From assembly GCF_036365525.1 (NCBI RefSeq), contig NC_090372.1, positions 94,341,815-94,405,814 of the forward strand: DNA of 64,000 nt. Reading direction: 5' to 3'. Both the position numbers and the translations under genes were made by a program. The notes under the pieces are model-generated. The model was not told the origin of the DNA and did not search any database. It saw only the letters and a program-made list of their open reading frames with translations. Source of the DNA: Heterodontus francisci. Its lineage: Eukaryota. Below, one piece after another: positions 1 through 64,000 of the stretch (the stretch's first letter is position 1; each line of letters opens with the position of its first letter).

Positions 1-365
1 AAAATCATAATTCGGCCTAGCATGCATTCGTGACAACCACTAAAAGCAAGGGACCTAGCGCTGAGCCCTGCGGAATCCGACTACAAACAGCCTTCCAGGT
101 ATGAAAATACCCATCAACCAATTAGCCTTTGCTTCCTGCCTCTGAGTCAATTGTGGATCCAACTTGCCAGTTTGTCTTAGATCCCATGGGCTTTTACATT
201 CCTGACCAGTCTGTCATGTGGGACCTTATCAAAAACCTTGCTAAAATCCATACAGACTATATCAAATGCACTACCCTCATTGCAACTCCTTGTTACCTTC
301 TGAAAATATTCAATCATGTTGGTCAGACATGACCTTTCCTTAACAATCTGTATTAGACTCTCCAA
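1..365 (-). mobile_element. CR1 LINE ORF2 reverse transcriptase fragment
   Basis: ORF 177..365(-) RSCLTNMIEYF...DIVCMDFSKVFDKVPHDRL is the CR1 RT motif; the upstream GSLQGSALGPL-type region is visible at about 50-80. Confidence 0.9.
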
Positions 366-1187
366 ACCGGGGAAACAGCCTCTCAGCTAACATGCCATTA
401 AAATAGTAAAGTGGGAAGTTTCAGGTGAACATGCTAAGCCTTCATCTATTCATATTCCATGCCCTGATTTTAGGATCTAGTCAAAAAAGCATCATCCATA
501 AAACGTTATATTTTCTCACAGTTGTTAAGGTTACTTGTCCAAAATTCTATAATTCTTGTGGCAGATTTGAGTGCTGCCAGGGTGGGTAGAGTAAATTTTG
601 GGGCAGTATCTGTTTATGCCAAGTCTCTGTACAATTCTAGAAGTGCTGGGGTTTCGAGGCAGATGCAAGAGTGGGAGCAGGCAGTTCTTGTATCCTCCCA
701 CTCATCTTGTAGACTGACATCAGGAATGAAAGGTGAACTTCTGGTATGACATCATTTCTTCACCGTAAATGTCTCTAACTCCCATCAGTCCACCACCAGT
801 GCCCCCACTGTAAGAGTCCAATAATTTACAGAGGTGAAAGTGGGACATCAAAGGTGGGTTGAGTCTGAAAATTTGAATTTTGAATGGAACATAAGAACAT
901 ACGATCAGGAGTAAGCCATTTAGCCCTTCAAGCATGTTCAATAAGGTCATGGGTGATTTGTGACCTAACTCTATATACCTGCCTTTTCCCCATATCCCTT
1001 AATAGCTTTGGTTAACTGGTTAATTGGTCAATTTCAGATTTAAAATTAAGAATTACCTAGCATTAACTGCCATTTCAGAAGAGAATTCCAAACTTCTACC
1101 ACCCATTGTATCTAGACGTGTTTCCTAACTTCACTCTTGAAAGGCCTGGTTCTAATTTTTAGACTATGTCCCCTCGTCCTAGAGTCC

Positions 1188-1583
1188 CATAGAATCATAG
1201 AATGGTTACAGCACAGAAGGAGGCCATTCGGCCCATCGTGTCTGTGCCAGCTGTGCAAGAACAACTCTCTTAGTCCCACTCCTCTGCCTTTACTCCATAG
1301 CCCTGTAATTTTTTTTCACTTCAGACGATTATCCAATTCTCCATTGAATCTGCCTCTATCACACACTCTGTGCATTCAAGATCTTAACCACGCACTGCGT
1401 AAAAAAGTTTTTCCTCATGTTGCCACTGCTTCTTTTGCTAATCGACCTTAAATCGGTGTCCTCTGGTTTTGGATCCTTCCGCCAATAGGTACAGTTTCTC
1501 CCTATCTACTCTGTCCAGACCTCTCATGATATTGAACATCTCTATCAAATCCCCTCTTAATCTTCTCTTCTCCAAGGAGAATT
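1188..1583 (-). mobile_element. 5'-truncated CR1 3' end nested in the older CR1
   Basis: Begins with the CR1 tail catagaatcatagaatggttacagcacagaaggaggccattcggccc; host CR1 resumes at about 1584. Confidence 0.85.
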
Positions 1584-1890
1584 CAGCCTGCAGAAATAGG
1601 TTCTATGCTATCAGTTCCCCTTAATATCTTGAAAACTTCAATCAAAATCATCCCTTAATCTTCTAAATTTCACAGTATACAAGCCTAGTATGTTTAATCT
1701 CTCCTAATAATTTAATCCTTTGGAGTCCAGTTATCATTCAGGAAAATCTACACTGCACTCCCTGCAAGGCCAATATATCCTTCCTAAGGTCTGGTTCCCA
1801 GAACTGAACAGAATATCCAGATATAGTCTATCCAAGATTTTGTATAGCTGTAGCATAACTTTTTTTTATTGATTCTTGGGATGTGGATGT

Positions 1891-2504
1891 TGTTGCATGT
1901 TCCTTGAACCTCTGTGCTTGTATAGACTGTACACAAAGACTGATCATTCAAGATGGGATCAGTTATGCAATTTTGTGGGCTCTTTATTGATTTTTAGGGC
2001 GGCACAGTGGCGCAGTGGTTAGCACCGCAGCCTCACAGCTCCAGGGACCTGGGTTCGATTCCGGGTACTGCCTGTGTGGAGTTTGCAAGTTCTCCCTGTG
2101 TCTGCGTGGGTTTTCTCCGGGTGCTCCGGTTTCCTCCCACAAGCCAAAAGACTTGCAGGTTGATAGGTAAATTGGCCATTATAAATTGTCACTAGTATAG
2201 GTAGGTGGTAGGGAAATATATAGGGACAGGTGGGGATGTTTGGTAGGAATATGGGATTAGTGTAGGATTAGTATAAATGGGTGGTTGATGTTCGGCACAG
2301 ACTCGGTGGGCTGAAGGGCCTGTTTCAGTGCTGTATCTCTAATCTAATCTAATAACAGAGAGCAGCAATTACATTGAGATGGTTACTGTACAGGTGTATC
2401 TTCAAGATTGATTAACACTCAGAATTATATGGTGTGTTATTTCACAGCTCTTACATGACTAACATGATCTTGTCGCCACACCTCTTAAAGGTGCACACAC
2501 AACA
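1891..2504 (-). mobile_element. Solo LTR interrupted by an HE1 SINE
   Basis: Termini TGTTG...CAACA; 5-bp flanks gatgt/ggtgt (one mismatch); AATAAA on the minus strand near 1983; host SINE rejoins across it. Confidence 0.7.
1997..2352 (+). mobile_element. HE1-type V-SINE, full length
   Basis: Box A tggcgcagtgg, box B gggttcgattc, V-core ctgtgtggagtttgc...gggtgctccggtttcctcccac, CR1-like tail gggcctgtttcagtgctgtatctctaatctaatct. Confidence 0.92.
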
Positions 2505-3722
2505 GGTGTCAATGGCAAGGCCAGTATTGATTGTTCATCTCTCATTGCCCTTGAGAAGCTGGTGGTGAGCTTCCTTCTTGAGTGCAACTGAGCAGCTTGC
2601 TAGGCCATATCAGAGGGCAATTAAGAATCAACCACATTGCTGTGGGTCTGAAGCCACATAAAGGCCAGATTTGGTCAGAGCCGCAGATTTTTTCCCCTAA
2701 AGGAGTCTATTGAACCAGATAGCTTCTTGCAACAATCCAGTAGTTTCATGGTCACCATTACTAATACTAACTTTTTTATTTCAGACTTATTTAATTAAAT
2801 TTAAATTCCCCAGCTACCATGGTGGAATTTGAACTCCTCTCTCACAGCTCATTTGTGTAGGTTTCCAGATTACTAGCCCAATACATATCCACTATGTTAC
2901 TATACCCCCATCTTACTGCTACCCTTCTTGTATTCTAGTCCTCTAGAAATAATGGCCAGCATCCCATTAGCCTTTTTGAGTATTTTATGTACTTGTCCAT
3001 TACATTTTAATGATCTATGTAAATGAACTCCTAAGTCTCTTTGGACTTCCACTGTTTCTAGTTTTTAGCACCATTTAGAAAGTACTCTGTTCTATCCTTT
3101 TTAGGTCCAATGTGTCTGACCTCACATTTGCCTACATTGAAATCCACTTGCCACAGTTTTTTCACATTCACTTAATCTATTAATATCTCTGTAATTTTAT
3201 GCTTCCCTCTACAGTGTCTATGCTGTCTAGCTTTGTGTCAACAACAAAATTGGATATGTGGCTACCTATCCTATCATCTAAATCATTAATAAATATGGTG
3301 AATAGTTGTGCACCGAACAAAGATTCTTAAGGGGCACCACTAGTCATATCCTGCCAATTAGAGTACCCACCCATTATCCCTACTCTCTGTCTCTTGCTGC
3401 TCAGTCAATTTCCTAACCAGGTCAATAATTTGCCTTCATTCCATAAGTTTCAACTTTAGTTAACAGTCTCTTATGAGGAACTTTATCAGCTTCTGGTGGT
3501 CCATATAACTAACATCCATAGACATCCCCCTGTCCACTACTTCAGTTAACTTTTCAAAAAATTCAATCAGGTTTGTCAAGCATGAGCTACCCTTTACAAA
3601 TCAATGCTGGGTCTTTCTGATCAGCTGAAAGTTTTCAAGATGTTCAGTCATTCAACCCTTAATTACAGACCCGAGTAAATTCCCAACAACAGATGTTAGG
3701 CCAACCAATCGATAATTCCCTG

Positions 3723-3726
<4 letters not shown>

Positions 3727-3761
<35 letters not shown>
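3727..3761. repeat. (CT)n microsatellite inside CR1
   Basis: About 17 perfect CT units. Confidence 0.95.
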
Positions 3762-3764
<3 letters not shown>

Positions 3765-3876
3765 TTTCTTAAATAATGGAGTGACTTGCACAAATTTCCA
3801 ATCTAAAAGGATGTTTCCTGAATTGAAAGAGCTTTGGAAGATTATATTTAGGGCATCTGCAATGTTCTCACCTACT

Positions 3877-4238
3877 TATTTATTTATTTAGAGATACAGC
3901 ACTAAAACAGGCCCTTTGGCCCACTGAGTCTGTGCCGACCAACAACCACCCATTTATACTAATCCTACATTAATCCCATATTCCCTACCACATCCCCACC
4001 ATTCTCCTACCACCTATCTACACTAGGGGCAATTTACAATGGCCAATTTACCTATCAACCTGCAAGTCTTTGGCTGTGGGAGGAAACTTGAGCACCCGAC
4101 GGAAACCCGAGCACCCGACGGAAACCCACACGGTCACAGGGAGAACTTGCAAACTCCACACAGGCAGTACCCAGAACCAAACCTGGGTTGCTGGCGCTGT
4201 GAGGCTGTGGTGCTAACCACTGTGCCACTGTACCGCCC
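3877..4238 (-). mobile_element. HE1-type V-SINE, full length, with a short internal tandem duplication
   Basis: Reverse complement of 1997-2352; gagcacccgacggaaaccc is duplicated at about 4090-4128; interrupts the CR1 RT. Confidence 0.92.
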
Positions 4239-4721
4239 CTTTAAATCCCTGGGATGGAAATCATCTGGTCCTGGGGATCTGTCCTTCTTTAGGGCCATTA
4301 TTTTCTTCAGTACTGTTAATTTGATTACAGTAATTTTGGTGAGTCCCTGTCCCTGATACAATATTATTTCATTGGAATATCCAGCATGCTATCCTCTTCC
4401 TCTACTGTAAATACTGATGCAAATTATTCAACAGGTCCTTCATTTCCTTATTTTCAATTACAATAATACCAGTATCAGTTTTCAAGGGGCCCACATTGCT
4501 CCTGACCACCATTTTCTCCGAATATAATTGTTATATATATTGTGTTTATTTTGCTATCTCTTCTTTTCATGCTCCCTTTTTGTAGGTCTTGCTGTTTTGT
4601 CACCGTTTGTTGTTCTTTGTATCTCTCCCAGTTGCCAGAATCTGTGCTTGTTTTTGCATTTTTGTTTGCTTTTTCTTTTAGTTTTATGCATTCCTTGCCT
4701 CTTTAATCATCCATGGCTGTT

Positions 4722-6526
4722 CATGCGGCAAACTCAGTCATCGGAGCAGCAGGCGGGGGGTGGGAAGGGGGGCACGGTTCTGTCTAATGGGGGAAGGACA
4801 AACGCTGAGAAGTGGGGTGCCTTGAGAAGAATCCCACTGCCATGTGCCCTTTGTCCATCTTCCCTTTCAGGGCCCACCTGCACTTCCCTGTTATCCAAGA
4901 TCGGGAGAACACTTGGCTGCATTTCAGTGAGGCGTTCAGCCACCAAGGTGAGGCTTTGCTAGGTGTTCAGTAAACTGACAGCCAGAGAGTGCATAGAGTG
5001 CAGATGTGTGCCAGAATGAACTCGGTGGCCTGCCGCAACTGATTCTCCATGAGGTCGACCACTCTTTTAATGGAGGTGATCATCAGTGCAAATAGCTGAG
5101 ACATCATGCCGCTCATGCTACAGACGGACTCCTGAAATCTCTCTCCAAGGGTGCACACTGCCTCTGGAAATGCTGTCAGAATCACACACATTTCCTGTTG
5201 CTGCTCCACACGTTCCCTTTTTGTGGATGACCGCCGAGGCTCAGTATCTGTCTCCAGCTGAGCAGAGCTTGGAGTGTCCTGTGACCCCTGATGGAGCCTT
5301 ACCCTATCTACCTGTAATGCAGTAAACAACAAGGTGTGTGCACCTGCACTGGTGGAGGGTGCTCAGGAGTTATGTGATGGTACATCCTCAGAGTGCTGGT
5401 CCTCCTTTGAGGACTCCTCGGGCTCCTCCCTCATCTCCTCCATCTGCACCATCAATACAGCTGTGGAAGATGAAAGACATGATTTAATGCTGAAGGTAGG
5501 TGAGATTGGGTTCCAAGTTAACATAGTGCAGGACATGACAGTTAATGTATTGGTGACATGAGTGACAGTTAATTGCCAAGTGGCAGTGTGATAACTAATG
5601 TTGTTACCAGGTCTCTGGGCCACCCCCATCTCTCCATCGGCAAAGGCCGGGTCTGATGCCAACCTGCAATTCTAAAGGGCTTCCTCCTCCAGTGAGGTCA
5701 GGGTGGCCATAGCTGCAGGTCCACTACTGTTCTCTGCCTCTCCCTGGAGTTGTGAGCTCTCTTCTCCTGCATTGAGAAAAGGCAGAGAATTAGAAATGTG
5801 AGAAGTGAGATTGCTGAGGATGGAGGGTAAACATTTGAGGAGGAAGACTGTGAAGAATGAGTTTGAGAGGGCGATAGGATAAGGGTGAGTTTGAGCATTG
5901 TCTGTTGAGATGGAGATTTGAGGAGGAGGGTGGAGAAAAAGTAATATGTGTAACAGCAAGGTATGTTGGTCAGAGAAGTGCTGTGCAGGAGAATGCTAGG
6001 GTGGTGAGAGAATGATGAGAGCTGAGAGTTGTAGGACACTCACCTTGCAAGATCTAATGAGGTCATTAAATCTTTTCCGGTGCTGGATCCAGGTCCTCGG
6101 CACCAGACATTGACTTCCGACAGCCTCTGCAACTTGCAGCCATAGCTGCTTGATGAGGCTGGCTGGCCTCTTCCTCACTGCATTAATCATCACCTCCAGG
6201 GTCGAGTCTGAGAAACAGGGTGGGGCGGCAGCCTTTCCATGTCTTCCCTCCATTCTACAGCTCATTCCTCCATCCCACTGGTATCCTGAATGCTGCAATC
6301 AGAGCTGCCATTGTGAGTCCTAACTGTCCCCCTTTAAATAGAGATCCTTCATTGCTTGTTTCGAGGTGTCATTCCACCCGTCTTTCCTGATTGGTTGGGA
6401 AACCCAAAGGATGATGATGCCGTTGCTCTGGGAAAGAGCCACCACAATTTTCGTAAATTAATGGGGTTCCCTACCCAAAAACGGCCCAGCCATTCCGGTA
6501 GGAACTAAGTCCAGAAGATTCCACCC
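4722..6526 (-). mobile_element. Harbinger/PIF DNA transposon fragment
   Basis: Right end reads GGGTGGAATCTTC on minus, followed by TTA (6527-6529), consistent with Harbinger TIR/TSD; contains a Myb/SANT gene; left end truncated. Confidence 0.75.
4730..6272 (-). pseudogene. Harbinger Myb/SANT-like DNA-binding protein gene, 3 exons, disrupted
   Basis: Exon1 PPCFSDSTLEVMINAV...LWLQVAEAV...PRTWIQHRKRFNDLIRSCK; intron 5767-6043 (GTGAGT...TGCAG); exon2 EKRAHNSRERQRT/GPAAMATLTSLEEEAL with frameshift; intron 5461-5607 (GTAAC...CACAG); acidic exon3. Confidence 0.8.
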
Positions 6527-7419
6527 TTAGTAGCTGTTTTGCATTTCTCCCTTTCAAACACTACACTCAACTTGATCATATTATGATTGCTGTTAGATAA
6601 TTGTTCACACACCTTTAGACAGTTGGCTGAATCTGCTCATTACGCATTATTCAATCTAATATGGCATGGCTCCTTGTGGTTCTAGGACATATTGTTGCAG
6701 AAAACTTTCCTGGATACACTTAAGAAATTCACGACCTTTCTCACATGAGCAAGTTTGCTTATCCCAATCTATATGAATGTTAAAATCTCCCATTAAAACC
6801 ACTCTGCCTTTATAGCATTTATACAAGCTAACACTTCACTACCAGGGGGCCTATGCACAGCTTCCACTGCAGTTTTAACTCCTTTTCTATTTCTGAATTC
6901 TACCATTGAAGTCCCTGCTGCCTGCTTAACTTTTGTTATATCTTCTCTTATCATTGAAATAATTTCAGCCTTAATCACTAAGGCTACTCGTCCTGCTCTA
7001 CCATTTTACCTATCTTTCCTGGAGGCCTGATAACCTGGTATAATTAGATCCCAGTCCTGACCATCTTGAAGCCATGTCTCTATAATGGCTAGCATGTCAT
7101 ACCCTCCAAGTTGAATTTATGCCTGCAATTCATTCAGTTTGTTCCTTATACTCTATGCATTTGTATAAAGAACACTTATTTGGGACACACATACAAACCT
7201 GTCCTGCTCTAACATTTTACTCATGCATTTCTTATTTCTCTCTCCTGGTTTAATTATTTTAAATTTTTTAGTTTTTCCTTTACATGTAGTACCTAAAGCA
7301 CAATTTCTGACTATTGTTCAACTCTCCTCCCTTTCATTTGTTTTAGAACTATTATTTATACTACCTTTTCCACCTAGTTGAAAGTCCTTGTGACTGCCCT
7401 ATTTATCCTTTCTGCTAGG

Positions 7420-8307
7420 ACTCTAGTCTCAGCCCGGTTCAGGTGGAGCTCATCCGAATGCTACAGTTACTTCCTGTTCCAGTATTAGTGCCATGAAATG
7501 GAAGCCCTTTTTCTCACACCACTCCTTCAGCCACATGTTCACCTCCCTAGTCTGTTTATCCCTGTGCCAGTTTGCACGTGGCTCAGGTAATAATCCAGAG
7601 ATTATAACCCTTGAGATCCTGTTCTTTAATTTAGCTCCTATGCCCTGGAACTCTCCCATCAGGACCTTTTACCTACTCTTTCCTATGTTGTTGGTCCCAA
7701 CATTGGGTGCAGTGGCTGGTTCCTCCCATTCCCTCTCCAATATCCTTTCAAGTCGGTTAGAGATGTCCTACACCTTGGCACCAGGTAGGAAACATGCCAT
7801 GTGGAACTTTTGATCCTGATTACATAGGATGCTATCTGTCCCTCTAATTATTGAGTCTCCTACAACTACCAGATTAGGTTTCCCCTCCTCCCCCCTTTGG
7901 ACAGCCTCCTCCTCCAATGTGCTAAGGTCAGCATTCTGGCTGTCCTTCCAACAGTCTTAATCTTTATTCTCACAGGGGGCAAGTGCATTGTGCCTGTTGG
8001 ATAGGAATCAGTATCTGCAGATCCTCAATCTCTATCTCACCTGGGTTCCTCTTACTCTGTACACTATCAGTTACACCAACCCCATTCTAATCTTACACTT
8101 CTCTAAAAGGTATGACCAAGGTCTAGAACACATTGTCCATGTACTCATCCTTATGTGTCAACAGTGTCTCCAACTCCCACCCCAGCTCAATGACTTTGAG
8201 CCAGAGAGATTTGAAATGGAGTCATCTACTATGTGTTAGCTCGGGACAGACTCACTATCCACAAACTCCCACGTACTACAGTCAAGTCACACAACCTACA
8301 CTGCCAT
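7420..8307 (-). pseudogene. CR1 ORF1 (N-terminal zinc finger/leucine zipper plus SGNH esterase-like domain)
   Basis: ATG at 8307, then DCSTWEFVD...LKVIELGWELETL; ORF 7450..7659 SRVIISGLLPEPRA...VNMWLKEWCEKKGFHF is typical of CR1 ORF1 esterase; stops and frameshifts present. Confidence 0.8.
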
Positions 8308-9023
8308 ATTTTTGTCGATATTATTTATATCTACGTTTTAGTCTGTTGGAAGTTTTTTCCATACACTAACTTGCACTAATCAATAAAACACTGGGAACAA
8401 TTTTAAATACTTACTGCCTCAAGCTTACATAAATGACTATAAGTAATGGAGGCAAAAAGCAGCATCTCCTTTCTCCTCTGCACTGTATTCTCACTCTCAC
8501 CAAATTCCCAAATTTACACTCTGTTTACGATGCACACCGTTTATGACAACTCTCTGCAAGCAATCTGTTTGTCAACAGGTAACTGTTTACTTTTATACAG
8601 CTTTTCAAGCTACACCCAAGCTACAAGTGCTCAGTGATCTAAGTTAAATGAAGTTTGGAGCTAAACGGGGTGAAAGCAACTCTGGCCAATTTTTGTGTAT
8701 CTCCTCCATCTTCTACCAGATGTGCTGACATTGGACACCAATGGTTTCCCTCCACCTCAAATTTCTGCTCCACTATCCCGACTGAGAAGGTGCTCCAGCT
8801 GCAACAATACAGTAATAGGTGCCCTGGATCCCTGGAATTCCAATGGAGAAATGGAGATCCTCTTCATCATGGTTACAGCAAGGGACAGAGTCACGGATTT
8901 TCAACCCAGCTTCTTTCTAAACCATATTAGGTTTCACTCATCAATCAAAAAGAAATTGGTGCCACTGGCATAGAAAGAACATGAAGCAACTGCTACTTTA
9001 GGTACATCTTAATCCCTCCTGAG

Positions 9024-9139
9024 GGTATAAATTATTTTTTAAGTTGTTACACTTGTCAACCCAACAGGTCACATCTACGAAGGTATAAATTATTTTTTAA
9101 GTTGTTACACTTGTCAACCCAACAGGTCACATCTACGAA
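9024..9139. repeat. 58-bp perfect tandem duplication
   Basis: ggtataaattattttttaagttgttacacttgtcaacccaacaggtcacatctacgaa begins at 9024 and again at 9082. Confidence 0.95.
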
Positions 9140-9757
9140 TCAGATTGAGTGACAGATATGATATTGAGCGAACACATCTGGCCCTGTTCCACAGGTTTCT
9201 TGGGTAATTGGATCAGACTACCTGTGGCTGAAATCATGCAGTTTCACTTCTTTTACCCAATCTACATGGAAAATGGTGATCTAGCAGGGTAGGAGCATTG
9301 CATTGGTTAATTTTTAAGAAGGTCAATAGTTTGTAATGTGTATATGTTATAATTTGTCAAAATGTTAATGGTAGAAATGCAATATTAGTCCAGATGTCAG
9401 CTGTGTTATCTGAGGACATGCTGAGTGGAAACTAAGGGTTTCTGACAGAAAAGGAGAAAAAATTATAGGGTGAGTCACTTTATGACACTCTCACGTGCTT
9501 GCCAGTGATCGGTAATATCAGAAGACTTAGAGGATGGTATTTTTTCCCCATATAATGGTATCTGGCACAGGGATCCTAATGCAATCAACTTATCTGATGT
9601 GCTCTTAGAAAGCATTTTGGTTTCTTTCTCTCTTTAGGATCCTCGTGCCATTCACTTTGCATGTGTCAGCAGCTTATAATTATATTACTGATGCAAAATG
9701 ACTTCAAAATATTTTGAACAATGGAGTCCATTCAATGAGCTAAGCCAAACTATTAAT

Positions 9758-10400
9758 GGGCCAGATTTTGCGATAACAGGGCATCTAACAGATCTACCAC
9801 CAGTTAGACTTCCCTGCACTTACCAGCTCAAAATAATATTAGTCCATGATGTTGCTGAAAAGGTGAGCTGATATCAATGCAGAGCCTCTAAGACCTGAGT
9901 GAACAGGGCAACCAATAGAGATTAACCAATGAGATTTAAGGATTGGGAAATATACAGTGGAAGGATTGAGAAGGATGAAAAAAGAGGGTGAATACAATGT
10001 TAAATTAGGTACAGAAAGAGAAATAAAAAGAGGGAAAGAATGATTTGATTAAGCTAGAGACAGAAAGGAAAAATAAGAAAAAAGTTAAATTAAGAATTCT
10101 CCCTGAAAATTTTAAGACCTGAAGGAATGAGACTCCACACTTGCAATAGTTAATTTTTGGAGCCAGAGCTGGTAATTGGCAGTCATTAACATCATTAAAA
10201 GCGTACTTGCACTTGTAATTACTAGCCTTAAATATCTATGGCGGGTTTCGTTCATAACTACCTCACAAATACAGCAACCTTTGGATATTTGTGTTAACCA
10301 CACATCTGCCCCTTGCTTGAAATTCCTATACCGTTCAGACATTAATAATGACGAGCGATGAACCATTATTCTCAGTTATTTTGACAGCAAAATCTAGCCC
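9758..10400. mobile_element. Non-autonomous TIR element (Harbinger-like MITE)
   Basis: TIRs gggccagattttgc ... gcaaaatctagccc. Confidence 0.75.
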
Positions 10401-11534
10401 AGACTTAAAATTCCTGTGACTGTTTTGATTAGTAGTAGCATAAGGATCTTCTTCAGATTGTATTGCCTTTGCACGCTGCATGGCTAAAGTTAGATCCTGA
10501 TAAACAGATAACTAGTTTGTAGAGATATTTTATGCTTGAATGAAGATTGGATCAGAATATCTACAAACTGCAGATAAAAATAGCACATCTTTCTACCACA
10601 GCCCACTAAATATTCATCTAACACTTTGATTCAAACAAATCTAACAGAAAATACTTAACAAAAGCTATACAGTTTACACAAAAGTGATCAGACGTTTGCT
10701 GCTGTCTCAAAATTAAATCTGGTGGGGGACTGTCCATATTTGGTGCATGAAACATTAAAACATGGATAATCATCTGTGCCGGGATTACGATCTTGTATTT
10801 AAGTGTTATGCTTGGATCATGAATTCTGTACAATAGAAATGAAATGCAAGTGAGCTGATACATGACAATTCTATACACAAAGCTAAATTATGCTTGGATC
10901 AGGTATGTGTTTATCTGGAGTCATCTCTGGTAGAAAGATAATGTAGTCACTTGATGGCTTAAAAGATTTTACACATTTCTGCACAGAATGCAGAAATAAA
11001 AAGACAGAAAATAAGGCAGAATGATTTCTCTAAGATTAGGCACAGATTTTACCTGATATAGGTTTGGTAATTTAATTGTAGTCTTTGTTCTGTGTCATTT
11101 TAATGAGTTCTCTTTTTAAACTAAAATATTTTCCATGATTTTTACTGAGTTTCCACAAGATTCTTAATAAATGCAATTTTAACCCTTTGAGGACCTCACT
11201 GTAGTTTTGAATCAAAACTGGAACAATCATAGTTAAAACTCAATGAACAATAATTCCTCACAGAGTGGAAGGATATGGTTGAATGAAGTTTACAGCTTCT
11301 CCTGCAGTAGCAGGGCATTTCTCTGCAATGGTAAATCACTAACCAAGTCAACTGAGAGCTCTCTTAATCACCTTCAAGAAGCCAGTTCCTGAGATGTTTT
11401 GGCTGAGGTTTGAGAATTGGCCACCTGACCACTTGTTTGATTGAGGAATGATGTGTGATGCAATTAAATATAAGTATTAGAAATAATAAATTTTGAAAAA
11501 TACTTTTAAAAGGAACAAAATTAAAAATTAAAAA

Positions 11535-11645
11535 TCAAGAAGCTGAAAATGCTGGAGATTTGGTCCTGCCTGAAACGTAGACTTGAATCTTCTCTCCACA
11601 GATGTTGACTGACCTGCTGTGTATAGCACCCATTTTCTGTTATTG
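11535..11645. mobile_element. Degenerate Penelope pseudo-LTR fragment
   Basis: ctgaaacgt...tctctccacagatgttgactgacctgctg resembles 45320-45390. Confidence 0.55.
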
Positions 11646-13905
11646 ATTTTTTTTATTTGTGCGTGGGATATGGGCATCGCTGGCTAGGCCAGCATTTATT
11701 GCCCATCCCTAATTGCCCTTGAGAAGGTGGTGGTGAGCTGCCTTCTTGAACCGCTGCAGTTCTTGGGGTGTAGGTACACCAACAGTGCTGTTAGGAAGGG
11801 AGCTCCAGGATTTTGACCCAGCAACAGTGAAGGAACGGTGATATAGTTCCAATTCAGGATGGTGTGTGGCTTGGAGGGGAACTTGCAGGTGGTGGTGTTC
11901 CCATGCATCTGCTGCCCTTGTCCTTCTAGATGGTAGAGGTCACAGGTTTGGAAAGTGCTGTCTAAGGAACCTTGATGAGTTGCTGCAGTACATCTTGTAC
12001 ATAGTACACACTGCAGCCACTGTGCGTTGTCGGTGGAGGGAGTGAATGTTGAAGGTAGTAGATGGGGTGCCAATCAAGCAGGCTGGTTTGTCCTGGATGG
12101 TGTCGAGCTTCGTGAGTGTTGTTGGAGCTGCACCCATCCAGGCAAGTGGAGAGTATTCCATCACACTCCTGACTTGTGCCTTGTAGATAGTGGACGGGCA
12201 GTGGGGAGACAGGGGATGAGTTACTTGCCGCAGAATTCCCAGCCTCTGACCAACTCTTGTAGCCACAGTATTGATGTGGCTGGTCCAGTTCAGTTTCTGG
12301 TCAATGGTGATCCCCAGGATGTTGATGGTGGGGGATTCAGTGATGGTACTGCCATCGAACGTCAAGGGGAGATGGTTAGATTCTCTCTTGTTTGAGATGC
12401 TGTCATGAGCTTGTAATTATTTTTCTCTTTGGATTAAAAACAGTGTGTGCCTTTAAGACTCTGTTAAAAACAGTGCACCTTTAAGGGAGAGAATGTTCTG
12501 GAATTCAAGAGGCACAGAGTGCCAGCAGCTGCATTTTGGGCAGCAGCAGGAGAGAGAGTTCCCATGGTATAATGTTTCCACTTGACTGTGTGTGTGGAAC
12601 TGGCAAAAACCGGTTTGAACCAGACTCACCAGCAAAGCATACTGAAGAGAAAGGAGCTGTTTTATTCTCTCTCATCAGAAATTCTACAAGGAGCTACAGG
12701 CCAAGTTAATCCCCTTAGGAAAGAAAAAGCTTTTTCTTTTAAGAGACCATTTGTATTGCTGAAATCCTTTTCTTTACTTCCAAGCCAGAAAGTATTTGTT
12801 TCAAGATTGAATCTCTCTGGACTGATTGAGTTTGCTGGAATTCGAAGTAAAGTTTCAACTGAGATACTGTCAGTTTTAAAATTCAAGTCGGCTTGTTGCT
12901 GTGATCATTCTTCAAAGAACTGTTTAATGCTTACTGCAGCCAAAGAGTCGAATGCCTATTAAGAATCGACTACTGCATCAAATCCATGTGAAGGCTTCAA
13001 GTGGCCTTTGACTATTTCCACATTAGAATACCTCATCCACCAGGAGCATAATCCACAAAGACTTACTTATTTTATTTATTCTTAAGAGACAGCTAATTTT
13101 TTAAAAACACCACTTTTTAAAAACTTGTTAACTACTGTTATTTTTGAATGTATGTGCGTGAATGGAGGTGTTAGATTAAGATAAGAAGTTACAAGATCTT
13201 TAGACATAGATTTTTCTTAATAGCGTTTAAGATTTTTTTGTTGTTGTCTAAAGATACCTGGTTTGGTCTGTTTTATTCGGGGGGGTTACTAGAGTATTTG
13301 ATTGGGCTGTTTTCCGGTTGGGTGGAAAGCTTTCAATAATATGCTGCAACCCTGTGGAGTGACGGGACTGAATTAACATTGCATTACTCCCACTGCGGTC
13401 GTAACAATGGTCATTGCTTGGCACTTGTCAGATGCGAATGTTATTTGCCACTGGATGTTGTCCAGGTCTTGCTGCATATGGACATGGGCTGCTTCAGTAT
13501 CTGAGGACTCGCGAATGGTGCTGAACATTGTGCAGTCATCAGTGAAAATCCCCACTTCTGACCTTATCCTGGAGGGAAGGTCATTGATGAAGAAGTTGAA
13601 GATGGTTGGGCCTAGGACACTAACCTGAGAAACTCCTGCGGTGATGTCCTGGGACTGAGATGATTGACCTTCAACAACCACAACCATCTTCCTTTGTGCT
13701 CGGTGTCACTCCAACCAGTGGAGAGTTTTACCCTGATTCCCATTGACTCCAGTTTTGTTAGGGCTCCTTGATGCCATACTCAGTCAAATGCTGCCTTGAT
13801 GTCAAGGGCAGTCACTCTCATCTCACCTCTGAAGTTCAACTCTTTTGTCCATGTTGAGCCAAGGCTGTAATGAGGTCAGGGGTTGAGTGGCTCTGGCGGA
13901 ATCCA
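11646..13905 (-). mobile_element. CR1-clade LINE, 5'-truncated RT plus 3' tail, split by a solo LTR
   Basis: ORFs 13373..13687 (TAGVSQVSVLGPTIFNFFINDLP...FTDD) and 11940..12365 (ILGITIDQKLNW...IYKAQVRSVMEYSPLAW); A-rich tail at 11646-11656. Confidence 0.88.
12401..13406 (+). mobile_element. Gypsy-type solo LTR, about 1.0 kb
   Basis: Termini TGTCATG...CGTAACA; 4-bp flanks atgc/atgg; host LINE reads through (gagatg|gtcattg). Orientation inferred. Confidence 0.85.
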
Positions 13906-14838
13906 ATGATGTGATGAGTGGTGTTCTGCAAGAATTTATTAACTGAGATGATGGGATAGAGTCAAATATTCAAGTTTGCCAATGACACAAAGATAGGAGG
14001 CATTGTAAGCAGTGTAGATGAAAGCATAAAAATACATGATAGTAACAGATTAAGTGAATGGCCAAAACTGTGGCAAATGGATTTTAATGTAGGCAAGTGT
14101 CAGGTCATCCACTTTGGACCTGAAAAGGACAGAACAGAGTATTTTCTAAATGGTGAAAAACTAGAAACAGTGGAGGTCCAGAACAGCTTAGGAGTCCATA
14201 TACATAGATCATTAAAACGCCATGAACAGGTACAGGAAATAATCAAAAAGGGTAATAGAATGCTGGGCTTTATATCTAGATGGAAGAAGGATCAGTTTAG
14301 CTATTTAACCTGATGGCAACTTAGAATACAAGATGGTAGTAGTCATGCTACAGCTATACAAAGCCCTGGTTAAAACACACCTGGAATATTGAGTTCAGTT
14401 CTGAGCACCAAACCCAAGGAAGGATATATTGGCCTTAGAGGAAGTGCAGCATAGATTTCCCTGGAGCTTAGAAGGGGAGATGTGGTCAAGGGTTTCAAGA
14501 TATTAAGGGGAACAGATAGGAGAGATAGGGAAAAAAGATTATTTCTACTGTTTGTTGATTAAAAGACTAGGGCACATAGCCTAAAAATTAGAGCCAGGCC
14601 TTTCAGGAGTTAAGTTAGGAAACACTTCTACACACAGAGGGTGGTAGAAGTTTGAAACTCTCTCTGCAAATGACAATTAATGCTAGATCAATTGTTAATT
14701 TTAGAACTGAGATTGATAGGTTTTTGTTAACTAATTGTATTAAGGGATAGGAGGCAGAGGCAGATATATATTTAAAGTACAAATCAGCCATGATTTCACT
14801 GAATGGCGGAACAGGCTCGAGAAGCTAAATGGACTACA
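13906..14838 (+). mobile_element. CR1 LINE 3' fragment
   Basis: ORF 14077..14313 MDFNVGKCQVIHFG...LGVHIHRSLK; CR1 3'UTR to about 14838. Confidence 0.88.
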
Positions 14839-15245
14839 AAGAAAGAAATGATCTGTGACTCTACATTGTCAGCATTGCTTTCTTTCCTCATCTAATTATG
14901 GTGGTAATGATTTCTTGGTGTGATTCCTAAAAGCGGAAAGTGGAAGAATCAGACGTAGAGACATGAAACTATTTTTCATGAAATAACTTTGGGTAATCTC
15001 TGAACTACAGGTTTTTAACAATAGGTCTGTTTAAGATTACAGAACCAATAATTAATTAATTTACTTCAAGCACAGAAAATGATTGCATACATTGACTCGT
15101 GATTTACAAAAGTTAACTGATATAATCGTCAAGACCGGTACAGAAGACATGATACTAGTTGCTATTAACATTAAATATATAATAAGTGCATATCATAATT
15201 GTGAAACCTTGAGGATGTGGTGGCTTCCTCAACCAGAGGACAAAA

Positions 15246-15393
15246 GGGGCAATTTTAACTTACAGTGGGAAATGGGCAGTAGTGAATACGCCACCTGTCA
15301 AGTTTCTTTTCCACTGAAGTCAATGCAAAGGAAAATTAGGCAGGCCATCCATTACTGCCAGTTTTCTACCTTGCCCAAGTTGAAAGTTACCTC
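15246..15393. mobile_element. Palindromic MITE
   Basis: Ends ggggcaattttaactt ... aagttgaaagttacctc; imperfect fold-back centred on ccactgaagtcaatg. Confidence 0.7.
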
Positions 15394-18300
15394 AGTTTGT
15401 CTTGATAAAATTAACACGCTGTACTGACACTGAAAAATGTCACTTCTTTTAATACTGCTTACCTACTATCTTACCAAATTTACTTAAGATGCAAGTTTTT
15501 TCTCATGCCAAACCTTTCATTCTGTTATTTACATTGTAAAATGTGCTTTATGTTATTTTAATCCTTTTTAAGAACCAAGTGTTTTACTTATTTGTTTATT
15601 GTTCAAACCTCCCTCTCCAAAAGCTTCCTTCTGTTTTCAGTTAATTACATGGCTATAAAAGACATTTTGCTCCCCTTTACTTTTGGTGTTTCACTGACAC
15701 TGTCGCTGATCTAGTGCCACACAAATAAGTCTCCAATGACCAGCACCTTAAACAAGTGGTAATTTGAATGATCCAGCCCTGACTGAGCTCAATACCAAAA
15801 CTCTTCATAAACATTCCCTGCTTAGAATTAAGGTTTGGCATTGGAAATAAGGTTAGTACTCTCAGCAGCACAAAAGAAAACATCTCAAACAACTCTGTTA
15901 ACTTTTATTTAGTAACTTAAGTTGTATAAAATGCTAACAAAAATACCTTTTTGTGTGTTTTTCCTCCTGCTTCCGTCATATGGTTGTTATGCCTGGTCAT
16001 GTGATGTGGATTGTTATGGGTGTCATCATTCCACAGAAGAAAGATGGAATCTATAATGCCCATTATCTTTTTTTTTAACTGTATTTTTTTATGTTTAAGG
16101 ACTAGGAGGGGAGATGAAGCAGAGGGGGCAAGCCAGGGCCAGTAGCAGCCCACAGTAATTTTGTAGAGCCAGAAGGAGCCTAGCTGCCCCACGTGGTTGC
16201 ACAGAAATGAAACTATAAAAAAGTTTTTTTGGGTAGCTAAAGGGAGCACTAGTTAGACCACTGAGGATGGGAACAATTGGGCAGAGTGTGCATAGGACAA
16301 ACTTCACTCCAATTATTAATTGGGATCCTACAAAAGCCACTAGTACCCCAATTTACATATGGGCAATGTCTAAAGCATGTTTCAGATTAACACTCTGCAT
16401 ACCTAGAAGTTGTCGACTTCCAAATTGGTAGCTGGCACACTTCCAATGGAGCTTGGCTACAAGAGGTCGTGATCCGGAATTCATCCAATCCCCAACGTTG
16501 ACTTTGCACCCAATAAATAGTTGCCCTGACATTTAATATCTCCCCCGATATTTTTAAGGGAAGAGTAGATAAAAGCGTGAAGTGGAGAAAGTTACAGGCC
16601 ATGGGAAGAGAGCAGGACAGTGAGATCAGTTCCAAATTGCTCTAACAAAGAACTTGTCCAGACAAGATGGCAAAATGGCCTTCCTTCATGCTGAAAACCT
16701 CTATGGCTCTCTGGTGCAAATAACATCCCTTTATTTCTGATAGTCTGAGTACCTGCCCTTTTACTCCCCACATGTCATGCACCATAGTCCAGGCAAGAAG
16801 ATGGGCTGGCGATCCTCATTCAGATTTCAATAAACCACAAGGTGGCGTGTGAGTGATCTGCAGTGGTTTACTTGAATTTTCCTTTCTTCTAGAATTGTAG
16901 CCATAGTGTTGTTACTTTACAAATACATAGAATTGGAATTGGAAATGCATTTTTGTAGATGTTTGAAAATTGCCAAATAAATCCCTTAATCAAATAGCCA
17001 TCTTTCTTAGAAATGTTGGCCAACCCTCAACACCAGCACCCATATTGTTAAATGCAGGTCTCCCTGTTGAGGTGAAATAACAATAGATAGGGTTGTGAAA
17101 TGAAATAGAAAACTTTTTAACAGCCCCTTACGGACTTGGATGAATCCTGATAAACACATCGCTAATTTGCCAAGAAATGTTGGGTTTGGGTCATGAATAT
17201 GCTTAGATTAACGGGAGTGAATGGCAATAGCACATTGAAATTCTACCCTTGGATCAGGTATGTATTTACCCACATTCCAGTATCAAAGTATCAGAGATTT
17301 GTAAGGGTTGATTCAATGACCATTCATATATTTAAAAGATCTTGTTGCATTATCTTACTTTGTATAGAACAGAGATACCATCTCTTTAGGAAAAATGCTA
17401 TTCTCCATTTATACAAAGGGTTACTGCTTTTGGACTGTTACCAACAGCCTCTGAAACACCTGGCAACAAAGCAGTTTTAAAAATCTGTTCATGTACAGAG
17501 CACCATGACTCAGTGTGCCCATTTCAGATGGCTAAATGCTCATTATCCTGCCAGCATCTATTATCAGATTAAATACATGCCACTAGATGTCTGCCTGCAA
17601 GTCATCAAATTAAAATTTGTTTGCAAAGTGCATGCTTTTTGAAACTGGGTTTTGCTAACAAAAATTACATCAAGTACATATTTAGGGGTTACCGTGTTAA
17701 CTATGAGAAAAATACTACATGGATTCTAGATATCATTACAGCAGGATTTCTTAGTTAATGAGCGATCTCATTTTTTTCTCTTAAGAGTGTTGTAAATATA
17801 ATGCTGTACAGAATAGAGTTACACCAAGGTTTATTATCATTCTGTGTAAATTCTAACAAACAGTAATTGTATTTAAAATGCAAATACACTTTTGTTGCAG
17901 ACTTGCAACTCAATTGCTGACCAGCCTTGTATCTAATCAGCTCAGTTATTTACTCCCGCCTTATTGTGAAATCATCCCACCAGTCTGCCCTTGAAGTTGA
18001 TTCGAGCTGTGAAATAGCTTTGCATTGGAATTTTTACAGGGGAAAAAATCTCAATGAATTACAACAGAGTATAAATTGTAGCCCTCCAGGTTTGTGGTTC
18101 TGTAGTATATACCTCAGGAAATCAATTGGCAGGAATTATAATACAAACAAGGCATGAAACAATAGTCTTACTGTGTTGGATAGCATATCGAGCTCTGATA
18201 TGGCCATTGAAAGGTCAATTGTTGAACAAAATGGACATTACTTTACCTTCAGCTGTGTAGTGCCTACTGTCCAGATGGAGGTAGTGGTATTTCTGAAATA

Positions 18301-18417
18301 CTGCCAGTTTTCTAGTTTGACTCCTATCTCTAAACACTGGTGGTAGGGAGCTATCACTGAAGATTAGAGAAGGAAATGGGCCAGTTAATGAGTGAACTGG
18401 TCAACTGTACTATTGAG

Positions 18418-19995
18418 TCGTCGAGTCGTTTTAAACAGACTCCAGAAGCTGGCTGAGCATGTCTACCCTGAGGCACAGTGAGGCTTCCGAACAGAGAGAT
18501 CCACCATTGACATGCTGTTCTCCCTTCGCCAGCTACAGGAGAAATGCCGCGAACAACAGATGCCCCTCTACGTTGCTTTCATAGATCTCACCAAAGCCTT
18601 TGACCTCGTCAGCAGACGTGGTCTCTTCAGACTACTAGCAAAGATCGGATGTCCACCAAAGCTACTAAGTATCATCACCTCATTCCATGACAATATGAAA
18701 GGCACAATTCAGCATAGCGGTGCCTCATCAGACCCCTTTCCTATCCTGAGTGGCGTGAAACAGGGCTGTGTTCTTGGACCTACACTGTTTGGGATCTTCT
18801 TCACCCTGCTGTTATCACATGTGTTCAAGTCTTCAGAATAAGGAATTTTCCTCCACACAAGATCAGATGGCAGGTTGTTCAACCTTGCCCGTCTAAGAGC
18901 GAAGACCAAAGTACGCAAGGTCCTCATCAGGGAACTCCTCTTTGCTGACGATGTTGCATTAACATCCCACACAGAAGAGTGTCTGCAGAGACTCATCGAC
19001 AGGATTGCGGCTGCCTGCAACGAATTTGGCCTAACCATCAGCCTCAAGAAAATGAACATCATGGGACAGGACGTCAGAAATGCTCCATCCATCAATATCG
19101 GTGACCACGCTCTGGAAGTGGTTCAAGAGTTCACCTACCTAGGCTCAACTATCACCAGTAACCTGTCTCTCGATGGAGAAATCAACAAGCGCATGGGAAA
19201 GGCGTCCGCTGCTATGTCCAGACTGGTCAAGAGAGTGTGGGAAAATGGCGCACTGACACGGAACACAAAAGTCTGAGTGTATCAAGCCTGTGTCCTCAGT
19301 ACTTTGCTCTATGGCAGCGAGGTCTGGACAATGTATGTCAGCCAAGAGCGTCGTCTCAATTCATTCCATCTTCACTGCCTCCGGAGCATCCTTGGCATCA
19401 GGTGGCAGGACCGTATCTCCAACGCAGAATTCCATCTTCACTGCCTCCGGAGAATCCTTGGCATCAGGTGGCAGGACCGTATCTCCAACGCAGAAGTCCT
19501 CAAGGCGGCCAGCATCCCCAGCATATACGCCCTACTGAGCCAACAGCGTTTGAGATGGCTTGGCCATGTGAGCTGCATGGAAGATGGCAGGATCCCCAAG
19601 GACACATTGTACAGCGAGCTCGTCACTGGTATCAGACCCACCGGCCGTCCATGTGTCCGTTTTAAAGACGTTAGCAAATGCGACATGAAGTCCTGTGACA
19701 TTGACCACAAGTCGTGGGAGTCAGTTGCCAGTGATTGCCAGAGCTGGCGGACAGCTATAAAGGCGGGGCTAAAGAGTGGCGAGTCGAGACTTAGCTGTTG
19801 GCAGGAAAAAAGACAGAAGCGCAAGGAGAGAGCCAACTGTGTAACAGCCCCGACAACCAATTTTATCTGCAGTGCCTGTGGAAGAGTCTGTCACTCTAGA
19901 ATTGACCTTTATAGCCACTCCAGGCGCTGCTTCACAAACCACTGACCACCTCTAGGCGCTTGCCCATTGTCTTTTGAGACAAGGAGGCCAAAGAA
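18418..19995 (+). mobile_element. RTE-clade LINE, 5'-truncated, with 19-bp TSD
   Basis: RT motifs FIDLTKAFD, GVKQGCVLGPTLF, LLFADD; C-terminal CSACGRVCHSRIDLYSH; TSD ggtcaactgtactattgag at 18399-18417 and 19996-20014; in-frame stops. Confidence 0.95.
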
Positions 19996-20559
19996 GGTCA
20001 ACTGTACTATTGAGCTCCTGATGGAATTTCCCCTTTTGTTTTGGTACCAGTCTTACATCTACCTCACTGAAAATCTCAGCTCACTGCCCATTGGAGTCAT
20101 GATTGTAGATCTTAAGGGATTAATTAAAGCCCTCCACTGGTTCCTAGTGTTCTGTCATGATTGACGATAGAAATTCGTCAGTGCAGTGTGAAAAGACTTC
20201 CTTTAAATAAAAAAAATGCAGTTAAAAGTTTAGGTAGTAATTGATTTTCCTGCAATAGGATAACCAATAAATGCATTTCCACCCATCCTGGAAAAAGATG
20301 TGGCATAAGTGTGCCAAATTGCTAACAAGTCCTTTCTTATGTTACAGTTAAAGTGACAACTACAGAGAATAATCTGTTGATAAACTGAATATTAAGTTAC
20401 TACTCAGGCCTAGTACCTCCACTAGCCTTAGGACTGCTCTCAAACCAAACACCAGCATGAGTCTTTCAGTCAAATCACATTGACTGGTCAACAAAATACT
20501 CACCAAATTAACTCTGCACACTAAGAATTCTGTATAATTCTGCAATAACGATCATTAAC

Positions 20560-21240
20560 ATACACAGAAATCAATCGCACCAGGTGCAAGGCCCTAGTGC
20601 CTGACATTACCTATTTTGCTACCTCTTCTAGGTGCAACCTTGGTGGCTTCAGCATGGGAGGTGAAAGGCTGCTTAGCCTCCAATGAAGGTCCCTGAGCAG
20701 GCCGTGGGCAGTGACCTTGAGAATCTCGGATCTGAGAGATTCCTGCTGCAGACTGCATCATCTCAGCTATTGCTCAGACAGTCTGGCTCAGCTGACTTTC
20801 TGGCACCTTGACAGACATTGATTGAGGATCTTGTGGTTGAGCAGGCATGCTAACATCCTGAGAGAGGAGAGCAAGTGCCTCTCCTATGGTGTCACTGCCA
20901 CTTGCATGGGGTAGTGCCTCAGCAGTCACCCTGATCTGTAGGACAGCTGAAGCCTCTCTCCAAGTTTTTGTGCAACCTATGAAAGCCTGTGCAGATGGAG
21001 GTGTCCATAGCCTGAATGGCAACAGTTTGACCTTCCATCCCCTAATTCCCAGATGTTGTGGCTTCGTTAAGACCGTTTCTTCACAAAGTCATCTGTGTAC
21101 ATTTAGAAAGACTCCCACAGTTAGATCCGGGTATAAGGCTGGACTGGAGCTGGTGTTGAAGGACATTCTTGATGCTGGGTGTAGAGAATTGACCTATATT
21201 TCAGGGAGCTGCCGATTCACATAGAGGGAGTCTCTGTTTT
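20560..21240 (-). mobile_element. Degenerate fragment resembling the 3' part of the Harbinger Myb gene
   Basis: Loose compositional and sequence similarity to 4730-5330; no diagnostic motif. Confidence 0.35.
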
Positions 21241-21904
21241 ATATTGGAAAAGTATCACTGATACCAGATGCATGCTTTTCATGTTGTAGAATGGAGTCAA
21301 AAATGAAATGCTTCCAAGCTCCAGAGATTCAATGGCAGCATGGTCTTATGGGCTAGAATTGGATTAGGCACGGCCATATTTAATCACTAAATGGATACAA
21401 CTGGCTCCTTTTCCCTCTTGCATATATCATAGCATTATTTTGCTATAAATGCATTATTTGAATTTGGTATTTCTGTTTTCTGGTTATGGGAGACTGCAGG
21501 AGCAGTAATGCCCAAATTAGTACACAAAGCATTATAGGGTACATTTTGCATGGCTCCAATCCTAAAGCAGAGCCTCACCCACTGGCAGTGCAGATTGAAG
21601 AACTGGGTGTCACTCCCAACATTTTGATAATTAATTTTAATAATTAGAAAACCAGGAGCACTGCAAATCAGGTGTAGGTGACTTCTGCACCGGATCTCCG
21701 ATTTTCTGTTTGATCTTAATACTGAATGTTCCATATTGATTATATACTATGACTACTAAATCCCCATCCATCAGCTTATCAATGAAAATTCAGTCCAAGT
21801 TTCAGTTTCCAAGGTCTAGAATTTGGCAAGTGTTCAACCATTACTTCTTGGCGACTCTCACTGGCTTTAGGAATATTAGAGCATTAGGAGCATATTACTG
21901 GAGC

Positions 21905-22100
21905 ATTTGGAACAGGAGTAGGCCATTTAGCCCCTCGTACTTTTTCCACCATTTAATTAGACCACATCTGCACCTCAAATTCATTATTCTGCCTATGTTC
22001 CATATCTCTTGATACCTTTACCCCACAAAAATCTATTTACCTCAGCTTTGATTGCTCCAATTGTCCCAAGATTCATTGGGGAAGAGAGTTCCAGATTGGT
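21905..22100 (-). mobile_element. CR1 3' tail fragment
   Basis: ggaacaggagtaggccatttagcccctcg...gaagagagttccagatt. Confidence 0.75.
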
Positions 22101-22224
22101 ATTAATTGGCCACCACCAGTAAAATTGCTGCCGCAATGTTGCCATCTACCCGCAGGATTCGGACCCACATTTGTCCTAATGTTATGTCCCACGGTGTGCA
22201 GGTAAAATTCCAACCCATAACTCT

Positions 22225-22470
22225 ATGTTGGTTGAGGGATAAACATTGGCCAGGAGAATTCCCTGCTCTTCTTCAAAATAGTGCACTGAGATATTTTAGG
22301 TCGACCTGATATTTTTAGTTTAACATCTCATCCAAGCAACAGCACCTCTGACAGTGCAGCACTTCCTCAGTACTACACTGAAGTGTCAACCTAGATTACG
22401 TGTTCAGGTTTCTGGAGTGGGACTTGAACCCACAACTCTCTGACTGAGAGATAATAGTGATCACCTTAAG
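22225..22470 (-). mobile_element. DeuSINE (SacSINE1/AmnSINE1-like)
   Basis: Deu-domain on minus: gcactgtcagaggtgc...gatgagatgttaaac...gcactattttgaagaagagcaggg; box B gggttcaagtcc. Confidence 0.8.
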
Positions 22471-22849
22471 CAATGCCCTAAAGATAAGGAACACAACAAT
22501 TCATCCAAAAATACCAGTATATGTATTTCTTTAATTGAAACATGTGGATCTTGTATAACTTATGATCACGTACAGCATACTCCACTAGTGGAAATAATTA
22601 AAAATTACATTATATAAAAGATATATTGTAGAAGTAAGGACACAATTGTATTTTCTGTTTCCCTTAGTCCTCAGCTTATAATTTAAAAGAAAAAAATACC
22701 CTAACCTACAAATCAAACTTAACATGCTTAAGCAGCTGCAACAAATTTGTTTTACAAGGCTGGCTCTAACAAACTACCTGCTGTGCGCCTGTGTCGATGT
22801 TTGTAAAATGAATGATGAGAATGAAAGTCTGTGATTTCATTTATTCAGA

Positions 22850-23035
22850 CCGATTAGTCACGCATGCAAATGGTATCATTTGCCTGTCACTTAATGACTG
22901 ACCATTCTGTCTGAGTCATTAGCTCCGCAGTGTAATGAAAAGAAGAGATAAGCATAATAAAGAGATGACGGAAGTGCAGTGCTGTTTTACCTAAAAGGAA
23001 CAGAACACAGAGATTCAGTGCAGCTGCAGGTGTTC
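22850..23035. promoter_or_regulatory. Candidate enhancer or promoter (TF motif cluster in unique DNA)
   Basis: ATGCAAAT 22864-22871, TGAGTCA 22912-22918, AGATAAG 22946-22952, CGGAAGTG 22969-22976, CAGCTG-CAGGTG 23021-23032. Confidence 0.4.
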
Positions 23036-23579
23036 GGAAAACAATGTGGGAAGTAGTTAGCTTCCAATTTAGCAGAAAATTAAGTGTAAAAAACTGTTAT
23101 TTGTGCAAGAAGATACTCATCGTGAGCCATCATCTATACAGTGGATTCACAGGATAAGTATTCAGCTGTCTTTAGCCTGACTTAGAACAATTGGCACCTT
23201 GGTTTGTGCTGGATATCAAATGGATGCTTATGATTTATAGGTTATTCTTCTGTAGAATTCTTTGAAGCCCCACTTAATAGATAATGTGTCCATTTTTTAT
23301 GTAAACACATTTAATCTGGGAAAAAAATGATAAGTGCTCTAGGCTGAATCAGTTGTTCCATGGTGCCCAACTGTATTACAATAGTCAATAGTATAAGGCT
23401 GCATTGTCCATGTACTTTGCTGTATGTTTTCACTGGAACTAGACATTTTAGTTCAGTTGCATTCTGGGGTTTGATGGTGCATTTCCATAGCTAAAGCCAA
23501 GAATTGATAGGTCAAATACTGCCTTAATTCAGCTGAATGTTGTGGTTGTTTGTGCTATTTAAGGATAGGGTAACTAGTA

Positions 23580-24790
23580 GCGTATGCAGCAATCAGTTTT
23601 GAGGACATTTTTATTTCGAACACATACTAATGATTTGGGGGAGGGCGCAGTAACAAAGCTCTCCCTGTTTCTCCATGATACCAAAACAGGACGGTAATAA
23701 ACATTAGGGAACAAGCAGACCTAACAGCAATGATTTGGAGATAGGACTAGAGGGACTGGTGTCCATGTTTGCAATACTAAAATAGGAAACAGTGTAAATA
23801 ATTCTGTGGGCCAAAGGATTCTGGAAGAGACTATTAATAGGATGCAGTAAGGAGCAAAAAATAGCAGTTGGAACTTATTGTCATTAAGTGTGAGATGATA
23901 CATTTTGGTTCATAAATCAAATTAATAGGTTGATATGGAAGAGCAGAAGAGTTGGAGGGTTCAAATACACAAGACATTAAAATCAGCATCTCAAATGGAA
24001 AAGACTATAAAAACGTTAATGGAAATGGGTTTTATAGCAATAGGTATAGAATATAAAAGTCAATATGCAATAGTGAATCTATATAAATCCTTAGCAAAGG
24101 TCACAGTTGGAGAACTTTGTACAGTTTTGCGCTGAACGCTATAGGAATAATTTTGAAGCAATACAAAGGGTACAGCACAGATTTTCTGTTTGGTGTGAGG
24201 AAGTATAAATTCAAAGAAAGACTTGAAAAATTAGGTCTGTATCTGTCAGAACAGAGAAGATTATGGGGTGATTTGATCGAGCTGTTTTAAATTATGAAGG
24301 GCTGGGACAGAGTAGATAGAGATTGTTTCTAATAGTTGAAAGGTGTAGAACAAAGGAGCGTGGATAAAACATTAAATATAACATTAAATATAAGTGATTT
24401 AGGACAGAGGGCAGGAGAAACCTTTTTACACAGAGTGTTGTGAGATTGTGGACTGCACTACCGGAATTAGTGACTGAAGCAGAAATCATGGGGATGAAAT
24501 TCAATGTCAGTAGCAGCGCAAAATGGATGTGACCAAACTGCCCGCTTGTTCCACAAACCCCCAATTTTCCTTTCCTTTGAAGTTAATGAATTTCACCCTA
24601 CCCACAACCCGCCCCCCTCCCACCCCCAAGTCAATTTTTAAGAATAAATTATATAGGTGATTGATGGAATATGGGAACATGGCTGGTACATGAGATTAGT
24701 ACTACTGCTTGCTTGGAGAATAAACACCAATACAGGCTGATTGGAGCAAATGGCCTGATTCTATGTTGTAATCTCTATATAATTTAATGT
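23580..24790 (+). mobile_element. Old CR1 3' fragment containing a small MITE (24490-24598)
   Basis: GIEYKS..IVNLYKSL motif and ttttacacagagtgttgtgagattgtgg; MITE ends gggatgaaatt...aatttcaccc. Confidence 0.7.
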
Positions 24791-25067
24791 AAAAGTTGCC
24801 GAGGGATCTGGACAAATTGGGAGATTTAGCCAATCTGTGGAAAAAGATAGTTATGTAGTTGGGTAAGGGAAACGGGCAGTAAGTGTACAAAATAATTGGG
24901 AACAGTCTACAGAAAATGACACAGGCGAATGCTCTGTTGCTTTTAATGCAAAATACTCACGAACTATCAACACAATGTACAACAATGGTCAAAAGCACAA
25001 AGAGGATCTCAGGACGTATAGATTAAGGGATAGAGCACAAGTCTTAAGGAAATGATAATTGGTTGAC

Positions 25068-25587
25068 ACAACAACAACAACTTATACTTATATAGCCCCT
25101 TTAATGCAATAAAGTGTCTTAAAGCACTTTACAGGAGCATTTTAAACAAAGTATGACATCGAACCACTAAAGGAGATATTAGGTCAGATGACCAAAAGGT
25201 TAGTCAAAGAGGCAAAGAGGTAAGTTTTAAGGAGTGTCTTGAAGGAGGAAAGTGAGGTGGAAAGGCAGAGAGGTTTAGGGAGGGTATTCCAGATCTTGGG
25301 GCCTAGGCAACTAAAGATGCAACCACCAGTAGTGGAGCAATTAAAATCAGGGATGCACAAGAGGTTAGAATTAGAGGCGAGCGGATATCTTGGAGGGTTG
25401 TGGAGCTGGAGGACATTACAGAAATAAGGAGGGGCGAGGCGATGGAGGGATTTGAAAACAGGATGAGAATTTTAAAACCGAGGTGTTGCTTAACTGGGAG
25501 CCAATGTAGGTCAGTGTGTACAGGGGTGACAGGTAAACAGGACTTGGTGTGAGTTAAGACACAGGCAGCAGAGTTTTGGATTACCTC
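25068..25587 (-). mobile_element. L2 LINE 3' end
   Basis: ORF 25303..25599 IQNSAACVLT...TPVHTDLHWLPV...FKIL is the L2 signature; (aac)n tail at 25068. Confidence 0.88.
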
Positions 25588-27035
25588 TTTTTTTTTCAAA
25601 AATATACTTTATTCATAAAAATCTGTTAAAAAAAATACATTACAAAACAGTTCAAAACAGCACCCAGTCGACATTCCAAAAGTGCAAAGGAAATCAGTTT
25701 TCTTCAATACAGGAGTGAGTTGCCTCACAACCCTTCCATTCCATTTTATATGCCATGTACATTTTACAGCAAACCCATATTTGGTATATACAGCCTGAGG
25801 GGTTTCCCATGGGTCCAGCCCCTCAATTCACTCAGGCGGGAGGACCTTACACAGTGCTCTTTCCTCATTGAGCCTTTGCAGCAGCTGCCCAAGCTTTAGT
25901 GCGTCCCTCAGCCTGAACCTTGGAATGTGCCAGTCTGCAACACAAGGCCGTGGACAACTCTTTGCGCTGGAAGACCAGCAAGTTTTAGGCAGACCAAAGA
26001 GAGTCTTTCACCGAATTGATGGTCCTCCAGCAGCAGTTGATGTTTATCTTGGTGTGCGTCCCTGGGAACTGCCTGTGGGGCAGACTCCTGTGTTACAGAG
26101 CTGCTTGTGATGAACCTCGACAAAAACCATTGCATCTCTTTCCACACCTGCTTTGCGAAGGCACATTCCAGAAGGAGGTGGGCAACAGTCTCTTCCTCAC
26201 TACAGCCATCTCGAGGGCAGCATGTGGAGGGGGTGAGACTCCGGGTGTGCAGGAAGGATCTGACAGGAAGGGCCCTTCTCACTTCCAGCCAAGCTACGTC
26301 TTGGTGCTTGTTTGAAAATTCTGGTGATGAGGCATTCTGCCAAATAACTTTGGCAGTCTGCTTGGGGAACCATCCGACAGGATCCACCATCTCCTTTTCC
26401 CGTAGGGCTTTGAGGACATTCCATGCAGACCACTGCCTGATGGATTGGTGGTCAAAGGTGTTTTTCTGCACAAACCTTTCCACGAAGGATAGGTGGTACG
26501 GCATGGTCCAACTGGATGGAGTGTTCCACGGCAATGTAACCAAACCCATCCTTCACAACTCCGGGGACAGAAAGAACCTCAGCACGTAGTGACACTTGGT
26601 GTTTTCGCACTGGGGCACGATGCACAGTTTGATGCAGCCGCACATGAAGGTGGTCATCAGGATGAGGGTGACGTTGGGTATGTTTTTCCGCCCTTATCCA
26701 GAGGCTTGAACATCATGTCCCTCCACACCCGGTCCATTTTGCATCTCCAGATAAAGAGGAAAATGGCTTGGATGACCGCCACGACGCAGGAGTGGGGTAT
26801 GGGCCAGACTTGCACCACATACAGCAACACTGTGAGCGCCTCGCACGTGATGACCAGGTTCTTACCCACAGTGCAGAGAGAACGCTGCTCCCACATGCTC
26901 AGTTTATGGTGTACCCTGGCTACTCGCTCCTTCCAGGTTTTGGTGCACGCCCTGGCCCTTCTGAACCATATCCCTGGCACTTTCAAATAGTCTGACCTGA
27001 CGTGAAGGGGACAAAGGGATCGGACGGCTCAGATC
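25588..27035 (-). mobile_element. Tx1-clade (L1 group) LINE, 5'-truncated
   Basis: CCHC-type motif CPRDGCSEEETVAHLLLEC, RRALPVR, LSMWEQRSL; poly(A) tail seen as a T-run at 25588. Confidence 0.9.
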
Positions 27036-27377
27036 CTATGGAGTTTGCATGATTGCCTTATAAAGTCAAGCAGGACTGGCCCAGAGTTGAAATTGGCCAC
27101 AGGTTTTTTCCTCCTTTTTTTGTGCCTCATTCAAGATGCAGCATTTAACAATTGTGGAGAGTGGTCCTTGAGATTATGCCCTCTAATGGATAGGATGAGC
27201 ACTGATGAGTTTGATGGTCTGTTCTCACCCTTCTTTTCAAATGTTCATATGAAATGAAAACCTGCAAACTGTCAGCTGAAATGTTAACGATTGTGTCTAG
27301 AAAAACTTCCATTGAAATGGATGTGCATACACTTATTTTAATTTAGAAAGACTCATTGATTGAACCAAAGGGTAAAA

Positions 27378-28040
27378 GGCCCCGATATTTATGGGGAGGG
27401 GCAGAGGGAGCAATGATTGCGGTTTGCGGGGCGGGGGAGGGGGGTGCGGTGTGAGGCATTTTCCAGGAATGTGGAGGACATGTTGAGTTTAACGGCAGCA
27501 CGACATGATTTTTAAAAAAAATCTAGTTTCCATCCGGCAGCCAGTTAAATTAGCAAAAGGGTTGTCAGACATGAAAGTCAACAGTGTAAAGCCAAAGCCA
27601 GGATGGTCCCCAGCAATCGGAAGAGATTGGGGCATGGTGGAAAGAGGCGGTGTGGGGGTGGCTCGCAGGGAGGGGAGCTTGCTGATCGTGATAGTGAGGT
27701 GAGGCTGCGATTGACAGAAGTTTTTCTGGGGAGCACACCTGTTCACCCTAGCTCAGAAGTAATGCTATAAATAGCACTTAGTTGCTTGACCCAGCTGCTC
27801 CCGTCTCCATTTATTTGTTCGGTTTCCTGAGCCCTGGGAAACCTGACTGGCCGGCCAACTACACTGTGGTGTATATAGTGACAGTCCCACCTCTCCAGAG
27901 CGTGGCACAGGCAGCCCACGCAACCCGTCTGCATAAAAATGCCAGCAAGCACATACGCGGCAAGTTGGTGTTGCGTTATATGATTTCAAATTTTTAACTC
28001 CCTCCCCCACCTGTTGTTGGGGGTGTTAATATCAAATCCA
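27378..28040. mobile_element. GC-rich Harbinger-like MITE
   Basis: Degenerate TIRs ggccccgatattt ... taatatcaaatcc; abrupt GC shift relative to flanks. Confidence 0.5.
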
Positions 28041-30049
28041 AAGTTTTAATATATTTTAAACAGCTTTTATTAGCAACACATTTCATGTTTTTAGAACAAT
28101 ACTGTACATTCTTGGTTTCTCAGATTTTATTTGGGAGTGAGTGTCTGTGTGGTACTTTTGGGAAGTAACTATACTTCAAATTGTTGATATTTACCATAAG
28201 ATAGAGTTTCCCATGTGGGTTTTCCCAATTGTCTGCTGCAACATCTATGGAATCCCTGGAGAACTGCCTGAAATGCACTTAGATTTGTAGCCACTTTTTA
28301 GGCACTAGCCACAGCCAAATGGGCAACTCTGCACCTTGATTTCCTTCAGACCATCAAAAGTGGGCAAGGTTAAACCCTTTCAAATGGCAGAACACCTCTG
28401 CATGTATAAGGCATTATCAGTTTTCGGCCGCAGTCTGTTCTGTCAGGCAGCTTTCATAATTACAAGGTGGGTACAAAACATTGTTTCCATGTATGTTTTA
28501 TGGCACAACTGGCTGGATAAGAATACTGGTAAATTATTAAAGATTTCAGAAGCACCAAGTATGTGAAATGAAGGCAGAGATCATTGTCTATTACAGCAGC
28601 AGGTTTTGTGATTGCTTGTCATTTATTTTGAGGCTTTGATCTTTTTGCTTTTTCTTGGAAGTTTGAAAATATTCAGCAATAATACTCTTTAATCTGTGCT
28701 GTTCTTATAATCTGTGCAGTCCTTATTTATTCCACCGTGCAATGAAGGGATAATACTTAGAACATCACTTACAGTAAATAAAGAAATACTGAACATTTTA
28801 GACTTGTACCATATTTTTGCAGCCTGTGTCCTGTGTTGGCCAGTCTGAGGATTTACTGATTCACAACTTTCACTTTAGCCTCAAATCTAACATAATTAGA
28901 CAGGGAGAATTATGTGACATGGGAACTTCTAAGAAGTAAATAAAATTGTGCAGACACGCACATATAGAAAATACATAAATGATAAATATTAATAGAAGAA
29001 ATGGCAGAAGTGGCTGGATAGCTCTCATAGCCAAGGATGACATGAAAATCTATCTAAAAGAATAAAATTAAAGTTCACAATGAATAATTACTACTGATGG
29101 AGCATTAATGAAACCTATGGTGGTGGATGGGCATTTAATCCACTCGTTTGAAGTGTGAGAATGTGAATCTGTAACAATCAAGGTCAATCTATGGTGTTAT
29201 ATAGAAAATGTCGTTAGTATGATATTGAAGAGTAAAATCTCTAACTACGACCTTACAAAGTTTAAGATGATTCTTTTCAATTGCTGCTCCCATCAACTGT
29301 GATGATTAACTCAATCCTTTATACTGGTGATTATATTATCATTGTGGAATCTGAAGTTGGGGGTAAGAAAATTATGTGCCACATGTACTCTCAAATTTCT
29401 AATCAAATACAAGAATTACGGCATTATAAAAATTGGGTCAGAGAGAGCAATAACATTCAGAGTTATTGAATTTGGATGAATTTAACTTTTCCACGTATTC
29501 TCGCATTCTTTTAAAAAGGGTGAGTTAGAGAGATTTTATATCCTCCAAAAATATTGTATAACTTAAGGCTTTTTTGTTCATTAACTGCATAATAATTTCA
29601 AACTGTACCTTTGCAGTTCTCCTGGCTCTCTCCTCAAGTGCACAGAAATATTTGAGAGAAACACCATGCATGATAGAAGCCTGTAATAAAAACAGAAATG
29701 GCTGGTAATAGGCAGCAGGTCATCAACATTTAAAAGAGGAAGACTCAGTAATATTTCAGGAAGGATCCTTCATCAATAGAGAAACCTTGTTTTGGGAACA
29801 CCATAAAAAAGAGGAGTGGGGAGAAAACAGACAGAAGTCATGAATTCAAATATGCTAACTACCCTTAATAAGCCAGTGTTGATGGGTTTAATGACCCGTA
29901 AATAGAAGTGAATGGTTTTGAATTTTGGAAATTGACAAGAAGATCTGAGGAAAAGTACTATAGAAAATTAAATGCATCTTATAGAATCGTAGGAGAGAGA
30001 AACAGTATGATCTTATTCTTATACACTTAAAAACATAGCAATAACACTT

Positions 30050-30320
30050 CCCTCATGACACAGCTGGTTAATAGATGAACTGTACAGAACAGGAGGGGTC
30101 CAGGTTTGATTACTGAGTTGTGCTGGGTTAGCTAAAATAATTCTATGTGCCATTGGGATAGTGAGTGGAAAATAAGCCAGGGATCCGGTCCTTGATCACT
30201 GTCCAGTGATCTCTGATGGAAATACTCGTGTGGATATCAGGTGAGGACAGAATCAAGATTGTTTATGACGCACTCAGTATCTGAATAAACCACCGACATT
30301 CACAATCTACATTACGAATG
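30050..30320 (+). mobile_element. Old tRNA-derived SINE (related copies about 40455-40690 + and 53890-54010 -)
   Basis: Box B-like ccaggtttgatt; shared body ccttgatcactgtccagtga...gtgtggat with the other copies. Confidence 0.55.
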
Positions 30321-30519
30321 GATGCATGGATGCAGTTTCAGGTAAGCCCAGAACTAGCAGTACAATAACCCAGCAAGGATTCAGGAGAGTTAGAGAGAAG
30401 GAACACAATTGACAAAAAAAGGAAAAAAATGATGGCTGCTCTAAATTAAGATTATAGAGGTAATTTTCCAATGTGATTTTCAGACAATTAATTTGAATGT
30501 TTGAAAAATTATATGTGTG

Positions 30520-30710
30520 CACAAGGATGTCACATTTGCCACTTTCCAATCCTCTAGCACCTTCCCCATATCTAGTGAAGATTGTAAGATTATAGCAAGC
30601 CCTTCCACTATCGCCACCTCCACTTCCTTTAGCAACCTGGGATACAAGCCATCTGGGCCAGCTGACTTACCCACTCTAAACATAGCCAGCCTTTCCAGTA
30701 CATTCTGCCC
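30520..30710 (-). mobile_element. CR1 ORF2 fragment
   Basis: KSAGPDGLYPRLLKE...EDWKVANVT. Confidence 0.85.
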
Positions 30711-30978
30711 AATCCTTGTTTGAGGAACTCAAAAACTTTCTATATACAGTGGCAATCTCCCTTTTAACTATTATTGTCTTAAAACTTCTGTTCAGGATGT
30801 AGAGATAAACACTAATTCTATTGAGCAATAAGAGTGTTTTATCCATTATACAGACTTTGCATCAGTGCTCATTTTCTTGGTTCATGAGCCAGCTCAAGTT
30901 AGTTCGGCACTAAGCCTGCTGACCAACCTTGCCTACATCTTTTTATGTTAGCACAAAAATAAATGGTTAGCGTCACAG

Positions 30979-31051
30979 AATATGAATGTTCAGTCAGTGG
31001 AACATCAGGCTTGTAATCTGTGGGTCCAGGGTTCAAGTCCCCATTTGGGCA
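30979..31051 (+). tRNA. tRNA-Lys(UUU)-derived pseudogene; anticodon position now reads TGT
   Basis: Aligns without gaps to vertebrate tRNA-Lys(UUU) from the D arm on (gttcagtcagtggaacatcaggcttgtaatctgtgggtccagggttcaagtccccatttgggca); 5' acceptor strand degenerate; followed by a T-run at 31053-31061. Confidence 0.85.
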
Positions 31052-31059
31052 CTTTTTTT

Positions 31060-31403
31060 TTGATAGCATAGACACAGTGAGAGCATTTCCACTTGTGGGA
31101 AAGAGCAAAATTAGAGGCATTCAATGTAGGATTGTCACCAAGAAATCAAATAGGGAATTCAGAAGAAGGTGCTTTACCCAGAGAGTGATGAGAATGTTGA
31201 ACTCACTATCATAGGGAGAAGTTGTCGCGAATAGTGTAGATGCATTTAAGGGGGAAGTTTGATAAGCCTATGAGGGAGAAAGGGAATAGAAGCTGATAGA
31301 GTTAGTTGAGGAAGGATGGAAGGAGGCTTGAGTGGAGCATAAAAGCTGGAATGGACCTGTTGGGTCAAATGGCCTGTTTCTGTGCTGTACATTCTATGTA
31401 ATT
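31060..31403 (+). mobile_element. CR1 3' end directly abutting the tRNA pseudogene
   Basis: FPLVGKSKIRG...FTQRVMRMLNSL and tail aatggcctgtttctgtgctgtacattctatgta. Confidence 0.85.
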
Positions 31404-33049
31404 AGATATAGTTCTGGCACTTTTTAAAAATCTCAAATTAAAAAAATTCAGGAATCACTCAGCCCTATGAATATCTCTACCTCTATGAGACAAAAGCTTC
31501 TCAAACATGATTTTAATGAAATTTGTCATTTACATTTCAGATTTTACTCTCTTTAAATTCTTTCCTGAAATAGTGAGAAGCATGACTTTCAAAATAAGAG
31601 AAGTGGTACACATGTTCTTTACTATTGTATTATGCTTATAGTGGAACCTCCATGGTGCATAATGGAAAATGGTGAATAATGAAGATGTTTCAAAGTATGG
31701 TTCGAGGAATGAAAATGATGCATGACAACCGCATGAGACAGTTTTATTCATGAAGAACGGGGCTAAGGAGGGAGAGTGGGACTAATTAGGTAGCTCTTTC
31801 AAAGAGCCAGCATAGGCATAATGGGCTGAATGGCCTCCATCTAGGCTGTAAGATTCATGTATTCCAAGAACAAATAACCCAAAAGCAGGAAGATCTCATG
31901 GAAGTCTCTGTCCTGCAAATATTCTGGCGAATAATAGGACTGTGGATAATAGAGGTTCTACTGTATTAGACTATGGTATAAATTTGGTGCAAAAATATTG
32001 GTATAAAATGGGAATACATTTTCCTGAATTTTTATTCCATCCGACTGCATAGGAGTGTCATTCATAATGGAAGTTTATTGTTTATGCAACCATGCTACAA
32101 GAAGGGGAAAAAGGTAAAAATGCTTGTTACACAAGTATATAGATGGCTGGATTGTTGATATCTAGTTCATGTGACAATCTGTTTTCACTAAATGCATTGA
32201 CTGTTGACAACTAACTTGAAACCTTCAATAGTCATCCAGCTTGCTTGCTATTATCAAATATGTCAGACTCCCCTCTGTCTCGATCACTCATGCAATGTAA
32301 TTCTGTTGTTGTGAGTTATAATCAAAGCAAATACAATAATTTTGTATAAGTAGAGGGTATGTCATGGCCAGCAGTGATATGATAAACATCTTCATATGTG
32401 AAGCTAACTGCTTAACACACAAGACTCCTCTGTATATATAAAATGAATATTGAATTTTACAATGTTTTAGAAATAGCATTTGAAACAAAAATGTTGGTAA
32501 TTTGGAATTTCCAAATTTCAAGACCTTGACATTCTAGATATCAAAGATTAATATTACCTTGCAGTGAGCATTAGTATATTTCTGTGAGACTTGTGTTCAT
32601 TTATATGATAATACTAATAAAAACTAGCCAGCCTTTATGAATTCATAGAACATAGAACATTTTTATAAAACCACAAAGCTGCATTTTATATTTAAGGGGG
32701 AAAGTAAAACGTATACACTGGTAAACCAAGCCCAGTGAAAATGTTGGACGATAAAATGATAGTAAACTTCATGGGCAGACATTTCAGCCAAACACATGAC
32801 ATACAGGCAATTTAAGACCAAAGTCTCCTTGTTTCCAGTACTGTGCTACCTGACAGATGTAGACTGTTATACTCATTATCTCTCCCCTCCCAAGTATTAC
32901 AGCCACTAAGACTGGTCATTTGAAGGTTGCCGCCTGGAAATGAGTAATTGACTGATGAGGTGGGGGAAGAGAGGTGACTTTTTCAGGTAATGAGTTTTTG
33001 AAAAAAACTGAGCTTATTTACTGTAAAAATATAGGTGAAGGGTCAGGGG

Positions 33050-35612
33050 TAATAAAACAAGAAACACTGGAAATACTCAGCAGGTCTGGCAGCATCTGTG
33101 GAGAGAGAAGCAGAGTTAATGTTTCAGGTCAGTTTTTTTTTATTTCCAAAATATACTTTATTCATAAAAATCTGTAAAAAATACATGACAAAACAGTTTC
33201 AAACAGCACCAAGTCAAAAAATACAAACAGTGCAAAGGAGATCAGTTTCCTTCAATACAATCATGAGTTGCCTCACAACCCTTCCATTTCATTTGTCACG
33301 CCAGATACATTTTTACATTTTACAGCAAACAAAATTTTCCGGTACAGTTCGAGGGGTTTTCCATGGATCCAGCCCCTCAATTCAGCTTGGTGCGGGGACC
33401 TTACACAGTGGTCTTTCCCATTGAGCCTTTGCTGCGGCTGCCCCAAGCTTTAGTGCGTCCCTCAGCACGTAGTCCTGGACCTTGGACTGTGCCAGTCTGC
33501 GACATTCGGTTGTGGACAACTCTTTGCGCTGGAAGACCAGCAAGTTTCGGGCAGACCAAAGGGCATCTTTCACCGAATTGATAGTCCTCCAGCAGCAGGT
33601 GATGTTTATCTTGGTGTGCGTCCCTGGGAACAGCCTGTAGAGCACAGACTCCTGTGTTACACAGCTGCTTGGGATGAACCTCAACAAAAACCACTGCATC
33701 TCTTTCCACACCTATTTTGCAAAGACACATTCCAGAAGGAGGTGGACAACCGTCTCTTCCCCACCACAGCCACCGCGAGGGCATTGTGCGGAGGGGGTGA
33801 GACTCCGGGCGGGCAGGAAGGATCTGACGGGGAGGGCTCTTCTCACCACCAGCCAAACTACACCTTGGTGCTTGTTTGAAAGTTCTGGTGATGAAGCATT
33901 CCGCCAGATGACTTTGGCGGTCTGCTTGGGGAACCATCCGACAGGATCCACGTCTCCTTTTCCTGTAGGGCCTTGAAGACATTCCGTGCAGTCCACTGCC
34001 TGATGGATCGGTGGTCAAAGATGTTTTTCCACAGAAACTGCTCCACGAAGGATAGGTGGTACGGCACAGTCCAACTGGATGGAACGTTCCGCAGCAATGC
34101 GACCAAGCCCATCCTTCGCAACACCGGGGACAGATAGAACCTCAGCACGTAGTGACACTTGGAGTTTGCGTACTGGAGGTCTACACACAGCTTGATGCAG
34201 CCGCACACGAAGGTAGTCATCAGGATGAGGGCCACGTTGGGTACATTTTTCCCGCCCTTATCCAGAGGTTTGAACATCATGTCCCTCCGGACCCGGTCCA
34301 TTTTGGATCCCCAGATGAAGCGGAAAATGGCTCGGGTGACCGCCACAGCGAAGAAGTGGGTTATGGGCCAGACCTGCGCCACGTACAGCAACAACGTGAG
34401 CGCCCCGCACCTGATGACCAGGTTCTTACCCACAATGGAGAGAGATCGCTGCCCCCACATGCTCAGCTTGTGTTGTACCTTGGCTACTCCTTCCTCCCAG
34501 GTTTTGGTGCACGCCCCGGCCCTTCCGAACCATATCCCCAGCACCTTCAGGTAGTCTGACCTGACAGTGAAGAGGATAAAGGATCGGTCAGCCCAGTTCC
34601 CAAAGAACATGGCCTCGCTCTTGCTTTGGTTAACTTTGGCTCCCGAGGCCAGTTCACACTGGTCGCAGATGCTCATCAGTCTGCGCACAGACAGCGGATC
34701 CAAGCAAAAGACGGCGACGTCATCCATGTACAGGGAGGTTTTAACCTGAGTGCCTCCACTGCCTGGGATTGTCACCCCTCTTATGCTCGCATCCTTCCTA
34801 ATAGACTCAGCAAAGGGTTCAATACAGCAAACAAACAAGACCGGGGAGAGAGGACAGCCCTGTCTGACTCCAGATTGGATCGGGAAATTTTCCGATTCCC
34901 ACCCATTAATTGAGACTGCGCTACTGATGTTTGTGTAGAGCAGTTTGATCCAATTGCAGATTCCCTCCCCAAACCCCATTTTGGAGAGCACGTCCATCAC
35001 GTAGGTGTGTGATATCCTGTCAAAAGCCTTCTCCTGGTCCAGGCTGATGAGGCAGGTGTCCACCCTCCTGTCCCGTACATAGGCGGTCGTATCCCTGAGT
35101 AGCGCGAGACTATCGGAGATCTTCCTGCCGGGTACAGTACAGGTCTGATCAAGGTGGATCACCAACTCCAGAGCAGACTTGACTCAACTGGCTGTGACTT
35201 TGGACAGAATCTTGTAGTCAACATTAAGCAGTGAGATGGGCCGTCAATTTCTGATTTCTGCCCTCTCTCCCTTCTACTTGTCGATGAGGGTGATGATGCC
35301 TTTCCTCATGGATTCTGACATGCTGCCGGCCAGAAGCATACTCTCGTATACTTCCAGCAGGTCAGGGCCAACCCAGTCCCACAGAGCCGAATACAATCCA
35401 ACCGGTAAGCCATCGCTTCCGGGAGTTTTACTCGTCTCGAAGGATTCGCCGGCCTTTGTCAGCTCGTCCAGTGTTAGCGGCTTGTCCAGTCTCTCCCTCG
35501 TGCTGTCATCTAAGATCTCTGTGATAGATGACAGAAAGGACTGGGAGGCTCTGCTGTTTGTGGGCTTCACGTCATACAGCCCAGCATAAAAGGACCCTTC
35601 TTCAGAACTGGT
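33050..35612 (-). mobile_element. Penelope pseudo-LTR fragment (33050-33132 plus 35593-35612) split by Tx1
   Basis: The two halves rejoin as ...gtttcaggtcag|gacccttcttcagaactgg, matching the intact copy at 45190-45225. Confidence 0.8.
33133..35592 (-). mobile_element. Tx1-clade LINE, 5'-truncated, RT largely open
   Basis: ORF 33858..35165 SLDQEKAFDR, GVRQGCPLSP, LYMDD; upstream KTPGSDGLP; CPRGGCGGEETVVHLLLEC; poly(A); same family as 25588-27035. Confidence 0.95.
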
Positions 35613-36321
35613 CAGGGGCTTTGGTTGAGGTGGTAGCAAGTTAAAGAAAATAACTGAAAGAGGAATTGCATTTAGGTGACACCAAGCTTGTTTTTTTTAA
35701 AGTCTGAAGATTGCAGAACTAAGGAAAGATGGAGAAAGGTAACTAATACAGAGCTCTGAGATTATGGAAATGAATGGTTTAGAATAGGTTAATTGTTAGT
35801 GTTTTAAAGTGACTGTCAGTTTATTAGAATTCATGTGATTAGCCGTCAGGCTCTCAGTATCAACCAATCAGATCATTTGAAAAGTTGGACTAGAGGCTGT
35901 TAGAATTCATCAAATATCACTTTGCACAAACTGAAGGCAGAAAAATTCAAAATGAATTGCTGATCCCCGACAGCCCAGATTAATTTATAGTGTTTCACTG
36001 GGAACTTCCTCAAGCTTGTTGTGTTCTGCCACCGTAACTTTAGTGGATCTTTAGCAGAAACCAGGTGATGATCTGTGGCAAAGCAGGAGACTCACAAGGA
36101 AATTCCTGCCCTTAGTCTTCACAAAAGTTACATGCAATAAATAAACTGCTGGAAGGTTTTTTTTTAATCTTTCAATTCACTCAAAGGAACTTTCTGAGGA
36201 ATGATCAGCTTCTGTTTTACATGAAGATCTATTTTCTTCAGGACTATTTGTCATAATTTGCCTGAATTGAGCAATTCTGTCATCTTGCTTGCAGAATTAC
36301 TAGGGTTTGGAAATAAAAAGA

Positions 36322-37091
36322 GGGGCTGGATTTTATGCTCTCCCCAACAGCATGTTTAAAGGCAGGGAGAGCATTTAATCGGGCCTGACAGTGGCGGGAC
36401 GACACACTGCCACCTTCCCGCCTCCACCCCAATTAAGTTGGTGGCAGGAAGGCCCATGGACAGCCTTCCTGCCTCGCTGCCAATTGAGGCCCTCTAGTGG
36501 GAAATTAATGCCCAATTAAGGGCCTCATCCTGCTGCTGATGGTATTAGCCCTGCGGGCCTGTCACCACACAGGGAGCATGACAAGCAAACGTGTACAGGT
36601 TGCTTGCTGGCTGGCTCCCGGGGGTTTGTGGGGGGGGGGGGGGGGGGTGCAGTGTGCCTCATTCAAAAGCACTTAGTGCCTGATTGAGGGACCCGGCATC
36701 AGAAAGGGGGGCCCACTGCAAGCCAGTCCCTGTCCTTGCTGTCGACATCCCCCTCCCCGCCCCCCCAACTCCCTTACCCTGCAAAATCCCTCTCGCCATC
36801 ACTCACCTGTGGCATGGGTCCTTCAATGATCCTCGGCCTCAGCTGAGTGCTCTACTGGTAGCATCCACTGCCTCTGTGGTGGCGCTGCTCCGTAAAAGAG
36901 CTGCCGGCCTCTGATTGGCCAGCAGCTCTCAGCAGGCATGACTTCCATTGCCGGGTTCCTTAATCCCAGGGAAGGCCGGCTGCTGCCCACTTAAGTGCCA
37001 GATTAGCACGTGGAGCGGTGGGCCTTCCCGAAAAGAGGTGACGCGGGGCCCTTGCCAGCTCTTCAGTCAGTGGCCTAATAAAATACTGCTC
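36322..37091. mobile_element. GC-rich Harbinger-like non-autonomous element with a G18 run
   Basis: TIRs ggggctggattttat ... ataaaatactgctc; internal similarity to 54575-55146 (ccaattgaggccct, gcctctgattggc); poly-G 36630-36647. Confidence 0.7.
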
Positions 37092-37734
37092 AAGAGTTGG
37101 TTGGGGAAGTGGTAAGTTTTCATTAAAAAAAGTAAAAATTTATATTGAAATTTGCATGCAGAATTGCATTAGGCTCCTAAAAGCAAGGAAAAGCAGCAAA
37201 TCGGATGTAAAAAAAAACTTTCCTGAGAACAGGGAGCCATGCCCCAAGAACCTAGAAAACAAATTTTCAACCTTCACTAGTTACATTCCCTTCAGTGATT
37301 TCTAAATCCACTGCAACTACCAAGGCCCTTTTTGTGTACTACGGTAAAGATGATCACAGATGTAAGGCATAACTGCAGATTAAATTATAAGAAGCCCGTG
37401 TACCAGCGTATTTTCAGTCTAACTCCTAGGTGGTGATTCTGAGCTGCCTGTTTCTCATCTGGGATAATGGCGGCAGGCTGTTGAAAATTGGGGGATGGAA
37501 GGGAGCCACCTCGGTCATTCCACTGACACCGAAGACCCATCTGATACAATTTTCAGGCAGAATTATAAACATAAATGCCTGTTTCTGCAGGGCGCTGCTT
37601 AAATATGCAAATCAGAGTCCTGTGATGGTTGTACAATTCCAATCGCAATTTCCAATGACAAATGGACAAAGCAATGCTGCTCCTCCTGGGACCACAGAAA
37701 ATCCCCAGCGCACTGCTGACCCTTAAAAGGCTCT

Positions 37735-37990
37735 CCACCCTGGGATTATCCTCCCCCCCACCACCCCCATCCCAGGATCACCTCTCTCCGCCCTCCCCCC
37801 CCACCCCCGGATTATCCCTCCCCCTGCCGGCATTAACCCTCCCCCACCCCCACCCCCCCCCAATCCCAAATCACCTCTCCACTCCCCCCACCCCGGGATC
37901 ACCTCTTCAGCCCCGACCCTAGGATCACCTCTCCAATCCCTCACCACACCCGGGATCACCTCTCCACCTTCCACCCCAGGATTCTTTCTC
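37735..37990. repeat. C-rich minisatellite inside a probable MITE (about 37430-38218)
   Basis: About 7 degenerate units built on ccc(g/a)ggat(c/t)a(c/t)c separated by C-runs. Confidence 0.7.
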
Positions 37991-40900
37991 CGGCCCCCAC
38001 TCACACAGGCCCGACCGACTAGTCAGCTCAGCCAAGGAGCTGGCTGATCTTCGGACTTCGCTACTGCAGGGCTGCCATTTGGTGCCCACAGCTCCCTTGT
38101 GGTTTAGGAGGCCCAAATAAGTAATGGTTCTGTCTCCCCAGTGCTGGCTTTGGACAGGTGGCACGGTTGATCCATCTGCTTGTGCCTGATTCAGACAAAA
38201 GCCTAAAATTGAGTCCCCTTCTTGCTCTCCTCACCCACCCACCTCACCTTTGTCTTCATGTCTCATTATGCCTATATTCTAGATTGCTTTTCAGCTGTCA
38301 GTTTTGGTGGCAGTCAGAGTTTTTGAAGCTGTCAATCAGCTTTTGCTATTTTCCAAGGTTTTCATGTGAGACAAATCTTGATTTTAGCAGAGTGGGAGAG
38401 TGGGGGAAAAGGAATTGGTGTGAGTCAAGCTAAACAAAAGGACCCTGAACTGCAGGACTGTTTTACTGAAGCCCCCACTGCAATGCCAACCAGAGCCCAC
38501 CAGAATGGCCACAGACACGACCTGGACACCCCAGCTTTCTGCCTTAAATGTAAATTTCCTTTATGGTCTTATGGGAACAGAACTTCCATCCACGCCTGCA
38601 AGTCAGTTGACTTAAGTGGATAGGGCAAGGGGTGGAAACTCCCAGAGTTGAAATGTTCCCATTCCAAGGACCTCAGGACCAGAAATTGATTCCATTGGGA
38701 TTCAGCCCCATTTGCGTGTTACATTCTGGAGGGAGGTGGGGTACCTGGGTGGAACTTCCAACCCTCACCACCTTGCACCTCCGCCCCTGCCCCCAAACTG
38801 GACCCCATCAAGGGAGCATGTCAAGGCAGTTCCCAGGCTGAGTGTTGGGCTGAAAAGCCAGAGATTCTACCTAGAGTAGAATGGTTACCTTGCCTGAGGG
38901 CAGAATGGTTCATTTTGGAGCTGAAGACTGCAAAAGGTTTACTTTTTTTTTCTTTCAATCTGTCCAGGGATCCTGGGTGGAATGACTCTGCCTTACAAGG
39001 GCAAATGGGACTGGGTGCCCCGAATGTGTGCTTGCAGGTGCCACCGGTGGGTCCCTCAGCCTTGCAAATGACTTTGTCCCTGGGGTTTCGAATTGAATCT
39101 TTAGCATTTGAGAGTTTGGATGCGCTGCACTTGCACTGTCAGAGGGGACCCACAAGAATCTATTCATAGCATTTAAGTTAATTCAAAATGAATTATACAT
39201 ATTGCTATCACTCATTTTCTGGCCCCAATTTAGATTTGTAGCACATCTTTCATACTTTACCTTTTATTTTCTTCCTCGTTGACTAAATCTCTAATTCTTC
39301 ATTGGTCTCTTTCGTCTTTTACTAATTATATTGCATAAACTTTTTCCAACCCTACCCCCCACAAACATACACAGCAGCTAAAATAAATCTGTCCAATCAA
39401 AAATGTTCCTGAAATGCTCGCAGTTTCCATGTTCAGTCCCAACAGATAAACAATGCCCTCAAAAGACAAATGCAAAATTTTGATGCCAAAGTGAGCCATC
39501 AGCTCATTAGAGGCAACATACACAACACCACACTCCATAGTCCAAAATACCCATGAGAAACACCATGCGAGATCTGCTAATAGCAATCACAAATAATTTT
39601 AGTTGGAGCATGGTGAGATAAAGAAGCATAAATGAGAATAAAGACTTAGCACTACATAATGTCGTAAAACAAATCAGAAATGTCTACTTAGTTACATTTC
39701 TGTTGAGCCCTTAAATTTTAAACGATCTTTTCTGCACTACCATTTACATAAAGAACAATGCACTGTATATTTTTATCCAGCTAATACTGTGAATTAAGCA
39801 GACTAATTTTATTGATTTTTTTAATCCTTCTTTAATAGTGAAAATTGATAATACACATTTTGATAGCCGCAAACGAGATTTCCTTTACTGAAGCTTTAAG
39901 ATGTAGAAGGACTCACTTGATATTCTGCACCTTGAGATTGGCTTTGTAATTAAATCCAGATTGTAGAGAAGGATGGCCTACCAGTCACTGTCATATATCA
40001 CTGGCAATCTACAGTGTACAATGTCATATCTGAAGCCAGATTTACATCTGCATAGGGTCAGCACAGGTTGGCAGTCATGGGATGAGTGTGATACAATTTG
40101 TGTCTGTCAAACTGCTTTTTGTCTTGACTTTACAGACTTTAATGCTTTCATCGGACAAGTTTGATAGCTCCTAAATAGGTCAGTAGAAAGTGAATGGTAC
40201 AGTGGTGGTGTGTTGAATTTCAAGCCAGGCACGAGCATTACCAATCTCAATGGCACTGGCCTCACTAGGATTACTGGCCTCAATCCTGCTAGAGTGCCCT
40301 TCTTGTCAATAATGATGCACTGTTGATAACAGCTGTGGACCAACTGGTGACCCACAATGTCTGACCTTCCTGGGGAAAGGATAAAATGGGCAGCAAGCAA
40401 ATGAAAGAGGGACAAAAAAGAAGTAAACTATAAACTAAATATTTTCCAGAATAAGGGGACCTCAGTTACAAACCCTAGTTAGCTAATTGCAGCTGCATTA
40501 CCGATAGGGGCACTACACTTGGACTGACTAAGCAGCCCTGGTTCCCATCCTTATCACTGCAAAGATCACCACTGGAAAGTGTGTGGATGAAGTACCCGTG
40601 GAACCCAACCTCTGTGGAACCATTCTTAATTTGAGTCGACATCTTCACAGGAGAAGGGGAGCAAACTGGGGTGGGAGGAGAGAAAGGAAAAATAGAGAGT
40701 CAAATCTGTCCTTTTTCTAGCACTCTGACAGCACAGCACAGCACAGTAAAAACCCTGAACAGATGTAATGTTTCTTTGTGTTTCATACATTAGTGAGGGT
40801 TTCTGGAGTTAATGTGCAGACATTTGGTGCTCATAACGGTTTCCCGATTTATAGCATTTATGGAAGTAGGTGACCGTGAAAGGAAGCTGGTACACACAAC

Positions 40901-41869
40901 GCTCCATCCATCTTCACAGAGAATATCTGGGGTCACTGCATCTGTGCATGCAGTCATAGAAAAAAAATCATAACATTCTAGGCTAACTGCCATCTGTATC
41001 ACAGCCAACATCGCTCAGATACCACCTGCAACAGCATCCTCTGGAAATGACACCTCAAAACTGTCACCATTTAAGCTGTTGTCAACCTCTTATTAACTCT
41101 TTGCAAGCTGTTCTTATATTGCTTGCATCAAAAAATAGTAATGTAGCTTTACAGTTGTTCAGTTCCTTACGAATAATGTTCATGTAAAATCTGTCTGACA
41201 ATTCCCTTCACTGTCCTCCCCTACTTCTTACATAATACCAAGTATTAAATTCTGTAGTTTAACACTTTGCTGAGGTCTTTATTTGGCACTCAAAGAGTTA
41301 AAGTCTTGCTGCTCTTGTAACAAAAAAATTACTGTTTCTGTAAAAGAAAATCAATAGGAGTTGTTTATATTAATTCTGGTGGGCTCTAAAATAAGATTGT
41401 ATTTGGGGTGATTTGGTGTAATTTCTTTTCATTTGTTCGAATTGAAGAGAAAAGCTGCCCTTGGAGCCAGATCTCTTCCACCTTCTAACAGTACTTGCAT
41501 TACAACAAAGCCCATCCACTGCAACTGAGCAGCTCGGAAGCTTTGTAGTAAATTTCTTATTGAGTTCATTGTCACTGATTAGGATTATTTTTAAACAGGT
41601 CTTGAGGCCTTCAACCACTATGAGGTCATGGCACAGCCCTTGCCATATGTTGTGGGATTCAATCATTTACACAGCAGCGTTGAAAGATATCTAAATCCAG
41701 CCTGCCTCAGTTAGGCTAGCGGGTTGGAAAACTGGCGTAGATGTGGCGATTTTATCTGGCTGTTTGTCATATGGGGGAGGGGAATCATCGGAGAAGAGGC
41801 AGAGACCTGGTGCAGCAGGAGGATATGAAATCTTTCTCTGCAAAAAACCACAATGACAGCACTGGAGGA

Positions 41870-42115
41870 AGCCGGCAACCTGGGCGAGAAGGATGGCAGC
41901 AGGAGTCGAAAGAAGAGCACCCAGTGTCAGGGAATCTGACCTGAAATGTCCTCTGAATGGAGATATGGAGAAGAAGAAATGAGCTGCTTGGGGGTCAAGG
42001 TCTGAAGACCCATAAAAAATGTGGTATTTCTCTGTGGAGGGAGGTGGCTGTTCAGTGAGTGCCATCTCTTTGAACCCCTGGAATTCTTTGCAGTGCTGTG
42101 CAGGAAGAAGGCTAG
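41870..42115 (+). pseudogene. Second Harbinger Myb/SANT domain remnant
   Basis: Across frameshifts reads RRAPSVRESDL...IWRRRNELLG...SLWREVAVQ.SAISLNPWNSLQC.RKK, paralleling exon1 at 6044-6272. Confidence 0.6.
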
Positions 42116-42154
42116 TAATCTCACCAGAGCAGCTACCTCCTTCTCCTAACTCTT

Positions 42155-42558
42155 CAACAATGAAACTTGCATTTATAAGGCACTTTAACATAGAAAATTG
42201 TCCAAGGTGCTTTACAGAGGTGTAAGCAAAATAAGTGGACGCTGACCAAAAAAGGAGATATTCATAGGGCCAACCAAGAGCTTGGTCAGAAGGGTAGTTT
42301 TTAATGAGAATCTTAAGAGCGGGTGGAGAGAGAGAGGAGCTTAGGGATGGAATTTCAGAGTTTGGGACCCAGGCAGCTGAAGGCACAGTCTGCAATGGTA
42401 GGGTAAAAGATAGAGTGAAATGGAGAGATTTAGGGAGGGTTATATCGCTAAAGAAGGCTACAGAGACAGAAGGAGTAAAACCATGGAAGTTTTTAAAATA
42501 CAAGGATGAGAGTTTTAAATTGGAGGGATTCGGGTACTGGGAGCCCATGTAGGTCAGT
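42155..42558 (-). mobile_element. L2 LINE 3' end, decayed
   Basis: caacaatgaaacttgcatttataaggcactttaac tail and body similar to 25068-25587. Confidence 0.7.
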
Positions 42559-44062
42559 CATAGAGATATGCCCTTCGGCCCATCGTGTCCATGCTGACCA
42601 TCAAGCACCTATTTATTCTAATCCCATTTTCTAGTACTTGGCCCTTAGCCGTATATGCAATAGCATTTCAAGTGCTCATCTAAATACTTCTTAAATGTTG
42701 TGAGGGTTCCTGCCTCTACCACCCCTTCAGGCAGTGTGTTCCAGATTCCAACCACAGTCTGGGTGAAAAAATGTTTCCTCAAATCCCCTCTAAACCTCCT
42801 GCCCCCTACCTTAAATCTATACCCCCGGTTATTGACACCTCCGCTAATGGAAAAGGTTTCTTCCTATCTACCCTATCTATGCCCCTCATAATTTTATATA
42901 CCTCAATCAGGGCCCCCCTCAGCCTTCTCTGCTCTAAGGAAAACAACCCTAGCCTATCCAGTCTCTCTTCATAGCTGAAATACTACAACCCAGGCAACAT
43001 CCTGTTAAATCTCCTCTGCACCCTCTCCAGTGCAATCACATCCTTCCTATAGTGTGGTGACCAGAATTGTACACAGTACTCCAGCTGTGGCCTAACTAGC
43101 GTTTGTACAGCTCCATCATAACTTCCTCCCTGCTCTTATATTCTATGCCTCGGCTAATAAAGGCAAGTATCCCATATGCCGTCCGAACCACCTTATCTAC
43201 CTGTGCTGCTGCCTTCAGTGATTTATGGACAAGTACACCAAGGTCCCTCTGTACTTCCGAGGGTCCTACCATCCATTGTATATTCCCTTGCCTTGTTAGT
43301 CCTCCCAAAATACATCACCTCACACTTCTCAGGCCTAAATTCCATTTGCCACTGCTCTGCCCATCTTACCAGCCCATCTATATCGTCCTGTAATCTAAGG
43401 CTTTCCTCCTCACTATTTACGATACCACCAATTTTTGTGTCAACTGCGAACTTACTGATCATACCTCCTATATTCACATCTAAATCATTAATGCACACTA
43501 CAAACAGCAAAGGTCCCAGCACCGATCCCTGCGGTACACCACTGGCCACAGGCTTCCAATTACAAAAAAAAACCTCGACCGTCACCCTCTGCTTCCTGCC
43601 ACTAAGCCAATTTTGGATCCAATTTGCCAAATTGCCCTGGATCCCATGGGCTCTTAACCTTCTTTACCAATCTCCCATGCAGGACCTTATCAAAAGCCTT
43701 ACTCAAGTCCATGTAGACTGCATCAACTGCCTTACCCTCATCTGCACATCTAGTCACCTCCTTGAAAAATTTAATTGTTAGGCATTATCTCCCCCGACAA
43801 AGCCATGTTGACTATCCCTGATTAATCCCTGCCTCTCCAAGTGGAGATTAATCCTGTCCCTCAGAACTTTTTCCAATAGTTTCCCTACCACTGATGTTGG
43901 ACTCACTGGCCTGTAATTACCTGGTTTATCCTTGCTACCCTTGTTGAATAATGGTACCACATTCGCTGTCCTCCAGTCCACTGGTACCTCTCCTGTGCCC
44001 AGAGAAGATTTGAAGATTTGTGTCAGAGCCCCTGCAATTTCCTCCCTTGCCTCACATATGCC
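42559..44062 (-). mobile_element. CR1 LINE, 5'-truncated
   Basis: DWRTANVVPLF..PGNYRPVS, SGVPQGSVLGPLLF, WQMEFRPEKCEVM. Confidence 0.93.
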
Positions 44063-45094
44063 CAAGCCCTGCCTATTACTTCCTTCTTGTAATCCCTGAT
44101 CTCTCTTTTGAAATTACATCTCTTTATTGGGAAGAATACTTACCATGGATCTCCAACTGGTTAATCAACACTATTTAAATTAAGTAATTTTTAAAACTCT
44201 TCCTAGACAAAGTTTTCAAGCAGCAAAATGTATTGCAATATTCTAGTGACGCATCGATTCAGTCCATCAGTCTCTGAATTATTTCTTCTTTATCACACAC
44301 TCACTTTGTTGATTGGATTTTCTACATTGAATCCCCAGTATAGCCAGGTTTCAAACTCATAGCTAAAAGCTTCAAGGTTTGACACCCAAAAACTGAATGC
44401 AAGTTATTCAGTTTGTCAGTCTGGGTCTTTCTTGCAGCTAACTTCAAAAATTGGTTTCGCCTTGTTAGTTATTAATTACCCACACACACAAAAAGCATTT
44501 TTTTTATTTCTACCAGTTACTGGTGCAAATTCATTTACTTTAACTCAAAAGCTTACTGATTTATGTATTAGGCAACATTATTTTTGTTGTTTAAGTGTTT
44601 CTGATCAAATTGTGATTTTATGTTATATTTTTGATAATCTTATTTAGGAATTTACAATGTACCATGCCACACATATAAACAAAAACTGAAGATTATTGAG
44701 CCACGTCAGAGACTCAGCATCCATGGGGCTGATTTTAATTTTCAACCCCACACAAAAAAAAAATCCCAATTTTTGAGCAGCCTCCAGCAGTCCCTTTAAC
44801 GACCGCTGGTTAGGCCATTCAACACCTCATACAAATGCCCATTTGTATCGGAAAATTTAAATTGGGGTCCTAGAATCAGCATTGGATGCCAATTTGCATA
44901 TTTAAGCAGTGTATGTTGCTCAACCATTTTCAGACAAGCCCTGAAAATTGCAGCAGGTGGGCCTTGGATGTTAATGATGCGGCCAAGGTGTCCCCTACAT
45001 TTTAACTGCCGATCACCAGAGAAATGGCTTTTTGGGCCCATCAAACCTGCTTTGGTCTGTTTTTCCATATGAACCAGGTAGTTTAATCCCATCA

Positions 45095-45935
45095 ATACAA
45101 AAGCAAAATGTAGAGGATGCTGGATCTGAAATGAAAACAGAAAAAGCTGAAAATACTCAGCAGGTCAGGCAGCATCTGAGAAACCGAGTCAACATTTCAG
45201 GGCAATGACCTTTTATCAGAACTGGGAAAAGTTAGAGAAGTAAAAGGTTTTAAGCAAGTGAAAGGGGGGAGGGTGGGAAAAAGAACAAAAGCCAGTTCTG
45301 ATGAAAAGTCACATAGACCTGAAACATTAACTCTGTTTTTCTCTCCACCGATGCTGCCTGATCTGCTGAGTATTTCCAGCATTTTCTCTTTTTGTTTCAG
45401 ATTTCCAACATTCACAGTAAATTGCATTTGAACAAAGGAGAAGGTCTGTGATAGGGTGGAGGGCAGGAGAGATCAAATGACAAAAGGTTTCATGCTGCAA
45501 GCCAAAAAGGAGGCTGTAAATTGCCTTCCGGACTCAACATTAAGTTCAACAATTTTAGATTGCAGCCTCTGCCCCCATTTTGTTTCCTTTTTCTTTGCTT
45601 TTTTCCCCTCTCTTGTTTCTCTCTTTTTGTTTCTGTTTTGCTTTTGGACAACAGCTGTTTATGTTTCTGCCATTCACACCTCCTCTGGACACAACTTTTG
45701 TTTCTTTATTTGTCCCATTACCACTCCCTTTGGCCTTGCAGCATGAAACCTTTTGTCATTTAATCACTCCTGCCCTCCACCCTATTAGAGACCTTCCCTT
45801 TTGTTCTTTTTCCCACCCTTCCCCTTTCACTTGCTTAAAACCTTTTACTTCTCTATCATTTATAGTAACTCTGTTTCTCTCCCCACAGATGCTGTCAGAA
45901 CTGCTGAATATTTCCAGCATTTCTGTTTTTATGTC
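45095..45935. mobile_element. Penelope-like element remnants in mixed orientations
   Basis: PSGLNIKFNNFR at about 45524 matches the C-terminal end of the Penelope GIY-YIG ORF; pseudo-LTR copies at 45095-45290 (-), 45291-45430 (+), 45430-45515 (-) and 45520-45935 (+). Confidence 0.8.
45294..45332 (+). ncRNA. Minimal type I hammerhead ribozyme motif, slightly decayed
   Basis: agtt-CTGATGA-a-aagtc acata gacct-GAAA-ca-TT-aact: core boxes, stem II, stem I AGUU/AACU; the palindromic stem III ACGU appears decayed to ACAU. Confidence 0.65.
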
Positions 45936-47907
45936 TAATCCCACTCTCCTGCTCAGATCCCAAGATCTTTAATGGTCCTTGTAAAATAGTTAATGGATTT
46001 TTAACCACAGTTTATGACGGAGAATTGCGCATTTTATCAAACCGCAGTGTAAAGAATTTTTTCTCCTTTATTCTTATTGTGATTGGCTTAAATTTCTGCC
46101 GCCTTGTTATTGTCTCACTGACCAGTGGAAACAATCTGTCACTATTTACCTTTTCATAATAGTTTACAATCCTAAAGACTTTGATCAACATTAACACCCC
46201 CACCCCCCACCACACATCTCAAGATTGTGCGTCAGAAGATGAATGTTTTTTCCCTAGATAGTCTGAAAGATGCTGTCGCCTTCCCCCCCACCCCCTCACC
46301 AAATCAGAGCTTATATGCAAGCTTCTCTTTTTCCTTGAGGTCATTCCAAATTGGTTTGTTTTAAAGTTCCTAATTTCAAATTAATGCTGTCAATACTTTG
46401 ATCTTTATTTATTGCAGCCTTTCTTGGCTCCGTTTCTATTGAAATGAGGCACCTCAGGGTTACATTTTATCTTTTTGCCTCCTCGTGCATTACTTATATA
46501 TCTTTAAACACCTTCGGGAAATTCTCACAACCACAGCTTCCTGTTAAATTTACAGCTTGATGTCATTAGTATCTGATTTACACTTTCATTCTAACCAGTT
46601 TTGCAAGCCCAGCAAACCTCGGGATTTCAGTGCATCAATCCACTTCACTTTAATTCCTACTGTCTGGTCCATGAATAGTAGTGTGAAAACAAAATCCTGA
46701 TTCATGTAGACCCATTCTTTATTTGTGTTTGACAGTGCTCAGCACTATAAATAAGGTTGTTTTGCTGTTAAATATTACCAACCTAACTCAGCACATTTTG
46801 GGAATCCACCAAAATGCAGATGAAAATACAAGTTTTCTGCTGGTGTCAATAAAATGCTAACCTAATCATGAGAGCCTGTGCAATTTGTGGAAATGTGATT
46901 TCATTACCAGCAATGAAAAAGTAGCAGTCAGTCACCATGTGTCTTCTATGCTGCTCCTTTCATATTACTCTAACAGCTAATGAGTCATTAACTAGATGTC
47001 AAAAAGTTGGATATTCTGGGGTGGGGGCAATGTGTTAAAATGTTAGCACAGAAAAGGTCTTGGAAGTATTGATAAGCACAATAATAAAGTGATATCGGAC
47101 ATTCTTAGTGAAAGAGAACAAAGCTTAATAACACATGCTGGACGGTATGATACTGTCTGCATGACTCTGGAAAAAAGCACAACCTAAAGAGTACAAATTT
47201 AAGGCAAGAGTAGCAGCACTGAAAATATGTGGACATGATGCAAAGTAATAATCATAAAAGATAGTGTGAAAAATGCTGTACTGACGCAAAGAAATGCCAA
47301 CAAGGATGCAGCAAATAAGAATTGCAAATGAAAATAGCAGCGTTATGCAAACTGCATTGTCCATGCCAGGGCAAGAAACTAAATGTACCACAGGAGGGAA
47401 TTTCCATGGATAAATTATTATTCTCATCTTTAAACACAAAATTGGCATATAGTAGGTGGAAAATCCTGTGAAGCATAGTGGATTTTGAACCCAAATTCCT
47501 AATATCTGCTCCCCGTAAGCAAAGCTCTGCACTGGGGACATATATTTTTAGAGTTTATCCTTTGTTCTATGATTTGTATGATACTTTATATCAACATATC
47601 CATACATACTGAATGTGCACATAAGCATAATAGTATTTAAAATGATAATACAGCATTCCAAGTAGGTTTGTGTGCTTATGTACACATAATGCACCATCTG
47701 GTGTCTTCACAGAGCAAGGAGCGTCCGCTGGAACCTCACAGAGCACTAGACAGCAGTATTTCAGAACCAGCACAGAAACATTCACTTTGGGAGAAGGAAA
47801 TAGTGATGGCCAGGAAAAATCTTCTTTCCAGTCCTTAGCCAGTCTGTTCTCGAACCAGATACTTGGACAAGCATTTCAGCGAAAAGAGAGACCCAGATTC
47901 AGATCAG

Positions 47908-48820
47908 TAGGTTTGCAGATGCCACGAAAATTGGTGGTGTCGTAAATAGTGAGGAGGAAAGCCTTAGATTACAGGACAATATAGATGGGCTGGTAAACTG
48001 GGCAAATGGAATTTAATCCTGAGAAGTGTGAGGTGATGCATTTTGGGAGGACTAACAAGGCAAGGGAATATACAATGGATGGTAGGATCCTAGGGAGTAC
48101 AGAGGGTCAGAGGGACCTTGGTGTACTTGTCCATAGATCACTAAAGACAGCAGCACAGGTAGATAATGTGGTTAGGACGGCATATGGGATACTTGCCTTT
48201 ATTAGCCGAGGCATAGAATATAAGAACAGGGAGGTTATGATGGAGCTGCATAAAATGCTAGTTAGGCCACAGCTGGAGTACTGTGAACAGTTCTAGTCGC
48301 CACACTATAGGAAGGATGTGATTGCACTGGAAAGGGTGCAGAGAAGTTTCACCAGGATGTTGCCTGGGCTGGTGCATTTCAGCTATGAAGAGAAACTGGA
48401 TAGGCTAGGGTTGTTTTCCTTAGAGCAGAGAAGGCTGAGGGGGGGCATGATTGAGGTATATAAAATTATGAGGGGCATTGTTAGGATAGATAGGAAGAGA
48501 CATTTTCCCTTAGCGGAGGTGTCAATAACCAGGGGACAGAGATTTAAGGGAAGGGGCAGGAGGTTTAGAGGGGAGTTGAGGAAAAAGAATTTCTCCCAGA
48601 GGGTGGTTGGAATCTGGAACACACTGCCTGAAGTGCTCCTGCCCAGAGGCAGGAACCTTCACAACATTTAAGAAGTATTTAGATGAGCACTTGAAATGTT
48701 ATAGCATATAAGGCTACGGGCCAAGTGCTGGAAAATGGGATTAGAATAGATGGGTGCTTGATGGCCGGCACAGACACGATGGGCCAAAGGGCCTGTTTCT
48801 GTGCTGTATAACACTATGAC
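47908..48820 (+). mobile_element. CR1 3' fragment, same subfamily as 42559-44062, inverted
   Basis: MEFNPEKCEVMHFGRTNKAREYTMDGR is nearly identical between the two copies; complete 3' tail. Confidence 0.93.
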
Positions 48821-48827
48821 TTAATTG

Positions 48828-48960
48828 AGGGGAGACAGCATAGTGGTAATGACATTGGACTAGTAATCTAGTAATCCAGAGGCCCAGGCTAATGCCCTGG
48901 GCACATGCTGTGTTCAAATCCCACCACGGCAGCTATATTAAAATAATTCAGTAATTTGAG
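48828..48960 (+). mobile_element. tRNA-derived SINE head (family of 1861-2912)
   Basis: Box A cagcatagtgg, box B tgttcaaatcc; ctagtaat is duplicated. Confidence 0.7.
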
Positions 48961-49694
48961 CTGAACAAGATATGCACATCCTTTTTTTTCAATACATTTT
49001 TTTGGCTGTTTTCTCCCCTCCTCTTCTGCAGGTGTGGACTTCCTGCTGGAGTATGGTTCCACCATCTCACTTAACCGCCAGGAATTCACCTAAGTGATCA
49101 ATTTCATGTGTGTAATCGGGCTATTCAACAATGGAAGGCATCACAGACAAGCCATGTTCACTTCCGACCGTAATCACTGGTTGACGATCAAGAGCGTGAA
49201 ACTTACAGCTTTTACAAAATTATGACTGGTTACTGGAATAAGAAGCAACTGCAAAGTGAAATACCATCAAAAGCAGGGAATAAAATGAGGAACAAGTGTA
49301 AAAACGCATTGTTCATTCCAAAAACAACATACTAGTAAATATGAGCAATATGGCTGCATTGGCACAGGGGAACGGAAGGTCTTCACCCACTCTGGCTGAT
49401 GGCACATATGGGAGGGGGTAGGGACTGGATTTTAACAGCTGGAAGGTTTTCGCTGGCACTCTGCTGGTTTCAGCCAGATTCCCCCTCACTTGCGGCAGTA
49501 TGAGGCCACAGTGATGTCTCATTAATATGTCGCCAGCCAACGTCCTGCTTAGAACAGGCAAGAAGTGGATGGGAAGCAGCTGCCAGCCTGTGGAAACTTG
49601 GGAAACTCCTGGTCACCAGCTGGCCCTAAGGTAAGTTCTGTGGGGGTTCCTGCAATAGGGTATGGGAGTAGAATTGGAGCTTGAGAGATCTAAA

Positions 49695-51925
49695 TTTTCC
49701 TTGTGGGGTCTGGAGGAACATAGGAACAGGAGTAGGTCATTCATCCCCTCGAGCCTGTTCCACTATTCAATAAGATCATGGATGATCTGTACCTCGACTC
49801 CAGTTACAGCCTTTTCTTCACATCCCTTGATTCTGTTACGGATAGAGTTGAGAGAGAACTGAAACTCCAGTTCCCTTCCTTTTACTGTCCGTAATCGGTG
49901 TGTATTTTGAAAAGGAAGATGTGTCTGTTTCATAACCCCTGAGTATAGGGCCAATTTTAATAACCAGCAGCATTCTTTTTGTGGGTTTAAATAAAGAGGA
50001 TTATTTTTATTCACCCCGAAAGTCTAATGCAACGTCACACACTCACCACTCACACACACACTCAAACACTCAAGAAAGAAATGATTTGGTTCATCCTGGG
50101 GAAAAGGCATGTGTTGCAGGCCCACTGAAGAAGGCGTTTTCATTCCTGAAGCACAGTTCGGTGGATTCGATAACTGGAGTCGTATATTGAAGTCGTTTCA
50201 GTATTCTTTCGAAGAGGTGGATTCTCAGCAGGTCACGAAATTAGTTGATGTAGACTCAATACCAGGAGGTCGGTTTTCTGCACTGGTCAACTTGAAAAGG
50301 GACAGGCTTGGAGACTTTACAGCCTCCAGTTCTTTCAAGGCATGACGATACTTACTGCTTTTTGTTGCTGTCTCTGCAGCTGGTGGTTTTCAGGCTGACC
50401 TGGTACTTAGAGTAATAAGATCTGTTAACTGTGATTAGTTTCAGTCATGTGACCACCTGATCAATGCTTCTATTACCCAACCTGAATGATTTGACCTTCA
50501 AAGCCATTGCTACACACTGGGGATGGATGGTGGCCATTCACACCTACTTTTAGCTGATTTAACTGTTTTCTTACAGCTCTCTTTGTTAAGTTTCGAGCTT
50601 GGAGACAGTGAATCTAGGAGTCCATAGATATTGAATTTTGGGTAGGATCACAAACAATAGGAGGTGTGAATTCCACAGAGGGTTTCGTCTTGGTACGTCC
50701 ATTCAAGGGAGGCACTCCGCCCATGGTCATTCAATTGCAAAAGTCACCTGACCCTTGGCAGCCATCTTACGCAGCTTTTTAATGTTCATTGTGTTTCATT
50801 TAAAAAGAAAATTCATCTCCAGAAGATTCTATGCTGAATACAGTCCATGTTTAAAGTTATGAATAGGACATGCTTTTACTGGGCATGACAATGCCCTGAA
50901 CTAACAAAATTCTACATATCTTAATCTTGAAAATTTCACTGATCATTTCCACTTCTACCACCCTCATAGGCAACGGGTTCCAGGTTATCACCATTTGCTA
51001 TGTAAAAAGGTTCGTCCTCACATTCTCCCTTGCACCTCTTGCCCAAAACCTTAAATCTGTGTCCCTTACTCCCTGTACCATCAGCTAATGGGAACAGCTT
51101 TTCTTTGCTTACCTTATCTAAACCTGTCATAATCTTGTACAACTGTATCAAATCTCCCCTCAATCTCCTTTGTTCCAGGAAGAATAACCTCAGCTTCTCC
51201 CACCTAACCTTGTAACTAAAATCCCTCATCCCTGGAACTATTCCGGTAAATCTCCTCTGCACCTTCTCAAGGACCCTCACATCCTTCCGAAAGTGTGGTG
51301 ACCAGAAATGGACGCAATACTCCTAGTTGGGGCCTAACCAGAGCTTTAAAAAAGTTCAACATAACTTCCCGGCTTTTGTACTCAATATCTCTATTTATGA
51401 AGCCCAAGATCCCATATGTTTTGCTAACTCCTCTCTTAATATGTCCTGCCACCTTCAAAGATCTATACACATGAGCCCTCAGGCCCACTGTTCCTGCACA
51501 CTCTTTAACACGATGCCATTTGGTCTATATTGCCTCTCCCTATCCCTTCTGCCAAAATACATCACCTCATACTTGTCTGTACTAAATTCCATCTGTCACC
51601 TGTCTGCCCATTCTGTTAGCCCATCTATGTCCTGTTGCAGTCGATTGGTATCATCCTCACTGTCTACCATCCTTTCAAGTTTTGTATATCCGTAAATTTT
51701 GAAATTTTACTCTGTATTCCAATATCAAGTCTATATATATATCAAAAAAGCAGAGGTCCTAACTCTGATGCTTGGGGAACACCACTGTCTAACATCCTCC
51801 ATTCTGAAAAACACCCATTTACCCTGACTTGCTATTTTCTGTCCTTGAGCCAATTTTTTTATCCAAGCTGACACTGACCCTCCTATTCCATAAGTCTCAA
51901 TTTTGTTAATGAGCCTTTCCCACAG
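49695..51925 (-). mobile_element. CR1 fragments: 3' tail 49695-49833 continuing after the LTR at 50891, RT to about 51925
   Basis: gaacataggaacaggagtagg tail; LEKVQRRFT...LEQRRLRGDLIQLYKIM; GFINRDIEYKSREVML. Confidence 0.85.
49834..50890 (-). mobile_element. Gypsy-type solo LTR, about 1.06 kb
   Basis: Termini TGTTACG...CATGACA, the reverse complement of the 12401-13406 termini; 4-bp flanks attc/atgc; host CR1 rejoins (cccttg|atgccctga). Confidence 0.85.
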
Positions 51926-52297
51926 AGGCCCAATTATGTCATCAAATCCTATCTGCATATTTAAAGCAGGAACCCCCGCGGTCGTCACCACACCCCAACA
52001 CCCCCACCTCCCCACCCCCCACACCACCACCTCAACCTCCATTCAGAAAAGCAGGTTAAGACTGAAAATAGCAGGATCCAGTTGGGACATTGACAAGAAC
52101 TCCATTTCAACTGCTAATCCATCCAGTTTCTGTCAGGCTGATCGAGTTAAAATCGACTTCATGGTTTTTAGCTTCTTTGTAAATGTTGGAATAATTTTTT
52201 ACCTGAAAGTTATAGAATCACACTATTTATAGTTGTGGAAAAATTCTGAACAGTTGCATTGTAAAGTTGTGCATTTTACAGTAACAAACAGAAGCCT

Positions 52298-52500
52298 CTT
52301 TTTATTTTAGAGATACAGCACTGAAACAGGCCCTTCGGCCCACCGAGTCTGTGCCGACCATCAACCACCCATTTATACTAATCCTACACTAATCCCATAT
52401 TCCTACCACATCCCCACCTGTCCCTATATTCCCCGACCACCTACCTATACCAGGGGCAATTTATAATGGTCAATTTACCTATCAACCTGCAAGTCTTTGG
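52298..52500 (-). mobile_element. HE1 SINE 3' half
   Basis: Near-identical to the reverse complement of 2145-2345; tRNA head absent. Confidence 0.9.
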
Positions 52501-52509
52501 TGGGCTCGC

Positions 52510-53338
52510 TCTTTCTCTCTCTCTCTTCTCTTTGGCCTCCTTGTTTCGAGAGACAATGGGTAAGCGCCTAGAGGTTGTCAGTGGTTTGTGAAGCAGCGCC
52601 TGGAGTGGCTATAAATGTCAATTCTAGAGTGACAGACTTTTCCACAGGCGCTGCAGATAAAATTGGTTGTCGGGGCTGTTACACAGTTGGCTCTCCCCTT
52701 GCTTCTGTCTTTTTTCCTGCCAACCGCTAAGTCTCGACTCGCCACTCTTTAGCCCCACCTTTATAGCTGTCCGCCAGCTCTGGCAATCACTGGCAATTGA
52801 CTCCCACGACTTGTAGTCAATGTCACAGCACTTCATGTCGTGTTTGCAGACGTCTTTAAAGCGGAGACATGGACGGCCGGTGGGTCTGATACCAGTGACG
52901 AGCTCACTGTACAATGTGTCCTTGGGGACCCTGCCATCTTCCATGCGGCTCACATGGCCAAGCCATCTTGAGCGCCGCTGGCTCAGTAGGGTGTACATGC
53001 TGGGGATGTTGGCCGCCTCGAGAACTGCGTTGGAGATACGGTCCTGCCACCTGATGCCAAGGATTCTCCAGAGGCAGCGAAGATGGAATGAATTGAGGAG
53101 TCGCTCTTGGCTGACATACATTGTCCAGGCCTCGCTGCCATAGAGCAAGGTACTGAGGACACATGCTTCATACACTCGAACCTTTGTGTTCTGTGTCAAT
53201 GCGCCACTTTCCCACATTCTCTTGGCCAGTCTGGACATTGCAGCGGAAGCCTTTGCCATGCGCCTGTTGATTTTTGCATCGAGAGACAGGTTACTGGTGA
53301 TAGTTGAGCCTAGGTAGGCTACTTCGGCTATTTGCTAC
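52510..53338 (-). mobile_element. RTE LINE 3' fragment
   Basis: ORF 52624..53259 closely matches 19195-19900 (VYEACVLSTLLYGSEAW, WLGHVSRMEDGR). Confidence 0.93.
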
Positions 53339-54299
53339 GTCAAATTAATTTTGTGACTAATTGTAATGCCTGCTTCTCACAGTAGATGGCACTCAAGCCT
53401 CATATGCCTGCTGTATTATTATTATGAACTGCCTGATGTAGTCCCCTTACAGTTCTACATTAATAATTTGATGCATCTCTCTAACAACAGATATTTGCAA
53501 ACCACCATACAATTTCTAATAAATTAAGTGTGGAAAATGTTAAATGTCAATTGTCTATGGGAAGACATTGCAATTTCATTTATATCTATGCTTATATCTT
53601 TACAAATATGAAACTAGTATCATACTGATTAAAATACTTCCCTAATTGCCCAGAGAAGATGGTGGTGGGCTGCCTTCTTTAACCACTGTAGCGGTTTAAG
53701 TGTTTTTTAGGTCACTTCAGATTGGTATGGAGCTGCACTCAGATAGATATATGCCAGACTGAGTAAGGATGGCAGGTCCCTAAAGGATATTAATGAATCA
53801 GGTGGGTTGTGAAGTGCTCTGGGATGTCCTGAAGTCATGAAAGGTACTCTTTAAATGCAAGTTATATCTTTCTCTTTTTTTTTTACTGAGCACCTCACCC
53901 CAGATAAAATCAGCTAACTCGGCACAGATCGGGGTGAAACCTTAGACCTTCCTGATTTGTGTGGCTCAGCTGCTAGTTGAATAACCTCATTGAGCCATCT
54001 GGGGAGTTCCACTGAAGCATTTTATTTTAAAGTATTAAATCATATTTGTCACAGAACTGCAACTCATTTCCCATTCTTCACTCCTGTGAAGATAAGAGCC
54101 ACTTATTTGGATTCCTGGCCAGTTATGATTGCAAAAGGCAGATATAATTTGTGGACTGTGCATTAGCTAGGTAATAAATCTAACTGTAGTGAGAGCTATG
54201 AAATGCTAAAACCTGCATTACTCCAAAATCTCCATTTGGAAAGTGCACTCATCTCAAGTGCAAGTTGGACTCATTTGATAATTTTCTCATTTCTGAGTA

Positions 54300-54560
54300 A
54301 TGAAGCTTGAGGATTCAAACTCAACTCCAGGCCTTCAAGTATATAATCTAGGCTTGCGTTTTAGTGCAGTTCTGTACTGTCAGAGGTACTGTCCATCCTG
54401 CTGAGACACTGAACACATTTGAGTAGCTATAAAGAACCACATGGAACTATTTTGAAGAAGAGCAGGAGGTTTGCCCAGTCTCCCACATCCAACACCACCA
54501 AAAACAGATTAAACATTTGTTGTTTGTGAGAGCTTGCTGTGCACAAATAGGAACAGTAGC
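54300..54560 (+). mobile_element. DeuSINE, decayed
   Basis: gtactgtcagaggtac...ctattttgaagaagagcagg...gagcttgctgtgcacaaat. Confidence 0.7.
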
Positions 54561-54574
54561 ATTGTGATGAAGTC

Positions 54575-55146
54575 AGAGGCGGGAAAGGCCAAAAGACGGC
54601 CTTCCCGCCCAGAGGCCAATTGAGGCCCTTAAGTGGCCCATTATTAGCCACTTAAGAGGCTCTTCCCGCAACACCTGGAATTAAGACAGCGACGGAGGCC
54701 CTCCCCCACGGGGCAATCTGTGGCCCACGGAGGGCCCTTGGTGGCAAAGGCCACCCCTCCATTAACACCACCCCCACCCTCATCGGCCACCCTCTCCCCC
54801 CAATCACCAGGGCCTGCCGGTCTAGCCCCGGCGACCCTGCCTCACTGCCCTCTTGTCCTGGTCACGCTGGGCCTGCTCCCAGGCCTCCTTTAATACTAGT
54901 AGTGGCCACCACTCCCAGTGGTGCTGCCGATACTACTGAGCTGCAGGCCCTCTGATTGGCTGGCAACTCTTGGAGGCAGGATCCCTGCCCTTAAAGTGAC
55001 GAGGATCCCAGCTCTGGGCACTAAAGTACCTGAGCGCCATTGAATCACACTGGGTGGGGGAGGGGGGGGGGAGGGTTTCTGAAAGGCCTCTCCTTACCTT
55101 TTTGGCCCGGCGCCAAGTGCCCCACCAGCACATCTAAATTCAGCCC
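54575..55146. mobile_element. GC-rich Harbinger-like element, one end
   Basis: Ends taaattcagccc; homologous to 36322-37091. Confidence 0.65.
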
Positions 55147-56813
55147 TTTGTGTGCCTTACCCACTCCCCCCTCCCCTGCCACTTTTACTGCCAACTACCT
55201 GAAAATAGTTCAGGCCTCATTAAAATACAGTCAGCGAGCTGCCCAGTGCTCAATGAAGATGGTTCAGACCTCCCACTGAATGGTCTCATGCGGTTACAGT
55301 GGATACACTGCCAAATTCGTGCCTCAATGTTTAAAATCAAATCCATAGATTTGAAATGGGAACCCACATCATAAAAGAACCTTTGACAAATAATTTTCTG
55401 TTTGCATGACAGAATAATACAAATTGAGTTGAAACCCATTAGTGGGTCATTTTTGTGTTAGGTTGTCATGATAAAAATAACATTTTTTGTTTATATCCCT
55501 CTTCAATCAAAAACAGAATTTCCTTGTATTTAAGAATGAACTTGCATTTATATAGCAGATTTCACACTCTGAGGAATTCCCAAAGTGGTTTCCGGACCAT
55601 GAATTGTTTTTTAAAAATGGTAGTTACTGTTGTTTACAAGCAAAGGGAACAATTTATTTACCAGTCTCCAGTTCTGATGTGACATCTACACTGGAAACAT
55701 TATCCTATCTTTTTCAAATGTTAGAGTTGCTGTTATATCCTGGCTTTTAGCTCATATTTTCAGAATTTGACATTTCTTTCTTATCCACATTTTCCTGTTC
55801 GTATCTTTGCTCATGCAATGTAAGCTGCAGGATATTTCATTCAGTCCCTCAGTAACAAACCACATTGATTTCCATGTTGACTTGTATCTTTTCAGTATTA
55901 CACTGGCCATTTTCAGCATGCAGATGAAATCTGTGCTATATGGTGCATTGTAATTTGGGCGGGCAGCAGGAACGCAGCAGCAATCTTTCTGGCGCAGCCT
56001 CTTAACTGGCTGTTGCTGGACCCGCCATCCAATTAAGGACAGCAGGCTGGCTCTCCACACTGCCGGCCCAATCAGGAGGAGGCTGAGATGGATCATCCAC
56101 TTGGCATTTTTGGCTGAAGATGGTTGCAAACGTTTCAGTCTTGTCTTTTGCACTCATGTGCTGGGCTTCCCCATCATGAGGATGTTTGTGAAGCCTCCTC
56201 CTCCTGCTAGTTTAAAAGTCCACCACCAGTCACAACTGGATGTGACAAGACTACAGAGCTTTGATCGGATTGGTTGGTTGTGGGATCCCTTCACTCCGTC
56301 TATAGAATGCTGCTTCTGCCATTTAGGATGCATATAGTCCAGTGTTGTAGCTTCACCAGGTTGGCATCTCATGAAAAGTATGAAAGCCTGTGTATGATTG
56401 TTCAATTTTTAAAAAGAAAGTTTATGCCTGGATTTTTAATTGTTGAATGTCTGTTTTCCTGTTTCAATTTGTAATCTATTTGTTTGTAATGATTGCCTTC
56501 TTGAAATAATGTTTTCAATAAGAAACCAAAATGATGTGATTACACCTGCTAATGTGAGAGATTCTGTTCAAGGTCTGTGTGTATTTTCTGAGATCATAGA
56601 AAACATTCAAGTGGGAATCTGCTTGTTGAGTTCTGATAAAAAGTCATTAGCAGTTGGTGTGGGTTTTTTTTTTGCTTTTCGAGAATCTGATGTATCCATG
56701 AGCTTGTACTCATGAAACTACTTTTGATATTTAAGTACTCCACGGGGCTGAAATGCCTTCACACTTTCTCACTGGGTCAAGCAACTGAAAAATAAACACT
56801 CATACTGAGGTCC

Positions 56814-56988
56814 GACATGAAATTGATCTTTGGAGAGAGGAAACTGGGCGATAACTAATTAGCGGCCCGTTTTACACCATGCCCGACTTTTAATTCTACT
56901 GAAATCCATGGAAAAGAAAATCGAACAGTGTGTAAACCATGTTGTCAATTCGCTATTGTCCTTTCCACCAAAGTCCAATTTCGCCCCA
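56814..56988. mobile_element. Palindromic MITE
   Basis: Arms gaaattgatctttgg / ccaaagtccaatttc and ttttacaccatgcccgacttt / aaaatcgaacagtgtgtaaa; centre similar to 15246-15393. Confidence 0.7.
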
Positions 56989-57925
56989 TAAGTTTATTAA
57001 AATCACAATCTGTGTTTCACTTAGAAAGGTATGAATATAAAGATGTTCCTCAAAATACAAATGCACTTAATGTTATTTTTCTACTTCCATGAAATAAATT
57101 GAATGTTTAATAGTATTAATAATGTAGTTTTTCATAATAGGAATTATTGGATACTTGGGCATGATTTCATGATAATTATAATGCTCAACTGAACCCTGAG
57201 ATGAGATTACTGTCTTAAAATCACTGATATGTAGCCTTTCTGTTTGCTGGTAGCAGGTGTCATAACAGATTCATCAGGCAAGAGTCTCCCTGCATTTGAT
57301 GTGTGATGATGTCCACACTGAGCCAAGAGTTTGAGTGTAGTTGCAGCAATATTACCAAGTAATAGTCAACACTTGATTATTGAGAAAAAACTGTCAATGT
57401 GTATATAATATAAATGAGTCTGGTTTTCAACAGCACATTCCATATACATCAAAAATACAGCACTTGGCAGAGAAAGGGCAGATGTAAGGGGGTGATTTTA
57501 TGAATCTGCACTGCCAGCCACACATATCAGAAATTTGGAAGCCAGTGCCCATGATTTACAAACTATAAATGGCTGGAAAGTTGCCAGCAGCTTGCTGCTG
57601 AATTCTAGATATGCACTGCTGGGTCTCCCTACAGGAAGCACAGCCACATCATATGCAGGGATAGGCACCAACATGTTGCACCGCCCACGGACATTTGACA
57701 AAATTATTGACTCAGCCATGGACATGGGGGCAATTAATCTGTATATAAAGTGTATAGCCAACCTAATGCCATCAGAACACAGTCCGATTTAAAACATATT
57801 TCTCCCTATTTAGTGATATACCTTGCATTGTTTTTGCTTGCACAAGTAGTCAATGTCTGCCACACACTATATGTAGCAATGCAGAGAATTCGGATAGATG
57901 TCCATCTGTCAGGAGTGATCTTGAT

Positions 57926-58082
57926 TTTCTCTCCCCTCTCTCCCTCTCCCCGTCTCTCCCCTCTCTGTGACCCCCTGCCCCTCCCTGTCTCTCTCTCCAC
58001 CCTCCCTGTCTCTCTCCCCCCTCTCTGTGTCCATCTCTCTCCCCGTGTCCCTCTATCTCTCCCCCGCCACCCCCTGCTCTCT
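57926..58082. repeat. Polypyrimidine (CT-rich) low-complexity tract
   Basis: About 150 nt almost entirely C/T on the plus strand. Confidence 0.85.
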
Positions 58083-60562
58083 GGGCCGGTGCTTGTTTAA
58101 AGGGCTGTCTTTCCTTCAGCGTGCTGTCACAGTGCCACACCTCTGGCTATGTGCTGGCATGCTTCCTGCTCTCCCCTAGTGTTTGTTTGATCTGAGTTTG
58201 ATGGTTTTGGTCTGTTCTCTGTGTTTGTTTACCTAAGCCTCCAGGTGGAGCTAGAGAAGGCAGAAGCTTCTGGAAGACAGACAGTTTGAATCGTCTCTCA
58301 GAGCAACAGGCTGCTGTCAAGACATGTGCCGCTGTTCGTATGCATAGATACAGGCTAGTGCTTCCCACTCTCCTGTAGAATATTTACGTTCAGTATCCAA
58401 CAGCAGGCGTGACGCATAAGCTATTGGTTGTTTGCATCCATCAATGGACTGTGAGAGTACAGCACCAATTGAAGTTCCTGACGCATCTGTCGTGACATAC
58501 GTTTCCACCTGTGGGCTGAAATGCACGAGGACTGGTGGAGATGTTATCTTCGCCTTTAACGTTTCAAATTCTGATTGCTGTGCGACATTCCATTCCCAGT
58601 AAGCCTCTTTACGAAGTAGCTTCCTCAGAGGCTCCGCGATCTCTGAGTAATTTGGAACGTATTTCTGATAGAAGTTGGTAGTAGCTAGAAACAATGCCAA
58701 TTCTTTCACATTAGATGGTGTTGGAAGTGCATGAAGGGCTTTGCCCGTTGTCGTGTATAGGCTTTTCTCCAACTGCTGTCACTCTGAAGCCTAGAAAGTC
58801 AATCTCGGGTGCCGCAAATATGCATTTGTCCTTGTTGAGCATCAAATTGTGTTTTATAAGTCAAGTGAACACTGCTGATAATCGTTCATCATTTTCAGCG
58901 TTCTCCTATACGTGGACAACGATGTCATCAAGTAGGTTGAGTGTTGCCTCAACATCCGACAAGACTGAAGAAACTATCTTCTGGAATGCGTTAGGTGCTG
59001 GACTTAGTCCATATGGCATTCTTTGGTACTGAAACACACCTTCATGAGTAACAAAAGCTGTAAGATATCGACTTGTTCTGCTAGAGATATCTGATACTCA
59101 TATCAAGTTTTGTGAAGACTGTGGAGTCATGAAATGATGCTGACAGTTCTTTCTTTTTGGTAGAAAGTTTACTCTTCACACTGATCACCAAGCGTTGACT
59201 ACATTATTAGCTCAATTGGGATCAGGTCATCGCATGCTCTACGCATCTACAGATGGTCAGATTGTCTACATCAGTATAACTTTGAGGTAGGATACGTTGC
59301 AGGTTTATGCAACCGAGTAACTAATATGCTTAGCCGTAATCCTGTCGCTGATAATGTTAGAGACAGCAAAGCAACTTGCGACGTTGAAGACTATGTGATC
59401 GCAGTGATTTAGCGCGTGACCACTAATCGGGTTACACAAGAGGAGTTGGAGACAGAGTCAGCAGCAGACGACGTACTGCAGCAAGTAAGTCAATACCTTA
59501 AATCTGAGTGGCCTCATGATATAGGGGAAGAACTGATTCCTTTTTACAGAGTACGCAATGAACTCGCTTTGTTTGGTGATAACTGTATTGCACATGGCAC
59601 TCGGGCAGTTATCCCAAAGGTACTACAGTAACGTGTATTGCATCTTGCCCATAAAGGACATCCGGGTGTTGTTAAGATGAAACAACAATCCCGTGAAGCA
59701 GTCTGGTGGCCAGGAACATTTCGCTGTATAAAGGAGTTCATTAGGAACTGCATAGTTTGTGCATGCAGTGGACAATCTGTTAAACCATGTCCTGCATCTC
59801 TACAACCGAACCCATGGCCAACAAAACCATGGTAACAACTTCAAGTTGATATTTTTGGAGAAGTGGAAGCAGCTCCTAGGAATCAATGTTTTTTGCTTGT
59901 TGTCCATGATCTCCACAGCAAATGGCCGGAAATTGCTACAAGTTCCAATACAACCACTTCAGTCATCAACATCCTGGACAAATTATTTATAAAATGGGGT
60001 TTGCCGGAAACTATGACTACAGACAATGGACCGCAGTTTATCTCAAGTCAATTCACGGAATTCCAAGCCAGTTACGGAATCTATCAGCAGCTGACGTCTC
60101 TCTACAATCCGCAATCAAATGGTGGCATTGAACAGTCCAACAGGGTGGTAATGGAAAGTCTGAAAGCTAGTATGTCGGAGGTGAAAACATTCGAACAGTC
60201 CATTCACATCCTACTTCGCACATATCGATCCATCGCACACTCGCTAATCAGCAAGACACCAGCGAACTTATGATAGGTTGTAACTTTGCTTGTCACTGAC
60301 CATTCTCAAGCCACCACAACCAGTTAACGAGGAGTTCAGAGCGAAAGCAGATGAAATCGCATGGTGACATGATAAAACAAAAACATACTTTGACAAATGT
60401 ACAGGCACTAGGGAACCACAGTTTAACATTGGGTTCGAATCAAACAGCCAAATCGCAACCACAAACTTGCTCATCAGTGTCAGGTCCAAAGCAGATTAAA
60501 GATTTGCTTGGTATAAATGCTTATCTGTTGGCTGACAACAGCAGGTGGAATGCGAGATGTTT

Positions 60563-61058
60563 AATAGAAGGCTGCGTTTGCTGGCAACCCATCCACTAGG
60601 TGGCGCTGCAGTGGCACATGCGCAGATGTGGCCTCTGCCACTAAAACGTCACAGTCAGCAACATCAGGCAGCTGCCAGGACTAAAGATGGCGCTGCTCAC
60701 ATAATCACACAAGGCAACCTAAACACATGGCAGCACACAATGGCCGGAGGGAGAGAGCGAGCGGGCCAGGGAGGGGGGAAATGACCGGGTTGGGGGGAAG
60801 CGAGCAAGCGGGCGGGTGGGGTGGAGGAGCGCACCTGCCACCACCAAGGTCTTCGGCCGCGCTCTCCCCACTTCCCCCGCTCTCTCCCCGCTCTCTGCCC
60901 AAGTTACGCGATGACGTCATCAGCGCATGTGCCAACCAGTCCTGGCAATGCGGAATGCAGCGCATGTGCAGAGAGTAGGAACCAATCTGCGCATGTGTGC
61001 AGATTGGCGCAGTCGGATGACGTCAGCTGCCTTTAGCATTGTCAATAATCACTTTGTT
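60563..61058. mobile_element. CpG-rich insertion in the Gypsy integrase tail, family unassigned
   Basis: Sharp GC/CpG rise interrupting the integrase reading; subterminal hairpin ggctgc..gcaacc; CTCF, YY1, CRE and CCAAT motifs. Confidence 0.55.
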
Positions 61059-61059
61059 A

Positions 61060-62716
61060 ATAGAATCATAGAAAGTGTAAGGCATAGAAAGAGGCCGCTT
61101 GGCCCATCGTGTTTGTGCTGGCCAAAAAACGTTCCATCTATTCTAATCCCACCTTCCAGCATTTGGTCCGTAGCCCTACAGATTACAGCACTTGAGGTGC
61201 ATATCCAGACTCCTTTTGAATGAGTTGAGGGTTTCAGCCTCAACTACCCTTTCAGGCAGTCAGTTCCAGACCCCCACCACCCTCTGGGTGAAAAAGTATT
61301 TCCTCATCTCCTCTCTAATTTTTCTACCAATCACTTTAAATCTGTGCCCCCTTGTTGCTGACCTCTCTGCTAAGACGAATAGACCCTTCACTTCCACTCT
61401 ACCCAGGCCCCTCACAATTTTGTACATTTCAATTAGATCTCCCCTCAGTCTTCCCTGTTCCAAGGAGAACAACCGCAGTCTATCCAATCTTTCCATATAG
61501 CTGCATTTTTCCAGTCCTGGCAATATCCTCGTAAATCTCCTCTGTGCCCTCTCTAGTGCAATTACATCCTTTCTGTAATGAGGTGACCAGAACTGCACAC
61601 AGTACTCAAGTTGTGGCCTAGCCAATGTGTTATACAGTTCCAGCATAACCTCCCTGCTCTTATATTCTATACCTCGGCTAATAGAGGAAAGAATTCCATA
61701 AACTTTCTTAACCACCTTATCGACCTGTCCTGCTACCTTCATGGATCTGTTGACATTCACTCCAAGGTCCCTCACTTCCTCTACACTTCTCAGTATTTTC
61801 CTATTAATCGTGTATTCCTTTGCATTGTTTGACCTCCCCAAATGCATCACCTCACACTTCTCCGGGTTGAATTCCAATTTCCACATTTCTGCCCATCTGA
61901 TCAGACCATCAATATCATCTTGCAACCTACAGCTATCCTCCTCACTATCTACCACACGGCCAGTCTTTGTGCCATCTGCAAACTTCTTGATCGTGCCCCC
62001 TACATTTACACCCAAATCGTTAGTATATATCACAAAAAGCAGGGGACCCAGTACTGTTCCCTGTGGAACGCTACTGGAAACAGCCCTCCAGTCGCTAAAA
62101 TACCTGTCAACAATTACCCTTTGTTTCCTGCCTCTGAGCCAATTTTGTATCCACCTTGCTGCATTTCCGTGGATCCCATGGAATTTTATTTTTTTAACCA
62201 TTCTGCCATGTGGGACCTTGTCAAAAGCCTTGCTAAAACCCATGTACCCTAGATCAACTGCACTATCCTCATCCATCTTCTTTGTTACTTCTTCAAAAAA
62301 TTCAATCAAGTTGGCCAAACAAGACCTTCCCTTAACAAATCCATGCTGACTATCCTTGATTAATCTGTGCCTTTCTAAGTGACAATTTATCCTGTCTCTC
62401 AGAATAGATTCCAATAATTTGCCCACTACTGAGGTTAGACTGACTGGCCTGTAATTATCCGGTCTATCCTTCACTCCCTTTTTAAACAGAGGTACAATGT
62501 TAGCAGTTCTCCAATCCTCCGGCACCACACCTGTATCCAGTGAGGACTGGAAAATGATGGTCAGACATTCTGCTGCTATTTCCTCTCTTGCTTCTTTTAA
62601 CAGTCTAGGGTACATTTCATCTGGCCCTGGTGATTTATCAACTTTCAAGGATGCTAATCCCATTCATACTTCCTCTCTCCCTATGTTTATCACATCCAAT
62701 ACTTCACACTCCTCCT
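61060..62716 (-). mobile_element. Young CR1 LINE, 5'-truncated, 467-aa open RT
   Basis: ORF 61260..62663 with all CR1 RT motifs; catalytic FADD reads FADG; tail tagaatcatagaa. Confidence 0.96.
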
Positions 62717-62997
62717 GGAGCAGATCAGGATATTCTGTGGATAATGGTTATGAGAACACATTTCCTTTTCCTCTGGGAATGATATTGATAATCCGCCTCA
62801 TCAAGTTGACCAACCAGATCCACGACCTCAAATACTTAGATCTAATCGAAGACCTAAGAGACCTTCCTATCTCAAACACTATCTCTGTACTTGGAGAAAA
62901 CTGACAAATTGAACACTAAGAAATAACCTGATGTATATATGTTTGATGTTTAGAATACTTAATGTGAAAATGGTGTCTTTAGTCAAAGGGGGGAAAA

Positions 62998-63280
62998 TGT
63001 AGTGTTTAATAGATCAGAATTTGATGATTTTGATCTGTTTGCTGTGTTTGTTTGCTTAAGCTAGAGAGAGCAGAAGCTTCCAGCAGACAGACAGTTTGAA
63101 TCGTCTCTCACAGCCACAGGCTGCTGTCAAGACATGTGCCGAAATCTGTAAGGCCTTTATAGTTAATGCTAATGTGCTTTAAATAAACCAGTTGGTTATT
63201 TAACACAGTGTGACATCTGCAGTGCTCAGAGTTAAATCGGATATTGGAAGTAAACCCATTAACCCAGCGTAAACATAACA
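62998..63280 (+). repeat. 3' LTR of the Gypsy element, 283 bp
   Basis: TGTAGTG...CATAACA after the PPT; AATAAA at about 63182; first 140 bp homologous to 58177-58331. Confidence 0.9.
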
Positions 63281-64000
63281 GTGGCCGATCCCAGTTCATC
63301 CCACCCAGGCAGCCTGCTGTCAGTTGCAGACAGTGACCAATCACAAAGAGGCATCTGCCATCTGTCAGATGCAGGTCCCACCTCCTGCTGACATAAACTT
63401 TAATAGCTTGCCTATCAATCAAAGCCGAGCCACTGGCAGCCCGCTGTCAGTCACAGAGGACTCGCAGGCCAGATGGAAACCACGGACTTCAACATTTTTT
63501 ACCACGGACATATTGCCAACCTCTGATAACATGATCCCTTTGATATCATCGTCCTGCAGAATCTTGACTTTTGTGACAGGAACTACTGGAAATCACCAGT
63601 TTGCAGAAACCGGTCATGATTTCTATTAACAGATTTCACTGAATGGGCATTTTGAAGTTGTATGCAAAATGATACAAATAAAACATAAAATGAATTCAGA
63701 TTCAGTTATAATATATAGTGGCTCTTAGTCTTCTTACTTTGCATTGCAACTGCAAAATAATTCCCTTATTATGCATATTACACTGGAGCACATGACTACC
63801 ATTCTGTAGCTATCATGTCGAAGTACTTAACTAATAAAAATGAATAGATTGCTTTCAATTTGCCCTTATGAGCTCCTAAGAATCAAAGGCTTTTTTAAAT
63901 CTGAATGTACAGATTGACAAAAGTTAGCACATACTTGACATTAATTTCAGGGATCCAAGTAATGGTTAGACACAATTTGAACCCATGGCTTATGATATTG

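What the first reader, a model, noticed from the sequence alone, without database searches (positions are those of the whole stretch)
45095..45935. Hammerhead ribozyme motifs in shark Penelope repeats, arranged as inverted copies
Seen: a CUGAUGA-stem II-GAAA-UH core with stem I at 45294-45332 (+), on the same strand as the GIY-YIG C-terminus (PSGLNIKFNNFR). An inverted copy at about 45188-45224 has core CUGAUAA; the motif is deleted in the 45850-45870 copy; weaker relics lie at about 29745-29780 and 55668-55705. Known: Penelope-like elements carry minimal type I hammerheads with a palindromic stem III thought to act as dimers. Inference: the family consensus (probably GAAACGUU) may self-cleave, and short pLTR units may spread as non-autonomous retrozyme-like elements. 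The copies here are probably inactive.
Basis: partly seen in the sequence, partly recalled or inferred. Interest (0 to 1): 0.7.

Follow-up and report, generated by a model that had tools for sequence, protein, structure and literature searches.

The report
Nested Penelope stubs with decayed hammerheads
These are damaged hammerhead-ribozyme motifs in two nested dead copies of a very abundant Penelope-type jumping gene, a combination already described, and the family's short copies begin at the motif's front edge rather than at its predicted cut site, so they are likely by-products of copying uncut RNA and not a separate ribozyme-driven element.

Summary
The motif is real and of a known kind: the minimal type I hammerhead of a Penelope-like element (PLE), Neptune type. 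The locus is two insertions: an inverted pair (45092-45932, 11-bp target duplication) and, inside it, a later 138-bp solo copy (45292-45429, 9-bp duplication) that carries the reported motif. All three motifs here are damaged. Genome-wide, 23,829 copies keep the U4 core (control 20), and the base pair of stem II changes in step between subfamilies. The retrozyme idea is not supported: no tandem arrays were seen, and of 126 sampled copy ends reaching the motif's front edge 61 stop there, while 5 of 154 stop at the cut site; 12 of 21 starting exactly at stem I carry an extra G, as a capped RNA start would give. The youngest subfamily (35,853 exact copies) has a U4C core. Copies that hold the ORF start stop at the upstream motif less often (10 of 50). 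Cleavage and circles could not be tested. This scan has noted the front-edge starts and the altered core before, in this genome and others; I did not find them in print.

The parts
45081..45091 (.). left target-site duplication of the outer insertion
   Evidence: 10 of 11 bases match 45933-45943
45092..45291 (-). inverted arm, distal part: 3' UTR end, hammerhead motif and long tail
   Evidence: continuous with 45439-45512 once the solo copy is left out; aligns to the plus arm
45187..45223 (-). damaged hammerhead motif (core CUGAUAA, stem II mismatch, CpG decay in stem III)
45283..45291 (.). left target-site duplication of the solo copy
   Evidence: 8 of 9 bases match 45430-45438
45292..45429 (+). 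solo copy: hammerhead motif plus long tail, starting 6 bases before C3; inserted into the inverted arm
   Evidence: same boundaries as many copies elsewhere
45294..45332 (+). minimal type I hammerhead motif with intact core, one stem II mismatch and a broken stem III palindrome; predicted cut after 45328
   Evidence: sequence; its predicted lowest-energy fold is not the hammerhead fold
45430..45438 (.). right target-site duplication of the solo copy
45439..45512 (-). inverted arm, proximal part (3' UTR)
   Evidence: inverse of 45724-45797
45513..45932 (+). plus arm: 5'-truncated PLE end with 3' UTR, motif deleted at about 45861, short tail
45524..45559 (+). last codons of the GIY-YIG endonuclease (PSGLNIKFNNFR)
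   Evidence: same peptide ends the ORF in L004, L018, L028 and L238
45933..45943 (.). right target-site duplication of the outer insertion
29684..29775 (-). old relic of the same module
   Evidence: profile hit E 4e-4
33053..33133 (-). partial copy starting inside stem II
   Evidence: profile hit E 9e-23
11569..11645 (+). partial, diverged copy starting inside stem II
   Evidence: profile hit E 7e-8

Best explanation
The locus is two nested, decayed insertions of a Penelope-like retrotransposon whose terminal repeat carries a minimal hammerhead motif, and the short motif-bearing copies are likely run-off products made when the element's reverse transcriptase copies an uncut, probably capped RNA back to its start at the motif's front edge. 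Shown: nesting, target duplications, damage, copy boundaries, two tail lengths, position of the module before the ORF. Inferred: transcription starts at the first base of stem I; reverse transcription starts about 97 or about 132 bases downstream of C3; when that happens in the copy of the module at the RNA's 5' end the product is a 100-135-base stub, and when it happens in the copy at the 3' end the product is an ordinary 5'-truncated element; priming on both target strands, one at each start site, gives the inverted pairs. The ribozyme would act only as a dimer or with protein help and is not needed for making the stubs.
For: Nesting and duplications. Coding parent: 877-codon open frame with RT and a CX4CX2C linker before a GIY-YIG-type motif; the module lies 168 bases before the ORF start in tandem copies. 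5' ends of tail-anchored copies: 61 of 126 at risk stop within -7..+5 of C3 (0.037 per base) against 5 of 154 in +24..+35, which holds the cut site at +29 (0.003 per base); non-inverted young copies alone 17 of 46 against 1 of 50. Extra G before the first stem I base in 12 of 21 copies, background 24%, p=0.001. 3' ends fall in two groups; 15 of 17 young inverted pairs join one short and one long tail, as does the pair here. The Anolis PLE starts reverse transcription at two internal sites, extends both strands and uses uncut RNA in vitro (PMC11167929).
Against: No RNA 5' end was observed: only contigs were available. Copies that hold the ORF start stop at the upstream motif's edge in only 10 of 50 cases against 31 of 66 young first-pass ends (p=0.003), so one linear RNA starting there cannot be the template of all long copies; read-through RNA, template jumps or circles are needed as well. 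Samples are the first matches on contigs C1 and C2, not random; arms of inverted pairs are not independent. The G test left out 21 copies with C before the start and 124 that continue upstream; at the next base 7 of 18 had G (not tested).
Confidence: 0.68

Rival explanations
1. The short units are non-autonomous retrozyme-like elements released and circularised by their hammerheads.
For: Motif complete and abundant; stem II pairing kept across subfamilies; non-LTR retrozymes are reported to derive from PLE repeats and were found in one cartilaginous fish (bioRxiv 10.64898/2026.07.22.740005).
Against: Retrozymes are defined as tandem arrays; in 153 tail-anchored loci there were 7 same-strand motif pairs under 1 kb (6 distinct, spacings 254-875, none of three units) against 18 opposite-strand pairs. 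Stubs carry the same subfamily changes as coding copies. Ends do not fall at the cut site.
Confidence: 0.07
2. The hammerheads do cut and religate the unit-length RNA, and long copies and terminal repeats are copied from circles, while stubs come from uncut capped RNA.
For: 40 of 50 ORF-start copies run on past the upstream motif without a seam; this is the model proposed in PMC4209133; a religated circle leaves no end at the cut site; the palindrome and stem II pairing are kept even in the youngest subfamily.
Against: Read-through tandem transcripts or template jumps explain the same pattern; the youngest subfamily has U4C, described as lowering activity considerably in vitro though compatible with viroid infectivity (PMC3088659, passage); no reads ended at the cut site in Anolis. 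This rival can hold together with the best explanation for the stubs.
Confidence: 0.25
3. The pile-up of 5' ends is a reverse-transcriptase stop at RNA structure or at a splice acceptor, not a transcription start.
For: A smaller cluster at +12..+23 in older copies (13 of 76) lies in stem II; the main families have a branch-point-like word and an AG just before the motif; in D. virilis an intron ends at helix I (PMC4209133).
Against: No shared upstream exon sequence precedes the stubs; a rarer subfamily lacks the AG yet 4 of its 8 copies also start there by eye; the extra G is not predicted by a stall; stem I's 3' arm is already copied when the enzyme reaches this point.
Confidence: 0.15

Closest known systems
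Minimal hammerheads in pLTRs of metazoan PLEs (Cervera and De la Pena 2014, PMC4209133; parts 1-2 of 4 of the text read)
   Same: Short helix I, extra base before helix II, palindromic positions 15.2-16.2, mostly single dispersed motifs from truncated elements, opposite-strand pairs 100-700 bp apart.
   Different: The parts read name fishes, coelacanth, frog and reptiles, not sharks, and do not map copy ends or report a U4C core.
Neptune-type endonuclease-bearing PLE insertions (Craig et al. 2021, PMC8557442; 12 passages read)
   Same: Partial tandems, an inverted 5'-truncated copy, a 30-40-bp tail at one end only, cysteine linker before the endonuclease.
   Different: Fixed-start stubs at the motif's edge are not described in the passages seen; clade assigned here by motif only, no tree.
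Poseidon element PAc of Anolis carolinensis (Frangieh et al. 2024, PMC11167929; parts 1-2 of 4 read)
   Same: Two internal start sites that define the tail, both strands extended, uncut RNA as main template, protein-assisted ribozyme.
   Different: Other clade; its ORF starts inside the motif, here 168 bases downstream; 5' ends of genomic copies are not analysed in the parts read.
Non-LTR retrozymes (Cervera and De la Pena 2020, PMC7229834, passages; Li et al. 2026 bioRxiv 10.64898/2026.07.22.740005, parts 1-3 of 5)
   Same: Type I hammerhead in a short non-coding unit related to PLE repeats.
   Different: Those are head-to-tail arrays that yield circles; these are solo or inverted copies identical to the end of the coding element.

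Membership tests
Endonuclease-bearing Penelope-like element | Single ORF with RT and C-terminal GIY-YIG endonuclease | tested here: met
   877-codon open frame in L181; RVT_1 E 2e-4, below Pfam's cut-off; GIY-YIG-type motif read by eye, and PF01541 on some relatives; nearest named relative Chiloscyllium punctatum, 69% identity
Endonuclease-bearing Penelope-like element | Partial tandems, inverted truncated copy, optional 30-40-bp tail | tested here: met
Neptune clade | CX2-5CxxC linker before the endonuclease | tested here: met
   CX4CX2C in L181; feature from PMC8557442, shared with Nematis
Neptune clade | Placement in an RT tree | not tested
   no named reference set was at hand
PLE minimal type I hammerhead | Core CUGANGA...GAAA...UH with helices I and II | tested here: met
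   older subfamilies: 23,829 matches against 20 control; youngest subfamily deviates at position 4; copies in the window are damaged
PLE minimal type I hammerhead | Palindromic positions 15.2-16.2 | tested here: met
   ACGU is the family form; ACAU and AUGU are the two CpG decays
PLE minimal type I hammerhead | Compensatory changes in stem II | tested here: met
   base pair A-U 41, G.U 25, G-C 98, A.C 0 of 164 distinct copies (about two events in the parent lineage); next pair A-U for G-C in a rare long-loop subfamily, 8 of 14 matches
PLE minimal type I hammerhead | Compensatory changes in stem I | tested here: inconclusive
   only a one-sided A-U to G.U change in the rare subfamily
PLE minimal type I hammerhead | Self-cleavage as a dimer | not testable with these tools
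   needs in vitro assay; no raw reads
Non-LTR retrozyme | Head-to-tail arrays of motif-bearing units | tested here: not met
   no array of three or more in 153 loci; 6 distinct same-strand pairs with unlike spacings; not searched genome-wide
Non-LTR retrozyme | Unit-length circular RNA | not testable with these tools
   contigs only

The most novel reading that the evidence does not exclude
The tens of thousands of copies record the Penelope cycle: the RNA starts at the first base of the hammerhead, stubs are copied from uncut capped RNA, long copies run through the upstream repeat on a concatemer, circle or by a template jump, and the latest burst spread with a weakened U4C ribozyme that is still under selection for its fold, so the motif serves mainly as a 5' end structure or a slow, protein-timed switch and not as the unit-releasing nuclease.
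Probability: 0.3. Interest if true: 0.6.

Novelty: new member of a known kind. Interest (0 to 1): 0.3.

Why it matters
The motif itself adds one more lineage to a described class. What could matter is the family: the role of hammerheads in PLEs is stated to be unclear (PMC8557442), and here are a mapped candidate start site, paired U4 and C4 natural variants, and near-intact coding copies with which cleavage, capping and the origin of the terminal repeat can be tested directly. The copies in this window are inert examples.

Tried and rejected
Rfam scan: no hammerhead family at E<=10; a strict descriptor scan found only the inverted copy. RNA evidence: 23 runs, all contigs; four laid on a tandem junction gave a depth profile like the genomic copy profile, no pile-up of ends and no GT..AG joint among the 15 of 25 joints shown, so they say nothing on cleavage, splicing or circles. 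Cofolding two copies gave the palindromic stem III duplex for two of three family copies but not a full dimer fold; energy models do not capture this and I give it no weight. An early idea of a fixed 5' end just inside the ORF (three copies) failed once 30 more were seen. The idea that canonical U4 in older copies is only CpG decay was rejected: all 41 A-U-type copies have U4. The Luense et al. paper on PLE hammerhead dimers is not held; I saw only its reference and a review's account (PMC6765202, passages). bioRxiv supplements were closed, so the shark retrozyme families listed by Li et al. 2026 could not be compared with this family. One search was mis-specified and gave nothing. No related genomes are held for this window, so no cross-species covariation was done.

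Full report
Observation. The motif is at 45294-45332 (+): stem I AGUU/AACU, core CUGAUGA from 45298, an extra A, a 5-pair stem II with one A.C mismatch, GAAA at 45321, ACAU where the family has ACGU, and a predicted cut after 45328. The inverted copy (C3 at 45219) has G8 changed to A, a stem II mismatch and the opposite CpG decay; the third copy has lost 31 bases covering the motif. The 29.7 kb relic is hit by a family profile and the 55.7 kb relic is not. Two more partial copies lie at 33053-33133 and 11569-11645. Rfam has no matching family, but the core pattern occurs 23,829 times in the 6.0-Gb genome against 20 for the reversed control.

Anatomy. The region is two insertions. The outer one spans 45092-45932 between 11-bp duplications (10 of 11 alike) and is an inverted pair: a minus arm ending in the long tail and a plus arm that starts in the last codons of the endonuclease and ends in the short tail. 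The reported motif belongs to a 138-bp solo copy at 45292-45429, with its own 9-bp duplication (8 of 9 alike), inserted into the minus arm; without it the minus arm aligns continuously to the plus arm. The two facing motifs are therefore neighbours by nesting, not the ends of one unit, and being on opposite strands they cannot form a dimer in one transcript.

Parent element. A protein search with an endonuclease fragment gave 150 scored matches of 68,091 candidates, with open frames up to 877 codons. That frame holds RT (RVT_1 E 2e-4), a CX4CX2C linker and a GIY-YIG-type motif, which fits Neptune or Nematis by the description in PMC8557442 (passages); no tree was built. In tandem copies the motif and tail run straight into the ORF, whose ATG lies 168 bases after C3.

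Is it a ribozyme? Among 164 distinct copies matching one motif expression, the pair at the base of stem II is A-U in 41, G.U in 25, G-C in 98 and A.C in none; this reflects about two changes in the parent lineage, not 164 events. A rare subfamily with a longer loop swaps the next pair to A-U (8 of 14 genome matches; 5 others look like double transitions in the main family and one has an insertion). Stem I shows only a one-sided change. Divergence downstream of the motif orders the classes: U4/A-U 0.121, U4/G.U 0.092, C4/G-C 0.030. In the youngest background 35,853 copies have C at core position 4 and 1,761 have U; in 65 young arms TG at this site (5) is no commoner than at the two other CpGs (5 and 2), so those U4 copies look like decay. 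PMC3088659 (passage) says U4C lowers activity considerably in vitro yet allows viroid infectivity. So the fold was kept while a core base changed; activity is untested.

Where copies begin. I sampled copies by their tail alone: 88 older (91 less 3 duplicates) and 82 young arms (83 less 1), the first matches on contig C1. Of 126 that reach position +5, 61 stop within -7..+5; of 154 that reach the cut-site bin +24..+35, 5 stop there. Non-inverted young copies give 17 of 46 and 1 of 50. Eleven non-inverted young copies starting in -6..+4 have a detectable duplication. Following a lead from earlier scan notes I checked the base before copies that start exactly at stem I: G in 12 of 21, background 24%, p=0.001, after leaving out 124 continuing copies and 21 preceded by C. 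Reading this G as a copied cap rests on my recall of other retroelements; one search listed one paper on viral DNA, which I did not read. 3' ends fall at about +94..101 or +129..141, and 15 of 17 young inverted pairs join one of each.

A result against the simple model. Among 90 copies anchored at the ORF start (91 less 1 duplicate; 22 of the first 30 were checked to run more than 1.1 kb into the ORF, the other 60 loci were not checked), 10 of 50 that reach the upstream motif stop at its edge. This is still above the neighbouring rate but below 31 of 66 for young first-pass ends (p=0.003); none of 53 stops at the cut site. Most long copies thus had a template that continues upstream of the presumed start: tandem read-through RNA, a jump between the two repeats, or a religated circle. 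The data exclude cut linear RNA as a common template but do not exclude circles.

Mechanism. Most likely transcription starts at the first base of stem I, reverse transcription starts in the tail at one of two sites as shown for the Anolis element (PMC11167929), and starts in the 5' copy of the module run off the RNA end as stubs such as 45292-45429. Priming on both strands gives inverted pairs such as the outer insertion. The start site, cap and priming order are inferred.

Retrozyme test. Non-LTR retrozymes are tandem arrays that make circles (PMC7229834, passages; bioRxiv 2026, where 1 of 9 Xenopus dimers cleaved). In 153 tail-anchored loci there were 6 distinct same-strand pairs under 1 kb with unlike spacings and no longer array. 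The feature was tested and not met in this sample.

Novelty. Minimal hammerheads in PLE repeats, solo motifs, inverted copies and tails are published. Searches found no paper on shark PLE hammerheads, on stubs starting at the motif's edge, or on a U4C PLE family; the library lacks most subscription journals and the Luense et al. paper, and preprint supplements were closed. D. virilis Penelope has an internal promoter with its start 46 bases before an intron that ends at helix I (PMC2377424 passages), so a start near the motif has precedent. This scan has already recorded the front-edge starts, the cap idea and the altered core in this genome and others (40 notes in at least 15 genomes; 79 notes in this genome); look-ups found no note holding my words for the second-pass comparison. 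Verdict: real, a new member of a known kind, inert here; interest 0.3.

Noticed in passing
L238:1261-1356 and L235: A 30-codon upstream frame starts at +51, and four pyrimidine-rich stretches ending in AG lie between the motif's front edge and the ORF start at +168; in older subfamilies the ATG inside CUGAUGA is in frame with it. Splicing or translational control is possible.
   Followed up: no
L301, L303, L305-L309, L311, L085: Rare subfamily with a 6-nt loop II, an A-U pair in place of G-C in stem II and GGUU as the 5' arm of stem I.
   Followed up: partly
window 55668-55705: Shares the start of the core and GAAACAUU with the family but not the tail; may be a relic of another PLE family.
   Followed up: partly
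window 43366-43460 and 47902-47996: 95-nt inverted repeat, 93% complementary, 4.4 kb apart, on either side of the locus.
   Followed up: no
window 30988-31043: Weak tRNA-like match (E 2), possibly the head of a SINE.
   Followed up: no
L069-L072; L217-L218: Near-identical insertions with shared flanks, so segmental duplications on contig C1; counted once.
   Followed up: yes
L235-L236: Two ORF starts 3.3 kb apart on one strand with identical upstream sequence: a full tandem of young elements.
   Followed up: partly
L231-L260, L315-L374: Copies holding the ORF start end more often between +92 and +149 and between -21 and -200 than first-pass copies do in the upstream stretch; unexplained.
   Followed up: no
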